IMG/VR virus record: IMGVR_UViG_3300025377_000002
DNA length: 35,767 nucleotides
Direction: 5' to 3' (one strand)
Source: a virus
Shown here: positions 1 through 35,767 of the stretch, one piece after another
Position numbering within the stretch: position 1 is the stretch's first letter
How the letters are laid out: each line of letters opens with the position of its first letter
Position numbers and translations under genes: made by a program
The notes under the pieces: model-generated
What the model was told of the DNA's origin: nothing
Databases searched by the model: none
What the model saw: only the letters and a program-made list of their open reading frames with translations

Positions 1-99
1 CCGAAGCTCTAAGAGTACACAAACCAGTAGACGAAGCTATAAATATAATAGAAGAAATTTATGCAGAGTATGACAGTTAAAGAGATACAAATCCAGATG
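1..99. repeat. Terminal direct repeat identical to 35669-35767 (circular-contig overlap or terminal redundancy)
   Basis: Read directly: ccgaagctctaagag...atccagatg occurs at both ends. Positions 1-78 duplicate the 3' end of CDS 35347-35748. Confidence 0.95.
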
Positions 100-107
100 G
101 GCTTAAT

Positions 108-305
108 ATGCTCATACAAAATATGAGTGCAAGGCAATTAGCAAAAGAGGCAAAAGTTACACACACATCAGTAACAAGGTTTATGAATGGTGAAGGTGGA
201 ATAACCTTAGATACATTTCTCAAAATGCTCGACGCACTAGGTATGGGTGTAAAAATCACATCAAATAATAAAATGATAGACTTTTTGAAATCTAATAATA
301 TATAA
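108..305 (+). CDS. XRE/Cro-type helix-turn-helix DNA-binding protein
   Basis: 65 aa. SARQLAKEAKVTHTSVTRFMNGE followed by ITLDTFLKMLDALG matches the HTH_3 layout. An alternative start is at 123. Confidence 0.7.
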   Translation: MLIQNMSARQLAKEAKVTHTSVTRFMNGEGGITLDTFLKMLDALGMGVKITSNNKMIDFLKSNNI

Positions 306-310
306 AGAGT

Positions 311-637
311 ATGAATAAAGAAAACTTTACTTACAAAGAAATACCGTGGTTTGCAAACGAAATTCTAATGACAAAAAAGACATTTAATCGTATGCAAAAA
401 CTATTCCCCAAAGCTCATCCTAAAGTGAAAGAATCTCTATTAAGTCAGCTTGAAGGCTACCCCATTAAGATTTTATCAGAAGAACAGATGAAAGGCTTTG
501 AAGTTGATATTGCTATAGGCAAAAAGGATTTAAGTTTGAGTGTCAATTATACAAACTACAGAGGTATAATGCCTAAAATAAAATTTAGAGATTATGGAGA
601 TTCAAATATTGGAAAAATATATAATATATGCGTATGA
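311..637 (+). CDS. hypothetical protein
   Basis: 108-aa ORF, co-oriented and tightly packed with its neighbours. No motif recognised. Confidence 0.5.
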   Translation: MNKENFTYKEIPWFANEILMTKKTFNRMQKLFPKAHPKVKESLLSQLEGYPIKILSEEQMKGFEVDIAIGKKDLSLSVNYTNYRGIMPKIKFRDYGDSNIGKIYNICV

Positions 638-1149
638 ACTACCAACTAACAAACGATCTAATCAAAGACATAACCACACTACTACAAGACCCTGAGAATC
701 GTAAGATTGTTAATGAGGGGCAACCATACTTTGGAGTAGGCACAATGGTTGGCTACAAACAAGGCGAATTAGCTTTTAGGTTAAATATCGAAGACGTACC
801 TTTTGCATTTGATGATCTAAGTGAAGGAGATAAGTTATTTATAATCCGTCATTGTATCAAACTACTTCCTGCGTTTCAAGACAAAATAAAAAACGATTAT
901 ATCCTGATTAAGTATCAAGACATAAAAACATTGTCAGAGCATGGCTATGATTGCGAACTGGTTACTACACCAGGTCGTTTTAAGTTAGAGGTATCTTGCC
1001 ACCCTTACTATGAACCGACAGGCTCAGATCAGACAATAGCAAACTATATCAAGGACACTACAACCCTCTCCCAAGCCCTCCTAAAATCAGGAGCAATGAC
1101 AGTGAGTGAACTCGAGAGTGAATATAAAAGATTGACAAAAACTGATTAA
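628..1149 (+). CDS. hypothetical protein
   Basis: 173-aa ORF overlapping the upstream gene by 10 nt (coupled arrangement). No motif recognised. Confidence 0.55.
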   Translation: MRMNYQLTNDLIKDITTLLQDPENRKIVNEGQPYFGVGTMVGYKQGELAFRLNIEDVPFAFDDLSEGDKLFIIRHCIKLLPAFQDKIKNDYILIKYQDIKTLSEHGYDCELVTTPGRFKLEVSCHPYYEPTGSDQTIANYIKDTTTLSQALLKSGAMTVSELESEYKRLTKTD

Positions 1150-1166
1150 TACATGACATATATAGC

Positions 1167-1325
1167 ATGCCTAAAAAAATCAATCACGATACTGATCTGC
1201 ACATAAAGCTTAGTGCGGAACTAAAAGCATATTATGCTGATCTGGCAGTTAAGAAGGGCTTAACCCTTTCGCAATTCTTAAGGTTAGTATTAGAGAATTA
1301 CAAAAATATACTTGACAATACATGA
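1167..1325 (+). CDS. small ribbon-helix-helix (CopG/Arc-like) protein, 52 aa (below the ORF-track cutoff)
   Basis: My translation: MPKKINHDTDLHIKLSAELKAYYADLAVKKGLTLSQFLRLVLENYKNILDNT. It shows a beta-strand (LHIKLS) plus two helices, the RHH pattern. Confidence 0.5.
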   Translation: MPKKINHDTDLHIKLSAELKAYYADLAVKKGLTLSQFLRLVLENYKNILDNT

Positions 1326-1340
1326 CACGTATGTTATAAT
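1312..1340 (+). promoter_or_regulatory. sigma70-type promoter, perfect consensus
   Basis: TTGACA (1312-1317), a 17-nt spacer, then TATAAT (1335-1340). The -35 lies inside the last codons of the RHH ORF. It is upstream of CDS 1396. Confidence 0.7.
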
Positions 1341-1395
1341 TAATTCAGAACATCGGATAATGAGTTCTACACAATATAACTAATTATAACTAATT

Positions 1396-1593
1396 ATGAC
1401 TACTTTCAGTCTCACTCTAAAACAAATCGAAAGCATGTTAAACACAGGATACCACGGATTCGACCCCGCTTTCGATATTAGTATCAAAAATTACAATAAT
1501 GCAATCACAGACTTTAACTATATCTTTAAAGTTGAAACAGACAATAAAGATGCCATCAGCTACTTTAACGAAATGGGATTTGAGCAAGTTTAA
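1396..1593 (+). CDS. hypothetical protein
   Basis: 65-aa ORF about 55 nt downstream of the consensus promoter. Confidence 0.5.
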   Translation: MTTFSLTLKQIESMLNTGYHGFDPAFDISIKNYNNAITDFNYIFKVETDNKDAISYFNEMGFEQV

Positions 1594-1674
1594 TCTTTAG
1601 CAACTCTCAAAATTATTAACGCACTCAAGAGTAACTGTGCCAGTTCCTCTTGAAGTATCAATCCAACCCGACTA

Positions 1675-1701
1675 CTACCCCAAAAGGGTAGCTTTTTGTT
1701 T
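1675..1701 (+). terminator. rho-independent terminator
   Basis: ctaccc (1675-1680), loop caaaa, gggtag (1686-1691), followed by ctttttgttt. Confidence 0.6.
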
Positions 1702-1774
1702 GACTAATCAAAAAAACTATGTAATACTATAATATCCTGAAAACGTAGTATTAATCTAGTAAGGAGTTAAGCTT

Positions 1775-1987
1775 ATGGCTACAGCCATTTACAAGGCTAA
1801 GGTAATTGACAATGGTCATACCTTCTACTTTGTTACTCGCAATAAAGACGTGAGTCAATTAAGTGGGTTATGGGCTCGTCATTGCTCAGACTGCTGTAAG
1901 AATGTTTTAACTGACTTGCAGGTGTTTTCTCACCATGTAGCTCAAGCTAAAGTTGAAGAATACCAAACAGACGCAAACAAAGTTTAG
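1775..1987 (+). CDS. hypothetical protein in a moron-like cassette
   Basis: 70-aa ORF. It is one of very few genes here with a clear SD (taaggag, 8 nt before the ATG) and is flanked by terminators on both sides. Confidence 0.6.
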   Translation: MATAIYKAKVIDNGHTFYFVTRNKDVSQLSGLWARHCSDCCKNVLTDLQVFSHHVAQAKVEEYQTDANKV

Positions 1988-2000
1988 CATGCGTAAACCA

Positions 2001-2029
2001 CCACCGAATTTTAGTAGGTGGCTTTTTTT
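2001..2029 (+). terminator. rho-independent terminator at the convergence point of the two arms
   Basis: ccacc (2001-2005), an 11-nt loop, ggtgg (2017-2021), then cttttttt. It overlaps the last codons of the minus-strand CDS 2011-2490. Confidence 0.55.
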
Positions 2030-2490
2030 AGCTTTAGCCTCCTTTTAGTTATGGCATATCTTGTTACTCCAAACAACTCAGCTATTTCAGTATCTGTCTT
2101 TTTTTGATCTAACTGCTCCAACAACTGATCATCAGTAAATCTTTTTTGTGCTGGTTTAGAAAACCCAAATTTACCCCTCCACTTCCTTACCGTCTCAGTC
2201 GACACACCGCAAATCAATGCAATGTCTTGATTTGTTTTGCCAGCTATTAATAATTCTTTAATTTTTGAGTGTGTCTCAGGCTTAGCGTATAATCTTTTTA
2301 CAATAACCTCTATTTGCTTTCTTGTGTACTGAATAGGCTTATATGCCAATATCTTTGCAATCTCCTCTCTACGTGCCTTTACTGATAGCTTTTTGAGTAG
2401 CTTGTCTTGCTCTCGTACATATTTGAGTAATTCAGTCCCTTGAACTATATCACAGGCTATAATCTTTTGTAATTCTAGTATTCTACTCAT
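2011..2490 (-). CDS. DNA-binding protein with two helix-turn-helix modules (sigma region-4/LuxR-like)
   Basis: 159 aa. TNQDIALICGVSTETVRKWR and TDTEIAELFGVTRYAITKRR are two HTH signatures. The start overlaps the upstream gene in an ATGA-type junction. Confidence 0.6.
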   Translation of the reverse strand: MSRILELQKIIACDIVQGTELLKYVREQDKLLKKLSVKARREEIAKILAYKPIQYTRKQIEVIVKRLYAKPETHSKIKELLIAGKTNQDIALICGVSTETVRKWRGKFGFSKPAQKRFTDDQLLEQLDQKKTDTEIAELFGVTRYAITKRRLKLKKATY

Positions 2491-2801
2491 ATAAATACAT
2501 GATAATGAACTAATCCTTTAACTGATTGGTACTTGGTGTGGTTCCTGATAATAGTACAGTTCTTATGTTTGCGGATAGTATTAATTACGTTGTCAACCTC
2601 TTCCTGAGTCTTGCCTAAAAACCAAAGTACATGGTGTTCAAAGTCTCCTTCATACGGAAATTCATTAGGGACATACGCTACACCATTTGCCCACGGCAGG
2701 GTATTGATCAGATATTCTTCGGGTGTTAATCCCATCTCTTCTATATCTTTAAGACGTTGTTCATAATCCTTTTGAACTCTAGGGTGTCTTGACATGCTCA
2801 T
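2487..2801 (-). CDS. minimal HIT-like (histidine-triad-like) nucleotide hydrolase/transferase candidate
   Basis: 104 aa. VPNEFPYEGDFEHHVLW resembles the N-terminal NxxP...H-hydrophobic strand. RNHTKYQSVKGLVHYHVFI resembles N.G...QSV.H.H.H-hydrophobic, but only two of the three His are present. Confidence 0.4.
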   Translation of the reverse strand: MSMSRHPRVQKDYEQRLKDIEEMGLTPEEYLINTLPWANGVAYVPNEFPYEGDFEHHVLWFLGKTQEEVDNVINTIRKHKNCTIIRNHTKYQSVKGLVHYHVFI

Positions 2802-2812
2802 ATAATTGAGTT

Positions 2813-2841
2813 AGTATACCCCATAAATTCGCCTATGTCAA
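2813..2841 (-). promoter_or_regulatory. sigma70-type promoter for the HIT-like/HTH operon
   Basis: On the minus strand: TTGACA (2841-2836), 17 nt, TATACT (2818-2813). The ATG at 2801 follows 11 nt after the -10. Confidence 0.65.
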
Positions 2842-2964
2842 TAGATTGGGCATAATCTATGAAACTACTCATTGCAATTATATTGCTACCTCCAATATTA
2901 CTTACTAAACCAGTCGTTGATATAATGAAAAAATACTTAGTTAATAAGTACGGGACGTATAAGA

Positions 2965-3210
2965 TTATTTAGATTTTGATTCGATCTTAAGTTTAAGCTC
3001 TTCTTTAATCTTCTTAGCTACATCGTGCAGTTTAGAGTCATCTGATACACTATCAGTAAACTGAATTGCTGAGGTAAGATCGTAGAGTGACACAAGCAAA
3101 AAAGCGTTATCTTGCTTTAGTTTGGTGTTTTCGTTCAATAAGTGGGTTATCACTCCACCCCCTAGGATTGTTAAAGCTCCAAAAATGGCTGTAAATATTG
3201 TTGCGTCCAT
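2965..3210 (-). CDS. small membrane protein (holin/spanin-like, by position)
   Basis: 81 aa with an N-terminal TM segment (IFTAIFGALTILGGGVITHLL) and a charged coiled C-terminus. It is the last gene of the lysis cluster. Confidence 0.5.
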   Translation of the reverse strand: MDATIFTAIFGALTILGGGVITHLLNENTKLKQDNAFLLVSLYDLTSAIQFTDSVSDDSKLHDVAKKIKEELKLKIESKSK

Positions 3211-3211
3211 A

Positions 3212-3523
3212 TTATAATTTTTTAATTAATTCTTTTATTTCTAATAGCTCACCGTGTAGTATTTGAGTATCTTTTTTTTGTTGTGCTAGTACTTTAGTTG
3301 ATAAGCTATCGTATTCGTCTAATGACATTAATACTATTGCCCAGAATAACAATTGCGAATATGCTGTAGCATAGCTCAATAAAATAAGGACGTTATCGAG
3401 TGGATTCATAGTCAAAATAAAGTTCTCTAAGTACCCCGTAAGTAAAACCGATTGGTATGAAATAAAGTTGGTTAATAAAGATTGTGAGAGCATAATAGTC
3501 GCCAGTATGTACAAAATAATCAA
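3212..3523 (-). CDS. holin-like membrane protein (start uncertain)
   Basis: 103 aa with hydrophobic segments and a charged C-terminal helix. It overlaps ORF 3393-3680 by 131 nt in another frame. An internal Met at 3409 would cut the overlap to 17 nt. Confidence 0.4.
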   Translation of the reverse strand: MIILYILATIMLSQSLLTNFISYQSVLLTGYLENFILTMNPLDNVLILLSYATAYSQLLFWAIVLMSLDEYDSLSTKVLAQQKKDTQILHGELLEIKELIKKL

Positions 3524-3680
3524 TGTTTAGAAATAAGACAAACAAGAACCATCCCCAAAATGTACCCCCTCTGATAATTGTCTTTTGGAGATACTTACTG
3601 AGCGTTTGTTTTTTGTTCTCCTTAGCTATAAAGAACTTATACAAGCGTGCGTAAAGTGAAAGTGTTCTACTCGAAGTCAT
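3393..3680 (-). CDS. small membrane protein (holin-like), extent uncertain
   Basis: 95 aa. Its start is coupled to the M23 gene stop (TAATG overlap at 3680). It has a basic N-terminus and then hydrophobic segments. Confidence 0.4.
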   Translation of the reverse strand: MTSSRTLSLYARLYKFFIAKENKKQTLSKYLQKTIIRGGTFWGWFLFVLFLNIDYFVHTGDYYALTIFINQLYFIPIGFTYGVLRELYFDYESTR

Positions 3681-4705
3681 TATCTTTTATTCCATTTATC
3701 AATTAATTTATTAGCTCCAAAGAAGAACAACACCCCAAGGCTTGCTACCCCTCCGAATATGAAGAGTAATTGGTGATATTCACTAGGTACGTTCTGAGAA
3801 ATGTAGAAGAGGGCTGTCGATAGTGTAGTTGTAATGATCGCCCACTTATCAATACCGAATGTAAGCCAGCCTAAAAACCATTCTGAACCGCTGAGCTTCT
3901 TTTTGTTGAGTTCTTGAGCTTCTGTAATTAAGCCAATAAGATCGGTAGCGTTTACTATTTCCTTTGTTCTAGCGTCTACCTCTTCTTTGCGTTCTTGTAC
4001 TGATTTGTGGAATTGATCAGCTGTATTTGCACTTTGTTCTGCAATTAAAGGTTCAGTTTTAGTTTCTGGCTTACTTGTCGTATTGTTATTTGCACTTTGT
4101 CGTTCTGCTTCAACTTCTAAAAGCCAAGCAGGGTAATACTTTGCAAAGTATTCTTTATCTCCGCTTTGTATTGCTTTTACGAGAAGATCTTTACTTAGTG
4201 CTGAGCCTCCGCTTCCTTGTATAAATTTAATTAGTTCGTCATTCATAGTAGTGTTTGGGTCAATTATTGTAGTTTGTGTGTATGCTTTCTCAAGCCATGG
4301 TTTAGGGTCAACGGCTCTATTGTTGACTAGTAAGCCAAGGTGAAGGTGTGCGCCTGTAGAATGTCCAGCCCCCCACGTTCCTCTCGCTCCTCCTGATAAT
4401 CCTATACGCTGATTACTAGTCACTCTATCGCCTTTTTTAACGTCTATTCTTGATAAGTGTAGGAAGCGAGCAACACCTCCATCTTTATCGCTCTTAACAT
4501 CAACGTACGCCCCTCCGAACTGATCTAGCCCTGCATACGTAACTACTCCGTCCCACGCTCCAGAAGGTGGTAACGTTACAGGTGTGCCTTGGGGATATGC
4601 AAAGTCAATACCATCATGAACATCACGATACGTAACCCCGTTGATTATGTGGGTTCTAGGTATGCCGTAAGAGCTTGTAATTGGGTGTGTTAGTGGATTA
4701 GTCAT
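3680..4705 (-). CDS. M23 (LytM-type) peptidoglycan endopeptidase with a C-terminal membrane anchor: endolysin or tail lysin
   Basis: 341 aa. HDGIDFAYPQGTPV is the HxxxD motif and GAHLHLGL is the HxH motif. The C-terminal ~70 aa carry two hydrophobic helices. Confidence 0.8.
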   Translation of the reverse strand: MTNPLTHPITSSYGIPRTHIINGVTYRDVHDGIDFAYPQGTPVTLPPSGAWDGVVTYAGLDQFGGAYVDVKSDKDGGVARFLHLSRIDVKKGDRVTSNQRIGLSGGARGTWGAGHSTGAHLHLGLLVNNRAVDPKPWLEKAYTQTTIIDPNTTMNDELIKFIQGSGGSALSKDLLVKAIQSGDKEYFAKYYPAWLLEVEAERQSANNNTTSKPETKTEPLIAEQSANTADQFHKSVQERKEEVDARTKEIVNATDLIGLITEAQELNKKKLSGSEWFLGWLTFGIDKWAIITTTLSTALFYISQNVPSEYHQLLFIFGGVASLGVLFFFGANKLIDKWNKR

Positions 4706-4932
4706 ACTATACTTGTTATTAATCCGCCACTGACTGTAACAGTTTTGCCGTCTGTTGTTGTAGTTTGCCCGTTAATAAGCGAATCAACTGTTTGAGTGTA
4801 AATATCGCCAACTATAGGAACGACGACTATACCACCACAGGTAAAGCTAAAGCTGAGCACATCCAAGCGCAAAGTAACTGGGATATTAACTAAGTTACCC
4901 CGTACAATATTAATTGGCTCACTACAAGACAT
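4702..4932 (-). CDS. hypothetical small structural/tail protein
   Basis: 76-aa ORF, coupled to the downstream M23 gene and preceded by the 13-mer motif. Confidence 0.5.
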   Translation of the reverse strand: MSCSEPINIVRGNLVNIPVTLRLDVLSFSFTCGGIVVVPIVGDIYTQTVDSLINGQTTTTDGKTVTVSGGLITSIV

Positions 4933-4963
4933 GATTAAGGAATCCTATTTTTATAGGTACGTG

Positions 4964-4976
4964 CAAATAATGACTA
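4964..4976 (-). promoter_or_regulatory. copy 1 of an exact 13-mer (plus: CAAATAATGACTA; minus sense: TAGTCATTATTTG)
   Basis: Exact 13-mer in the intergenic gap, 31 nt upstream of the start codon at 4932. Confidence 0.45.
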
Positions 4977-4988
4977 ATCATTGACTAA

Positions 4989-5771
4989 TTAGAAGTTGGC
5001 AAGCAGTGCGTAGTAATTAAATGCGTATGAGACTTGACCGTAGAAGTTCCTCGCTAGGAATGCTGCGTTGTTAAAGTTGACCCCCGTAACGTCAAAGGCT
5101 AAAGATACTGCCAGTGGTCTATTACCATTTACTATAAAGCGTTGGTATTGATCCGCAGTTAGTTTTGTAGGGTCTATACTAAAGTCTGGATATGACACGC
5201 CACCTAAAGCAATACTAGGCCGTGCGCCAATCGTGTCTTTAAGATTAAGATTAGTATTGAAGTTTACAAAATTATACGTTGCTGTCGATTTAAACCAGTT
5301 GAATAATCCAGCATTTATTACAATCAAAGGCTCAACGGTAAAGCCAAAGAGTGGGAACGTTCCAGAAGCTAAATAATCGTCTGAGTATATATTGAGTATA
5401 GTAAAATAGAGATTGCAACTAAAGTCTCCAATAGAAGTATCACTAAACGCTGCGTAGTTTGGCAAAACTGTATAATTAACGTCTAAGGTTATTGATCTAG
5501 GATCTTCTCCAAGCTTGCGTGTCTTTGACCCCGTTAATGTGGTAAATGAATATTGATCAGGAGCGGTAGCATAAAATGCACCTGCTAAGTTCTGAGCACC
5601 TGCCAAGAGCTGACGGGTGTTAACTCTTTCAGGTGCATAAATAAACACGTTACGAGTTCCACTTTGATATTCTTTTTTAAACTCAATAACCTCAGCATAT
5701 TGTTGCTGTTCTGTACTCATTGTCTGCGCAAGTGAGTCATTTGTGCCTATTGCTCTGCCGTTTGCGTTCAT
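4989..5771 (-). CDS. tail fibre/baseplate-associated protein (by position)
   Basis: 260-aa ORF in the distal tail module. No motif recognised. Confidence 0.5.
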   Translation of the reverse strand: MNANGRAIGTNDSLAQTMSTEQQQYAEVIEFKKEYQSGTRNVFIYAPERVNTRQLLAGAQNLAGAFYATAPDQYSFTTLTGSKTRKLGEDPRSITLDVNYTVLPNYAAFSDTSIGDFSCNLYFTILNIYSDDYLASGTFPLFGFTVEPLIVINAGLFNWFKSTATYNFVNFNTNLNLKDTIGARPSIALGGVSYPDFSIDPTKLTADQYQRFIVNGNRPLAVSLAFDVTGVNFNNAAFLARNFYGQVSYAFNYYALLANF

Positions 5772-6931
5772 AATTCTGTTAAATCAAATTGAAGTTTAGT
5801 ATATAGTATCTTTTCTTTTATATCGTGAATCAGATATTTTTTATTATTTCGAGTGATTGTCTTTGAATAATTAACATCAAGATATTTAGGAAAGGTTAAT
5901 TTTCTAAAGGCTATCTCACAGTCAATTCTAAGGCTTTCTTTTTGTGTTTTGAGATAATACACCCCTTTGCGATAAAGATACGCCAGAGCATCGTTTACGT
6001 TATAAATCTGAGCACCTGCCCCATCATCTGAGTTAGCGGTTAAGGTTACGGGGTAATTAAAGAACCTTCGTTCTAATCCTGTATAATTTACGTCTTGAAT
6101 ATATATCTTACCGTTAATTTCTACGAGTGGAAACTCAGGGTCAACGAATGTATAATTAGTCCTCTCGAACACGGGCGCTGAGTTGCTTGAGCCTCCACCT
6201 TGCCCTGTATCAAGTATAGGGTATAAGAATTGTATTTGTCTCCCGTTGTAGAATGTTTGAAGGTTTGTCAGAACTGGGTTAGAGTTAAAGATGCTTCTTA
6301 CATTACTTGTTTCCAATCTTTCGGTTGCAAACCGTGTGTCTATTGCTCCGTAGCTTTCTATATTGTTATAATCGCCAATTAATATTCTATTAGAATACGA
6401 ACCGTCACCTCTAGCATATAATCCTGTATCGAAGTAACTCCACGCACCACTTGACTTACGTAGTTCGTCTATTATAGCAAGATTTTGGTTTACTCCTGTC
6501 GTCAAGCTAAGGGTTACATCATTACTTATTAAGATAAACTCAAAGCCTTGTATTCTGTTGGCTGTAACAATTCCACTTTGATTGACGAACTGTTGATTAA
6601 TAAGCGTTGGCTCAGCATATAATGATTTGTAAATAGATGAATAAAACCTGACTTCTATTTGCCCCTGTGAGTCTACTTTTTTAGATGATTTATCTTGAAC
6701 AAATAGTAGATCATGTCCGTCTTTTTTAATACGTATGCCATAATCACTATTTTTTATAAAATTGTAAGCATCAAATGGTAAATTAGTATTAAATTTACAA
6801 GTTAGCTCATTTGGCTGATTAGTATTGTATGTAAGCTGAGCTTGTGTTACACCCTTTGATTGAGTGTTTATGGTAAACAGTGAATTATATTGCTCAGTAT
6901 CATCAAAAGGATTAACAATTTGTAGTATCAT
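5768..6931 (-). CDS. tail/baseplate protein (by position); start trimmed from the ORF track
   Basis: I place the start at ATG 6931-6929. This gives the genome-typical TAATATG junction with the upstream stop at 6933-6935, instead of a 53-nt overlap. Confidence 0.55.
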   Translation of the reverse strand: MILQIVNPFDDTEQYNSLFTINTQSKGVTQAQLTYNTNQPNELTCKFNTNLPFDAYNFIKNSDYGIRIKKDGHDLLFVQDKSSKKVDSQGQIEVRFYSSIYKSLYAEPTLINQQFVNQSGIVTANRIQGFEFILISNDVTLSLTTGVNQNLAIIDELRKSSGAWSYFDTGLYARGDGSYSNRILIGDYNNIESYGAIDTRFATERLETSNVRSIFNSNPVLTNLQTFYNGRQIQFLYPILDTGQGGGSSNSAPVFERTNYTFVDPEFPLVEINGKIYIQDVNYTGLERRFFNYPVTLTANSDDGAGAQIYNVNDALAYLYRKGVYYLKTQKESLRIDCEIAFRKLTFPKYLDVNYSKTITRNNKKYLIHDIKEKILYTKLQFDLTEL

Positions 6932-6932
6932 A

Positions 6933-7805
6933 TTAAGTTGTTGCAAGCAATAAACTGCCGTTCCAATAAGTGAAGCGCCGTCCACTAAAAACAGTTACGG
7001 TAGTTGATGTTCCTGCAGTACCATACAACTCAACGAAGTCGTTGGCGTTTAATTGTATTATTGTTTCTGCTAATGCAAAACCTGGTACGCCTGCTAATGC
7101 ACTTGTAAGTCTGTATGCGTGCTGCCAAGGTGCGCCGTTCTTATGATATTCGAAAAAGAAGTCAAAAGGAGATCCTGATAAAGAAGACAAAAGTGCCATA
7201 CCACCAAATTGATAATAGCCTGTAACAGGCGCTACAAATCTTGACGAAGCGGCAGTATAGTTGCTAGACAAATCGAATGTTTCTGTTGTCATTCCTATTT
7301 TAGCAGTCGCACCACCCGTAAATGACTGACTTGCTGTTAAATACGCTTGAAACATTATACGATTATTAAGATAGCGACTCTCAACTCTCCATTGGGTACC
7401 ATTTGGTGAGTATGTTCTTGATTCGTTAGGTATTGATATAACATTAGTTGTGGTTGCGGGCGCTATTGCATAAGCAGACGTTTCAACCGTATCAGAACCT
7501 GTACTTGTAACAGTAACTGTATTAAATGTAGTATCAATCTTTTTAATAGTGATTGATTGAAGTTGACCTGTGGCAGCGGGTAAGTTAACGACCTTATTGT
7601 TCTGAGAAGCGTCAACGTAGATAACAACCTCAGTATTAGCGGTTATGTTGTATGGACTTGCTGAGGTAGTAACCCGAGTAAATCCGTCAATCGCATTAGT
7701 GAAGTTCTTAAGCGGATTAAGATTAGCATTCATGAAGGCAGGGGTTGCATTATCCCCGTTCACGACTGCGGCTGCATTGGTTATTATTGGTGTGGTAACT
7801 GACAT
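6933..7805 (-). CDS. tail fibre/receptor-binding protein with a C1q/TNF-like C-terminal domain
   Basis: 290 aa. SRFVAPVTGYYQFGG, IIQLNANDFVELY and RRFTYWNGSLL match the C1q globular-head strand pattern. Confidence 0.55.
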   Translation of the reverse strand: MSVTTPIITNAAAVVNGDNATPAFMNANLNPLKNFTNAIDGFTRVTTSASPYNITANTEVVIYVDASQNNKVVNLPAATGQLQSITIKKIDTTFNTVTVTSTGSDTVETSAYAIAPATTTNVISIPNESRTYSPNGTQWRVESRYLNNRIMFQAYLTASQSFTGGATAKIGMTTETFDLSSNYTAASSRFVAPVTGYYQFGGMALLSSLSGSPFDFFFEYHKNGAPWQHAYRLTSALAGVPGFALAETIIQLNANDFVELYGTAGTSTTVTVFSGRRFTYWNGSLLLATT

Positions 7806-7806
7806 A

Positions 7807-8916
7807 TTATATAAAGGCTTTGAGTGTCTGTAGTGTTATCTGATTAGTAGCTGTTGAATGTAACATTAAATCATCAGTGTCTCTTTGAATAAGCAAATTA
7901 GGGTTATTGCTTGATTGCAAATAATGACTAAAGAATAGCGGGGTATTTGTATCTGAATCTACCTCGTAATAGCTAGGATCTATCTCATTCTGAGTAACGG
8001 GATCGTATAATAGATTATCAACTGAAATAAACAAAAGATCATTCGGATTAGCAACTGCGTCAAGCCACGTAATCTTCAGATCTGAGTCGGTGGTTAGGTT
8101 AGTTACTTGTATGAATTGGTTTTGACTCAGAGCGTCTAACAATATTGAATAGGTGTAGCTAGGGCGTGAAGTAGCAAGATCAAGCCCAGCGGTTGTGGTG
8201 AATAATGGTGTTGACGTTAGCGTTTGAGTAAACCCAGCGCTTACTGAATAATCTTCAACTCTAAAATATTTATCAAGTACCGACAAAGGTAGATCGCCTT
8301 GTAAGTATTCGTATTGTTGTCCTGTATTCGTTAAATTAGAAAAAGCAGGGAATGAGTTTATTTCATATGATCCAAACTCGATAGAGCCAACCGTTAAGAA
8401 CTCAAACATTTCTGGATCAGTAAACTTATACAGTGTCTGATTGCTGGTAAAGTAACTAAGTGTCTCATCACCTTCATAGAACTCTGGATTAGCAAGTATC
8501 AAATCAACATCATATCGCTTATACTCAGCCCCTTGTTCATTGATTCCAGAGAATACTTGAGGTAGCCCTGAACACTCTGCATATTGCCATAATACACGCT
8601 GTACTGATATGCCTTCTTGAATACCTTCCTCCCATACAAAGAACTTGCGGGGAGTATTTGAGAATAGCCCTAATATATAGTCTTGCGTGTACCGACTATT
8701 TGTTGGTAAAGAAAAACTTAATTTAATTACAGTATCATCAAGTTTATTTCTTTCATCTCCATTTAAGCGAGCCTCACCGTCAAATAATGCCGATTTTGTA
8801 CGCTCAGTTTTAACACGTGGTCTGTAGCTTAATCCTAAGTCTGAACAGTTAAAAACTATGAAGTCTCCATTACGTGGATCTCCAAATTGAAAGGGTATTT
8901 TATTGTCTAAAAACAT
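7807..8916 (-). CDS. distal tail protein (Dit-like, by position)
   Basis: 369-aa ORF immediately downstream of the tape measure gene. Confidence 0.5.
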   Translation of the reverse strand: MFLDNKIPFQFGDPRNGDFIVFNCSDLGLSYRPRVKTERTKSALFDGEARLNGDERNKLDDTVIKLSFSLPTNSRYTQDYILGLFSNTPRKFFVWEEGIQEGISVQRVLWQYAECSGLPQVFSGINEQGAEYKRYDVDLILANPEFYEGDETLSYFTSNQTLYKFTDPEMFEFLTVGSIEFGSYEINSFPAFSNLTNTGQQYEYLQGDLPLSVLDKYFRVEDYSVSAGFTQTLTSTPLFTTTAGLDLATSRPSYTYSILLDALSQNQFIQVTNLTTDSDLKITWLDAVANPNDLLFISVDNLLYDPVTQNEIDPSYYEVDSDTNTPLFFSHYLQSSNNPNLLIQRDTDDLMLHSTATNQITLQTLKAFI

Positions 8917-8917
8917 A

Positions 8918-11365
8918 TTACGTTATTCCATATGGGACGGGGAATCCCATGTTTGATTGACCCCCAAAGTTGTTTTGTTCAAATGATTGATTATATGAAT
9001 CTGCTATACTTGAAGAGTTGCCCCCAAAATCTTTACCTATTTCATCAAAGAACGTAGCAAGGGCGTTAGTTGCTCTAGCATTAGCGACATACTCTTGACC
9101 TGCTTCATTAGTCTGTACGATTGCGTTTTGACCTTGTGGGAATCCACCGCTTGCGAATCCAGGAATATTATCAAACGTCTTACTAATAGATACCTTTTGA
9201 AACTCTGGTACATCAGGCAAGTTTAGAACATCATTAAGGTTGTTGTAGTTACGCAGTACATTGTTAACAATGTCAATAATTGCGTTGCTTACAAATTCAA
9301 ACGGGTTAAGTATAATACGAGCTAACCCCTTGAATACATCAGTTAATCCTCCCTTAAAATCACCTTCAAAGAACTTCTTTATTCCACTAAATATATCTTT
9401 AAAACCCGTGGCGAAGTTCAAGAAAAATCGACCAACATTAATTAATTGTGAGCCTATCATAGCAGCCATATTTACAAAGAACCCTAAAAATATCTGACCA
9501 ATCTTTTTAACTGTTTCAAAATCAACTCCTATTCCTCCAAATACTTCTTTAAATTCTTCGCCTAGTTCTTGCGTCTGCGTTCTAATACCGCCAACATCGT
9601 CATTCCAAGCTTTAGCTAGTAAACCAACACCTATTATTAGCCCGCCTATAATAAGCGTAGCAGGACCCCCCAATAAAAAGAACGCCCCTCCCAATAATCC
9701 AACCGCTAAAGCAACGCCTGTAATACCAGTAGCAAGACCAGGATTAGCGTCAACAATCTTAAGCGCTAAATCGAGATATTTGCCTAGCTCTTCATTAAGC
9801 TTATTCCAAGTGGGGTCAAGGTCTTCTCCGATTAATATATCAAGTTCTTCTAATTTAGCTCTATTAATATCCGCAGCGAATCCGCCTTGCTCAAGACGTG
9901 CTTGAAAGGCAGCTTCTGCTGCATCAACGTTTTGTCTAAGCCCCGCTGATTTAGCCAGTGCCTTTTCTTCTTGAGTCAAAGAGTCGTAGTTCTTATCTCT
10001 CAGTTTACCCTCCGCTTGTAATATGGCAAGCCCTCTCGGCCCGATTTGACTAATATATTCATCTTGCAAACCTGCCCGCTCTCCAAGCGCTGCATTTTCA
10101 GTTCTAAATTGTTGCGTGAGCTGAGCTATTCCTTCTTCCATGCCAATAGTTCCTGTACTAGCTATTTTTACAAAGCCTGCTAAGGTTTTTTCTACTTCTT
10201 CAGGATTAGTAAGACCTGCAAGCTGTAAATCTGCCGCCCCCTTAAGTAACGTAGAACGAGTAACCCCAACTTTTTTACCTAAGTTATTAAATACGTTATC
10301 AATAGCTTTGTTAGTTTCAGCGCTTAACTTACCTACATCAACATTTTCTTCTGATGCAGCTTCATCTAGTGCCTTTTGAAATTCGTCTGATACACTCTGT
10401 ATCGTTCCACCTCCTCCACCGCTCACACTAGCTTGTAAGTCTTGTAATTTGCGCCGCGCTGGCTCTATATCAATGTCAAACTTGTTTTGTGCAGATGATA
10501 ATTGAAAGCGTAAGTCATCAACTTGAAGCTTGAGCGTATCAACTTGATTCTTCAAAATATCCTCTTGAACTTTAGCTTGATCTTTTATTACCTGCGTTTC
10601 ATTATCTATAACATCAAGCTTTTCTTCTCTTAAGTTAATCTCTTTTTGCAGCTGGTTAATCTGGTTACTAATAACCAATGTAGCGAACGGATCATTGGCA
10701 ACCTCAGCCTGCGCCTTTTGAACGTCTAGTTGATCTTTTTGTACTTTGAGTTGTCTAAGTTCAGAATCAAGAACACCGCCACCTAATTGCTCACGTCTTA
10801 ATTTAACCCGCTCATCAGTTTCTTTTTTAAGTAGGTTGATCTGTCTATTGATTAAATTATACTCTCTATTTTTCACTGCTATTGATTGTTCAACGGCTTG
10901 CACTGAGTCGTTAAAAGCCCGCTCTTGTAAGTCTAATTCTCTACTAAGGTTCTTTGAAGCGTTGCTTGCTCCCTCCGTTGCTTTAGTTTCTTTATAAATA
11001 TTATCAATGTTGTACCCGATAGCCAAAGCCTTTTCTTCATAGCTCTTGGTAGTATCAGCAATCACCATTTTGGCATTTTGCTGTCTATTAGCGTATGCCT
11101 GTACCGAACCAGATAAACTAGCTTGAGCGATCCGAACTTGTTTGTATGACTGTACTGCATTATTAGCAAAGTCAAAAATTGCTTTAGTTGAAATAGCAGA
11201 AAAGGCAGCACCCAAAGCACGACCCAAAACCGACCCCATTTGAGTACCTTGTTTTTGTAAGTTACCTTGATTTTGTTGAGTCGCTTTATTGATTCCTTGA
11301 GATATTCCGCTATTAAGCTTACTATTATCTACCTCAAGTACTACTTTGGTTTGGATGTCTGCCAT
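8918..11365 (-). CDS. tail tape measure protein
   Basis: 815 aa, the longest gene. It has a coiled-coil-rich N-terminal half and a Gly-rich hydrophobic central block (GLATGITGVALAVGLLGGAFFLLGGPATLIIGGLIIGVGLL). It follows the G/GT pair. Confidence 0.85.
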   Translation of the reverse strand: MADIQTKVVLEVDNSKLNSGISQGINKATQQNQGNLQKQGTQMGSVLGRALGAAFSAISTKAIFDFANNAVQSYKQVRIAQASLSGSVQAYANRQQNAKMVIADTTKSYEEKALAIGYNIDNIYKETKATEGASNASKNLSRELDLQERAFNDSVQAVEQSIAVKNREYNLINRQINLLKKETDERVKLRREQLGGGVLDSELRQLKVQKDQLDVQKAQAEVANDPFATLVISNQINQLQKEINLREEKLDVIDNETQVIKDQAKVQEDILKNQVDTLKLQVDDLRFQLSSAQNKFDIDIEPARRKLQDLQASVSGGGGGTIQSVSDEFQKALDEAASEENVDVGKLSAETNKAIDNVFNNLGKKVGVTRSTLLKGAADLQLAGLTNPEEVEKTLAGFVKIASTGTIGMEEGIAQLTQQFRTENAALGERAGLQDEYISQIGPRGLAILQAEGKLRDKNYDSLTQEEKALAKSAGLRQNVDAAEAAFQARLEQGGFAADINRAKLEELDILIGEDLDPTWNKLNEELGKYLDLALKIVDANPGLATGITGVALAVGLLGGAFFLLGGPATLIIGGLIIGVGLLAKAWNDDVGGIRTQTQELGEEFKEVFGGIGVDFETVKKIGQIFLGFFVNMAAMIGSQLINVGRFFLNFATGFKDIFSGIKKFFEGDFKGGLTDVFKGLARIILNPFEFVSNAIIDIVNNVLRNYNNLNDVLNLPDVPEFQKVSISKTFDNIPGFASGGFPQGQNAIVQTNEAGQEYVANARATNALATFFDEIGKDFGGNSSSIADSYNQSFEQNNFGGQSNMGFPVPYGIT

Positions 11366-11643
11366 AGATATTTCGTCTGTAATTTGAATTTAGGAGGTTG
11401 CTTACCCTCTTTAAGATACGGCAAGATTGCATTAACATAGTCTATATGCTCACTGCGTTGAACTTCCATCATCTTCTGATTACTCAGCTCATACCAAAGC
11501 ACCCATTTGTCATGAGCAGACAAGTATTTTATTCGCTCACTTTGTCCCCAGCTGTGGAGGTCTGAGAGGACTTTGGAGTAGCTTGAGATAAATGAGAATT
11601 TAGCAAGACTGGCGTTATTTCCCCCAGCCTTTGTGTAAAACCC
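11341..11643 (-). CDS. -1 frameshift extension of the tail assembly chaperone (GT-like product: 12167->11637 joined to 11643->11341)
   Basis: The -1 frame is open from the slip site to 11341. The track ORF 11341-11523 is only its TTG-initiated tail. Confidence 0.6.
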   Translation of the reverse strand, partial: GFYTKAGGNNASLAKFSFISSYSKVLSDLHSWGQSERIKYLSAHDKWVLWYELSNQKMMEVQRSEHIDYVNAILPYLKEGKQPPKFKLQTKYLWQTSKPK

Positions 11644-12167
11644 AGTGGCTGTCCGTTTTCAGGTTCAGCGGATACATCATAAATCAATCTCTTCTTAACC
11701 GGCTCACGCAGGCTCATAAAGTCTTCTAAGCTGGCGACTTTAGTCTCTAAGTCTTTCTTGCGTAGACCATTAGCGATTATGCCAATGATTTGATTCATTA
11801 AGTCTAAGAGTTCTTGACGCTTGCTTGCGAGTCGTTCTTTTTGATCTTGATTAAGCCCAGCTACAACGCTTGTGCCTTTAGTGATTTTGAGAGCTAGTTT
11901 AGTAGCCTCAGTCATCGCTTTTTCGTATTCCGCTTGCTGTTCTGGTGATCTGTCTTGATTCTTCTCTAGACCTTCCGCCTTAATCCTCCATTCTTCATAT
12001 TCTTCATAAATAGAACCGAGGGCTTGAATATCTTCTAGGCTTTGACCATTAGCGGCGGCTTCCCATGCTTTGCAAGCGTGAGCGTAGAGAGGGGATAGGT
12101 TAGCAAATTGCTCTTCCATTCCCCCATATAGTACAAGTGATTTAATTTCAATGTTTCCGTATTTCAT
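11529..12167 (-). CDS. tail assembly chaperone (G-like)
   Basis: 212 aa, acidic and helical. It lies between the major tail protein and the TMP and contains an in-phase slippery heptamer. Confidence 0.7.
   Translation of the reverse strand: MKYGNIEIKSLVLYGGMEEQFANLSPLYAHACKAWEAAANGQSLEDIQALGSIYEEYEEWRIKAEGLEKNQDRSPEQQAEYEKAMTEATKLALKITKGTSVVAGLNQDQKERLASKRQELLDLMNQIIGIIANGLRKKDLETKVASLEDFMSLREPVKKRLIYDVSAEPENGQPLGFTQRLGEITPVLLNSHLSQATPKSSQTSTAGDKVSE
11637..11643 (-). promoter_or_regulatory. programmed -1 ribosomal frameshift slippery site G GGT TTT
   Basis: In minus sense, ctG GGT TTT aca reads L-G-F in the G frame, an X XXY YYZ pattern in the correct phase. Confidence 0.6.
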
Positions 12168-12178
12168 ACGCTAATGAA

Positions 12179-12198
12179 CATTAAGATTTATCTTAATG
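12179..12198 (-). terminator. AU-rich hairpin between the major tail protein and chaperone genes (possible attenuating terminator or mRNA stabiliser)
   Basis: cattaaga (12179-12186), loop ttta, tcttaatg (12191-12198): a perfect 8-bp stem with only a weak U tract after it. Confidence 0.3.
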
Positions 12199-12202
12199 TC
12201 AA

Positions 12203-13540
12203 TTATAGTTCGATCTGTCGATAGAATCTGTAATTAGTTCCTTCAACAAATGGAATTGCTGTTAAGGTGTAGGTGTATGATGGTTCTGAATCCTCTTGAG
12301 TCATTTCAACATTAGTGATTTCAACTTCAGGGAACTGCCATTGAACTGTTTTACCAGTATCTGACTTTCTCTGTACGTTAAGTTGACCAACAAATCCAGT
12401 CTTCAAGTTCTTTCTATCAAAGTAAGTACCCTCTTGCGAAGCTACGTAGACAATTGTAGGAATCTGATCATTATATACTGTTGAGAAAGTAAAGTCTCCG
12501 CTAGTAGCGTTATAGTGATACGTAGTCTCAGATACAAGACCAGCGGTCTCTACACGGTCAAGTACAACACCTCCTGGCATTGATACTGCTCCGATACGAG
12601 TTGCGTTAAGTCCTCCGATGTTAAGAACACCAGCACTTACCGCTAATGAAGTCAAACCGCCGTTTTGAGCGTTCTGAATGTACATTACGTCAACAAGTTG
12701 ACGTTTAAGTACCTCACCTTTAGCAGCCGCCATATTCTTAGCATTACCAGTTCTTACTTGAAGAGTGATTTCAAGAGTAAGACCAGTTGCAGATTTACCA
12801 ACAGTGTAAAGTCCACATTTGCGATCAGCCATTTCAAGTGTATCAGTCCAGGTTCCTTCGACAAGACATTCAAAGATTGTAGTGATTTGGTGACCTAAGA
12901 AAGTTTCAGGGTTTGATCCTACTTGAATGTCATAAAACTGTGCGTTTCCAGCTGCGGACAAAGTAACATCAACTTCGCTTGAAGCAGAAGGTGCAAAAGT
13001 ACCAGTATCAGCAACAGTATAGCCTGTGTAAGTTCCTACGGCGTTGCGAGCGATAAATCGAACGTAGCCATTAGAATCAGGGGTGAAGGCAGATGAAGTA
13101 AACTCAAAAGTTCGCTCATTACCAACGCTTGATCTAAGAACAACACTAATAGTAAGTGAAGTACTGGGGCTCATTAAGAAGCAGATATAGTCGCCTGATG
13201 CGTCAACAGTGATTCCTGAAAGTGTAGCACCGTCATCAGCTGCGGTAGCAGTGATAAGTACTGACTGAGTGTCAAGAGATGATGTAGGTCGTCCAGCTGT
13301 TCCGAATTTGAACACTGAACCGTTGTTTGTGTATTTACGAGCAAGGATTGGTTGAGTAGTACCGTTAGCGACTGTACCAGTTGCAATAACCGCACGTGTT
13401 GGATACTGTGAAGCATACACACGACGCTCTACTTGGTCAGCATTAGTATTGAAGAAATTAGCAATAGGCTGAATCTCTCGATAATCATCAACAGTACCTA
13501 GTCTGTAATCCGTTACGGAGTTTTTAAGTAATATAGACAT
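12203..13540 (-). CDS. major tail protein (long form)
   Basis: 445 aa, Thr/Ser/Gly/Val-rich and beta-type. It lies directly upstream of the G/GT chaperone and there is no tube gene. The codon usage looks like a highly expressed gene. Confidence 0.6.
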   Translation of the reverse strand: MSILLKNSVTDYRLGTVDDYREIQPIANFFNTNADQVERRVYASQYPTRAVIATGTVANGTTQPILARKYTNNGSVFKFGTAGRPTSSLDTQSVLITATAADDGATLSGITVDASGDYICFLMSPSTSLTISVVLRSSVGNERTFEFTSSAFTPDSNGYVRFIARNAVGTYTGYTVADTGTFAPSASSEVDVTLSAAGNAQFYDIQVGSNPETFLGHQITTIFECLVEGTWTDTLEMADRKCGLYTVGKSATGLTLEITLQVRTGNAKNMAAAKGEVLKRQLVDVMYIQNAQNGGLTSLAVSAGVLNIGGLNATRIGAVSMPGGVVLDRVETAGLVSETTYHYNATSGDFTFSTVYNDQIPTIVYVASQEGTYFDRKNLKTGFVGQLNVQRKSDTGKTVQWQFPEVEITNVEMTQEDSEPSYTYTLTAIPFVEGTNYRFYRQIEL

Positions 13541-13543
13541 AGT

Positions 13544-14089
13544 TTATTTATAAATTGTGAATAAGATTGTAAGAGTTACATAATAGTGTGAAGGTCGATT
13601 AGTCGTGTCTTCCCAAAATATACGTTTCTCTAAAAGTGTATTATGTAGGGGTCGGTTCTTGAACGTTTCCGTTAAAGTCCCGCTATTGGTGTATTCCCCA
13701 TCATTAAAGCAAAGTAGATCAATAAGCTCGTCTTGTATTTCAATGATTTGCTCTGACATGTCTTGACTGTTAACAATGTTCTTTACAGTTGCGTTAATTA
13801 CATATGGCCTAATCCAATAATCAAGCTTTTTGGCTAAACTGATTGAATCATCAGGATAGAGTGCTTGCGTGTCTTGATCGTGCTGTACTGTAATAATACA
13901 GTTTGTGTTTATATTATTTGTTTTGAGTTCTTGCTCACTAGGGTATCTATAGAACGGTGCTACATAAGCCCCTGTAAGTAATGAAATAGTTGACGTTTGC
14001 ACTGCTTGATCTACTAACTGCGAAATAAACAAGTCTAATTGTTTAGAATTAGGTTGTTTGAAGTCCCATGTTGAGCGTGTGTATGTCAT
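13544..14089 (-). CDS. tail completion/terminator protein (by position)
   Basis: 181-aa ORF between the gp10-like gene and the major tail protein. Confidence 0.45.
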   Translation of the reverse strand: MTYTRSTWDFKQPNSKQLDLFISQLVDQAVQTSTISLLTGAYVAPFYRYPSEQELKTNNINTNCIITVQHDQDTQALYPDDSISLAKKLDYWIRPYVINATVKNIVNSQDMSEQIIEIQDELIDLLCFNDGEYTNSGTLTETFKNRPLHNTLLEKRIFWEDTTNRPSHYYVTLTILFTIYK

Positions 14090-14511
14090 ATCTTGTTAAG
14101 TGGTGGTATATTAGCGTCTCGTGGTTTGGCAGGTCGTGGTCTACCTGTTGGAATACTTGGTGCAAGTAGTTTTTGGTTTTTGAGCATATCAACAGCTCCT
14201 TTAACATCGTACTTTCTAGCGCCATATTGAGCAGATGAGCCTAACCCGTTTCGGGGTGATGGTGCATAAGGTACGCCGTTAGTCTCAAAACTCCATTCTA
14301 TTCTATTACCAATCCTGTCCTGCTTCATAACTGAGTTACGATCAAGTGTACCTTCATCATAAACTCTTAGTGTCCTCACTGCGTTTTGAATTGATCGTGT
14401 GCCTTCATTTTCAAAAGCCTGTCTTTGTCTCGTTGCATTATCAGCCCACTCCTTTTCAATATCTTGAATTGCTCTATTGAGTGAAGCTTGATTAATAATG
14501 AACTTAGTCAT
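14086..14511 (-). CDS. HK97 gp10-like head-tail joining protein
   Basis: 141 aa. Called from the N-terminal pattern MTKFIINQASLNRAIQDIEKEW and its position. Confidence 0.5.
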   Translation of the reverse strand: MTKFIINQASLNRAIQDIEKEWADNATRQRQAFENEGTRSIQNAVRTLRVYDEGTLDRNSVMKQDRIGNRIEWSFETNGVPYAPSPRNGLGSSAQYGARKYDVKGAVDMLKNQKLLAPSIPTGRPRPAKPRDANIPPLNKI

Positions 14512-14896
14512 ATGAGATACAGAATCCTTCTTTGTGCCGAGAGCCTAGAATTGCAAGTCCTCCTTGTTTGATAGGTACTTTGAGTTGAATCTTGTAGTAA
14601 TCGTAAGCGCTGGAGTCTATAATTCCTCTTCTATTACCAATTTGCGATAGATTAAAGCTAATAATATCATCGTTTCTAATATCAGCTTTATCCCATACGA
14701 TATAAAATCGTTTGCCTTCTTGTAATCCAGTGGGATAGAATTTATCAAAGTCACTGTTACTTGAGATGTCTTCTAAGAATATAAATCCCTCGAATACAGT
14801 CTCTAGTTGTGAGTTACTTATTCCCTCCGTTGGATTGCTTAGGTTCTGGCTTGCTCTTTGTATCAGTACTCTTGTCTTTGGTAGTGTTGTCGGCAT
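14504..14896 (-). CDS. head-tail adaptor/head closure protein
   Basis: 130 aa. RVLIQRAS...ETVFEGFIFLEDISS resembles the adaptor-family pattern. It overlaps the upstream ORF by 83 nt. Confidence 0.5.
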   Translation of the reverse strand: MPTTLPKTRVLIQRASQNLSNPTEGISNSQLETVFEGFIFLEDISSNSDFDKFYPTGLQEGKRFYIVWDKADIRNDDIISFNLSQIGNRRGIIDSSAYDYYKIQLKVPIKQGGLAILGSRHKEGFCISYD

Positions 14897-15023
14897 AGAT
14901 TAAACCTGTAGTTACGAATTGATTAAACAACTCTTCGCTTCCGAGATAGTCAACGATCTCAGCTTTTGAAGCCTTTACCTTGCCTAAGTCTTGTGCGTGT
15001 GATGGGTGAGTTAGAATGTACAT
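14814..15023 (-). CDS. hypothetical small protein
   Basis: 69 aa. Its start is coupled to the connector stop (TAATG at 15023). A low-complexity Lys/Ser/Thr tail overlaps the next gene. Confidence 0.4.
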   Translation of the reverse strand: MYILTHPSHAQDLGKVKASKAEIVDYLGSEELFNQFVTTGLIYADNTTKDKSTDTKSKPEPKQSNGGNK

Positions 15024-15673
15024 TAGAATGGGTATTGTTTCTTTACATTGTATTTTTCAATTATCGCTAGAAATTCGGGTATTCTCGTTGGAGTAAACAA
15101 CTTCAGAGAAGTCAAGTCATTATCACGATAAGTAACTGATCTTGTTAGGGAGCGTTCAGATTGCACTGTATACGCTCCTGTACCGTTACTCAGAGATTGG
15201 AAGTAAGCATCTGCCATTTCTGCCATTACATAAAGCAAGTCTGGTGGTATAGTTGCGTTAAATCCCTGTGTTCCCGTTACTCTAATAGTTTCAAGTTCTC
15301 GGATATGTGAGCAGATGAAGTATAGCTCAGTAATTGGCGTGTAGCCTTGAATACGTGGAATCTCTAGCGAATAATCAGAATCTTCAACTAATAGTGAATA
15401 CTGTGGGTTTGATATATACCCTCGTTCAACTTGTGTTACCGTTTGCCATGCCCCTATTTGGAGAATAACACCGTCTAAAACAAATTGGTTTTTTCGTTTG
15501 GTATTCTTGAACACTACCGTCTGAGTTCCGGAAGGGAAGTCAAAGTCAAGCCCTGTTATGTATTCAATATCAGTAATTATAGCGGAGATATAAGCGTTAA
15601 GCTCAGTGTCAAAACAGCTGTCTTCATTCCCTTTGATTGCTCGTAGGTCATTAGCTTTTATCTCCCATGCCAT
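15023..15673 (-). CDS. gp6-like head-tail connector (DNA-packaging/QLRG-type) protein
   Basis: 216 aa. The N-terminus LRAIKGNEDSCFDTELNAYISAIITDIEYITG fits the connector-family pattern. Confidence 0.55.
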   Translation of the reverse strand: MAWEIKANDLRAIKGNEDSCFDTELNAYISAIITDIEYITGLDFDFPSGTQTVVFKNTKRKNQFVLDGVILQIGAWQTVTQVERGYISNPQYSLLVEDSDYSLEIPRIQGYTPITELYFICSHIRELETIRVTGTQGFNATIPPDLLYVMAEMADAYFQSLSNGTGAYTVQSERSLTRSVTYRDNDLTSLKLFTPTRIPEFLAIIEKYNVKKQYPF

Positions 15674-15675
15674 AA

Positions 15676-16065
15676 TTAGTTAAGATTGATTGGTGCGTTA
15701 CCAGCGGTAACTTGGATTTGAACAGTACCAGTGTTAGAGTCTCCGCCTCGAATAAAGCGAACATATCTATCAGTGGTGATGTCTTGGATTGCAGTAGCTC
15801 CTGAGAGTACGTAAGCATATCCATTAGCAGTAATTGTTGCAGCTGTTCCTAGAGTAACCCAGTTAGTGCCGTCTTGTGAAGATTGAGCAGTAATAGTGAT
15901 GTTACCAGAAGAGAAGCCATCAGTAAGAGCAACTGCCTTGATTTTGTTGTAGTTAAGAACGTCAACCGCGTTAGTGTCGTCAGATGCTGCAAGTGCAGTT
16001 CCGAGAGCAGATAACACGAGGCGTTCTGGTCTTGCGACTAGGGTAGTGAATGTGCGTGTAGCCAT
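15676..16065 (-). CDS. possible head decoration/auxiliary capsid protein
   Basis: 129 aa, all-beta composition, in the capsid module. Confidence 0.4.
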   Translation of the reverse strand: MATRTFTTLVARPERLVLSALGTALAASDDTNAVDVLNYNKIKAVALTDGFSSGNITITAQSSQDGTNWVTLGTAATITANGYAYVLSGATAIQDITTDRYVRFIRGGDSNTGTVQIQVTAGNAPINLN

Positions 16066-16073
16066 ATAGTTAG

Positions 16074-16391
16074 TTATTTTTTAGCGGGTCGTCCCCTTTT
16101 CTGAGTTGTTTCAGATACTTGCGTATCGTCCTGTTTTTCTGATACTTCAACATCGACAACCTTAGCCTGTTCTGATTGACGTTTTTCACGTTCTGCAAGT
16201 AGTTGAGCAATTTCATTGTCAAGTTCTTCGTCAGAGCGAAAGGTGGCAGGGATATACCCCTCTATGCCAACTCTATCCTCATATCCCCATTCAATAGCCT
16301 TTTTGTAGAGCTCTTCGTCAATGATACGACCAGCTGGTCCAGAGTATTGATTTTCAGGTGAGTAGAATGATGATTTGATTACGTATTTCAT
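16074..16391 (-). CDS. hypothetical protein with a basic AT-hook-like tail
   Basis: 105 aa. The C-terminus ends KRGRPAKK. It lies directly downstream of the MCP. Confidence 0.5.
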   Translation of the reverse strand: MKYVIKSSFYSPENQYSGPAGRIIDEELYKKAIEWGYEDRVGIEGYIPATFRSDEELDNEIAQLLAEREKRQSEQAKVVDVEVSEKQDDTQVSETTQKRGRPAKK

Positions 16392-16428
16392 ATAAGGTTA
16401 AGGTTTGTCTTAATGTTAGAATTGTCAA

Positions 16429-17538
16429 CTATGCAACAGCGTAGTAGTTCCAAGCTGCAGGAGCTTTAAGAACAGCAGCCATATAAGTTGCAGCACCTAC
16501 AGTGATTTCACCTTCAAGGTAGCTTTGGCGATCGTTCTGTGGGTTGAATACAGTGATTGTATCAAATTCAGCAGCACCTCGGTAAAGTCCTAGAGTGTAA
16601 GGAAGTCCGAAGAGTACAGCAGAGTTAGTACCTCCAGTTTGAGCTTGGATAACGTTTGAAGCGTTAACAGTGTATGTTGAGAGAATACCATTAGTAAGGT
16701 AGACTGGGAATCCTGCGAAGTATCCTACGAGTCCAACGGTTGGTCGGCGTCCATTTGGATAGTCAGCTTGGAAGTGTCCAGCTGAGAATACAGTAGCGTT
16801 CTGGAATGCACCGTCAGCAGTTTGCTCACGAAGCATCTTTGAGAATACAGTATTGTTCATCAAGAACACATGACCAGTTCCTGGCTGAGAATATAATCCT
16901 CCAAGGTTTCCGATCATTGCAAGCATTGCGTCAGTGATTGGTCCATAGGTAGCAAGTCCAGTCGTGTTGATTGCAGCAACTGAAGCATTGCTAGTAACAG
17001 CAGCAGCAGCTTTGCGATCAGCAAGAACAAGTTTCTCGTTCTCAAGAGCGTTCTCGAAAGAGGCGATCAACTGAGTTCGATCAGGAGTTCGTGCGATTAC
17101 ATCTTCACAACCTTGAATTTCAGCTCGTTCTCTTAGAAGAGTAGCCGTTCCAGTTGCGAAAGTAGAGATTTCGTTGTCAGTTGCAGTTCCGCAAGCGATT
17201 TGTGAGTATGTACCGTTGAGACTAAAAGAGTTAACCGTTACATTGTGGTTTTGGTTAGTCTTGTAGTCTACACCAGCCTCGATGAATACACCACCTTGAG
17301 TACCAACGAAGGTAATAGGAGTATCAACACGAGTTTCAATAAGTCCTTGTCCAGTTGCAGCACCTGCACCAGAAAAGGTCTTAAGGTTGTCAATTGATTG
17401 TCCAATGATAGGAGCGAAGTCAATTGGTGCTTGGTTATTAGTAACCAAGAATTTGTTAATTGTATTTACCCATCTAGATGCACGTCCTGAAACGTCAGTA
17501 CTAAGTTGAGTAGTTTGTTCTTCTACGTTAGTAGCCAT
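16429..17538 (-). CDS. major capsid protein (presumably HK97 fold)
   Basis: 369 aa, following the scaffold gene. Gly/Ala/Thr-rich, with locally higher GC and strong codon bias. Confidence 0.75.
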   Translation of the reverse strand: MATNVEEQTTQLSTDVSGRASRWVNTINKFLVTNNQAPIDFAPIIGQSIDNLKTFSGAGAATGQGLIETRVDTPITFVGTQGGVFIEAGVDYKTNQNHNVTVNSFSLNGTYSQIACGTATDNEISTFATGTATLLRERAEIQGCEDVIARTPDRTQLIASFENALENEKLVLADRKAAAAVTSNASVAAINTTGLATYGPITDAMLAMIGNLGGLYSQPGTGHVFLMNNTVFSKMLREQTADGAFQNATVFSAGHFQADYPNGRRPTVGLVGYFAGFPVYLTNGILSTYTVNASNVIQAQTGGTNSAVLFGLPYTLGLYRGAAEFDTITVFNPQNDRQSYLEGEITVGAATYMAAVLKAPAAWNYYAVA

Positions 17539-17539
17539 A

Positions 17540-18175
17540 TTAAATAAATGTTTTTTCGTTGTTAATTATATATTCCGCATAATCCCCATAATAAGCTTTA
17601 GCGGTTTTAGTGTTGTCGATTTCCTCAGCTTCTTCTTTAGCAACCTCCTTAGGTTCCTCAGTAGTTTCTGCTTCAGTCTTCTCGTTCGTGATTTCTTCAG
17701 TTGATTCCTCCTTAGGTTCCTCAGTGGGTTCCGCTGTAGGCTCTTCTTCATTCTTCGCGTTTTCTTTAGGCATGCAAGCTTTTAACTCTTCAATATCAGT
17801 CATCATAGAATCAATTTTGGTTTCCATTTCAGACATCTTTGATTCGTACATAGCTTTCATTTCTTCAAGTTCTGTTGGTTCGGATACCTCCTCAACAACT
17901 TTCTCTGTGCCTTCTTCCGATTCGATACTTGGTGTTGCATCACCGTTTTCGTCAGCGTCCGTCATAGACTTAATGTTTTCGATGGTTTCCACCTCACTTG
18001 ATAAGTCAAATTCTTGACCGTTCTTTGTGAAGTTTAGTCTGTAAGTTTTGCTGTTGTCGATAAACTCAACGCAACCTTCGTTGTCTGATGTGAATTTAAC
18101 TACGCCAGCATTGTTTGTTTGCACCCCCTCGTTGGAAAGTACAGACTGTGCGTTGCTTGTTAGTATATCATACAT
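17540..18175 (-). CDS. capsid scaffolding protein
   Basis: 211 aa, extremely acidic with a helical Glu/Lys/Thr/Pro low-complexity C-terminal half. It lies between the protease and the MCP. Confidence 0.7.
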   Translation of the reverse strand: MYDILTSNAQSVLSNEGVQTNNAGVVKFTSDNEGCVEFIDNSKTYRLNFTKNGQEFDLSSEVETIENIKSMTDADENGDATPSIESEEGTEKVVEEVSEPTELEEMKAMYESKMSEMETKIDSMMTDIEELKACMPKENAKNEEEPTAEPTEEPKEESTEEITNEKTEAETTEEPKEVAKEEAEEIDNTKTAKAYYGDYAEYIINNEKTFI

Positions 18176-18210
18176 AGCATTAAGACAGAAAGTTAATGTT
18201 GACTATTTTA

Positions 18211-18223
18211 CAAATAATGACTA
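18211..18223 (-). promoter_or_regulatory. copy 2 of the exact 13-mer CAAATAATGACTA
   Basis: 35 nt upstream of the scaffold start codon (18175). On the plus strand it lies just before ATG 18228. Confidence 0.45.
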
Positions 18224-18227
18224 GTCA

Positions 18228-18437
18228 ATGACTATGAAAAAAATTGATAAGTCTTGGCAAGATAGACGTTATATTAACGCTTTGAACGTAGATAAAGAGC
18301 AGGCTACTATATTAAAGAATAAAGCTAAACAATACGCTTTTACACGTGCTCATTTACTGCGTGTGATTATTCAAGCGTATTTGGATGGCAAGCTCGATAT
18401 TTCAGAATATCAGCCAGACTGGTCTAAAGAATATTAA
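18228..18437 (+). CDS. RHH-like small protein encoded antisense to the late operon
   Basis: 69 aa. RRYINALNV (strand), KEQATILKNKAKQYAF and TRAHLLRVIIQAYLDG (helices). Its 3' end overlaps the protease gene by 14 nt convergently. Confidence 0.5.
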   Translation: MTMKKIDKSWQDRRYINALNVDKEQATILKNKAKQYAFTRAHLLRVIIQAYLDGKLDISEYQPDWSKEY

Positions 18438-19686
18438 CTTTATATTTTGATTTAATATTTACACGATACGGCTGTAATACTGTATACTCTCTATTCTGCT
18501 CAGCACTAGAAAAGATAATTGACTCTATGTTGAAGCTTATATTCTTAGCTATTTCTTTAATGCTTTCACGGTAGCCTTCCGCATTACCCTTTTGCAAATA
18601 GGCCAGTGTTGTATGTGCTATATAATCAGGGTACTCTGACTCGTATGGTAGTGTCTTTAATAATTCATTTGCTTTGTTGAATCTTTCGTCTGCCATTTCG
18701 AGAACTAAAACGTCATAATCGTCTTTTTCAAATATAGTTACACCAATACACTTTGGGTTGATTTTAGTATTATAAGTCCCAACGAGAGTAAAAACATTAG
18801 TCCAGTCTTGTGATGCAAATAGTACGTTTTCTATTTGTTCTTTTGTCACACTAGGCAATAAGCCATATAAAAGCGTTGTGTGTGGGTTCTTTTCTATTCC
18901 ATCTTTTATTGGATCGTTTGGATCAACATACAAATCTTCTTTGCGAATAATCTTAGTCAGAGGGTTCAATATATCATCTTTGTATTTCGCCATCACACAA
19001 CCGTAGTTTTTGCTCTTTTTATTAATCAACTCAAACGGGATTTTGCTTGCCGTCTTCATATTAACAATCTCGTCTTCAAACTCTACATCAACATAGTAGT
19101 GATTATCATTATCAACATAGACCGTTTTAACGTTTCCGATTGTATCAAAGACTTTTACTCGTTCCCCTAGCTTGTACTGCTTAGCCAACTCTTCATCTGT
19201 AACAACGGTAAACTTAGCTTTAGGATTGGCTGGATCACCTGTCACTGTTAGCTCATTGATCTCTACCTCGGTGTCTATGCGTTGCTTAGTCTTTTGATTG
19301 GTCAACCAGTTCAATGTTTTCCAGTTGAGTGAAAAGCTTGTCTTCTTGTTTGCTAAAATATCTTGTATTAATTCTTGATCAGTAATATTAGCAACAACAT
19401 CAATTTTCATCTCTAAAGGTTTTGGTGAGTCAATAGAATAGTCTTCAGGTGCGTATTCCATGTTGAGTACATTACCAAGCTGTCTGTTACCATATTTACG
19501 CTCAAAACCATGCTCAGCCATGATCTTACCACCTTTATCAATAAACTTCTTATATGACTGTTTAAATGCGTTTGGCGAGATAGTGATTGATTCACCATGC
19601 TTATCAAGGTGATTAGTGGTTGCAGTGCCACGGATTACAAGCCCGCCTGCTGTTAATGATTTGGTGTTGATTATAAAGTCGATCAT
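18424..19686 (-). CDS. prohead protease (HK97/S78-type) fused to a C-terminal 2H phosphoesterase (LigT/2',5'-RNA-ligase-like) domain
   Basis: 420 aa. N-terminal part: GLVIRGTATTNHLDKHGESI...AEHG...SFSLNW...ELTVTGDPANPKAKF. C-terminal part: two HxTx motifs, NPHTTLLYGL and IAHTTLAYL, about 90 aa apart. Confidence 0.7.
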   Translation of the reverse strand: MIDFIINTKSLTAGGLVIRGTATTNHLDKHGESITISPNAFKQSYKKFIDKGGKIMAEHGFERKYGNRQLGNVLNMEYAPEDYSIDSPKPLEMKIDVVANITDQELIQDILANKKTSFSLNWKTLNWLTNQKTKQRIDTEVEINELTVTGDPANPKAKFTVVTDEELAKQYKLGERVKVFDTIGNVKTVYVDNDNHYYVDVEFEDEIVNMKTASKIPFELINKKSKNYGCVMAKYKDDILNPLTKIIRKEDLYVDPNDPIKDGIEKNPHTTLLYGLLPSVTKEQIENVLFASQDWTNVFTLVGTYNTKINPKCIGVTIFEKDDYDVLVLEMADERFNKANELLKTLPYESEYPDYIAHTTLAYLQKGNAEGYRESIKEIAKNISFNIESIIFSSAEQNREYTVLQPYRVNIKSKYKVNIL

Positions 19687-21842
19687 ACTAATTTAATTAA
19701 TTTCTTTCCGCATTTACAATTTATTCTTTCGCCTGGTGTCTCCCCGTTGATTCTTTGACCATAGCGGGCTGTCATGCCTACCAATACAAAGTGTATCTCT
19801 CTTTTATCTATTGATCTGCTTAATAGCCATTCCCAGCCAATATTATTGTTTTTTTTTGACACAATATCAACCGCAGCATTGTAAGCCCTGCCAGCTTCAT
19901 TATCGGCCAAGAGCTTAGCACGGTCTTTAATCCTTCGCCTGAATAGCTCCATTGCTTCCTTGCGGGTCGTTGCCATTGTAAGGACTGCCATGATAAGCCC
20001 TACTGTTGTGTCATCTAAGCTACTTGACACTAAAGGACTGTCAATTGAATTATCTCCGCCGTTCTCTACTCCGAGTAATGACTCAACTCTTTTATTAGCA
20101 TAGTCAGTCACTTCCTTATTGACCTCAGCCCTTTCTGCGTTTGTAAGCGATAAGCCTAATTCTTCAATCTGATTAATAGCGTCAATCTTACCAAGAGTCA
20201 TTAAGTAGTTAACATAGTAGGTCATCAATCCAACGTCTAAGAAGCTAGCCAGCGGCGTTAGTTCCTCTCTGATTTCTTCCTCAGTAAGTGAGCCATCAGC
20301 GTCAACGGTCTTCTTGTTAATTATAAAGTCAAAGGCGTTGATCTGCTCAGTGTAAGCCTGTTCAACCATGTCTTGAAGCATTTTGGCTCTATCGTTCTTG
20401 ACTACTACTTCGGTTGGTGAAAAGCCCTCATCACGTTCCTTTTTAACCAGTTCTAAAAACTTCTTGATTCGTTGCTTATCATTACCGTTTAGTGACTTGG
20501 CATTTTGAATGTATGATTTAATGTATTCAGCGGATACAACCGACTTAATATTCTCTTCTACTTCGTCTTGTGCTTCATCAGTCTGAACATCTCCCTCTTT
20601 TAGTTCACCCTCTTTAACAACATTAGAGCCGATCTTTCTGAACTTATCATCATACTGTACTTCATCATCAGTATAACCCAAGAATCTTGTTTTTGCTTCG
20701 TATGCTGAGAATAGACCGCTTGCAAATCCAGCGTTGGCAACCTTCATCATGTCATCAAGAGTACTGATAACCATTTCATTTGGCTTCCATATTAGCCCTG
20801 CATACTCTGCTTTATTAGCTACTACCTGCAATACAAAGTTATTGATAAATTGCCCTACCATAGCTTGAGCGGGGTCAATCGTTTCTTCTTTGTAATTCTG
20901 CATTACGGTTTTTTGCTCACCTTGTCCAAGGCCTCCTGTGGATACTTTAAGTAATTGGTAAGGGTAACCAAACGCATTAGCAGTCTTAACAGCTATGTAT
21001 TTCTTTTCTTCAATGCTCAAGCGTGCTTGGATCTCCTGCTTAATTTGTTTGAGTTCTTTTACTCCTGTATATACTCCTGTCTTGTAACGTGAGCGTGGGT
21101 CGTTGAGTTGCTTGGCAGTTTCAACTAAAGCGTCCAATTCGTCTTTTGAAAGTCCCTCATTTGGGATAATAGCAACGCCAAAGAACGAGTTGTTTAGTAG
21201 GAACTGATTGAAGTTATCTCTATCAAGGCTTACTTGATTAAGATCATCATAAAAAGAAGTTAGAGGTGATTTACCAAAGAACTTAGAATTGATTGACGGT
21301 ATTCTGAATACTTTAAAGTCATCTTTAATATCAAGCGTAGTATACTCAAACCTCCATGTAAGCCGTTCGATCTTGAACCCTTGAGTTTGCCAAAGAGTTA
21401 CTTGGTCACTTGGTATTAGTTGGATCTGTTTAGTAGTATCTTCTTCATTGAATAAAGCAGGGTTTACTTGTCCATAGATTAAGCGGTGTCGAACTAGCTC
21501 AGATGTTAACTCTTCGAGATTGTACTCAGCATAGAGCTTGTCAGTTAGGTCTTGATCTACAACACCATCTTTATCATACAGTTGACCGCCTAGAGCTGCG
21601 ACTCTCTCAGCAATCTTATCAATAGGTGTTTGTACTTCATTAAATACTTGATAGTAAGTGTGGTAAGTATGGAATGGTGGGGGTGTTACTATGAACTGAG
21701 CGTATTGTTGTAGGGAGGGTGGTAGAGCGGAGATTTTGAGATTGTCCAGTGTTTGTGGTACAGAATAATCAGGGCGTGCAATTGCAGGCTTAGCTTGATT
21801 GAATGCACTGAACCCAGCTCTGATTCTATCTTGTAGTCTCAT
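19683..21842 (-). CDS. portal protein fused to a Mu F/SPP1 gp7-like minor head protein domain
   Basis: 719 aa, next to TerL. The C-terminus ...GMTARYGQRINGETPGERINCKCG matches the MuF-type P.H.NC(R/K)C ending. Confidence 0.75.
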   Translation of the reverse strand: MRLQDRIRAGFSAFNQAKPAIARPDYSVPQTLDNLKISALPPSLQQYAQFIVTPPPFHTYHTYYQVFNEVQTPIDKIAERVAALGGQLYDKDGVVDQDLTDKLYAEYNLEELTSELVRHRLIYGQVNPALFNEEDTTKQIQLIPSDQVTLWQTQGFKIERLTWRFEYTTLDIKDDFKVFRIPSINSKFFGKSPLTSFYDDLNQVSLDRDNFNQFLLNNSFFGVAIIPNEGLSKDELDALVETAKQLNDPRSRYKTGVYTGVKELKQIKQEIQARLSIEEKKYIAVKTANAFGYPYQLLKVSTGGLGQGEQKTVMQNYKEETIDPAQAMVGQFINNFVLQVVANKAEYAGLIWKPNEMVISTLDDMMKVANAGFASGLFSAYEAKTRFLGYTDDEVQYDDKFRKIGSNVVKEGELKEGDVQTDEAQDEVEENIKSVVSAEYIKSYIQNAKSLNGNDKQRIKKFLELVKKERDEGFSPTEVVVKNDRAKMLQDMVEQAYTEQINAFDFIINKKTVDADGSLTEEEIREELTPLASFLDVGLMTYYVNYLMTLGKIDAINQIEELGLSLTNAERAEVNKEVTDYANKRVESLLGVENGGDNSIDSPLVSSSLDDTTVGLIMAVLTMATTRKEAMELFRRRIKDRAKLLADNEAGRAYNAAVDIVSKKNNNIGWEWLLSRSIDKREIHFVLVGMTARYGQRINGETPGERINCKCGKKLIKLV

Positions 21843-21878
21843 ATTCCGCTTAATATCGTCTTTATTTTATCTAACTGG

Positions 21879-21891
21879 CAAATAATGACTA
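21879..21891 (-). promoter_or_regulatory. copy 3 of the exact 13-mer CAAATAATGACTA
   Basis: 36 nt upstream of the portal start codon (21842). It overlaps the TerL stop codon. Confidence 0.45.
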
Positions 21892-23385
21892 GAAGATAAT
21901 ACCTACTACTTTTGCCTTCTCTTTCATCTTGTAATTATCTAAACATCCCGAGATCATATCAACAAAGTCATCATGCACTCCTTTTTGTGGGAATGCCAGT
22001 AATTGATCCAGTGCAGTCTTGTTTGATTCATGTTTGTGGGGCAGTATTATTCTATTAGCTATGAAATGTGGCTTGTGTGGTGTAAAGTGGCTTACCTTAT
22101 CCGCTGAATACTTTAACTCTTCAATAGGTAAACTTAACCCGTATTCTTCTTTTGCCAGTTTCTTAATCCAATACCCAAAACCTTGATTAGCTTTCTCATC
22201 ATAAGTAAATCGTCCTACTTCGTACCCTTGAATTATAAGTTTTTTATAGAACTCGATAGACAAGCGGGCTTGCTTTTCTACGTCTAACTTTTCGAGGATA
22301 TAGTCGAGTAAGTAGTAATTGCTGTCGCTACCTTCTCCAATCGCTCCTAAACAAAAATAGTCGCTTGTTTGCTTGCCAGTATGGGTAGTATCAGCATGTA
22401 GATATACTTTCTTAATCTCAGGAAGCTTGACTTGATTAGCCTGCTCTTGGGCATCAGTCCAGAACCTTAACCAGTCAAACTTGACCATACCACTGCTTAC
22501 TAAAAGCGGATTACATAAATATTCTTGGCTAAATGTAAACTCATCTTTTGCCATTTCGTTAAGCTGGTCGGTTGTCTTCCAATCTGGATCAACCGACTCA
22601 CCGTTAATCAAAGCAGGTATCTTTAGTTTATCCCAGTTATGGTATGGTGGTTCACCTTTGAATATCGTCTCAATTATATCTGTAGGGTGCAAGGGTGTGT
22701 TTAATATCTCCATTATTCCTGTCTCTGAAAGTGCTGGTGTCAAGGCTTTCTTATACCAATCAAGAGACTTCGTACGCATCTCTTCACTCCTTACATCTTC
22801 ATCATCCATTATATCATCTGAAATAATCTTTGTTGGCCTTGAACCTTTATCAAGTAATCCTCTAGGATTTTGTCCTGTTGAGATAGTTCTTATTCTTGTT
22901 TTACCAAATATTGTTAAATCGGATTTATTCCATGAATCTTTGTCATGTATTGGCTCACCGTATATCCAGCGAATATTCTCGTTAGTTTCAAACTCGTCTT
23001 TGATAGCCTTGAGTTTGTCAATACTCATCTTATCGTTATATGAGTTAATAACTACGTACGAGTGCGTGTTGTAGATAGCTTCATATACTCCCGCTAGTAC
23101 GAGTTGAATTGAAGATTTGCCCGCTCCTCTATATGCTTTGGTTGCTTTGTGGGGCTTATTCCTTACCCCTATTTGAATATGATCTAGTAATTGATAGTGT
23201 ACGTCTTTAAATGATCTGTAAAAGTAGTGTGGTAATACGAGATATGCAAAAAGAGCTATTAACTCTGGATCTGCTAAATCTTTTTTAATAGATGCTTTTG
23301 TTATTGTGTCCCCCTGCGATTTGATACATCGCTCAATATTGGCTTTGTATTCTTCAACGTATCTTTGATTAATCCTTTTTACCAT
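21889..23385 (-). CDS. terL: terminase large subunit
   Basis: 498 aa. Walker A YRGAGKSSI, an ISDDIMDDE acidic motif, and a C-terminal nuclease-like region with HDDFVD. Confidence 0.9.
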   Translation of the reverse strand: MVKRINQRYVEEYKANIERCIKSQGDTITKASIKKDLADPELIALFAYLVLPHYFYRSFKDVHYQLLDHIQIGVRNKPHKATKAYRGAGKSSIQLVLAGVYEAIYNTHSYVVINSYNDKMSIDKLKAIKDEFETNENIRWIYGEPIHDKDSWNKSDLTIFGKTRIRTISTGQNPRGLLDKGSRPTKIISDDIMDDEDVRSEEMRTKSLDWYKKALTPALSETGIMEILNTPLHPTDIIETIFKGEPPYHNWDKLKIPALINGESVDPDWKTTDQLNEMAKDEFTFSQEYLCNPLLVSSGMVKFDWLRFWTDAQEQANQVKLPEIKKVYLHADTTHTGKQTSDYFCLGAIGEGSDSNYYLLDYILEKLDVEKQARLSIEFYKKLIIQGYEVGRFTYDEKANQGFGYWIKKLAKEEYGLSLPIEELKYSADKVSHFTPHKPHFIANRIILPHKHESNKTALDQLLAFPQKGVHDDFVDMISGCLDNYKMKEKAKVVGIIF

Positions 23386-23761
23386 TTGGGAGTAATGTTA
23401 ATGGCACTGCTAAACTTTCGCCGTCTTTACCCGTCATCTCTTGGCGTGTGCTGAACTCACCTTTAAGTTTACGCTCCAAAAATTTCAAAGCCATATCGGG
23501 GTCGGTCTTGATCGACTTGACCAGTGTTTGGCGTGCTTCGAGGACTGGTCTTTGTTTCAAAAGCTCTTTTCTGAGGACAAACTTTGGGTACGTTGCTTCA
23601 TAATCATAAAGAGCATCTTTAGAAACCCCAGCATAAAAGCACGCTTCTAAATCAGTACAACCAAGTGCCCACGCCTGTTCAAGTTTGTCCACGACTGAAC
23701 CGTTGATTTTTGCGGGTCTTCCAGTCTTTTTCTTTTTAGGGTCTACTAAAGGTCTCGGCAT
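23369..23761 (-). CDS. terS: terminase small subunit
   Basis: 130 aa. TGRPAKINGSVVDKLEQAWALGCTDLEACFYAGVSKDALYDY is a typical TerS HTH N-terminus. It overlaps the terL start. Confidence 0.7.
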   Translation of the reverse strand: MPRPLVDPKKKKTGRPAKINGSVVDKLEQAWALGCTDLEACFYAGVSKDALYDYEATYPKFVLRKELLKQRPVLEARQTLVKSIKTDPDMALKFLERKLKGEFSTRQEMTGKDGESLAVPLTLLPNGKKD

Positions 23762-23763
23762 AA

Positions 23764-24399
23764 CTAAAATAACATTTCTGGTAATTCTTCTAATTGAATA
23801 TCGGGGTTTAACTCATAATTCTTTTTCTCAATTAGAGTTTTCAAAGCTTTATTATTTTGACTTTCAAAGTTTAATTCTTGGTCGATATCGCTAAAAACAA
23901 GACTGGTAAAGTCTTTATAAAATGAACACAATTTTTCGTCTTCGATAATCGTGAAACTTTCCAATCTTTTATTTTGATTCAGATTCATAGATGTTTGAAT
24001 TAAAACGCTCCAATTATCGTTATACATAACAATGAACTTAGCGTGAGTGGGGATAGTTCTAATACAATTCCTACCAAATGCCCCGTTCAGAGTTCTAACA
24101 TACGAGGGCTGCCGGGCTTGAAAGCTTGGGTCGATGATCCATCGCATGTTTTTTATTTTGCCGTACTTAACAAAGTTTTCTGCTCTTTTAAGACTTGCAT
24201 TCGCCGCAGTCCAAACTGCTAAGTCAACTGAACACTCCCCAATTTGATCTGCTACATGCTCAACAATATCAATAAGATTATATTGACCAACGCTTAAGCA
24301 ATGATACTCAAATCCCTTTTCTATATTTGGCAATCGCTCAAACTCTGAATTAAGTATCAGTCTTTTAAGTGGTGATACTTTCTTTTTGATTGTTGGCAT
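23764..24399 (-). CDS. PLD-superfamily (HKD, Nuc-like) nuclease candidate
   Basis: 211 aa with a single HKD-like motif: IPTHAKFIVMYND...IQTSMNLNQNKRLES (HxK ... [GS]xN ... E). Confidence 0.5.
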   Translation of the reverse strand: MPTIKKKVSPLKRLILNSEFERLPNIEKGFEYHCLSVGQYNLIDIVEHVADQIGECSVDLAVWTAANASLKRAENFVKYGKIKNMRWIIDPSFQARQPSYVRTLNGAFGRNCIRTIPTHAKFIVMYNDNWSVLIQTSMNLNQNKRLESFTIIEDEKLCSFYKDFTSLVFSDIDQELNFESQNNKALKTLIEKKNYELNPDIQLEELPEMLF

Positions 24400-24547
24400 A
24401 ATTTTCTAAATATTTTTTAATTGATATGTTTTTTAACTCCGCGAACTGTTTTATCAAGGTATGGGTTTCTTTATAAATCTCAATAGTCACGTTTTCGCGA
24501 TTTAACTTTTTTCTACCTGAATTTATTCTTTTTCCTCCTCTAGTCAT
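24365..24547 (-). CDS. RHH-like small DNA-binding protein with a basic N-terminal arm
   Basis: 60 aa. GGKRINSGRKK arm, then NVTIEIYKETHTLIKQFAELKNISIKKYLENY (strand plus two helices). Confidence 0.5.
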   Translation of the reverse strand: MTRGGKRINSGRKKLNRENVTIEIYKETHTLIKQFAELKNISIKKYLENYANNQKESITT

Positions 24548-24553
24548 GATTTA

Positions 24554-24582
24554 ATTTTAGCTCATTTATCCGATTAAGTCAA
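24554..24582 (-). promoter_or_regulatory. sigma70-type promoter of the packaging/structural operon; predicts a leaderless mRNA
   Basis: In minus sense: TTGACT (24582-24577), 17 nt, TAAAAT (24559-24554). Only 6 nt separate the -10 from ATG 24547. Confidence 0.55.
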
Positions 24583-24735
24583 GTGTTTTTTCATAGCTTT
24601 ATTGACTATAATGTTCTCAACTTAGCCAAATGTTTTAAGGCTTGCTTTCAAACCATGAAATTCTTCTTTGCTTATTACTCTAGGATTATACTCTGCAAAT
24701 TGCAGATCGCTAATGTTTAACTCTCTGATGTTCAT
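24574..24735 (-). pseudogene. decayed ParB-like (ParB/Srx N-terminal nuclease-domain) gene fragment
   Basis: My translation: MNIRELNISDLQFAEYNPRVISKEEFHGLKASLKTFG*VENIIVNKAMKKHLT*. The NPR and FG-x-VE-x-IIVN pattern continues straight through an in-frame TAA. Confidence 0.5.
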
Positions 24736-24776
24736 AATCGCATAAACGCCTATTATCTATGTTTAGTCAAGTAAGG

Positions 24777-24974
24777 TTAGGCTGTCGGCAAGCATAGCGT
24801 GTCAATATATTGCATGTAGACTTTTATTTGATCTGCTATTTTCTGATTTATATTTTCCATTTTAACTTTATCAATAGTAATCTGCTTGCTGTCATACAAT
24901 CCTACTGCTACTTGATTGAATAGTAGATGTTCTATAGTAATTTCATGATCTTTGTAAAATATTTGTCTTAACAT
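24777..24974 (-). CDS. hypothetical protein
   Basis: 65-aa ORF coupled to the upstream genes. Confidence 0.45.
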   Translation of the reverse strand: MLRQIFYKDHEITIEHLLFNQVAVGLYDSKQITIDKVKMENINQKIADQIKVYMQYIDTLCLPTA

Positions 24975-25183
24975 GATGATTGATTATTATATACTTTTAA
25001 CCCTTCACACCAGCCTGTAATGAAATCACAGTAACAACCAGGGCCTTCTTTGATCCCTGCTCTATTCTGAGCTTCAGTATTGATAGTATCTTGAGAATTT
25101 AATAACGCTATAGTTCCAAATGCTGCTACTGTTAAAATAAATGCGAATATAATGTGATGTAGGTTCTTAGTTATGAAGTGCAT
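24968..25183 (-). CDS. small signal-anchored Cys-rich protein
   Basis: 71 aa. N-terminal TM (IIFAFILTVAAFGTIALL) and a C-terminal part with 4 Cys (GCYCDFITGWCEG...SSC). Confidence 0.5.
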   Translation of the reverse strand: MHFITKNLHHIIFAFILTVAAFGTIALLNSQDTINTEAQNRAGIKEGPGCYCDFITGWCEGLKVYNNQSSC

Positions 25184-25365
25184 AATTCTGAAATAGTGTA
25201 ATTAGTTTTGTTTTTCAAATAGATGTTTAATGTATCGATAGCATGTCGCCGTGTTAAAAATACGTTACGCTTAGTATCAAAGTCTAGTAAGTCGGAACTG
25301 AGGTAAAGGGTATATCTTTTGACAGTGTAACCGTTGCCTTCTTTAATTATTTTGTATTCTGTCAT
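25171..25365 (-). CDS. hypothetical protein
   Basis: 64-aa ORF with overlapping junctions on both sides. Confidence 0.5.
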   Translation of the reverse strand: MTEYKIIKEGNGYTVKRYTLYLSSDLLDFDTKRNVFLTRRHAIDTLNIYLKNKTNYTISELCTS

Positions 25366-25588
25366 ATTCTTGTTTTAATTTATTCTGTAATTCTTTCCAG
25401 TCGTTTGGGTATTGTTGCATGTAGCACAGTAAACAAAGTTCTGGTTGGTATCTGGTGATTGAAATATTACTTTCATCGCTCCATTGATAAATATGTTTAG
25501 GGCATGAAATACACTTGCAATTGTTACAGTTACTTACTTGTTTTTTATGAAATAAGGTTTTGCAAAAATAACATTCTTGTGTTTTCAT
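25343..25588 (-). CDS. Cys-rich zinc-ribbon-like protein
   Basis: 81 aa. CYFC...CNNCKCISC...CLLC gives several CxxC pairs. Confidence 0.55.
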   Translation of the reverse strand: MKTQECYFCKTLFHKKQVSNCNNCKCISCPKHIYQWSDESNISITRYQPELCLLCYMQQYPNDWKELQNKLKQEYDRIQNN

Positions 25589-25649
25589 GAGTACATTGTA
25601 GGAAATTAACTAATAGTTGTAAACCAAAAGTGTGTAGTGAGGGTTAAGA

Positions 25650-25730
25650 CTACTTCTTCAACATTCTTTCAATTATGTATGCAATCGGTAAAATGATATA
25701 GAAAATGAGCATTAATATTGTAGCTGTCAT
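25650..25730 (-). CDS. possible 26-aa membrane peptide
   Basis: MTATILMLIFYIILPIAYIIERMLKK. Its start forms an ATGA overlap with the methyltransferase stop. Confidence 0.3.
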   Translation of the reverse strand: MTATILMLIFYIILPIAYIIERMLKK

Positions 25731-26587
25731 AATAAATAATAGTTAGTTTCAAGTTTATTTGTGTATAAATTTTCTTTGACTTTGTTATTTGCAGTTGCTG
25801 ATAATGTGGATCTATGCTCAAAAGAATTTACCAAGTTCAACGTAGACTCATAGCTACTAAGATATATTGTATATTTGCTTTGCTCTATCCAGCTGTATAG
25901 CATTGCGTGGTCTACCTGCTCCTGATATTTAGCTGTATTAAAATAAGGTGGGTCAAGATATATAATAGTCTTATCAATAGGTGCTGTTATTGATACTTGC
26001 TCGTAAGATACATTGCTTATTACTAATCGCTCTAATTGCTCTAAATGCTCTAATTGCTGTAATCGCTCTAATCGCTCTAATTGCTGTAATCGCTCTAATT
26101 GCTGTAATTCAAACCTCCCTTCTATCTTCTTCTCTTCTATAAACTGCTTTAATAGTTTGTTTCTTGTCGCAGAAGTTCTATCATAACTATTTGCCATAAG
26201 GGAATCATGTGCTTGTTTTTTTATAGGCTCAACTGATTTGCCAAATAGGTAGTCTGACTGATTGTTTCCAAAGCTCCAGCACACTTTTGCAAGCCCTGAT
26301 CTCCAAGTATCCCCATTTTTTAATAACTCAAATTCTTCTCTTGAAATCCAATTGAAAAAGTCATCTGTTACACCGTCTCTTTGTATCTTTCTGAGCAATT
26401 CACAAACACCTGTATTAAGATCATTGTATATAACTTTCTTTCTACGTTTCAAAAACTCAAAAGATATAGCTCCACCTCCTCCAAATAAGTCATAAACATA
26501 TTCAGTTTCTGGATAAGCTGTAAGTATATGTGTAACTATTTTTGACGCTAACTTGCGTTTACTCCCCATGTACGGTAATCCAATCAT
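25727..26587 (-). CDS. dam: Dam-type (D12 class, alpha-group) N6-adenine DNA methyltransferase with a coiled-coil repeat insertion
   Basis: 286 aa. PYMGSKRKL, DLFGGGGAISFE (motif I) and IYLDPPYFN (motif IV). The insert is ELQQLERLQQLERLERLQQLEHLEQLERL. Confidence 0.85.
   Translation of the reverse strand: MIGLPYMGSKRKLASKIVTHILTAYPETEYVYDLFGGGGAISFEFLKRRKKVIYNDLNTGVCELLRKIQRDGVTDDFFNWISREEFELLKNGDTWRSGLAKVCWSFGNNQSDYLFGKSVEPIKKQAHDSLMANSYDRTSATRNKLLKQFIEEKKIEGRFELQQLERLQQLERLERLQQLEHLEQLERLVISNVSYEQVSITAPIDKTIIYLDPPYFNTAKYQEQVDHAMLYSWIEQSKYTIYLSSYESTLNLVNSFEHRSTLSATANNKVKENLYTNKLETNYYLL
26026..26110. repeat. tandem 9-bp coding repeat ((c/t)gct(c/g)taat)n inside the methyltransferase
   Basis: Read directly: cgctctaat tgctgtaat cgctctaat cgctctaat tgctgtaat ... 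It encodes LER/LQQ triplets on the minus strand. Confidence 0.85.
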
Positions 26588-26742
26588 AATCCTTTCTCTT
26601 TATTGTCTAAATATGTATTCACTGACTTAATCATTTTGTTCACATAATCTGGACTAAATCCTTGAGCAATAGCAATTGAGCTAAATACAAATCTGCAGAC
26701 GTCTATTATTTCTTTTCGGGTGTATGTTCTTTCTTTTTTCAT
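26584..26742 (-). CDS. hypothetical 52-aa protein (below the ORF-track cutoff)
   Basis: MKKERTYTRKEIIDVCRFVFSSIAIAQGFSPDYVNKMIKSVNTYLDNKEKGL. It has ATGA overlaps with both neighbours. Confidence 0.45.
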   Translation of the reverse strand: MKKERTYTRKEIIDVCRFVFSSIAIAQGFSPDYVNKMIKSVNTYLDNKEKGL

Positions 26743-27068
26743 ATTATTGTTATTATTCTCCACCTTGTATCAAGTGGCTTATTGTCATATCTCACTACAA
26801 CCTCAATACTTACATTCTGAGGCAAGTAAATCATATTTTTGTTATACCACTCAGTTAGCTTCTTAACTGCTCCAGAAGTGCCGTTAGATTTAACCTGAAC
26901 GAGTTTTATTTCATAAGCGTTAAGACATATAAGATCAGCTATCCCAAAAAAGTCTACTGACTTATTAAATTTACTTGAACCTTTCACTCGCTCTACTAAG
27001 TAACCTCTATCAATAAGAAGTTGCTCATATTCCTTTTCAGCGTTAGCTCCTTTAATTCTGGTGTTCAT
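26739..27068 (-). CDS. Hjc-type Holliday junction resolvase / PD-(D/E)XK nuclease
   Basis: 109 aa. KGANAEKEYEQLLIDRGYLVERVKGS ... GIADLICL ... IKLVQVKS fits the G..E...L...G..V.R...S ... D ... (E/Q)VK layout. Confidence 0.6.
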   Translation of the reverse strand: MNTRIKGANAEKEYEQLLIDRGYLVERVKGSSKFNKSVDFFGIADLICLNAYEIKLVQVKSNGTSGAVKKLTEWYNKNMIYLPQNVSIEVVVRYDNKPLDTRWRIITII

Positions 27069-27136
27069 ACAATCAGAATAACATACAATTTGACAATACG
27101 CAAGAAGTAAATTTAACTTAGTGTATGAATCAAAGT

Positions 27137-27149
27137 TTTACGGCTTATA
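27137..27149. repeat. direct repeat R1 (tttacggcttata)
   Basis: Exact 13-mer shared with 27201-27213, with similar flanks (aag...tag). It lies in the leader of the leftward transcript. Confidence 0.8.
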
Positions 27150-27163
27150 ATAGATTCGAGGTT

Positions 27164-27190
27164 ACAAAAAATAACTCCCAATTAAGGGAG
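27164..27190 (-). terminator. leader hairpin plus U-tract (attenuator/terminator) on the leftward transcript
   Basis: In minus sense: ctccc ttaatt gggag ttatttttt. It lies between promoter 27219-27247 and the first gene, at 27068. Confidence 0.45.
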
Positions 27191-27200
27191 CTACTATAAG

Positions 27201-27213
27201 TTTACGGCTTATA
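27201..27213. repeat. direct repeat R2 (tttacggcttata), overlapping the predicted leftward transcription start
   Basis: Exact copy of R1, 64 bp away. The predicted +1 is near 27212. Confidence 0.8.
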
Positions 27214-27218
27214 TAGCC

Positions 27219-27247
27219 TTTATAGTATAATTTTTATAACTTGTCAA
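27219..27247 (-). promoter_or_regulatory. sigma70-type leftward promoter
   Basis: In minus sense: TTGACA (27247-27242), 17 nt, TATAAA (27224-27219). Confidence 0.6.
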
Positions 27248-27505
27248 ATACAAAGCCGTCGGTGATAATCTTCTACCGTTGGATAATGACAACGCTCTAG
27301 TGCAAAGATAAAAGATGAATCGTGAACAGTTACAGCTCTTATTGACTAATAACCAAACTCAATAATCTGAAAGGCTTGGGCAACTTAATTTGTGGAACAT
27401 ACAAAAGGGCAGTAGCAATACTGGATATGTAAGCCTTAACCACTGAAACTATACAACGATACGTTATACTGTATGATTGCTTCTCTATCTTCTCTAATTT
27501 ACTTT

Positions 27506-27519
27506 GGGGGGTAGGGGGG
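27506..27519. other. G6-TA-G6 tract
   Basis: ggggggtagggggg read directly. It stands out in AT-rich non-coding DNA, ~50 nt upstream of TTGACA 27571. Confidence 0.9.
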
Positions 27520-27605
27520 CAACTACCAACCAACTTCAACATTACCTGTATGAATATGTTTTAACTACCCTTGACAACACTCAAATAATGTAGAATAAAT
27601 AAACA

Positions 27606-27785
27606 ATGAATGATACAACCATGATACGAATTACGCCTGAGGTTAGAGAGAGATTAAGAGAGTTAATCAAACAGCTTCCAGATACAGCTGGTAAGACTTA
27701 TGACAATGCAATTAGAAGACAGGTCAATTTAGAGTTGCAGTCAGAAACGAGAGGAAGACCCGTAGAAGACTTGACAACATTATAA
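27606..27785 (+). CDS. small RHH-like protein, 59 aa (below the ORF-track cutoff)
   Basis: MNDTTMIRITPEVRERLRELIKQLPDTAGKTYDNAIRRQVNLELQSETRGRPVEDLTTL. The pattern is MIRITPE (strand) plus helices. It is the first gene of the rightward arm. Confidence 0.5.
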   Translation: MNDTTMIRITPEVRERLRELIKQLPDTAGKTYDNAIRRQVNLELQSETRGRPVEDLTTL

Positions 27786-27799
27786 TAATTACGTATACT
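27771..27799 (+). promoter_or_regulatory. sigma70-type early promoter
   Basis: TTGACA (27771-27776), 17 nt, TATACT (27794-27799). The -35 lies inside the last codons of the RHH ORF. Confidence 0.7.
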
Positions 27800-27829
27800 A
27801 ATATCAGAGCAACTTAAGCTCATTTACTT

Positions 27830-28147
27830 ATGCAAAACTACACAGAACGGGTTGAGGCGTTTATCTCAACATTCAAAGACAACTATATTGATGAAGCTAA
27901 ACTATGTTTTAGTTTAATGAGTGAAGTTAACTTAGATATTATTCAAAGCGAATTACTCGAATACATTAGAGATTTAGATCAAGAGATGGAGGAGTATGCT
28001 TTATATCTTCCAGAGATTGATATTGCTGAATATTACGGCTCTCGATTATCTGAGATTAAGCCAGATGTTAACTATCAGGATTTGCTTAATAAGCGATCTA
28101 AAGCACAAGAATTATTTAATATTTCAGAGCTATGCGTGATTTATTAA
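27830..28147 (+). CDS. strongly acidic early protein (hypothetical)
   Basis: 105 aa. By my count ~22 Asp/Glu against ~9 Lys/Arg. It is the first gene after the early promoter. Confidence 0.6.
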   Translation: MQNYTERVEAFISTFKDNYIDEAKLCFSLMSEVNLDIIQSELLEYIRDLDQEMEEYALYLPEIDIAEYYGSRLSEIKPDVNYQDLLNKRSKAQELFNISELCVIY

Positions 28148-28225
28148 CTATGCTCAGAGGGTTATTTATTTTAATCCTCCTTATTTTTTCTTTTATTTAT
28201 TCATTTAACTTATATTCTCAATCTT

Positions 28226-28792
28226 ATGACAACTCAATCTACATCTCAAATTAAACTTAACACACCGCTTACTACTGATGAAATAGACTTTAGAGTGCAA
28301 TCAGTAGGATCATATAAGAAAGGTACTGAAGTGCAAGTATTCGCTATTATGTTAGCGTATAAAGATGCTCGGGTTGATATGAAGAGGCTTGACGATGTCT
28401 ACGGAGTTGATAAATGGCAAAAGACTTATGAGATAATCAATGGTAATCTTTTTTGTAAGGTTGGTATTTACTCAGAAACTCTTAGTCAATGGATTTGGAA
28501 AATGGACGTAGGAGTTCCTAGCAAAACCGAAGGAGTCAAAGGAGAAGCCTCAGACGCTTTTAAGAGGGCTTGCTTCAATCTAGGAATTGGTAGAGAACTA
28601 TACGAATACCCTTCAATTTTTATTAACCTTAATGAAGGTGAATATCAACAAAAAGGTGATAAGTATGTTATGACACCTAAATTCCAAAAAGGTCTTGTAT
28701 GGCAAAGTGGCTTCAACGTAGACGGTAAACTTGTATTACTGACCTGCGTTGATAGTAATGGCAAAACAAGATTTAATTACTCAGTAAAATAA
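28226..28792 (+). CDS. Rad52/Sak-type single-strand annealing protein
   Basis: 188 aa. KGEASDAFKRACFNLGIGRELYEYP is the hallmark Rad52/22-family motif, and RVDMKRLDDVYGVDKWQ lies upstream. Confidence 0.75.
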   Translation: MTTQSTSQIKLNTPLTTDEIDFRVQSVGSYKKGTEVQVFAIMLAYKDARVDMKRLDDVYGVDKWQKTYEIINGNLFCKVGIYSETLSQWIWKMDVGVPSKTEGVKGEASDAFKRACFNLGIGRELYEYPSIFINLNEGEYQQKGDKYVMTPKFQKGLVWQSGFNVDGKLVLLTCVDSNGKTRFNYSVK

Positions 28793-28823
28793 TTATGTAT
28801 ATATTAATTGACATTGTTTACGT

Positions 28824-29225
28824 ATGAATGAAAAAATATCAAAACTAGCAGGATTGTTTTCTCAGGTAGCAAGCGAAATACAAAATGATCCTACTCTGAA
28901 GCAGGGTGAGAAGTTCCTCCTTCTTCAAAGACTTATGGCAGATATTAAGCCCGCTACTCAAGCCTATGACAAAATGAAGAAAGATATTGAGAAAGGAGTT
29001 AAGAGCTTAGTACACTGCAATGGTGAAAAGCAATCAGAACCTATTGAATATGACGGTGCTGAGATCATTATTAAATATTCATACCCTCCTGACTCACTAG
29101 ACGCAGTTAAGCTTGAAAAAGCACTACAAGACGCATATAGTGAGATAGGGGCAGAATATGACTCTAGTGAGTTCACTAAACCATCAACAATTAGACAAAC
29201 AGTAATAATACAATCAATCTTATGA
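28824..29225 (+). CDS. hypothetical protein (recombination-module neighbour)
   Basis: 133-aa ORF between the annealase and the SSB cluster. Confidence 0.55.
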   Translation: MNEKISKLAGLFSQVASEIQNDPTLKQGEKFLLLQRLMADIKPATQAYDKMKKDIEKGVKSLVHCNGEKQSEPIEYDGAEIIIKYSYPPDSLDAVKLEKALQDAYSEIGAEYDSSEFTKPSTIRQTVIIQSIL

Positions 29226-29377
29226 AGCAAAAACTAGAAGACAAAGAGCTTGAACTAGAAAATGCAAGACTAAAGTTTATGGTGCAAGTCAAAGATAAGC
29301 ACATAAAGTATGTTGAAGAGCGGTACAAAGAACTTGTAGAATACTGCGATTCTTTGTACGAGAAATTACTTAATTAA
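29222..29377 (+). CDS. hypothetical 51-aa coiled-coil protein (below the track cutoff)
   Basis: MKQKLEDKELELENARLKFMVQVKDKHIKYVEERYKELVEYCDSLYEKLLN. It has an ATGA overlap with the upstream stop. Confidence 0.45.
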   Translation: MKQKLEDKELELENARLKFMVQVKDKHIKYVEERYKELVEYCDSLYEKLLN

Positions 29378-29390
29378 ACAACTAAATAAT

Positions 29391-29666
29391 ATGAAATACT
29401 ACACAAACAAACTAAACATCTTTGAAATAGAAGAAGTAAGAAGGTTTATTGATTCAGTATCTCAAAGTAAGGGTAAGCCTAAAAAGTCTTGTAACCGAAT
29501 TGTATATAATGTTATACGCCAACTCGGAACAGATAAGTCAAGATTAAGTAGCGTGCATATTTTTGAGAAAGAACATGAAAATGTGTTTAATACTATGAAA
29601 GAAGCACGAGACTCACTTATAAGCAAACTAACAAATGAAATTCAAAAAATACTAGAACTAGAATAA
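29391..29666 (+). CDS. hypothetical protein
   Basis: 91-aa ORF with a TAATATG-type junction downstream. Confidence 0.55.
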   Translation: MKYYTNKLNIFEIEEVRRFIDSVSQSKGKPKKSCNRIVYNVIRQLGTDKSRLSSVHIFEKEHENVFNTMKEARDSLISKLTNEIQKILELE

Positions 29667-29667
29667 T

Positions 29668-29808
29668 ATGGAAACTGAAAATCTAAAAGATAGACTAATC
29701 GAACTTAAAGCATACATTAACTTAATCCAACAAAAGAAAGAGCTAGATCACAAATTGCGATACGCTCTTAAAACAATAGAAATAATCCTAGAAAACTTAA
29801 TTAAATAA
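29668..29808 (+). CDS. hypothetical 46-aa coiled-coil protein (below the track cutoff)
   Basis: METENLKDRLIELKAYINLIQQKKELDHKLRYALKTIEIILENLIK. It exactly fills the gap between its neighbours. Confidence 0.4.
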   Translation: METENLKDRLIELKAYINLIQQKKELDHKLRYALKTIEIILENLIK

Positions 29809-29809
29809 T

Positions 29810-30280
29810 ATGTCTAAAAAATACGAACTAACTAACACAACTATACAGCACAACGGAGTAACACTCTATCAAATAAAAGCGTTAAAGAACTTTGGTAGTG
29901 TATCTAAAGGAGAACTCGGAGGATACATCGAAAAAGAAAAAAACTTATCACAAGAAGGCAACGCTTGGGTCTATGGCGATGCTCGTATCTATGGCGATGC
30001 TCAGGTCTATGGCGATGCTCAGGTCTATGGCGATGCTCAGGTCTATGGCGATGCTTGGGTCTATGGCGATGCTCGTATCTCTGGCGATGCTCGTATCTCT
30101 GACGATGCTCGTTTATGCGCTAAAAAAGAATACAAACAAGGCTGGTTTGTTGGCGGTGACGATCAGTATGTTCTTGGAGATTATGAAATAGTTGATATTG
30201 AAGAATCAAAAGAAGAAACTATAAGCATCGAAGGTAAAGAATATACATTATCAGAAATTAAAAAAGCACTTAGTAAATAA
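29810..30280 (+). CDS. hexapeptide-repeat (predicted beta-helix) protein
   Basis: 156 aa. Eight consecutive A-x-[VI]-[YS]-[GD]-D hexads: AWVYGD ARIYGD AQVYGD x3 AWVYGD ARISGD ARISDD. Confidence 0.7.
   Translation: MSKKYELTNTTIQHNGVTLYQIKALKNFGSVSKGELGGYIEKEKNLSQEGNAWVYGDARIYGDAQVYGDAQVYGDAQVYGDAWVYGDARISGDARISDDARLCAKKEYKQGWFVGGDDQYVLGDYEIVDIEESKEETISIEGKEYTLSEIKKALSK
29963..30106 (+). repeat. 8 x 18-bp tandem coding repeat (gct nnn ntc tnt gnc gat)
   Basis: Read directly. Three central units, gctcaggtctatggcgat, are identical. Confidence 0.9.
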
Positions 30281-30281
30281 T

Positions 30282-30656
30282 ATGAATCAACTAACACTAT
30301 CAGGACGCTTAACAGCAGATCCTGAAATCAGAACAACGCAGAACGGTAAGACAGTAGCTAACTTATCAATAGCAGATAATCAAGGCAAAGACAGCAACGG
30401 CAAACCGCTTGTCAACTTCTTTAACTGTGAAGCATGGGAAAAGAGAGCTGAGCTAATCCAAAACAACTTCAAAAAGGGTGATAATCTTACGTGCCTTGCT
30501 AAATGTAGAACTGATAACTGGGAAAAGGACGGTAAGAGCTATAGTAAGCAAGTGTGGACTATTAGTGAGATTATCTTTACTAATAGCAAGAAAGAGGCTA
30601 CAAACTCTTCTAATGAAGCTAAAGTCTACAACGAGCCTCCCTCAGTAGATGGGTAG
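30282..30656 (+). CDS. ssb: single-stranded DNA-binding protein (OB fold)
   Basis: 124 aa. MNQLTLSGRLTADPEIRTTQNGKTVANLSIA is the canonical SSB N-terminus. The C-terminal tail is atypical (no D-D-D-I-P-F). Confidence 0.75.
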   Translation: MNQLTLSGRLTADPEIRTTQNGKTVANLSIADNQGKDSNGKPLVNFFNCEAWEKRAELIQNNFKKGDNLTCLAKCRTDNWEKDGKSYSKQVWTISEIIFTNSKKEATNSSNEAKVYNEPPSVDG

Positions 30657-30722
30657 ATCTGGAAGAACTTAATGCTACGTTCCCGTTTTAAGTATTCCCC
30701 AGATTCGGGGAAATCTTGGGGT

Positions 30723-30737
30723 TCGACATCATGTCGA
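30723..30737. promoter_or_regulatory. perfect inverted repeat (candidate operator) abutting a -35
   Basis: tcgaca tca tgtcga, flanked by ggggtt on both sides, 4 nt upstream of TTGACA 30742. Confidence 0.4.
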
Positions 30738-30741
30738 GGGG

Positions 30742-30770
30742 TTGACAACTAACAAAACGCCGTATATTAT
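30742..30770 (+). promoter_or_regulatory. sigma70-type promoter
   Basis: TTGACA (30742-30747), 17 nt, TATTAT (30765-30770). Confidence 0.6.
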
Positions 30771-30776
30771 AATCTT

Positions 30777-30849
30777 AACGACCAAGACTTAAATAGCAAC
30801 GAAATTAAATCACGGGTGTCTTGCGTCGTTGCTAGCCCGTGATTTTTTT
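30777..30849 (+). ncRNA. candidate ~73-nt small RNA or regulatory leader (promoter to terminator, no ORF)
   Basis: It is bounded by promoter 30742-30770 and terminator 30809-30849. It contains two interleaved 8-bp helices. Confidence 0.35.
30809..30849 (+). terminator. rho-independent terminator
   Basis: atcacggg (30809-30816) pairs with cccgtgat (30836-30843), followed by a T7 run. Confidence 0.7.
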
Positions 30850-30853
30850 ATAC

Positions 30854-30973
30854 ATGAACAATATAATTGATTCATACACTGCACCAACAGATCAATCTGG
30901 TATATTCTCACTCATCGAAGTCAAAGAAAAGCAAAAGAAGACAAGCCTAAAATCCTTTTTTATGACAAAGTAG
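30854..30973 (+). CDS. 39-aa leader ORF, or the N-terminal part of a frameshifted KilAC gene
   Basis: MNNIIDSYTAPTDQSGIFSLIEVKEKQKKTSLKSFFMTK. Its frame is +1 relative to the KilAC frame and it contains a T6 run at 30956-30961. Confidence 0.3.
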   Translation: MNNIIDSYTAPTDQSGIFSLIEVKEKQKKTSLKSFFMTK

Positions 30974-30996
30974 CAGAAGCAAAAAACACTATTGAA

Positions 30997-31236
30997 ATGA
31001 CCGCAGTCGCTAAAGTTATAGGCACAGGACGTAATAAGCTATTCCAGTTCTTACGAGATAATAACGTGCTACGATACAATAATGAGCCATATCAAGAATA
31101 CATTGATAGAGGTTGGTTTGAAATTAAGGTGCAAGTATATCAAAATGGGCTAGGAAATTCACGAATAAATAATAAAACAATGGTTACTCCAAAGGGTGTT
31201 CAAGCGATACAGAAGCTACTTTCTAGTATTATTTGA
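30997..31236 (+). CDS. KilAC-domain antirepressor-like protein (N-terminally incomplete as annotated)
   Basis: TAVAKVIGTGRNKLFQFLRDNNVLRYNNEPYQEYIDRGWFEIK...VTPKGVQAI is the KilAC pattern. The same frame is open back to 30871 (..PKILFYDKVAEAKNTIE) with no start codon. Confidence 0.65.
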   Translation: MTAVAKVIGTGRNKLFQFLRDNNVLRYNNEPYQEYIDRGWFEIKVQVYQNGLGNSRINNKTMVTPKGVQAIQKLLSSII

Positions 31237-31244
31237 ATATTTAC

Positions 31245-31273
31245 TTGACATAATCAAAATAATTATGTATACT
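31245..31273 (+). promoter_or_regulatory. sigma70-type promoter
   Basis: TTGACA (31245-31250), 17 nt, TATACT (31268-31273). Confidence 0.7.
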
Positions 31274-31374
31274 TATTATATCAACAGAGTAACACATTAA
31301 AATAAATTACTTCTGGAGATACAAAAGGCTTAGACTATAACGGTTTAAGTAACAACTCGGGAGAGTTATACATT

Positions 31375-31464
31375 ATGGAATTTATACAATCAGATAGTTT
31401 TCAACATTTCCTAGCAGTTTTGTTTATCATTATCATAATTGCGATATTTTCACCAACTAAATAA
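31375..31464 (+). CDS. possible 29-aa hydrophobic peptide
   Basis: MEFIQSDSFQHFLAVLFIIIIIAIFSPTK. It is preceded by the SD-like gggagag about 8 nt upstream. Confidence 0.35.
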   Translation: MEFIQSDSFQHFLAVLFIIIIIAIFSPTK

Positions 31465-31472
31465 AAACAAAT

Positions 31473-31583
31473 ATGGAATATAATACAGATTGGCTCGAAG
31501 TATGCTTACCATTAGCGGAGCAAGTAGAGCAAGAACAATATACACCAAATAAAGAAGAACTTTTAGAGTTCTTTGAAGACTAA
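31473..31583 (+). CDS. possible 36-aa acidic peptide
   Basis: MEYNTDWLEVCLPLAEQVEQEQYTPNKEELLEFFED. Confidence 0.3.
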   Translation: MEYNTDWLEVCLPLAEQVEQEQYTPNKEELLEFFED

Positions 31584-31647
31584 GCAACAGAGTTTAGCCG
31601 TATCTCTCAAAAACGGCTGTTAAATTAAATACTTATTATGCAATCAT

Positions 31648-32445
31648 ATGCAATCATACAATAATAATCCAAAATTCAAAAGACACGTTGTCCAGAACAT
31701 CGAAAAAAATCAAGGCTGCAATGTAGGCTCTGGTGAATTCGCTGTTTGCCAAATACTTGGTGAAAAATTCCAAGAGAAACTCGATGTTGCTGTTGCTATA
31801 TTGTATCTTGGTGATACAATATTTAAAAACCTACCCAAAAATAAAGCAGATCAATTTGACTTTTATAATTCAATTCCAGCTGGAAAAGATTTGTCACAGG
31901 TCGTAAAGGTCGTAATTGATATGAAGATTGCTGTCTTAACTGACCCAACATTTGGTTGCAGACAATATGCATTCGATGATGGGAAAGCGGCGATTGACTC
32001 GATTGTTGAGTTACTTAGTCGTTCGAAACGAGAAGAGATTGATGAGTCAGCATGGTCTTTAGCAGAGTCGGCAGCAGAGTCGGCAGCAGAGTCAGCAGAA
32101 GAGGTGGCACGGTCAGCATGGTCTTTAGCAGAGTCGGCATCAGCGTCAGGATGGTCAGCAGCAGCAGAGGCAGCAGAGGCAGCACAGTCAGCAGCTGAGT
32201 CAGGATGGCAAGCAGCAGCAAAGGCAGCAGAGTCTGCAGTATGGTCAGCAGCAGAGTCTGCGTGGCAAGCAGCATGGTCAGCAGAGTCTGCACGGCCAGC
32301 ATGGTCAGCAGTATGGTCAGCAGAGTCAGCAGAGTCTGCAGGGTCGGCAGCAGAGGCAGCAGCAGAGTCTGCGTGGCAAGCAGCAGCAGAGTCAGCATAC
32401 GAACACATAGCTGCAAAACTTATTAAGCTATTGAAGAATGCGTAA
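31648..32445 (+). CDS. protein with a Trp/Ala/Ser/Glu 4-residue-periodic repeat C-terminal half (unknown function)
   Basis: 265 aa. An N-terminal ~130 aa non-repetitive domain is followed by AWSLAESAAESAAESAEE...SGWQAAAKAAESAVWSAAESAWQAAWSAESARPAWSAVWSAESAESAG... Confidence 0.7.
   Translation: MQSYNNNPKFKRHVVQNIEKNQGCNVGSGEFAVCQILGEKFQEKLDVAVAILYLGDTIFKNLPKNKADQFDFYNSIPAGKDLSQVVKVVIDMKIAVLTDPTFGCRQYAFDDGKAAIDSIVELLSRSKREEIDESAWSLAESAAESAAESAEEVARSAWSLAESASASGWSAAAEAAEAAQSAAESGWQAAAKAAESAVWSAAESAWQAAWSAESARPAWSAVWSAESAESAGSAAEAAAESAWQAAAESAYEHIAAKLIKLLKNA
32044..32400. repeat. GC-rich degenerate tandem repeat (units gcagagtcNgca / tggtcagca)
   Basis: Read directly. There are no stops in several frames on either strand, which produces the shadow ORFs 31863-32408, 32015-32416 and 32205-32426. 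Confidence 0.85.
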
Positions 32446-32493
32446 GTGCCTAGGTTTCAGTCGTTCCTAACAAAAACGGCTTGTTGAAAGATT

Positions 32494-32684
32494 GAATCAA
32501 GCAGTAGCTAAAGCGGTCAATAGCTGAAAAAGTGCAGAAGACAGACGATTAGTTTTTGTACTCTAATAAAAGAATAAAGGGAAATAGACGTCGGGGGAGT
32601 GTGATGACTACCCAGCCTGACCCATCACTATAATACGTGGCTTAATCCTTTCTTACGCAGGTTCGAATCCTGTCTGCTTGATTC
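32494..32684 (+). ncRNA. tRNA-like RNA with canonical acceptor/D/T arms and a ~110-nt insert replacing or interrupting the anticodon arm
   Basis: Acceptor caagcag (32498-32504) pairs with ctgcttg (32674-32680), extendable to 11 bp (32494-32504 with 32674-32684). U8-A9 is 'ta'. D arm: gcta-aagcggtcaa-tagc (G10, A14, GG, A21). T arm: gcagg-ttcgaat-cctgt (32657-32673). Confidence 0.55.
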
Positions 32685-32717
32685 AGCCTTTGAGCTGAGA
32701 AATAAACTTAAAATATT

Positions 32718-33020
32718 ATGAAATACGTAAAATTCACAGAAATTAACGACAATGAAGGTGAGGAGTGGAACTTTTACCTACCTATTGCGGGCAATGAGGA
32801 TAAAATAGAAGAGCTTAAATGTATTATAGCTGAAGATGAAGAATGCTATTGTATCAGTGACGAACTGCTTGAAGAATCCGAAGTGGATGTTTTAGAAAAA
32901 CACGGAGGAAGCGGATACATGAGCTACCACAATAAGTGCACTGGAAAGTTAACACTTACCAAAAACACGCTTGATGATTTATACAAAGGAGGAATAATGA
33001 GCATGTTCACTATAGACTAA
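32718..33020 (+). CDS. strongly acidic small protein (hypothetical)
   Basis: 100 aa, very Glu/Asp-rich (EINDNEGEEWNF...AEDEECYCISDELLEESEVDVLEKHGG). Confidence 0.6.
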   Translation: MKYVKFTEINDNEGEEWNFYLPIAGNEDKIEELKCIIAEDEECYCISDELLEESEVDVLEKHGGSGYMSYHNKCTGKLTLTKNTLDDLYKGGIMSMFTID

Positions 33021-33141
33021 CCGCCTAAGCGGTTCTCTAATTCAGCCTATACCACTGGTGTAGGTTGAGTTAGCCCCTACAGACTTTTAGGAATTTTGGA
33101 TGTAGGGGTGAATAAAATAAAAACAAACTAAACTATTTATT

Positions 33142-33459
33142 ATGCCAAACAACTTAGACGAATTACTTTCACAAACTAAAGCTAATTCCAAGTTATCTAA
33201 TCACAAGAACAGTATCGGAGGTGCTTTGCTCATTGGAGCAATGGTTCTAACCGTTATTCTTCTTGCAGGTGTTCTCTTAACCCCTGAACCAAAACAAGCC
33301 GAGGCAGTTAATCCAATAGCTCAGTTAGAACAATCGAAAGCAGAACAGGAAAGAATAATTGTACAGGCTGAACAAGATAAACAAGTTGCAGAGCTTAGAA
33401 AGCAAGCAAAAGAACTTGAATTACAAGCATTATCAATTACAACTAATGACTCAAACTAA
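33142..33459 (+). CDS. membrane-anchored coiled-coil protein
   Basis: 105 aa. TM segment IGGALLIGAMVLTVILLAGVLL, then a Gln/Glu/Lys-rich helix. Confidence 0.55.
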   Translation: MPNNLDELLSQTKANSKLSNHKNSIGGALLIGAMVLTVILLAGVLLTPEPKQAEAVNPIAQLEQSKAEQERIIVQAEQDKQVAELRKQAKELELQALSITTNDSN

Positions 33460-34135
33460 TTTAACGATAATCGTAACATTCGCTTTAGCAGGGTTGTTAG
33501 CAGTAAGTGTTAACGCTTATGCACCAGAAGAGTTACCTAATTTAGAACGTTACAGTAATTCTTCAATCACCCTTGAGGCTAGTAGCAATGATATTAAAGA
33601 AGCTATTAGCCTTGAGCAACTATCGTATAATGAATCAGTCAAGCCAGTTGAACCAAAAATATCATTTGAAGAACAAAGATCGTCAATAGAAGCATATAGG
33701 CAAATGTACTTTCCTAATTCGCCAATTACAACAGATATGATTATCAAGGTATCTCAGCACTATCAGATACCAGTTAACTTTGTCTTAGCAGTAGGACACA
33801 ATGAAAGCCACATGGGAACGAAAGGTCGAGCAGTTGAGACTATGAACCCTATGAATGTTGGAAATGTTACTGAAGGCGATTACAAAGCTACAAACTGTAC
33901 ATTGTATTCAAACTGCTTATCAGGATGGGAAGAAGGCTTAGACCAGTTCGCCTCTTTAATTACTAGATGCTATTTTCATGAAGGCGAGGCAATTAAACTT
34001 CAAACATGGATTGACAGAGATTTTAGAGCCGTAAGATGCGGATTAGAAGGCAAACGCTACATGACAGATTGGAGAGCATTGGCAAAGTATCAAGAACGAA
34101 TACAGAATTTACAATCATTAAATATAGCATATTAG
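33446..34135 (+). CDS. secreted protein, possibly lysozyme/glucosaminidase-like; start trimmed from the ORF track
   Basis: I start at ATG 33446 (MTQTNLTIIVTFALAGLLAVSVNAYA is a signal peptide). LAVGHNESHMGTKGRAVETMNPMNVGN is weakly reminiscent of muramidase Glu-Ser motifs. Confidence 0.5.
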   Translation: MTQTNLTIIVTFALAGLLAVSVNAYAPEELPNLERYSNSSITLEASSNDIKEAISLEQLSYNESVKPVEPKISFEEQRSSIEAYRQMYFPNSPITTDMIIKVSQHYQIPVNFVLAVGHNESHMGTKGRAVETMNPMNVGNVTEGDYKATNCTLYSNCLSGWEEGLDQFASLITRCYFHEGEAIKLQTWIDRDFRAVRCGLEGKRYMTDWRALAKYQERIQNLQSLNIAY

Positions 34136-34136
34136 C

Positions 34137-34292
34137 ATGAAGATAGACATTAGCACAAAAAAATACCCGAATACATATATGTTGATAGATGACGAGGATG
34201 CACATAAAGTAGCTCATTTGAAATGGTGTCTTACTTCTATGGGGTATGCAATGCGTACAGAATCATTAAAATACAAGAAGATGGGCAGTTAA
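34137..34292 (+). pseudogene. N-terminal remnant of an HNH (HNH_3-type) homing-endonuclease-like gene
   Basis: MKIDISTKKYPNTYMLIDDEDAHKVAHLKWCLTSMGYAMRTESLKYKKMGS*. The [IV]DDED..K....KW......GYA.R pattern stops just before the expected HNH catalytic motif. Confidence 0.45.
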
Positions 34293-34382
34293 AACTAAGC
34301 GGTGACATTGATGATCTTAACGAACTTCTTGGCCTTGAGGGCGATAATACAATACAAAATAATCAACTTTATAACTAACTAT

Positions 34383-35120
34383 ATGACTAATTTCAAAGCA
34401 GGCGACTTAGTTCGCATAAAAGATAATGCAAAGGAGATAGTAGAAAGAACACAAGATTTAGCTTTCCCTGACGCTATGAAAGATATGCTGGGTGAGGTAC
34501 TAGAGGTTAAAGATGTTACAGAATGCACAAAAGACTATTGCTATGTATACACAGCAGACAAAAGCGAAGAGTGGATATTCCCCTTCGAAGCATTAGAGCC
34601 AGTTATTGACGACAACCTCCCAGACGACATGGAAGATCAAAGCATAAACCAATACAAACAAGACTATCTTAAAATAGCCGAAGCTATTGCAGGTGAGGGT
34701 TATACTGTTGTAGAAGATATTGATTACGTTAATGAAACTACAAAATTTAATACAATACTCAAACCAATCAAAGGCTTCAACCCTGAGAAGCTTACGTTTG
34801 ATGGGGTGGAGATAGTTGCTGGGGACAAAATAACTGTATGGGGGCTTCCTTACGCCTTAACTGTTATAGGCGGAGAGGTCTTATATGTTGAGTTTAGTAA
34901 TGCGGAATTACCAGTGGTATCACTAAATATAACCTCCCACTACCCAAAAAAAGACAAAGAGCTTGAACGGTTGGAGGCAGAAGTCAAGAAAGCTATAAAC
35001 AAAATCTACGCACTAGGGCAAGACAAGTGGGATGTATTTACACTTGACGCTGAAAATGCTCTTGAAACCTACTACCAAGCACGCCTCGCATTAGATAATT
35101 ATAAAGAGAATAATAAATAA
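34383..35120 (+). CDS. hypothetical protein; start trimmed to ATG 34383
   Basis: The track ORF starts at GTG 34302. ATG 34383 (MTNFKAGDLVRIKDN) removes a hydrophobic, low-information leader. No motif recognised. Confidence 0.55.
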   Translation: MTNFKAGDLVRIKDNAKEIVERTQDLAFPDAMKDMLGEVLEVKDVTECTKDYCYVYTADKSEEWIFPFEALEPVIDDNLPDDMEDQSINQYKQDYLKIAEAIAGEGYTVVEDIDYVNETTKFNTILKPIKGFNPEKLTFDGVEIVAGDKITVWGLPYALTVIGGEVLYVEFSNAELPVVSLNITSHYPKKDKELERLEAEVKKAINKIYALGQDKWDVFTLDAENALETYYQARLALDNYKENNK

Positions 35121-35144
35121 TATTAATACTTACTTAAAATAGAT

Positions 35145-35345
35145 ATGTTTAACCGAACTACTAAAATAGGAGATATTACAGTGACGGACTTAATGCCAAA
35201 TATGATTGCAAACGTTAAATCGATAGTTGATATTATAGAATCAATAAAAGATGATGAGACTAAAAAAATACTGCGAGAATATCTTGATAAGTATATTAAG
35301 TTTGCAAGTGAACCAAAGGCAATATTTGGACAAATAACTAAATAA
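35145..35345 (+). CDS. hypothetical small protein
   Basis: 66-aa ORF with a TAATATG junction to the next gene. Confidence 0.5.
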   Translation: MFNRTTKIGDITVTDLMPNMIANVKSIVDIIESIKDDETKKILREYLDKYIKFASEPKAIFGQITK

Positions 35346-35346
35346 T

Positions 35347-35748
35347 ATGACACTACTAAATAAACTACTAAATGAGCTTAAAACTAATGAAGAAGCTAGG
35401 GATAGATTAAATTCGCTTACACCAAATATTGATTGTTGGCTTGATGGTGATAATTGCTTATTCACCATTAGCGATCAATACTGGAATGCAATAGATATTC
35501 TGGATATGATAAGATTTGAGAATCTAGGTCAAGACTTCAAGAAAATAATAATAATGGCTATGCTCTCAAAAGGCGTAATGGAGTTTCTTGATAGAGATAT
35601 CACACGCGATAATGGCAACGGGTTTGTCTATGAAGATAATCTAGGAGAGCACCTATATCATGAATTCACCGAAGCTCTAAGAGTACACAAACCAGTAGAC
35701 GAAGCTATAAATATAATAGAAGAAATTTATGCAGAGTATGACAGTTAA
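35347..35748 (+). CDS. hypothetical acidic protein
   Basis: 133-aa ORF. It runs into the terminal repeat and, on the circular map, is followed after 29 nt by the HTH gene at 108. Confidence 0.6.
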   Translation: MTLLNKLLNELKTNEEARDRLNSLTPNIDCWLDGDNCLFTISDQYWNAIDILDMIRFENLGQDFKKIIIMAMLSKGVMEFLDRDITRDNGNGFVYEDNLGEHLYHEFTEALRVHKPVDEAINIIEEIYAEYDS

Positions 35749-35767
35749 AGAGATACAAATCCAGATG
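35669..35767. repeat. terminal direct repeat (second copy of 1-99)
   Basis: Verbatim identity, read directly. Confidence 0.95.

Follow-up and report, generated by a model that had tools for sequence, protein, structure and literature searches.

The window, a stretch of 35,767 nucleotides from a virus (IMG/VR record IMGVR_UViG_3300025377_000002), is a complete genome of ~35.7 kb with the gene order TerS-TerL-portal/MuF-fusion gene-scaffold-MCP, and all features described here lie on its minus strand. The large terminase (21889..23385; phrog_38, E 1e-67) is followed by a portal protein with a C-terminal MuF-like domain (19683..21842; Pfam Phage_portal 3.7e-10 and Phage_Mu_F 1.7e-5, phrog_2662), which is immediately upstream of the gene under study and translationally coupled to it, the portal stop codon and the ATG of the fusion gene overlapping by 4 nt. 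This gene (18424..19686, stop codon included) appears in the ORF list as a single, uninterrupted frame of 420 codons, and encodes a fusion of a prohead protease, a beta-barrel and a 2H phosphoesterase, while the plus strand frame over the same positions is riddled with stops. An earlier note on this DNA had marked an ORF here, which is real and 420 aa long, but is to be read on the minus strand. On the other side lie an acidic scaffold-like protein of 211 aa (17540..18175, from the ORF translation, conserved in the sister phage L001), which from its position and composition is a likely substrate of the protease, and a 369-aa protein (16429..17538) that occupies the place of the major capsid protein by synteny only, as the same order is found in L001, L003, L006 and L007, and that has no family match among the Pfam and PHROG profiles. 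The siting of the fusion gene between the portal-MuF gene and the scaffold and capsid genes recurs in L001, L003 and L006. A scan of the spacer for promoters and terminators gave no signal above background. Separate translation of the 2H domain, in the style of lambda C/Nu3, was considered and dropped, there being no convincing Shine-Dalgarno upstream of Met209 or Met232, a result that is uninformative if the host does not use such sequences.

The N-terminal region (aa 1-165, 19192..19686) had been taken in the earlier note for an HK97-type (Peptidase S78) prohead protease, and Pfam, Foldseek and hhalign all bear this out. Six of the eight family members match Peptidase_S78 (PF04586), with a best E of 1.7e-6; the window protein scores 13.7 bits (E 0.07; gathering score 21) over profile positions 36-156 of 165, and its relative P0009 reaches 26.2 bits, over the 21-bit gathering score. 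AF2 models of the domains were built from 8-sequence alignments (pLDDT 79-83), and with the model of the N-terminal region (pLDDT 83) Foldseek retrieved 198 BFVD matches at E<=1e-3, the best at 2.5e-10, the top named ones being prohead protease, XkdF and COG3740 proteins. Against the PDB the same domain gave no significant structural match, the sole resemblance being a Tudor-like one to the barrel, and a profile search of PDB sequences gave no match. An hhalign comparison of residues 17-163 with residues 25-159 of HK97 gp4, meaningful as a local alignment and not as a global one, sets His59 (19510-19512) opposite H65, Ser119 (19330-19332) opposite S114 and ELTVTGDPAN opposite EISVCTFPAN, with weak statistics (E 0.0065 against a single sequence); Ser119 is invariant across the protease family alignment. 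By these profiles and alignments, the N-terminal domain belongs to the HK97-type serine proteases, its putative His/Ser dyad being intact. With HK97 gp4 and Peptidase S78 it has in common the dyad, the E-L-T-V-x-x-x-P-A-N segment, the fold and the gene position between portal and capsid. Unlike proteases of the gp4 type, it adds a conserved beta-barrel after the protease domain, and an enzymatic cargo domain replaces, or precedes, the usual C-terminal targeting or scaffold segment.

The segment that follows the protease (aa 166-221, 19024..19191) was described in the earlier note as a short beta-rich linker. Alignments and the AF2 model show instead a conserved small beta-barrel, found in every member of the protease family whatever comes after it, with strands at 176-217 (pLDDT about 70-78). 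Its likeness to a Tudor domain is tentative, as Foldseek gives a probability of 0.94-0.96 but an E of 0.4-0.7. Directly behind the barrel, at about aa 222, other family members carry different contents: InPase, a polyvalent-protein domain (P0166), or an acidic scaffold-like tail (P0009, which in this resembles the common protease-scaffold fusions), and in others the slot is empty.

In the window protein this slot holds the 2H phosphoesterase domain (Acb1-like / 2_5_RNA_ligase2-like; aa 222-405, 18472..19023), as supported by Pfam, PHROG and PDB profiles and by Foldseek. The motif scan found exactly two H-x-T motifs in the whole protein, both H-T-T-L, namely NPH269TTLLYGL (H269-T-T at 18874-18882) and IAH358TTLAYL (H358-T-T at 18607-18615), 89 residues apart. 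The pair, already pointed out as being of the 2H type, is hence the only one, and among the relatives whose architecture was annotated (the best 150 of 5,784) the two His and two Thr do not vary in any of 64 multidomain and 76 single-domain proteins; an invariance of both motifs in ~140 relatives shows that the pair is not due to chance. The domain matches phrog_755 (E 6.3e-11), and a profile search of PDB sequences yields Acb1 (7t26, 1.2e-6) and the archaeal LigT PH0099 (6.5e-6), with both motifs falling on the catalytic HxT motifs of the latter. The AF2 model (pLDDT 79), in which a strand is predicted to begin at each motif His, agrees with the assignment: the top 47 of the 50 Foldseek PDB matches listed are 2H enzymes, with E values of 1.7e-6 for Usb1, 1.1e-5 for the penguinpox cGAMP PDE and 1.2e-4 for Acb1, and with LigT, AKAP18, ns2 and VP3 also among those listed. 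Profiles and model together thus assign the C-terminal domain to the 2H phosphoesterases, with both catalytic motifs present, and we infer its cleft geometry from the model.

Concerning the relation to Acb1, the best Pfam match of the domain is the Acb1 family (PF23474; E 6.4e-5, 23.1 bits), below the 27-bit gathering score. This score is passed by the relatives P0030 (33.3), P0140 (33.5) and P0011 (30.0), and missed by P0026 (24.1) and P0010 (19.2). With T4/FBB1-type Acb1, phmmer gives 5-15 bits, and hhalign gives 95.6% probability (E 1.2e-8), although its alignment spans no more than 51 columns around the second HxT motif; judged by these scores, T4-type Acb1 is only a distant relative. Shared with Acb1 (T4 gene 57B; Erwinia phage FBB1, PDB 7T26/7T27) are the predicted 2H fold, the two H-x-T motifs and the signature Y-P-D-Y-x-x-H-x-T-L-x-Y around the second of them. 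Acb1 is free-standing and has about 150 aa, whereas the window domain has about 185 aa and includes additional segments at its N-terminus and centre; Acb1 is not known to be packaged. Residues 187-199 of the 2H model are of low confidence; Acb1 has a C-terminal lid that closes over the cyclic nucleotide (Hobbs et al. 2022, PMC9117128).

In phmmer searches the 2H domain is closest to the portal-2H protein P0010 (127 bits) and the protease-2H protein P0026 (120 bits), followed by P0006 (protease-2H, 114 bits) and P0030 (portal-2H-MuF, 103 bits). In a neighbour-joining (NJ) tree these four, P0125 (protease-2H followed by a C-terminal region that is MuF-like by eye only) and the window domain form one clade, apart from the 76 single-domain relatives and from the PolyA_pol, GNAT and RNase T fusions. 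Head-interior proteins are hence the carriers in six out of six closest cases, this protease family in four and portals in two. The protease-2H architecture itself occurs in four independent clusters: P0001 (the window protein), P0006, which is 35% identical to it, and P0026 and P0125, of lower, unmeasured similarity. That every one of the closest 2H relatives is attached to a protein of the procapsid interior (protease family, portal, MuF) favours capsid targeting, and the idea that fusion to the protease brings the phosphodiesterase into the capsid, put forward in the earlier note, thus receives comparative support.

The sister phage L001 is collinear with the window at 76-80% nucleotide identity (blastn) except for 18182..19028, a variable cassette that, from this alignment and the L001 gene map, is the sole break. 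Its protease has 262 aa and is without the 2H domain; since the sister phage misses exactly this domain, the domain is an exchangeable cassette. The fusion is rare: it is absent from the 80 loci (<=39% identity, 69 of them single-domain proteins) found by scanning IMG/VR with a profile of the head-carrier clade, and a homologue search with the same profile gave 128 matches, of which nearly all the 120 listed are short single-domain (~180-aa) proteins. This rarity, with no such fusion in the IMG/VR scan or among those 120, would fit a misassembled chimera, two genes joined by a frameshift or an inactive domain kept as filler, a reading that we regard as very improbable. The identical 420-aa protein is present on 7 contigs from three sources (JGI, Logan and ENA), the domain order is the same in P0006, P0026 and P0125, two of the three in syntenic head modules, and the protease His/Ser as well as both HxT motifs are intact. 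An assembly artefact in particular was rejected on the 7 contigs together with the three divergent clusters of the same architecture.

The reading that we prefer, with a probability of roughly one half, is that the 2H domain is a head-packaged cargo that would degrade nucleotide immune signals after being targeted to the capsid through the protease. The protein would then be a protease of head maturation into which, near the C-terminus, a cargo enzyme has been inserted. Like other HK97-type proteases, it would go into the procapsid together with the scaffold, bringing the 2H domain along. Cuts in the Lys-rich junctions could release a folded domain of ~21 kDa, too large to leave the shell, which would be kept in the head and, on ejection, pass with the DNA into the next host, and a large unassembled pool from late infection might also be active in the producing cell. 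Like Acb1, the domain would use the 2H mechanism to cleave nucleotide immune signals and so blunt the defences; candidate substrates are the cyclic di- and trinucleotides of CBASS and possibly cyclic oligoadenylates. Two points count against parts of this scheme. HK97-type proteases normally digest themselves and the fragments leave the shell, which speaks against retention of the cargo, and, as CBASS fires late, there is no obvious need for delivery before infection to counter it.

The logic proposed here, i.e. procapsid targeting, processing by the head protease and ejection before phage gene expression, is that of T4 IPI* and Alt and of P1 DarA, DarB and Hdf, which are capsid-packaged, injected anti-defence proteins. 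Those counteract restriction or modify RNA polymerase, and are targeted by means of short peptides or dedicated partners, whereas in the window protein the cargo, a putative nucleotide phosphodiesterase, is covalently joined to the protease itself. A closer precedent is the description of 2H domains fused to MuF and portal proteins by Iyer, Burroughs, Anand, de Souza and Aravind (2017, J Bacteriol, PMC5512222), who predicted packaging, injection with the DNA and possible degradation of nucleotide second messengers. As with their effectors, the 2H domain rides on a head-interior carrier encoded in the head module, and P0010 and P0030 have exactly the architecture that they described. The difference is that here the carrier is a prohead protease in N-terminal position, a pair unmentioned in that paper, in which the assemblin-like peptidases of polyvalent proteins are always C-terminal (PMC5512222); the window protein is moreover compact and three-part, while polyvalent proteins are giant multi-effector polypeptides. 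The protease-2H fusion is thus a variant of the injected 2H-MuF and 2H-portal effectors predicted in 2017, and not a new kind. No protease-2H fusion is described in the literature searched on Acb1 or 2H domains with prohead protease, MuF, virion or mass spectrometry, so the novelty suggested in the earlier note stands for the pair itself and was overstated with respect to the 2H-MuF and 2H-portal fusions of 2017 (PMC5512222).

On the substrate the relatives speak in two directions. A signal-degrading function is favoured, as the head-carrier clade prefers the Acb1 model over 2_5_RNA_ligase2, partner genes for RNA repair are missing from the ORFs scanned and single-domain relatives lie beside Tad6 and Acb3. 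A possible, if doubtful, alternative keeps the architecture and probably the capsid targeting, and has the 2H domain work on RNA rather than on immune signals, either as a 2',3'-cyclic phosphodiesterase that heals the tRNA or RNA ends left by anticodon or toxin nucleases of the host, or as a Usb1-like RNase against host RNA. For the 2H subfamily at large the models do not separate the two, those of 2_5_RNA_ligase2/LigT and Acb1 being matched by 57 vs 56 of the 64 multidomain and by 69 vs 64 of the 76 single-domain relatives. Of the 64 multidomain members of this wider subfamily, 17 have a PolyA_pol (CCA-adding-type) or tRNA-nucleotidyltransferase domain and 5 an RNase T domain, partners that hint at RNA 3'-end chemistry. 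Usb1 RNases are the best Foldseek matches, archaeal LigT is matched by profile at 6.5e-6, and a Usb1-like RNase role was an option for MuF- and portal-fused 2H domains in Iyer et al. 2017 (PMC5512222). Against this, the head-carrier clade splits in the tree from the PolyA_pol and RNase T fusions, and a scan of the 48 larger ORFs of the complete genome detected neither an RNA ligase nor a polynucleotide kinase nor a CCA-adding enzyme. Next to 48 single-domain relatives, the immediate neighbours include no RNA-repair family among the 25 families listed (of 34 matched), while the anti-signalling genes Tad6 and Acb3 are there, in two lineages; the four Tad6 neighbours share 83-100% identity among themselves, and hence count as one lineage and not four. 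Were the substrate RNA ends, the locus would still reveal a packaged RNA-repair or RNase effector.

A different role for the fusion is suggested by the T4 prohead protease gp21, which cleaves the CD-NTase activation loop and is sufficient for CBASS activation late in infection (Hobbs & Kranzusch 2026, bioRxiv 10.64898/2026.03.04.709575). If the window protease triggers CBASS in the same manner, the fused 2H domain could remove the signal in the producing cell, and packaging and injection would be irrelevant or incidental; the fusion would guarantee equal amount, timing and location of antidote and trigger. In such a self-masking device every trigger molecule would carry its own antidote, and the portal and MuF fusions would be secondary relocations in the late head module. 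Besides gp21, escape mutations from type I CBASS that map to a prohead protease-scaffold fusion and the four independent clusters with the protease-2H architecture (P0001, P0006, P0026 and P0125) are in line with this reading, which we nevertheless think unlikely, and more so than an RNA substrate. The same 2H clade is found on the portals P0010 and P0030, and in L007 the portal bears 2H-MuF, whereas the adjacent protease, of the same family (E 7.8e-35), is without 2H, which argues that the common feature is location in the head interior and not proteolysis. A small diffusible signal, besides, needs no co-localised enzyme, and a separate late gene would give the same timing. If the self-masking reading were true, the window protein would be the first viral immune trigger to be joined physically with an inhibitor of the pathway that it sets off.

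The gene and its sister fusions form a compact system: a small complete genome, a natural sister phage without the domain, and alternative carriers (protease or portal) for one enzyme clade. It bears on whether, as predicted in 2017, 2H domains carried by head proteins are injected and so forestall nucleotide-based immunity, on whether the C-terminus of prohead proteases serves generally as a place for cargo (2H, InPase, MuF-like and scaffold-like tails), and on whether a phage compensates for the immune response that its own maturation protease triggers. The literature searched contains no experimental demonstration of a signal-degrading anti-defence enzyme carried within a phage head, and the only anti-CBASS virion protein there is an ejectosome protein that inhibits the effector.

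A final observation concerns the C-terminal tail of 15 aa, QPYRVNIKSKYKVNIL (18427..18471), delimited from the alignment and the sequences; neither this tail nor the triggering of CBASS by prohead proteases as a rationale had been considered in the earlier note. The tail (YRVNIKSKYKVNIL) resembles a Y-K-V-N-I-K motif that stands directly after the barrel in relatives without the 2H domain, and the tail is possibly a capsid-targeting or cleavage element. A pattern for the motif, written post hoc with both matches already seen and hence weak and only a lead, matches the tail itself (twice) and residues 23-30 of the capsid protein (RWVNTINKF, kept in L001).

The protease-2H gene is a single ORF of 420 codons at 18424-19686, the coordinates given in the earlier note, and its strand is minus (19686 to 18424), the plus-strand frame being full of stops. 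There is a 4-nt overlap between its ATG and the stop of the gene upstream. The two window ends (1-99 and 35669-35767) carry an exact 99-bp direct repeat, which indicates that this is a complete, circularly closed phage genome of ~35.7 kb (G+C 37%), and the identical protein occurs on 7 contigs, drawn from three sources. On the minus strand, the small terminase (23369-23761; phrog_4102, 1.3e-15), the large terminase (21889-23385; phrog_38, 1e-67) and a portal with a C-terminal MuF domain (19683-21842; PF04860 3.7e-10, PF04233 1.7e-5) precede the fusion gene, which is followed by an acidic 211-aa scaffold-like protein (17540-18175, assigned by composition and position) and a 369-aa protein in the capsid-protein position (16429-17538, placed by synteny only). 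The slot between portal and scaffold/capsid genes is the normal location of prohead protease genes. The MuF-like domain of the portal (PF04233) lies at aa 639-711 and ends in an N-C-K-C motif. An endonuclease gene (23764-24399, minus; phrog_16945, 4.5e-40) adjoins the small terminase, and the genome also encodes a D12-class N6-adenine DNA methyltransferase (25727-26587, minus; 4.1e-20), a Rad52/22-family annealing protein (28226-28792, plus; 1.7e-9) and an SSB (30282-30656, plus; 1.8e-28).

Taken alone, the window protein is not called by Pfam, scoring 13.7 bits (E 0.07) with the Peptidase_S78 profile over positions 36-156 of 165, while S78 is matched by six of the eight protease-family members (best 1.7e-6), with P0009 above the curated threshold. 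The AF2 model of aa 1-221 (pLDDT 83) gave no significant Foldseek match among PDB structures; among predicted viral structures (BFVD) it gave 198 at E<=1e-3, led among the named ones by prohead protease, XkdF and COG3740 proteins (best 2.5e-10). In a local profile alignment to HK97 gp4, His59 falls on His65 and Ser119, invariant across the family, on Ser114; His65 and Ser114 are the catalytic residues of HK97, and the alignment also pairs ELTVTGDPAN with EISVCTFPAN. The family S78 matches, the viral-structure matches and this register uphold the earlier assignment of an N-terminal HK97-type (S78) prohead protease, and aa 1-165 are taken as a presumptively active enzyme. What had been described as a short beta-rich linker (aa 166-221) is instead a small barrel, of four or five strands in the AF2 model, conserved in every relative whatever comes after it; a Tudor-like match by Foldseek (probability 0.94-0.96, E 0.4-0.7) is no more than suggestive.

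For the C-terminal half (aa 222-420), the sole Pfam match is Acb1 (PF23474; E 6.4e-5), whose 23.1 bits fall short of the 27-bit threshold, and PHROGs yields phrog_755, 'RNA ligase' (6.3e-11). A profile of eight relatives matches the PDB sequences of Acb1 (7T26, 1.2e-6) and archaeal LigT PH0099 (6.5e-6), with both HxT motifs aligned to the catalytic motifs. The protein holds exactly two such motifs, NPH269TTLLYGL and IAH358TTLAYL, and neither the two His nor the two Thr vary across 64 multidomain and 76 single-domain (solo) relatives. When the AF2 model (pLDDT 79) was compared with the PDB by Foldseek, 2H enzymes made up the top 47 among the 50 matches listed, including Usb1, the penguinpox cGAMP phosphodiesterase, LigT, phage Acb1, AKAP18, coronavirus ns2 and rotavirus VP3. 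Profile, fold comparison and invariance thus agree with the first reading of two H-T-T-L motifs: on model and alignment, the domain is a 2H phosphoesterase and looks catalytically competent. For the geometric check in that note, on whether the two HxT motifs lie in a 2H-type symmetric cleft, they give an indirect answer.

The sister phage contig L001 (35,282 bp) and the window align collinearly from portal through tail genes (76-80% nucleotide identity), and the alignment breaks only across window 18182-19028, i.e. the 2H domain plus a 249-bp spacer; the L001 protease has 262 aa and lacks the 2H domain. Judged from this comparison, the 2H domain is a cassette. The tail that follows it, YRVNIKSKYKVNIL, resembles the motif found right after the barrel in the sister, TVNIIPKYKVNIK, so the domain looks inserted before a retained C-terminal element. 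The C-terminus of the HK97 protease gp4 steers it into the prohead, and by analogy the window tail may do likewise. A likeness noticed post hoc links the tail motif, Y-[KR]-V-N-I-K, to RWVNTINKF near the N-terminus of the capsid-position protein (aa 23-30; 17446-17469, minus; AWVNTINKF in L001), perhaps a motif for cleavage or docking that both proteins share. The spacer between the fusion and scaffold genes is filled by a 69-aa ORF on the opposite strand (18228-18437, plus), which overlaps the 3' end of the protease-2H gene by 14 nt, lies within the segment non-homologous to L001 and is matched by neither Pfam nor PHROG; a small moron gene is one possibility, a spurious ORF another. The two genomes are mosaic, since L001 has a different large terminase (433 aa, Terminase_3) that is separated from the portal by an additional 653-aa BNR_4 protein (L001 5879-7840), and collinearity otherwise holds for the head and tail genes.

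In other protease-family members the slot at ~aa 222 holds nothing (P0004, P0007, P0008), an acidic scaffold-like tail (P0009) or an uncharacterised helical domain (P0003, P0005). The more distant P0166 (365 aa, 28% identity) carries there, at aa 224-324, an InPase domain (PF18823, 1.2e-21), a domain defined in polyvalent proteins, which suggests that this protease has a general site for cargo at its C-terminus. The domain of P0003 (aa ~245-344) and P0005 (aa ~265-364) reads NYPxxAxxNAKKAIxW...GGTQxGWTRAGQLAR...SLSL and has no Pfam match; the L001 protease (P0002, L001 10001-10789) retains just a few residues from either end of it, which looks like an internal deletion.

The protease-2H fusion is rare, with four such clusters found, besides two portal-2H clusters. 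The closest domains to that of the window are in P0010 (portal-2H, 127 bits), P0026 (protease-2H with an extra C-terminus, 120), P0006 (protease-2H, 114) and P0030 (portal-2H-MuF, 103), all others in the searched set scoring <=89 bits. In a neighbour-joining tree of 157 domains, a quick distance tree without support values, these four group with the window protein and P0125 in a single clade, to which no solo and no PolyA_pol, GNAT or RNase T fusion belongs. P0125, a protease-2H protein, ends in an H-G-C-R-C motif; its C-terminus reads by eye as MuF-like, with no MuF detected by Pfam or local MuF probes, and if this is correct, modules of the head interior are being exchanged between carriers. 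That such fusions belong to head modules is confirmed by their neighbours: the gene order is TerL, portal, protease-2H-(MuF-like), scaffold and MCP at L006, and at L003 protease-2H is followed by 207-aa and 361-aa genes. At L007, TerL and portal-2H-MuF precede a 276-aa protease without 2H that belongs to the family of the window N-domain (E 7.8e-35); compared with the protease-2H loci, it follows that the same enzyme rides protease or portal within one phage group.

The best-supported reading is that of a putatively active maturation protease carrying a 2H phosphodiesterase into the procapsid as cargo. Its main argument is that every carrier in the clade sits inside the head, which favours physical targeting over mere co-expression and makes the capsid targeting proposed earlier plausible. 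Cleavage would occur in the Lys-rich junctions of the fusion, the folded 2H domain (~21 kDa) would be retained in the head and ejected into the next cell, and a large unassembled pool of the fusion could also be active late in the producing cell.

Such fusions have a precedent in Iyer et al. 2017 (PMC5512222), who described 2H domains fused to MuF or portal, noted that linked RNA ligases were absent, and offered two roles, that of a Usb1-like RNase or, for injected proteins, the breakdown of nucleotide signals. The kind was thus already predicted, although the N-terminal protease-2H pair is described neither there nor in other literature reached by our searches; in their polyvalent proteins, assemblin-like peptidases are always C-terminal, whereas here the protease is N-terminal to 2H.

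Action on RNA ends is a serious rival, and our preference for nucleotide immune signals as the probable substrate is modest. It stems from the head-carrier clade preferring the Acb1 model, and from the lack of an RNA ligase, kinase or CCA enzyme both among 48 larger ORFs scanned in the complete window genome and among the 25 families listed, of 34 matched, in the immediate neighbours of 48 solos. These neighbours also include inhibitors of immune signalling, which favours the same substrate. A homologue of Tad6, a type I Thoeris inhibitor (8.5e-15), directly adjoins IMG/VR solo 2H genes at L035 (3439-3987), L041 (3430-3987), L055 (3445-3990) and L058 (3445-3990), all of one closely related lineage, and a homologue of the CBASS inhibitor Acb3 (5.1e-28) lies beside a solo at one other locus, which hints at anti-signalling gene islands.

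A trigger fused to its antidote, the protease activating CBASS and the 2H domain countering it, is rated lower. Prohead proteases do activate CBASS by CD-NTase loop cleavage (Hobbs & Kranzusch 2026, bioRxiv 10.64898/2026.03.04.709575) and an earlier preprint mapped CBASS escape mutations to a protease-scaffold fusion, but portal fusions occur in the same 2H clade. The window fusion is well suited to experiments on packaged anti-signalling enzymes, and on the interplay of maturation proteases and CBASS.

By sequence comparison, Acb1 itself is not a close relative. The window domain and T4-type Acb1 proteins match at 5-15 bits, and the 95.6% probability of a profile-profile comparison covers just 51 columns about the second motif, where both share the signature Y-P-D-Y-x-x-H-x-T-L-x-Y. 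Acb1 is a free-standing enzyme with a C-terminal lid (Hobbs et al. 2022, PMC9117128), whereas the window domain is fused to a protease. The 2H subfamily is very large (an exhaustive HMMER search finds 5,784 representatives at E<=1e-3, with 425 remaining at 1e-30), and its best matches are mostly solos of ~180 aa, 69/76 solos matching 2_5_RNA_ligase2 and 64/76 Acb1. Partner domains among the 64 multidomain members are PolyA_pol/tRNA-nucleotidyltransferase (17), GNAT (6), ART-PolyVal (5), portal (2), SMODS-associated NUDIX (1), S78 (1) and RNase T (1 by Pfam, 5 as labelled by local jackhmmer). Many relatives lie inside giant proteins of 900-2,300 aa with PolyA_pol/tRNA-nucleotidyltransferase, GNAT and ART-PolyVal domains (e.g. 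P0056, P0061, P0064, P0067, P0092, P0114, P0129, P0133, P0148 and P0150), and in P0012-P0015 the 2H domain is paired with an RNase T-type exonuclease. In the T4-like Shigella phage Sf21 (L009), the Acb1 homologue 57B (300-755) directly precedes the gene of an internal head protein (828-1085), a curious echo of head association that is probably just the known T4 gene order.

What the first reader, a model, noticed from the sequence alone, without database searches (positions are those of the whole stretch)
31648..32445. GC-rich island encoding a Trp/Ala/Ser/Glu 4-residue-periodic repeat protein
In an AT-rich genome, 32044-32400 is built almost entirely from gcagagtcNgca (AESA) and tggtcagca (WSA) units. 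This gives ~120 aa of (A/S)-A-E-S-A-W-type repeats with at least 12 Trp at helical periodicity and a regular acidic stripe. It follows a non-repetitive ~130-aa N-terminal domain. The repeat is stop-free in several frames on both strands. I cannot place the protein in a family. It is vaguely reminiscent of Ala/Trp-periodic helical repeat proteins sometimes annotated as immunity-like, but that is only an impression. The start also shows a tandem duplication, atgcaatcat x2 (31638-31657). The gene lies directly upstream of, and is probably co-transcribed with, the tRNA-like RNA, so the two may form one functional unit.
Basis: partly seen in the sequence, partly recalled or inferred. Interest (0 to 1): 0.65.

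Follow-up and report, generated by a model that had tools for sequence, protein, structure and literature searches.

The report
Phage alanine-rich helical repeat protein
This is a real phage early gene: an unusual, partly eroded member of a very large, unnamed family of phage proteins (helical head, variable-length alanine-rich helical repeat, short tail helix) whose function nobody has studied, and it shows no link to the neighbouring tRNA-like RNA in other genomes.

Summary
The ORF 31648-32445 (+, 265 aa) is real. Gene plus flanks (2098 nt) are identical in four independently assembled metagenome contigs, so it is not an assembly artefact. The "GC island" (0.59 against 0.375) comes from amino-acid composition (Ala/Ser/Glu/Trp codons); third-position GC is 0.34, like the rest of the genome. 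The repeat period is 3.7 residues (alpha-helical), not 4, and there are 10 Trp, not 12.

The protein belongs to a large uncharacterised phage/prophage family: 4428 clusters at 50% identity, absent from Pfam and NCBIfam, with no PDB match by sequence or fold. The architecture is a ~140-aa all-alpha head with invariant Cx3C and Glu, an Ala-rich repeat of 0 to about 130 residues, and a conserved C-terminal helix. The window copy is aberrant. It has two in-frame deletions, has lost one Cys and the Glu, and carries the most acidic repeat of 228 members.

The same repeat module occurs in phage proteins that reach Pfam Imm5_like. None of 55 other loci carrying a family member has a tRNA-like RNA adjacent to the gene.

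My best guess, which is inference, is a non-enzymatic early protein that binds or inhibits a host or competitor protein.

The parts
31648..32445 (+). Protein-coding gene, 265 aa plus stop. It is a divergent member of a large unnamed phage/prophage family.
   Evidence: ORF. 161 homologues with the same architecture, best E 1e-48. The exact protein is on 8 contigs. The DNA is identical in 4 independent assemblies.
31648..32043 (+). N-terminal all-alpha head domain (residues 1-132), a degenerate version of the family's ~140-aa domain. It lacks two segments in frame (family 'ENERIVKGKYW...' and 'QDKRHQYLS'). It also carries C->S28, E->K60 and P->A48 at invariant or near-invariant positions.
   Evidence: Alignments A1, A2 and A4. 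AF2 pLDDT is 82-96 over this part. No Pfam, PHROG or PDB match.
32044..32403 (+). Ala/Ser/Glu/Trp alpha-helical repeat (residues 133-252) built of xSA / xSAA units. The period is 3.7 residues and the net charge about -17. This segment is the 'GC island'.
   Evidence: AF2 predicts four long helices (133-165, 169-191, 197-214, 225-264), with pLDDT below 50 for residues 182-224.
32395..32442 (+). Conserved C-terminal helix (AYEHIAAKLIKLLKNA). The family consensus is AAY..MA.KLI.LL.
   Evidence: Alignment A1. pLDDT is 89-97. The helix is present even in members with no repeat, such as P0123.
31637..31658 (+). 10-nt tandem duplication (TATGCAATCA x2.2) spanning the start codon. The upstream ATG (31638) is out of frame and gives an 8-codon ORF.
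   Evidence: TRF and the sequence itself.
32497..32682 (+). Adjacent tRNA-like element: acceptor, D and T arms with a 110-nt insert in the anticodon loop. It is listed only because the finding links it to the gene; the evidence does not show that it belongs to the gene.
   Evidence: Found by ARAGORN only in intron mode, not in default mode and not by Rfam. The fold z-score is -1.36. It is absent next to homologues.

Best explanation
What it is (shown). The ORF is a real, intact early-region gene of a ~35.7-kb tailed phage. It is a divergent member of a very large, unnamed and uncharacterised phage/prophage protein family. The family architecture has three parts. The first is a ~140-aa all-alpha N-terminal head whose hallmark is an invariant Cys-x3-Cys and Glu, with near-invariant Lys, His, His, Pro, Phe and Gly. 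The second is an Ala-rich alpha-helical repeat, xSA/xSAA with x mostly Glu, Arg or Trp. Its length ranges from 0 to about 130 residues and its 'flavour' differs between members. The third is a short conserved C-terminal helix. The high GC of the repeat follows from Ala, Ser, Glu and Trp codons. The 3.7-residue period places the Glu/Trp/Arg residues, each followed by Ser, on one face of Ala-rich helices. AlphaFold predicts these helices as long antiparallel helices.

How it probably works (inferred). The protein is non-enzymatic. It binds and blocks, or tethers, a host or competing-element protein early in infection. It would do so in the manner proposed for the Ala/Trp-repeat Imm5 and Imm5_like 'immunity' scaffolds, with the variable polar/aromatic stripe of the helical arm acting as the binding surface.

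The copy in this window. It has lost the family's conserved Cys/His/Glu site through two in-frame deletions plus C->S and E->K. It also has the most acidic arm seen in the sample. If it is active, it most likely acts through the repeat arm rather than the head.

The RNA. The gene is not a functional unit with the downstream tRNA-like RNA as far as comparative data can tell.
For: Real gene:
- The exact protein is on 8 contigs from JGI and ENA samples.
- 2098 nt are identical in 4 assemblies, while a neighbouring tandem repeat does vary between them.
- GC3 is 0.34, the same as the genome.

Family:
- 161 full-length hits.
- 1869 hits with the head-only profile, among 90%-identity clusters.
- 4428, 3404 and 1387 clusters at 50% identity at E<=1e-3, 1e-10 and 1e-30 in an exhaustive HMMER scan.
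- Members occur in MAGs of more than 10 phyla and on phage-sized contigs, and in cultured Xanthomonas phages such as KPhi1 gp60.

Architecture and variability.

Fold: the model is all-alpha and confident, with pLDDT 89 and pTM 0.82 for the minimal member and pLDDT 79 for the window protein.

Loss of conserved residues in the window copy.

Acidity outlier: net charge -17, rank 1 of 228, family median -2.

Helical period.

Genomic position. The gene always sits in early, replication, recombination or accessory modules and has no fixed partner. Neighbours include Rad52, SSB, Ant, RecT, YqaJ, primase, DNA methylases, ParB-like proteins, HNH and a Lar restriction-alleviation protein.

Link to Imm5_like. 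The same repeat plus C-terminal helix occurs in the phrog_18326 family, and three relatives of that family match PF21805 at 24.9-36.2 bits against a cut-off of 25. hhalign gives 94% when the repeats are included. Those phage Imm5_like genes also lie in early regions without a toxin gene. Imm5 is described as a mostly-alpha predicted immunity scaffold able to face structurally different toxins (PMC3239186, PMC3482391).
Against: - No experiment or annotated homologue gives a function. The binding/inhibitor role rests on genomic position and on resemblance to a family whose own function is only predicted.
- Similarity to Imm5_like vanishes when the low-complexity repeats are removed (0.9%), so it may be convergence of composition.
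- The invariant Cx3C and Glu of the family head could mark a metal or catalytic site. That would argue for an enzymatic or cofactor-dependent function of canonical members.
- The window copy lacks that site and could simply be decaying.
- The middle of the repeat is modelled with low confidence (pLDDT below 50 for residues 182-224).
- No target, operon partner or defence-system association was found.
Confidence: 0.45

Rival explanations
1. The protein is an accessory component of the phage's own DNA replication or recombination machinery. It would act as a scaffold or spacer that tethers partners through a stiff helical arm of adjustable length, rather than as an inhibitor directed against the host.
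For: The gene recurs beside Rad52/SSB (window), RecT, YqaJ exonuclease, primase (KPhi1; Vibrio phage analogue) and PD-(D/E)XK, AAA_24 and VapE genes. Glu-x3-Arg spacing on an Ala-rich helix (ESAARSAA) resembles stable single-helix or EAAAK-type spacers (general knowledge).
Against: No fixed neighbour exists; each recombination or replication family appears next to the gene in only 1-2 of about 45 loci. The arm varies from 0 to about 130 residues between members, which is hard to reconcile with a precise geometric role. The window copy has almost no Arg/Lys to pair with Glu.
Confidence: 0.2
2. In this phage the gene is a decaying or functionally neutral remnant. The head has lost its conserved site and the repeat is drifting low-complexity sequence.
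For: There are two in-frame deletions, and C43, H50 and E72 are lost, leaving only one of the hallmark residues. The composition is extreme relative to the family. No Shine-Dalgarno-like motif is evident before the start (sequence).
Against: A 265-codon frame is kept intact in slippage-prone DNA, whereas frameshifted relatives do exist (P0263). The sequence is identical in independent samples. The C-terminal helix and the helical periodicity are preserved. Other members also lack the Cys pair yet keep the whole architecture, once even duplicated (P0240).
Confidence: 0.15
3. The window copy has become an acidic DNA mimic of the Ocr, ArdA or Gam type. The regular Glu stripe on long helices would imitate the phosphate backbone and block a host restriction enzyme or RecBCD-type nuclease.
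For: The repeat has net charge -17 with 19 Glu at a 3.7-residue period. The gene is in an early position next to recombination genes and SSB, where gam/abc-type inhibitors sit in other phages (general knowledge). A Lar restriction-alleviation gene lies near a homologue.
Against: Foldseek finds no structural match to any DNA mimic. The family as a whole is near neutral, with a median repeat charge of -2 and abundant Arg, so the property is not ancestral. Ten bulky Trp share the stripe. There is no direct test.
Confidence: 0.12
4. The protein and the downstream tRNA-like RNA form one functional unit, a ribonucleoprotein or a co-regulated pair.
For: The RNA starts 52 nt after the stop codon on the same strand. 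No terminator-like site lies between them, and no promoter-like site was found in the gap.
Against: None of 55 other loci carrying a family member has a tRNA-like element adjacent to the gene; the few tRNA calls lie more than 1 kb away or on the other strand. Homologues are followed directly by other ORFs. The protein has no recognisable RNA-binding domain and its arm is strongly acidic.
Confidence: 0.05
5. It is not a gene: an assembly artefact, or a DNA-level repeat such as iterons or a recombination hotspot that happens to be open.
For: Low-complexity DNA that is open in three frames.
Against: The sequence is identical in four independent assemblies. Thousands of homologues keep the amino-acid pattern across very different GC contents. 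The codon-position signature is clear. No copy of the repeat occurs elsewhere in the genome.
Confidence: 0.01

Closest known systems
Pfam Imm5_like (PF21805) and Imm5 (PF14423): predicted polymorphic-toxin immunity proteins
   Same: Both are all-alpha and have an Ala-rich helical repeat with Trp, acidic and Arg residues at helical spacing, followed by a short C-terminal helix. Phage-borne Imm5_like proteins (P0425; Vibrio phage 367.14 ORF, phrog_18326) use both the SAAx and the AAWAAARDA flavours of the repeat. They sit in early regions without a toxin gene, like this family. hhalign gives 94% probability when the repeats are included.
   Different: The Pfam models do not hit the window protein (E<=10) or 19 relatives (E<=1). 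The head domains are not detectably related: 0.9% and 0.1%. No toxin gene is adjacent. The repeat here is Ser-rich. Imm5 itself has only a predicted function (PMC3482391, PMC3239186).
Xanthomonas phage KPhi1 gp60 (YP_010052618.1) and its copies in 12 other records of related Xanthomonas phage genomes, annotated 'hypothetical protein' where the record is annotated at all
   Same: It has the same family head domain (tblastn E 5e-13 to 6e-7), the same SAAx (E/R/W/D) repeat and the same C-terminal helix. It lies in the early region directly after the primase gene. These are the only cultured-phage members found.
   Different: It keeps the Cys-x3-Cys (GCSVGC) and the Glu of FEGLP. Its repeat is Arg-rich and roughly neutral. 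No tRNA-like RNA lies next to it.
DNA-mimic anti-restriction / anti-nuclease proteins (T7 Ocr, ArdA, lambda Gam)
   Same: Small early phage proteins, helical, with a regular array of acidic side chains. Similar genomic neighbourhood. This comparison rests on general knowledge and applies only to the very acidic window copy.
   Different: There is no sequence or fold similarity. Acidity is not a family trait. Trp-rich.
Single alpha-helix (ER/K) domains and engineered A(EAAAK)n helical linkers
   Same: Ala-rich helix with Glu and Arg spaced i to i+4 (ESAARSAA) in canonical family members, and variable length like a spacer (general knowledge).
   Different: AlphaFold predicts helix-turn-helix packing, not one long helix. 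Trp and Ser are prominent. The window copy has only 3 basic residues in 120.

Membership tests
Unnamed phage family defined here (head profile A3/A4; 4428 clusters at 50% identity) | Significant sequence match of the N-terminal head domain | tested here: met
   The window protein hits P0001-P0007 at E 1e-48 to 3e-22, with 34-59% BLASTP identity to the query. The hits cover the head.
Unnamed phage family defined here (head profile A3/A4; 4428 clusters at 50% identity) | Invariant Cys-x3-Cys and Glu (GCAVGC ... IFEGLP), with near-invariant His21 and His50 | tested here: not met
   The window has GCNVGS (second Cys replaced by Ser28) and IFKNLP (Glu replaced by Lys60). The His50 segment and the His21 segment are deleted.
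Unnamed phage family defined here (head profile A3/A4; 4428 clusters at 50% identity) | Ala-rich xSA/xSAA helical repeat between the head and the C-terminal helix | tested here: met
   Residues 133-252. The composition and 4-mers (AESA, AWSA) match the family's commonest 4-mers.
Unnamed phage family defined here (head profile A3/A4; 4428 clusters at 50% identity) | Conserved C-terminal helix AAY..MA.KLI.LL | tested here: met
   AYEHIAAKLIKLLKNA aligns with the family consensus.
Unnamed phage family defined here (head profile A3/A4; 4428 clusters at 50% identity) | Location in a phage or prophage early / DNA-metabolism region | tested here: met
   In the window the order is Rad52-like, SSB, Ant, then this gene. 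Homologue loci are similar.
Pfam Imm5_like (PF21805) / Imm5 (PF14423) | Match to the Pfam model at or above the gathering score | tested here: not met
   There are 0 Pfam families for the window protein at E<=10. No Imm5 or Imm5_like hit appears among 19 family members at E<=1.
Pfam Imm5_like (PF21805) / Imm5 (PF14423) | Profile-profile homology to bona fide members | tested here: inconclusive
   With the repeats included: 94% probability, E 1.5e-7 over 53 columns. With the repeats removed: 0.9%. A single head sequence against the profile gives 0.1%. The C-terminal helix alone gives 64%. The signal therefore rests on low-complexity repeat sequence.
Pfam Imm5_like (PF21805) / Imm5 (PF14423) | Gene neighbourhood with a polymorphic toxin (DYW deaminase, CdiA-CT) or a polyimmunity locus (PMC3482391) | tested here: not met
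   No toxin domain was found among 151 neighbouring ORFs of about 45 loci, nor in the window.
DNA-mimic anti-restriction proteins (Ocr/ArdA type) | Fold or sequence similarity to a known mimic | tested here: not met
   Foldseek against the PDB gives a best E of 1.5-2.2 and TM at most 0.26. hmmsearch against PDB sequences finds only low-complexity noise.
DNA-mimic anti-restriction proteins (Ocr/ArdA type) | Competition with DNA for the target enzyme | not testable with these tools
   This needs biochemistry. Only the net charge (-17) could be computed.
Diversity-generating retroelement (DGR) variable protein | A template repeat elsewhere in the genome, plus a reverse transcriptase | tested here: not met
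   No copy longer than 16 nt of the repeat region occurs elsewhere in the window. The sequence is invariant across samples.

The most novel reading that the evidence does not exclude
The family would be a new, very widespread class of phage early proteins. A head domain of previously unseen fold, carrying a Cys/His/Glu (possibly metal) site, would bear a length-variable Ala-rich helical arm whose Glu/Arg/Trp stripe is a fast-evolving binding surface. In this reading it is a phage-encoded, immunity-like counter-defence or anti-toxin scaffold, related in principle to Imm5-type proteins. The copy in this window, with its eroded head and hyper-acidic arm, would be a neo-functionalised derivative, for example a nucleic-acid mimic.
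Probability: 0.2. Interest if true: 0.7.

Novelty: new variant of a known kind. Interest (0 to 1): 0.4.

Why it matters
More than four thousand 50%-identity clusters of phage and prophage proteins share this architecture. None is in Pfam or NCBIfam, no solved structure matches by sequence or fold, and none has an assigned function. PHROGs touches the family only through the repeat. The head domain is confidently modelled yet matches no solved fold.

If the family proves to be a modular binder or inhibitor with a variable helical arm, it would add a large new group to the phage counter-defence and host-takeover repertoire. It would also give a biological role to the Ala/Trp-repeat 'Imm5-like' proteins.

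For this window specifically, the practical results are negative. The GC island is compositional. The gene is an atypical, possibly eroding member of the family. Comparative data do not tie it to the neighbouring tRNA-like RNA, so that RNA should be judged on its own.

Tried and rejected
- Curated libraries. I searched Pfam, NCBIfam, PADLOC and PHROGs with the window protein and with canonical members. Nothing informative came back. phrog_3416 hits only the repeat, and the head alone hits no PHROG.
- PDB by sequence, with the full and the head-only profiles: only low-complexity noise.
- AlphaFold models of the window protein and of the minimal member P0123, followed by Foldseek. The PDB gives no match (best E 1.5). 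BFVD returns only uncharacterised phage proteins.
- Viral-contig scan with the window protein: no relative confirmed.
- DGR or template-repeat idea: rejected.
- Repeat-number polymorphism: none among four near-identical phage contigs.
- Localised hypervariability between P0003 and P0004: it turned out to be a recombination breakpoint, with divergence continuing downstream.
- Conserved operon partner: none.
- Plasmid leading-region association: rejected. There are only 4 hits, all on large replicons; the one examined looks like a prophage region.
- Fusion partners in long family members: only a tandem duplication of the whole architecture and a frameshifted copy.
- Literature searches for phrog_3416, the repeat motif, PF21805 and PF14423: no paper.
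- The listing of cluster members did not find the exact sequence.
- Promoter and terminator scans were uninformative.
Full report
OBSERVATION. The window holds an intact ORF at 31648-32445 (+), 265 aa. GC rises to 0.59 over 32050-32349, against 0.375 for the whole window. Tandem Repeats Finder reports many overlapping, degenerate arrays in 32044-32397, with periods from 9 to 66 nt. It also reports the 10-nt duplication TATGCAATCA x2.2 at the start codon.

The repeat part of the protein (residues 133-252) has 49 Ala, 25 Ser, 19 Glu and 10 Trp, with only 3 basic residues. Several details of the finding need correction.
- There are 10 Trp, not 12 or more.
- The period is 3.67-3.71 residues (Fourier peak at 97-98 degrees). 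It is highly significant for Ala, Glu and all non-Ala/Ser/Gly residues, but not for Trp alone. The repeat is therefore a mixture of three- and four-residue units with alpha-helical periodicity, not a four-residue repeat.
- Three of six frames are open.
- The 'GC island' is not compositionally foreign. GC at codon positions 1, 2 and 3 is 0.68, 0.75 and 0.34, so the third position is as AT-rich as the rest of the genome. The excess GC is what GCA, GAG, TCN and TGG codons impose.
- The upstream ATG created by the duplication is out of frame and opens an 8-codon ORF. The ATG at 31648 gives an N-terminus (MQSYNNNPKFK) that matches homologues.

NOT AN ARTEFACT. Exactly this protein is encoded on 8 contigs from different JGI and ENA samples, most of them about 35.7 kb long, which is the size of the window. 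In the four contigs fetched, the gene plus 600 nt upstream and 700 nt downstream is identical base for base. Another tandem repeat 1.6 kb upstream differs in copy number between the same contigs. So there is no assembly collapse here, and no repeat-number variation in this population.

WHAT GENOME. The window is a tailed phage. A structural and terminase block lies on the minus strand (terminase large subunit, distant hits only). An early block on the plus strand holds a Rad52-like recombinase, SSB and an Ant-like protein, followed by this gene.

THE FAMILY. A search of about 5.8 billion proteins gave 161 hits, all 'hypothetical', 200-310 aa long and with the same layout. A profile of the head domain alone found 1869 clusters at 90% identity. 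An exhaustive HMMER scan of 1.84 billion 50%-identity representatives found 4428 proteins at E<=1e-3, 3404 at E<=1e-10 and 1387 at E<=1e-30. Nearly all have the domain at the N-terminus and a total length of 150-350 aa. Members occur in MAGs of Proteobacteria, Bacteroidota, Acidobacteriota, Planctomycetota, Gemmatimonadota, Actinomycetota, Chloroflexota, Patescibacteria and others. They are often on phage-sized contigs or in prophages within large chromosomes. Among cultured phages I found the family only in 13 records of a group of Xanthomonas phages (KPhi1 gp60 and relatives), annotated 'hypothetical protein' or not annotated. It is rare on plasmids.

ARCHITECTURE. The layout has three parts.
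- A ~140-aa head. In P0123 numbering the invariant residues are Cys39, Cys43 (GCAVGC) and Glu72 (IFEGLP). Near-invariant residues are Lys11, His21, Gly38, Gly42, His50, Pro60, Phe71 and Gly93.
- An Ala-rich repeat. In my sample of 238 proteins it covers 0 to 136 residues, with a median of 73. Pooled composition is A 46%, S 19%, E 8%, R 6% and W 5%. The commonest 4-mers are AESA, ARSA and AWSA. Some members use other flavours, such as AYAASSAAYAA or AADAAYAAA.
- A conserved C-terminal helix (AAY..MA.KLI.LL). It is present even when the repeat is absent, as in P0123 (160 aa).

AlphaFold models are all-alpha and confident for the head: pLDDT 89 and pTM 0.82 for P0123, and 82-96 for the head of the window protein. 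In the window protein the repeat is predicted as four long helices, and confidence is low in the middle (residues 182-224).

NO KNOWN RELATIVE OF THE HEAD. Pfam, NCBIfam and PADLOC give nothing. The PHROG hit of the window protein (phrog_3416, unknown function) is due to the repeat alone. The head alone hits no PHROG, and the repeat-less member hits none either. Profile searches of PDB sequences return only low-complexity noise. Foldseek of both models against the PDB has no hit better than E 1.5, with TM at most 0.26. In BFVD the only significant hit is another uncharacterised phage protein.

THE WINDOW COPY IS ATYPICAL. Relative even to its closest relatives (P0001-P0007), it lacks two in-frame segments. 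One is the end of helix 1 plus the KGxYW loop. The other is the segment that contains His50. It also has Ser for the second Cys, Lys for the invariant Glu and Ala for the near-invariant Pro. Of the hallmark polar residues only the first Cys and Lys11 remain. Its repeat has a net charge of about -17, the most negative of 228 members; the family median is -2. Other members that lack the Cys pair exist and still keep the whole layout. P0240 is a tandem duplication of the entire architecture. Loss of the site is therefore not unique to this copy and does not prove decay.

GENOMIC CONTEXT AND THE RNA. A census of the two plus-strand ORFs on each side of the gene in about 45 homologue loci found no recurrent partner. 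It found typical early-region genes instead: DNA methylases, ParB-like proteins, RecT, YqaJ, PD-(D/E)XK nucleases, SSB, Ant, VapE, HNH, ASCH and integrase. A Roseomonas prophage has a Lar restriction-alleviation gene two genes upstream.

The downstream 'tRNA-like RNA' is not recognised by ARAGORN in default mode or by Rfam, even at E<=10. In intron mode ARAGORN calls a cloverleaf at 32497-32682 with a 110-nt insert in the anticodon loop. The element as a whole does not fold unusually well (z = -1.36). Apart from copies of this same phage, none of 55 loci carrying a family member has such an element, or any tRNA, adjacent to the gene. Homologues are usually followed by another ORF within 0-130 nt. 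Comparative evidence therefore does not support a protein-RNA unit. Co-transcription in this phage remains possible, since no terminator-like site was found, but it is untested.

RELATION TO IMM5-LIKE PROTEINS. The only DNA-level hit of the region in cultured phages was to Vibrio phage 367.14. The ORF there (L062 2587-3282, 231 aa) carries the same SAARSAAESAAWSAA repeat and a similar C-terminal helix. Its head is different and belongs to phrog_18326. Among 48 relatives of that head, three match Pfam Imm5_like (PF21805) at 24.9, 34.7 and 36.2 bits against a cut-off of 25. One of them also shows a weak Imm5 hit. Within that one family the repeat switches between the SAAx and the AAWAAARDA flavours. 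These phage Imm5_like genes also sit in early regions, after a primase or among small early genes, without a toxin gene.

A profile-profile comparison of that family with the window's family gives 94% probability (E 1.5e-7) when the repeats are included. With the repeats removed it gives only 0.9%. The C-terminal helix alone gives 64%. So the two families share a repeat-plus-tail module of the same kind, but common descent is not demonstrable and Pfam membership fails.

Imm5 was defined computationally as a mostly alpha-helical predicted immunity protein. It is associated with DYW-clade deaminase and CdiA-CT toxins, and it was proposed to be a scaffold able to face structurally different toxins (PMC3239186, PMC3482391). 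I found no experimental work on it, nor any paper mentioning PF21805, phrog_3416 or the repeat motif.

OTHER IDEAS TESTED. There is no template repeat elsewhere in the genome, so no DGR. P0003 and P0004 are identical for the first 600 nt and then drop to about 57% identity through the rest of the gene and beyond. That pattern is a mosaic recombination breakpoint inside the gene rather than focal hypermutation. P0263 shows a frameshift into one of the other open frames of the repeat. This illustrates that the DNA is slippage-prone and that an intact frame is not automatic.

INTERPRETATION. Shown: the gene is real; it is a divergent member of a huge uncharacterised phage family; the GC peak is compositional; the repeat has helical periodicity; there is no comparative link to the RNA.

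Inferred: the position among early accessory and DNA-metabolism genes, the absence of any enzymatic signature in the arm, its extreme variability in length and surface residues, and the sharing of the module with Imm5_like-type phage proteins all point the same way. The most likely role is a stoichiometric binder or inhibitor of a host or competing-element protein, with the Glu/Arg/Trp stripe of the helical arm as the interface. I put this at roughly 0.35-0.45.

Rivals are a scaffold role in the phage's own replication or recombination (0.2), a decaying remnant in this particular phage (0.15), a DNA-mimic specialisation of this very acidic copy (0.12), and a unit with the RNA (0.05).

The invariant Cys-x3-Cys, His and Glu of the head in canonical members suggest a metal or ligand site whose role is unknown. 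The window copy lacks it.

VERDICT. The object is a new variant of a computationally predicted kind, the Ala/Trp-repeat helical immunity-like proteins, carrying an unrelated and structurally unmatched head. The family deserves attention because of its size and its complete lack of annotation. This particular copy is an eroded outlier. Interest 0.4.

Noticed in passing
window 32497-32682 (+): A tRNA-like element has an 11-bp acceptor-type stem (GAATCAAGCAG / CTGCTTGATTC), D and T arms, and a 110-nt insert in the anticodon loop. ARAGORN finds it only in intron mode ('Leu-taa'). Default ARAGORN and Rfam miss it. The insert is too short for a group I intron, and the overall fold z-score is -1.36. 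The element is conserved, identical, in the same phage's other contigs.
   Followed up: partly
window 29810-30280 (+), repeat at 29963-30111: The ORF just upstream of SSB contains 8.3 copies of an 18-nt unit encoding hexapeptide repeats (VYGDAQ / VYGDAR). Its length differs between otherwise near-identical metagenome contigs (144, 150, 156 and 174 aa, in steps of 6 aa). It is a genuine variable-number tandem repeat in this phage population, in contrast to the invariant repeat of the finding.
   Followed up: partly
L062 2587-3282 (Vibrio phage 367.14, PP179307.1); P0378-P0425: A second phage family (phrog_18326, head motif NPCADGW...LRCLPEH) carries the same SAAx/AAWAA repeat and C-terminal helix. 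Some members reach Pfam Imm5_like. phrog_3416 and phrog_21347 also match such repeats. The repeat-plus-tail module therefore appears on at least two unrelated heads.
   Followed up: partly
window 32044-32400: 13 of the window's 31 GAGTC sites (a GANTC subset, the HinfI / CcrM-type motif) and 21 CAGCAG sites are packed into these 357 nt. This is a by-product of Glu-Ser and Ala-Ala codons. Whether the density matters for restriction or methylation is unknown.
   Followed up: no
L060 / L005 (P0003, P0004): Two relatives from crustacean-associated metagenomes are 100% identical over the first 600 nt of the gene. They then fall to about 57% identity through the end of the head, the repeat and the downstream DNA. 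This is a mosaic recombination junction inside the gene.
   Followed up: yes
P0240 (600 aa), P0263 (333 aa): P0240 is a tandem duplication of the whole head-repeat-tail architecture, and both of its heads lack the Cys-x3-Cys. P0263 switches frame inside the repeat (SAAWSAA... becomes ...RRVRRQVRR), which shows how easily the multi-frame-open repeat DNA frameshifts.
   Followed up: no
window 31638-31664 (+): The 10-nt duplication at the start creates an out-of-frame ATG at 31638 that opens an 8-codon ORF (MQSYAIIQ*) overlapping the true start at 31648. No Shine-Dalgarno-like motif precedes either ATG.
   Followed up: no

Follow-up and report, generated by a model that had tools for sequence, protein, structure and literature searches.

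What kind of RNA, if any, is encoded where the acceptor, D and T arms of a tRNA are all in place and a long, unfamiliar core stands between them? The question is raised by a locus at positions 32494-32684 of a 35,767-nucleotide viral sequence (IMG/VR record IMGVR_UViG_3300025377_000002), which was analysed at its full length and is called the window below. An inspection of the letters alone (the original prediction) had described an RNA gene that resembles a tRNA, in which the canonical acceptor, D and T arms surround a large non-tRNA core, and direct sequence reading, a frame scanner and homologous loci all bore this out. We conclude that the locus is a genuine RNA gene, that it is conserved, and that its product has an intact tRNA body with two additional structured arms, a long paired stalk and no anticodon arm. 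The element is a previously undescribed RNA. It is neither a tRNA that decodes, nor one with an intron, nor a mini-tmRNA; our literature searches found no description of such RNAs.

Results

The tRNA frame

Direct reading of the sequence revealed a perfect tRNA frame on the + strand at 32498-32680, with a core of 132 nt between the D and T arms. The acceptor comprises 7 bp (caagcag 32498-32504 with ctgcttg 32674-32680), its 3-70 pair is A32500-U32678 and not G.U, and U8 and A73 lie at 32505 and 32681, respectively. The D arm reads gcta-AAGCGGTCAA-tagc (32507-32524), and the T arm gcagg-TTCGAAT-cctgt (32657-32673), with the pairs G49.U65 and G53-C61, adjoins the acceptor 3' strand directly. The invariant nucleotides of tRNA are present in the window copy (U8, A14, G18G19, A21, G53, T54-Ψ55-C56, A58 and C61), and with the full consensus in both the D and T loops the body would be expected to fold into a tRNA-like L shape. 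As had been claimed, the terminal helix reaches 11 bp including the discriminator (32494-32504 with 32674-32684). The 3' end encodes no CCA (A-UUC), and position 73 is paired inside the conserved helix. A custom scanner for the whole frame returned a single match in the window, both strands scanned, and none in 200 dinucleotide shuffles; the T arm and acceptor alone occurred 0.015 times per shuffle.

Two homologous loci form a family of three members with the window. One, L109, is syntenic and lies downstream of a gene that is 54% identical to the one upstream of the window element; the other is L131. The features of the window element and of the flanks that extend its stem, all on the + strand, are:

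32477..32493, +, stalk extension, 5' strand: CGGCUU 32477-82, bulge GUUG 32483-86, AAAG 32487-90, A32491 (A/C mismatch), UU 32492-93
32494..32504, +, terminal stem, 5' strand, 11 bp, of which 32498-32504 are tRNA acceptor positions 1-7 (from sequence and covariation)
32505..32506, +, linker UA (tRNA U8, A9); UA in the window and L109, CCA in L131
32507..32524, +, D arm with 4-bp stem GCUA/UAGC and loop AAGCGGUCAA (A14, G18G19, A21); read from sequence, the stem covaries
32525..32530, +, U26 and conserved unpaired junction GAAA(A), unpaired probability ~0.99; GAAA in the window and L109, GAAG in L131
32531..32562, +, hairpin 1, the central arm, in place of an anticodon arm; 11 bp, one bulge, 9-nt loop AGACGAUUA, pair probabilities 0.63-1.0
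32563..32569, +, linker CUAAUAA (the "double stop"), unpaired in the MFE structure
32570..32654, +, domain 2, an 85-nt branched arm at the variable-arm position, closed by AAGAA/UUCUU with probability ~0.5
32590-32621, +, GC-rich hairpin of domain 2, GUCGGGGGAGU...ACUACCC...CCUGAC, GUCGGG/CCUGAC probability ~0.95
32641-32647, +, cuUAAuc segment inside domain 2, read from sequence
32657..32673, +, T arm GCAGG-UUCGAAU-CCUGU, adjoining the terminal stem; read from sequence, the stem is kept in homologues
32674..32684, +, terminal stem, 3' strand, 11 bp: 32674-32680 are acceptor positions 66-72 and 32681 is A73, which pairs with U32497
32685..32697, +, stalk extension, 3' strand: AG, C32687 mismatch, CUUU, GAGCUG

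Homologues and covariation

Compensatory changes at homologous loci, which had been proposed as a check of the helices, were found: the terminal stem and the D and T hairpins keep pairing, and 10 of the 20 pairs are changed on both sides. Three-way comparison gave 98.3% of cells paired, the pairing of L131 being partly ascertained because this member was found by a scanner that required the stems; none of 500 shuffles was as good, and slid registers gave 32-47% pairing. In the 11-bp terminal stem seven pairs are changed on both sides and the only broken pair is the outermost one, in L131. The D stem reads GCUA/UAGC, GCGG/CCGC and GCCU/AGGU across the homologues, while the T stem of both L109 and L131 is GCAAG/CUUGC, one pair being changed on both sides and one going from G.U to G-C. 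The members share one layout. A terminal stem of at least 10 bp leads through a linker of 2-3 nt to a D hairpin of 4 bp; GAAR comes next and is unpaired, then a central hairpin, and lastly a T hairpin of 5 bp that adjoins the terminal stem. At the position of hairpin 1 there is a 15-bp arm with the loop UGUGU in L109 and a 23-nt hairpin with a GAAA tetraloop in L131. The equivalents of position 73 are A in the window and U and U in the homologues, and they are base-paired.

The loops behave differently from the helices. The T-loop is canonical in the window only, the D-loop follows the tRNA consensus in the window and partly in L131, and the TΨC and G18G19 loop consensus is missing from L109 and L131. 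Hence the common role of the family cannot depend on a canonical tRNA elbow, and the window copy may therefore differ in function from L109 and L131.

Other homologues of the upstream gene, namely L108, L110-L113, about 55 further loci and L170-L173, yielded no more family members; L135 and other matches of a relaxed scan were coding sequence or noise, and the T-stem hairpin GCAAG..CTTGC was accompanied by a matching terminal stem at none of the other loci. In metagenomic variants of the same phage (L041-L053) the element is 100% identical, which is uninformative because the 6-kb stretch compared (29.5-35.7 kb) is nearly identical throughout. The source samples are JGI 3300005957, 3300000911, 3300001112 and 3300025364 together with SRR6201972, SRR6201976 and SRR6201977.

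The conservation also bears on the notion of a decaying or disrupted tRNA pseudogene without function. The lack of an anticodon arm and the loss of tRNA loop motifs in L109 and L131 would fit such a relic, but all 20 frame pairs being kept by compensatory substitutions across divergent homologues needs selection, a compact phage genome holds the element at a conserved position, and every invariant tRNA nucleotide is intact in the window copy. We regard decay as highly improbable.

The core

No canonical anticodon arm (5-bp stem, 7-nt loop, U33, purine 37) was found anywhere in the 132-nt core. Hairpin 1, which occupies the anticodon-arm position, has no U33/R37 anticodon loop and holds the "ORF-like" stretch pointed out earlier; the only ORF inside the element is one of 25 aa with a TTG start. 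Domain 2 is a lineage-specific expansion without comparative support, and is read as such because L131 has a single long hairpin there and L109 only a 13-nt linker. The fold of the whole element is modestly better than that of shuffles (z = -1.9). Several details of the original prediction are present as letters: gaaaa and ctttc, cttaatc, a 10-codon open stretch ending in taa taa and two interleaved 6-bp complementarities. Its argument against a classical H-type pseudoknot, which was drawn from the 1-nt linker, also holds, since in a fold with the tRNA frame enforced GUGAUG/CAUCAC has a probability below 0.01 and GUCGGG/CCUGAC one of ~0.95; the interleaved helices are missing from L109 and L131.

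The terminal stalk and the transcript

With its flanks the terminal helix extends to ~23-24 bp (32477-32504 with 32674-32697), and the window and L109 are alike in this respect. Pair probabilities computed with the flanks were 0.85-1.0 in the proximal part and ~0.26 for an alternative distal register. L109 repeats the design of the window, A/C mismatch included, and conserves the sequence AGCCUUYRAGCUG of the 3' stalk strand, and the motif GTTGAAAG at 32483-90 was found upstream in three of three homologues (window, L109, L131). A small local hairpin within 32685-32697 was rejected, CAGC/GCUG having a probability of ~0 and pairing with 32477-32493 being favoured. The terminal helix of ~23 bp resembles an RNase III processing stalk. 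In rRNA and in T7 early mRNA such stalks, helices of ~20 bp formed by the flanks, excise an RNA from a longer transcript; the likeness is a functional analogy only, the stalk being known here from sequence.

The element lies on the strand of the flanking genes and between cistrons, within a rightward early (recombination/replication) operon, and neither a dedicated promoter nor a terminator was found for it. An early recombination/replication module is the location in all three phages. The upstream repeat protein belongs to no Pfam family, its PHROG has no assigned function, and its AlphaFold model (pLDDT 70) gave no PDB match at E<1.

The same data can be read as a purely cis-acting element of mRNA processing or stability, in which the stalk would be an RNase III site splitting the operon transcript and the cloverleaf would have no function in trans; the cut would leave protective stems on both products, as at the sites of T7 early mRNA. 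A stalk of ~23-24 bp with an internal mismatch in two homologues, the intercistronic position on the coding strand without own promoter or terminator, and the dispensability of the tRNA loop motifs in L109 and L131 all speak for this. For such a role, however, a simple hairpin would suffice, yet the D, T and central-arm helices are kept by compensatory change; moreover, every nucleotide of the tRNA tertiary interactions is retained in the window copy, and the genes downstream differ among the three phages. We consider a role restricted to cis unlikely, though a serious contender.

The strand of the structure can be judged from the folds. A DNA-level element (a replication origin, recombination site or cruciform) with hairpins formed in DNA would agree with the long inverted repeats and with the early recombination/replication module shared by all three phages. 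The + strand folds of the window, L109 and L131 contain 11, 4 and 9 G.U pairs, however, which are A.C mismatches on the other strand, and they are 4-12 kcal/mol more stable (+ vs - strand: -62.1 vs -52.8, -57.7 vs -53.5 and -55.0 vs -43.2 kcal/mol). Exact tRNA loop consensus, as in the window copy, would be meaningless in DNA, and on reading the intergenic sequence we noticed neither iterons nor an AT-rich unwinding element. Function at the DNA level thus seems very unlikely.

Tests of tRNA, intron and tmRNA identity

Had the span contained an ordinary intron-less tRNA, as the original prediction asked to be checked, standard tools should have called it; default ARAGORN reported 0 genes, and Rfam searches (at gathering thresholds and then at E<=10, with tRNA and intron models included) returned nothing relevant at the locus. 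With introns allowed, ARAGORN -i reported tRNA-Leu(taa) at the locus and placed an intron of 110 nt at the 31/32 junction, so that removal of 32531-32640 would leave a 76-nt tRNA reading UUA. UUA is the commonest Leu codon of the phage (27 per 1000), and A73 fits Leu identity as recognised by E. coli LeuRS. The idea had been among the earlier suggestions, in the form of an insert that stands in for the anticodon arm and has gaaaa/ctttc as its closing helix, next to a UAA-anticodon loop. The analysis did not support it. The proposed stem has an A.C mismatch and position 37 is U, a pyrimidine; with the frame enforced the pairing probability of gaaa/tttc is ~0, and a stem and loop of the same grade arise at the same junctions in 5.5% of shuffled cores. 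In L109 and L131 GAAR is kept without a partner, and both the 3' strand of the stem and the cuUAAuc loop are missing. Furthermore, the body is class I and bacterial tRNA-Leu is class II. ARAGORN -i made no call in L109 or L131, gave Ala, Asn, Glu, Trp or nothing within one homologous family, where the anticodons are inconsistent, and mis-parsed a real suppressor tRNA. The intron-mode call of tRNA-Leu-UAA is a permissive artefact.

The supposed intron fares no better. Its 31/32 junction fits no known splicing system, and group I, group II and BHB introns were set aside on inspection for size, junction nucleotides and bacterial host markers. The ARAGORN -i parse recalls the group I-intron tRNA-Leu(UAA) of cyanobacteria and plastids, but there the intron lies between U34 and A35, has at least 200 nt and contains a P1-P9 core, whereas the window has the 31/32 junction and 110 nt (about half the smallest group I introns), matches no Rfam intron model and is not conserved in this respect in the homologues. 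No Intron_gpI match was obtained even at E<=10, and the 5' exon would end in A and not in U. An intron-containing tRNA-Leu(UAA) is accordingly a very doubtful reading.

A minimal tmRNA-like molecule with charged tRNA-like ends and an internal GCA-GAA-...-UAA-UAA frame as tag template, a form of the earlier tmRNA suggestion, has in its favour the tRNA ends around an internal domain and a frame whose first codon, GCA, follows an A-rich tract and which closes with a double stop. It is extremely improbable in view of the A3-U70 pair in place of G3.U70, the complete D stem, the just 8 nt between the D arm and the "resume" codon, the lack of the tmRNA pseudoknots at the locus (candidate interleaved helix probability <0.01), the negative result of ARAGORN -m at normal and relaxed thresholds, the enclosure of the tag-like stretch in hairpin 1 with probability ~1 and its absence from L109 and L131, and the variable (A, U, U) and paired position-73 equivalent.

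Sequence searches

The original judgement against an attP remnant stands: the 3' half occurs in no bacterial species representative of GTDB, which rules out an origin from a host tRNA or attP, and Pfam scans of 20 larger ORFs detected no integrase, reverse transcriptase or RNA ligase domains. BLAST searches of 50,697 deposited phages with the locus, the insert and an 8.8-kb stretch around the locus produced no relevant match. The pattern of the 5' half had 0 matches in IMG/VR, that of D arm, gap and T loop had 0 matches too, and a 21-mer of the insert had 0 matches in a metagenome collection in which the source contigs are evidently not indexed; an 18-mer match of the insert (L107) was due to chance and lies in a coding region. 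The element is not found upstream of a homologue of the downstream gene (P0002), nor in any of the related loci identified through SSB, all of which are at most 40% identical.

Discussion

Our preferred explanation, to which we assign a probability of about 0.55, is that the locus encodes a tRNA-derived, cloverleaf-shaped non-coding RNA on the + strand as part of the rightward early operon. Its architecture comprises the terminal helix, the D hairpin, the unpaired GAAA, a central hairpin without an anticodon, a branched arm at the variable position and the T hairpin stacked on the helix. Such an RNA cannot decode codons. The long stalk and the tRNA-like body may lead host RNA-processing enzymes to excise it from the polycistronic transcript, RNase III being predicted to act on the stalk, and RNase P, 3' trimming and CCA-adding enzymes on the tRNA-like end. 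The product of excision would be a stable RNA of about 185 nt, and the message upstream would be parted from the one downstream. In this RNA the tRNA body would be a stabilising chassis, recognised by enzymes, on which two non-tRNA arms are displayed, and if the RNA acts in trans, a tRNA-binding host factor or a defence nuclease is a candidate target.

Comparison with known systems sets the element apart. It shares with canonical tRNA (RF00005) the 7-bp acceptor, U8, the 4-bp D stem and the 5-bp T stem with UUCGAAU and G53-C61, but it has no 5-bp/7-nt anticodon arm and carries 132 nt with two extra arms between D and T, position 73 and the 5' leader are paired in the conserved 11-bp helix (about 23 bp with flanks), and it is missed by the tRNA covariance model and by default ARAGORN. 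As in tmRNA (RF00023), tRNA-like termini stand on both sides of a large domain. Phage genomes do contain tmRNA genes, and ARAGORN called three (308-377 nt) in other loci; unlike these, the element possesses a complete D stem and A3-U70, lacks both a pseudoknot ring and a conserved tag frame, and is about 185 nt long. We set aside phi29 pRNA, P1 C4 RNA and put-type antitermination RNA, there being no Rfam match to them and the genome having a terminase.

T4 stable RNA C (species 1 RNA, rnaC) is likewise a phage-encoded stable RNA larger than a tRNA with a canonical T arm beside a terminal stem, and, having no known function either, is a precedent for the window element. It is 139 nt long, however, has no D arm and a weak terminal stem, sits in a tRNA cluster and shows no sequence similarity to the window element. 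Ponchon and Dardel reportedly engineered a "tRNA scaffold" in which the tRNA body, which processing enzymes recognise, is a stable chassis for foreign structured RNA and the cargo replaces the anticodon loop; in the window cargo is present at both the anticodon-arm and the variable-arm positions, and the parallel is a functional analogy only. YrlA (RF02553; PMC4201824), a Y-RNA-like non-coding RNA of bacteria and phages, imitates the D and T arms of tRNA but does not decode. In YrlA the ends of the molecule lie in a Ro-binding helix that replaces the anticodon stem, the acceptor is a closed hairpin and the D arm lies inside the Ro-binding stem (PMC4201824). It is thus circularly permuted relative to the window element, whose own topology is not permuted; RF02553 gave no match in the window and no Ro/TROVE protein was seen.

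A counterpart in design is a second family, here called family G, of tRNA-frame RNAs of Streptomyces Gilsonvirus and related actinophage contigs. In its members the tRNA frame is intact, A73 included, a hairpin that is not an anticodon arm follows right after position 26, and a giant structured arm takes the variable position; they are not annotated, belong to no Rfam family and covary strongly, with 21 of 53 pairs changed on both sides. One of them lies at about 81,041-81,231 in Streptomyces phage Gilson (NC_048742). They differ from the window element in having no sequence similarity to it, a giant arm with an invariant three-way-junction core, a 7-bp acceptor without a conserved stalk and a location in the tRNA clusters of ~60-130-kb high-GC phages. 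More tentatively, the tRNA body may serve phages as a natural chassis on which structured RNA modules are displayed, giving a widespread, unannotated class of "tRNA-scaffold" non-coding RNAs with the present family and the unrelated family G as examples and the oversized tRNA-like genes at L012, L021, L030 and L158 as possible others. In such a class the frame would recruit the host enzymes of tRNA and rRNA processing for excision and stability, and function would reside in the arms at the anticodon and variable positions, which might act, for instance, as aptamer-like decoys of host defence nucleases that bind tRNA, or of other factors.

Few tRNA-like non-coding RNAs of phages are known, among them T4 RNAs C and D, YrlA and tmRNA, and most have no assigned function. 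The element described here adds a clean case in which a complete tRNA body has lost its decoding capacity and gained two arms and a putative processing stalk, with its helices kept by compensatory evolution. Standard annotation pipelines miss it wholly, and a tRNA finder that tolerates introns wrongly calls it an intron-containing tRNA-Leu(UAA). Family G is an unrelated second family of the same design and occurs in cultured, laboratory-tractable Streptomyces phages. Together, the two families suggest that tRNA scaffolds with large structured arms recur in phages, a proposition that is open to experiment.

A tRNA frame missed by standard annotation

The tRNA-like element at 32494-32684 (+) was confirmed as the original prediction had described it. 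Its terminal helix continues four pairs beyond the acceptor, giving 11 bp in total, and the D and T arms are separated by 132 nt.

Features of the tRNA frame, read directly from the sequence
32498-32504 with 32674-32680, +, acceptor, caagcag paired with ctgcttg
directly 3' of the acceptor 5' strand, +, U8 and A9
32507-32524, +, D arm gcta-AAGCGGTCAA-tagc, with A14, G18G19 and A21 present
32657-32673, +, T arm gcagg-TTCGAAT-cctgt, abutting the acceptor 3' strand directly
32681, +, A73

A scanner for the complete frame (7-bp acceptor; U8; 4-bp D stem whose loop includes GG; T arm with TTCRA loop and G-C closing pair, abutting the acceptor) matched this element and nothing else in the window, and 200 dinucleotide-preserving shuffles yielded no match. 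Default ARAGORN called 0 tRNA and 0 tmRNA in the whole window, and Rfam gave no match at gathering thresholds and noise only at E ≤ 10. Thus the frame is real, does not arise by chance and is invisible to standard annotation.

The phage genome is essentially complete (~35.7 kb, 37.5% GC) and encodes, among the proteins identified, portal, M23 peptidase, D12 methylase, Rad52, SSB and an Ant-domain protein; it holds no further tRNA. The element takes up most of a 272-nt gap in an early recombination/replication operon, with both flanking genes on the plus strand, and neither a promoter nor a terminator was predicted for the element itself. The product of the gene 5' of it (31648-32445, +), modelled as all-helical, has Cys and His residues in its N-terminal domain and WSAAESA-type repeats at the C-terminus. 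It belongs to a large phage family (>1,200 relatives, at E ≤ 1e-10, of the copy in phage locus L131), in which, as a protein alignment showed, the N-terminal domain is conserved (KGCxIGC...H...DTIFEGLP) and the C-terminal tract consists of WSAAESA / AADAAAY-type repeats; the protein matched no Pfam family and no PDB fold, and its PHROG is of unknown function. Neither deposited phages nor IMG/VR yielded relatives of the element by DNA search. The same phage is present in several metagenomes, and the 100% identity of the element among these copies is uninformative, since the surrounding 6 kb compared (29.5-35.7 kb) are nearly identical too. Nearly all variation there stems from an ORF at 29810-30280 (+) with tandem “VYGDAQ” heptad-like repeats, whose copy number varies among metagenomic variants (products of 144, 150, 156 and 174 aa); three other columns vary. 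Elsewhere in the genome, a 420-aa ORF adjoining the portal gene (18424-19686, -) matched the anti-CBASS Acb1 family PF23474 below threshold (E = 6e-5, 23 bits vs a cut-off of 27).

The 20 larger window ORFs scanned included no integrase, reverse transcriptase or RNA ligase, and a tRNA with the element's 3' half is absent from bacterial species representatives. A tRNA-derived attP, already considered unlikely in the original prediction, is thereby excluded.

Homologues and covariation

Among usable relatives of the upstream protein the closest shares 54% identity, and its contig (L109) has a 217-nt gap at the equivalent position, which contains a 112-nt cloverleaf (2675-2786). This consists, in order, of GAAAGUAGGAG; UA; GCGG-ACAGUGAA-CCGC; A-GAAA; a 15-bp central hairpin; a 13-nt linker; GCAAG-UCAAAC-CUUGC; and CUCCUACUUUC. 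Its flanks resemble those in the window, with GTTGAAAG upstream and AGCCUUYRAGCUG downstream. A structure scan of ~55 loci encoding relatives of the upstream protein revealed a second homologue (L131, 3783-3919), downstream of Sak4-like and DUF669-like recombination genes. Its terminal stem measures 10 bp and its D-hairpin loop contains GG; after GAAG come two hairpins, the first capped by a GAAA tetraloop and the second long, and the T stem is identical to that of L109. Scans of the other loci with upstream-protein relatives gave no additional members, and neither homologue matched an Rfam family. Another contig encoding a repeat-protein relative (L158) carries at its end, directly 3' of a tRNA-like 3' end, a 142-nt tRNA-like element (5436-5577) with a 9-bp terminal stem, D loop AAACGGUGAC, T loop UUCAAUU and an 87-nt core, lacking the family marks GAAR and GTTGAAAG.

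The frames of the three sequences were aligned after cutting unpaired loops to a common length, and 98.3% of cells were paired. Double-sided changes occurred in 10/20 frame pairs (terminal stem 7/11, including the four-pair extension beyond the acceptor; D stem 2/4; T stem 1/5), a count to be read with n = 3 and with L131 selected by a scanner that demands the stems. None of 500 shuffles equalled this covariation, and slid registers gave 32-47% pairing and at most one covarying pair. L109, picked by synteny alone, kept 20/20 frame pairs relative to the window with 7 double changes. The frame helices are conserved by compensatory change; a pseudogene is a minor alternative. The element is real and conserved, and standard tools miss or mislabel it.

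The core holds two extra arms and no anticodon arm

The original prediction had proposed that, at best, a gaaaa/ctttc helix closes the core; this is also the “anticodon stem” of ARAGORN. Neither this helix nor the cuUAAuc loop occurs in L109 or L131, where GAAR 3' of the D hairpin is conserved yet has no pairing partner, and thermodynamic folding of the window copy with the frame enforced gave the helix practically no weight.

Ensemble probabilities in the window core
GAAA/UUUC pairing, about 0
GAAA unpaired, about 0.99
32531-32562, hairpin 1, 0.63-1.0
AAGAA/UUCUU closing domain 2, about 0.5
GUCGGG/CCUGAC, about 0.95
GUGAUG/CAUCAC (interleaved helix), below 0.01

Homologue comparison and the ensemble together place hairpin 1 at the anticodon-arm position and an 85-nt branched domain 2 (32570-32654) at the variable-arm position, hence a class II tRNA-like layout. 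Anticodon loops are absent from all members, the hairpin loops being AGACGAUUA (window), UGUGU (L109) and GAAA (L131), and a 5-bp/7-nt arm with U33 and R37 is found nowhere in the window core. The anticodon arm has been lost and two extra arms gained. Domain 2, a lineage-specific expansion, corresponds to the 13-nt linker in L109 and to one hairpin in L131. Only the window copy has the complete canonical D-loop and T-loop consensus.

Stalk, strand and interpretation

The window element is stranded and stands on a stalk. The upstream GTTGAAAG is complementary to AGCCUUUGAGCUG downstream, and folding with the flanks lengthens the terminal helix to ~23 bp (32477-32504 with 32674-32697: 13 bp, an A32491/C32687 mismatch, 4 bp, a GUUG bulge and 6 bp), with proximal extension pairs at 0.85-1.0 and a competing local hairpin at about 0. 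The L109 stalk has ~24 bp and the same A/C mismatch. In the window, L109 and L131, the plus strand folds 4-12 kcal/mol more stably than the minus strand, with 11, 4 and 9 G.U pairs, respectively, which points to an RNA in the operon sense rather than a DNA structure and leaves a DNA-level element as a minor rival.

The locus is best explained as a tRNA-derived cloverleaf non-coding RNA on a long stalk within the early operon transcript. The stalk, by analogy with RNase III processing stalks, and the tRNA-like acceptor/T domain, through RNase P, 3' trimming and CCA addition, would together direct excision of a stable ~185-nt RNA. Excision would also part the upstream from the downstream message, and the tRNA body would serve as a chassis for non-tRNA arms. 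Chief among the rivals is a processing and stability element acting purely in cis. The RNA may also be a tRNA mimic or decoy.

An intron-containing tRNA-Leu is a minor rival. At 32497-32682, ARAGORN intron mode calls tRNA-Leu(taa), placing a 110-nt intron (32531-32640) at the 31/32 junction, and UUA is the commonest Leu codon of the phage. However, this mode makes no call in L109 or L131, returns Ala, Asn, Glu, Trp or nothing across six members of one homologous family and misreads a genuine suppressor tRNA that has a long variable arm, while an arm equivalent to its “anticodon” arm arises in 5.5% of shuffled cores. Self-splicing is disfavoured by the junction, the insert size and the absence of any intron-model match. 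A mini-tmRNA, another minor rival, drew on the topology, but the element has A3-U70, a full D stem and no pseudoknot, the “tag frame” is unconserved and buried in hairpin 1, position 73 is paired and differs among homologues, and ARAGORN -m was negative. What was originally observed stands, and its interpretation finds partial support, the readings as an intron-containing tRNA or a tmRNA-like molecule being unsupported.

Lacking an anticodon arm and going undetected by standard tools, the element is not a tRNA, and it lacks the defining features of tmRNA, YrlA and group I-intron tRNAs. YrlA resembles it in permuted form, and engineered tRNA scaffolds resemble it in design. T4 rnaC, a stable tRNA-like phage RNA, also resembles it and has a canonical T arm but no D arm. 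In our folds rnaC (L102 1409-1547, -; T arm CCGGG-UUCGAAU-CCCGG) reached z = -4.6 vs shuffles; rnaD had no significant fold (z = -0.8). We place the element among the tRNA-like or tRNA-derived non-coding RNAs.

Oversized tRNA-like RNAs in other phages

Searching with the T arm and acceptor 21-mer returned 40 phage loci, many of the sites being oversized tRNA-like genes missed by ARAGORN. Following up one of them (L019 481-677) revealed family G, which comprises six distinct RNAs measuring ~185-198 nt from Streptomyces Gilsonvirus phages and related contigs, located in actinophage tRNA clusters.

Members of family G
L019, 481-677
L100, Streptomyces phage Gilson NC_048742, ~1442-1632
L101, Moab, ~1441-1630
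L103, ~6050-6235
L104 and L106, minus strand

In every member the tRNA frame is intact and includes A73, a covarying 4-bp hairpin whose AAAACGG loop is conserved lies immediately 3' of position 26, and in a giant variable-position arm a covarying stem carries an invariant three-way-junction core (GCGGAUGCACCGGGAYCG ... GGUUGGGGAACCUYAACCCCCGRCAGGGAAGCGCG); 21/53 predicted pairs show double-sided change. The family has no Rfam match and is unannotated save in Moab, where the region is a hypothetical protein (gene 140).

Further tRNA-like genes of 88-136 nt, uncalled by ARAGORN, were seen in IMG/VR phages (L012 ~2380-2640, in two tandem copies; L021/L027, L030, L014, L028, L040 and L001/L008/L026/L039). 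Common to them is the T arm and acceptor GCAGGUUCGAAUCCUGUCUGC; the D arm of several is of the tRNA-Leu type (GCGGAAUUGGUAGACGC), and none has a recognisable anticodon arm. A 129-nt tRNA (L009 794-922) has a normal anticodon arm (GUUCGG-AUUUAGC-CCGAAC) with the ochre-suppressor-type anticodon UUA, and its variable arm spans ~43 nt; it escapes default ARAGORN, and intron mode wrongly reports an intron-containing tRNA-Leu(gag). In tRNA-rich phages, tRNA-like genes of ~77-78 nt that ARAGORN leaves uncalled (L011 ~6870-6946, L018, L029, L037) combine an acceptor and a T arm with a hairpin of the anticodon type (loop CUACGAA, anticodon ACG), apparently without a D arm. An ARAGORN-called tRNA with a 4-base anticodon (aacg, 8-nt loop; L010 6792-6867, L017, L036) shows 10-11-bp complementarity GGUGAAAGCCU...AGGCUUUUCAC beyond the acceptor, recalling the window stalk.

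Family G is unrelated to the window element in sequence but alike in design, which raises the possibility that tRNA scaffolds with large arms recur in phages. The window family, with only three members, has a surprising structure, and the wider class is now open to testing.
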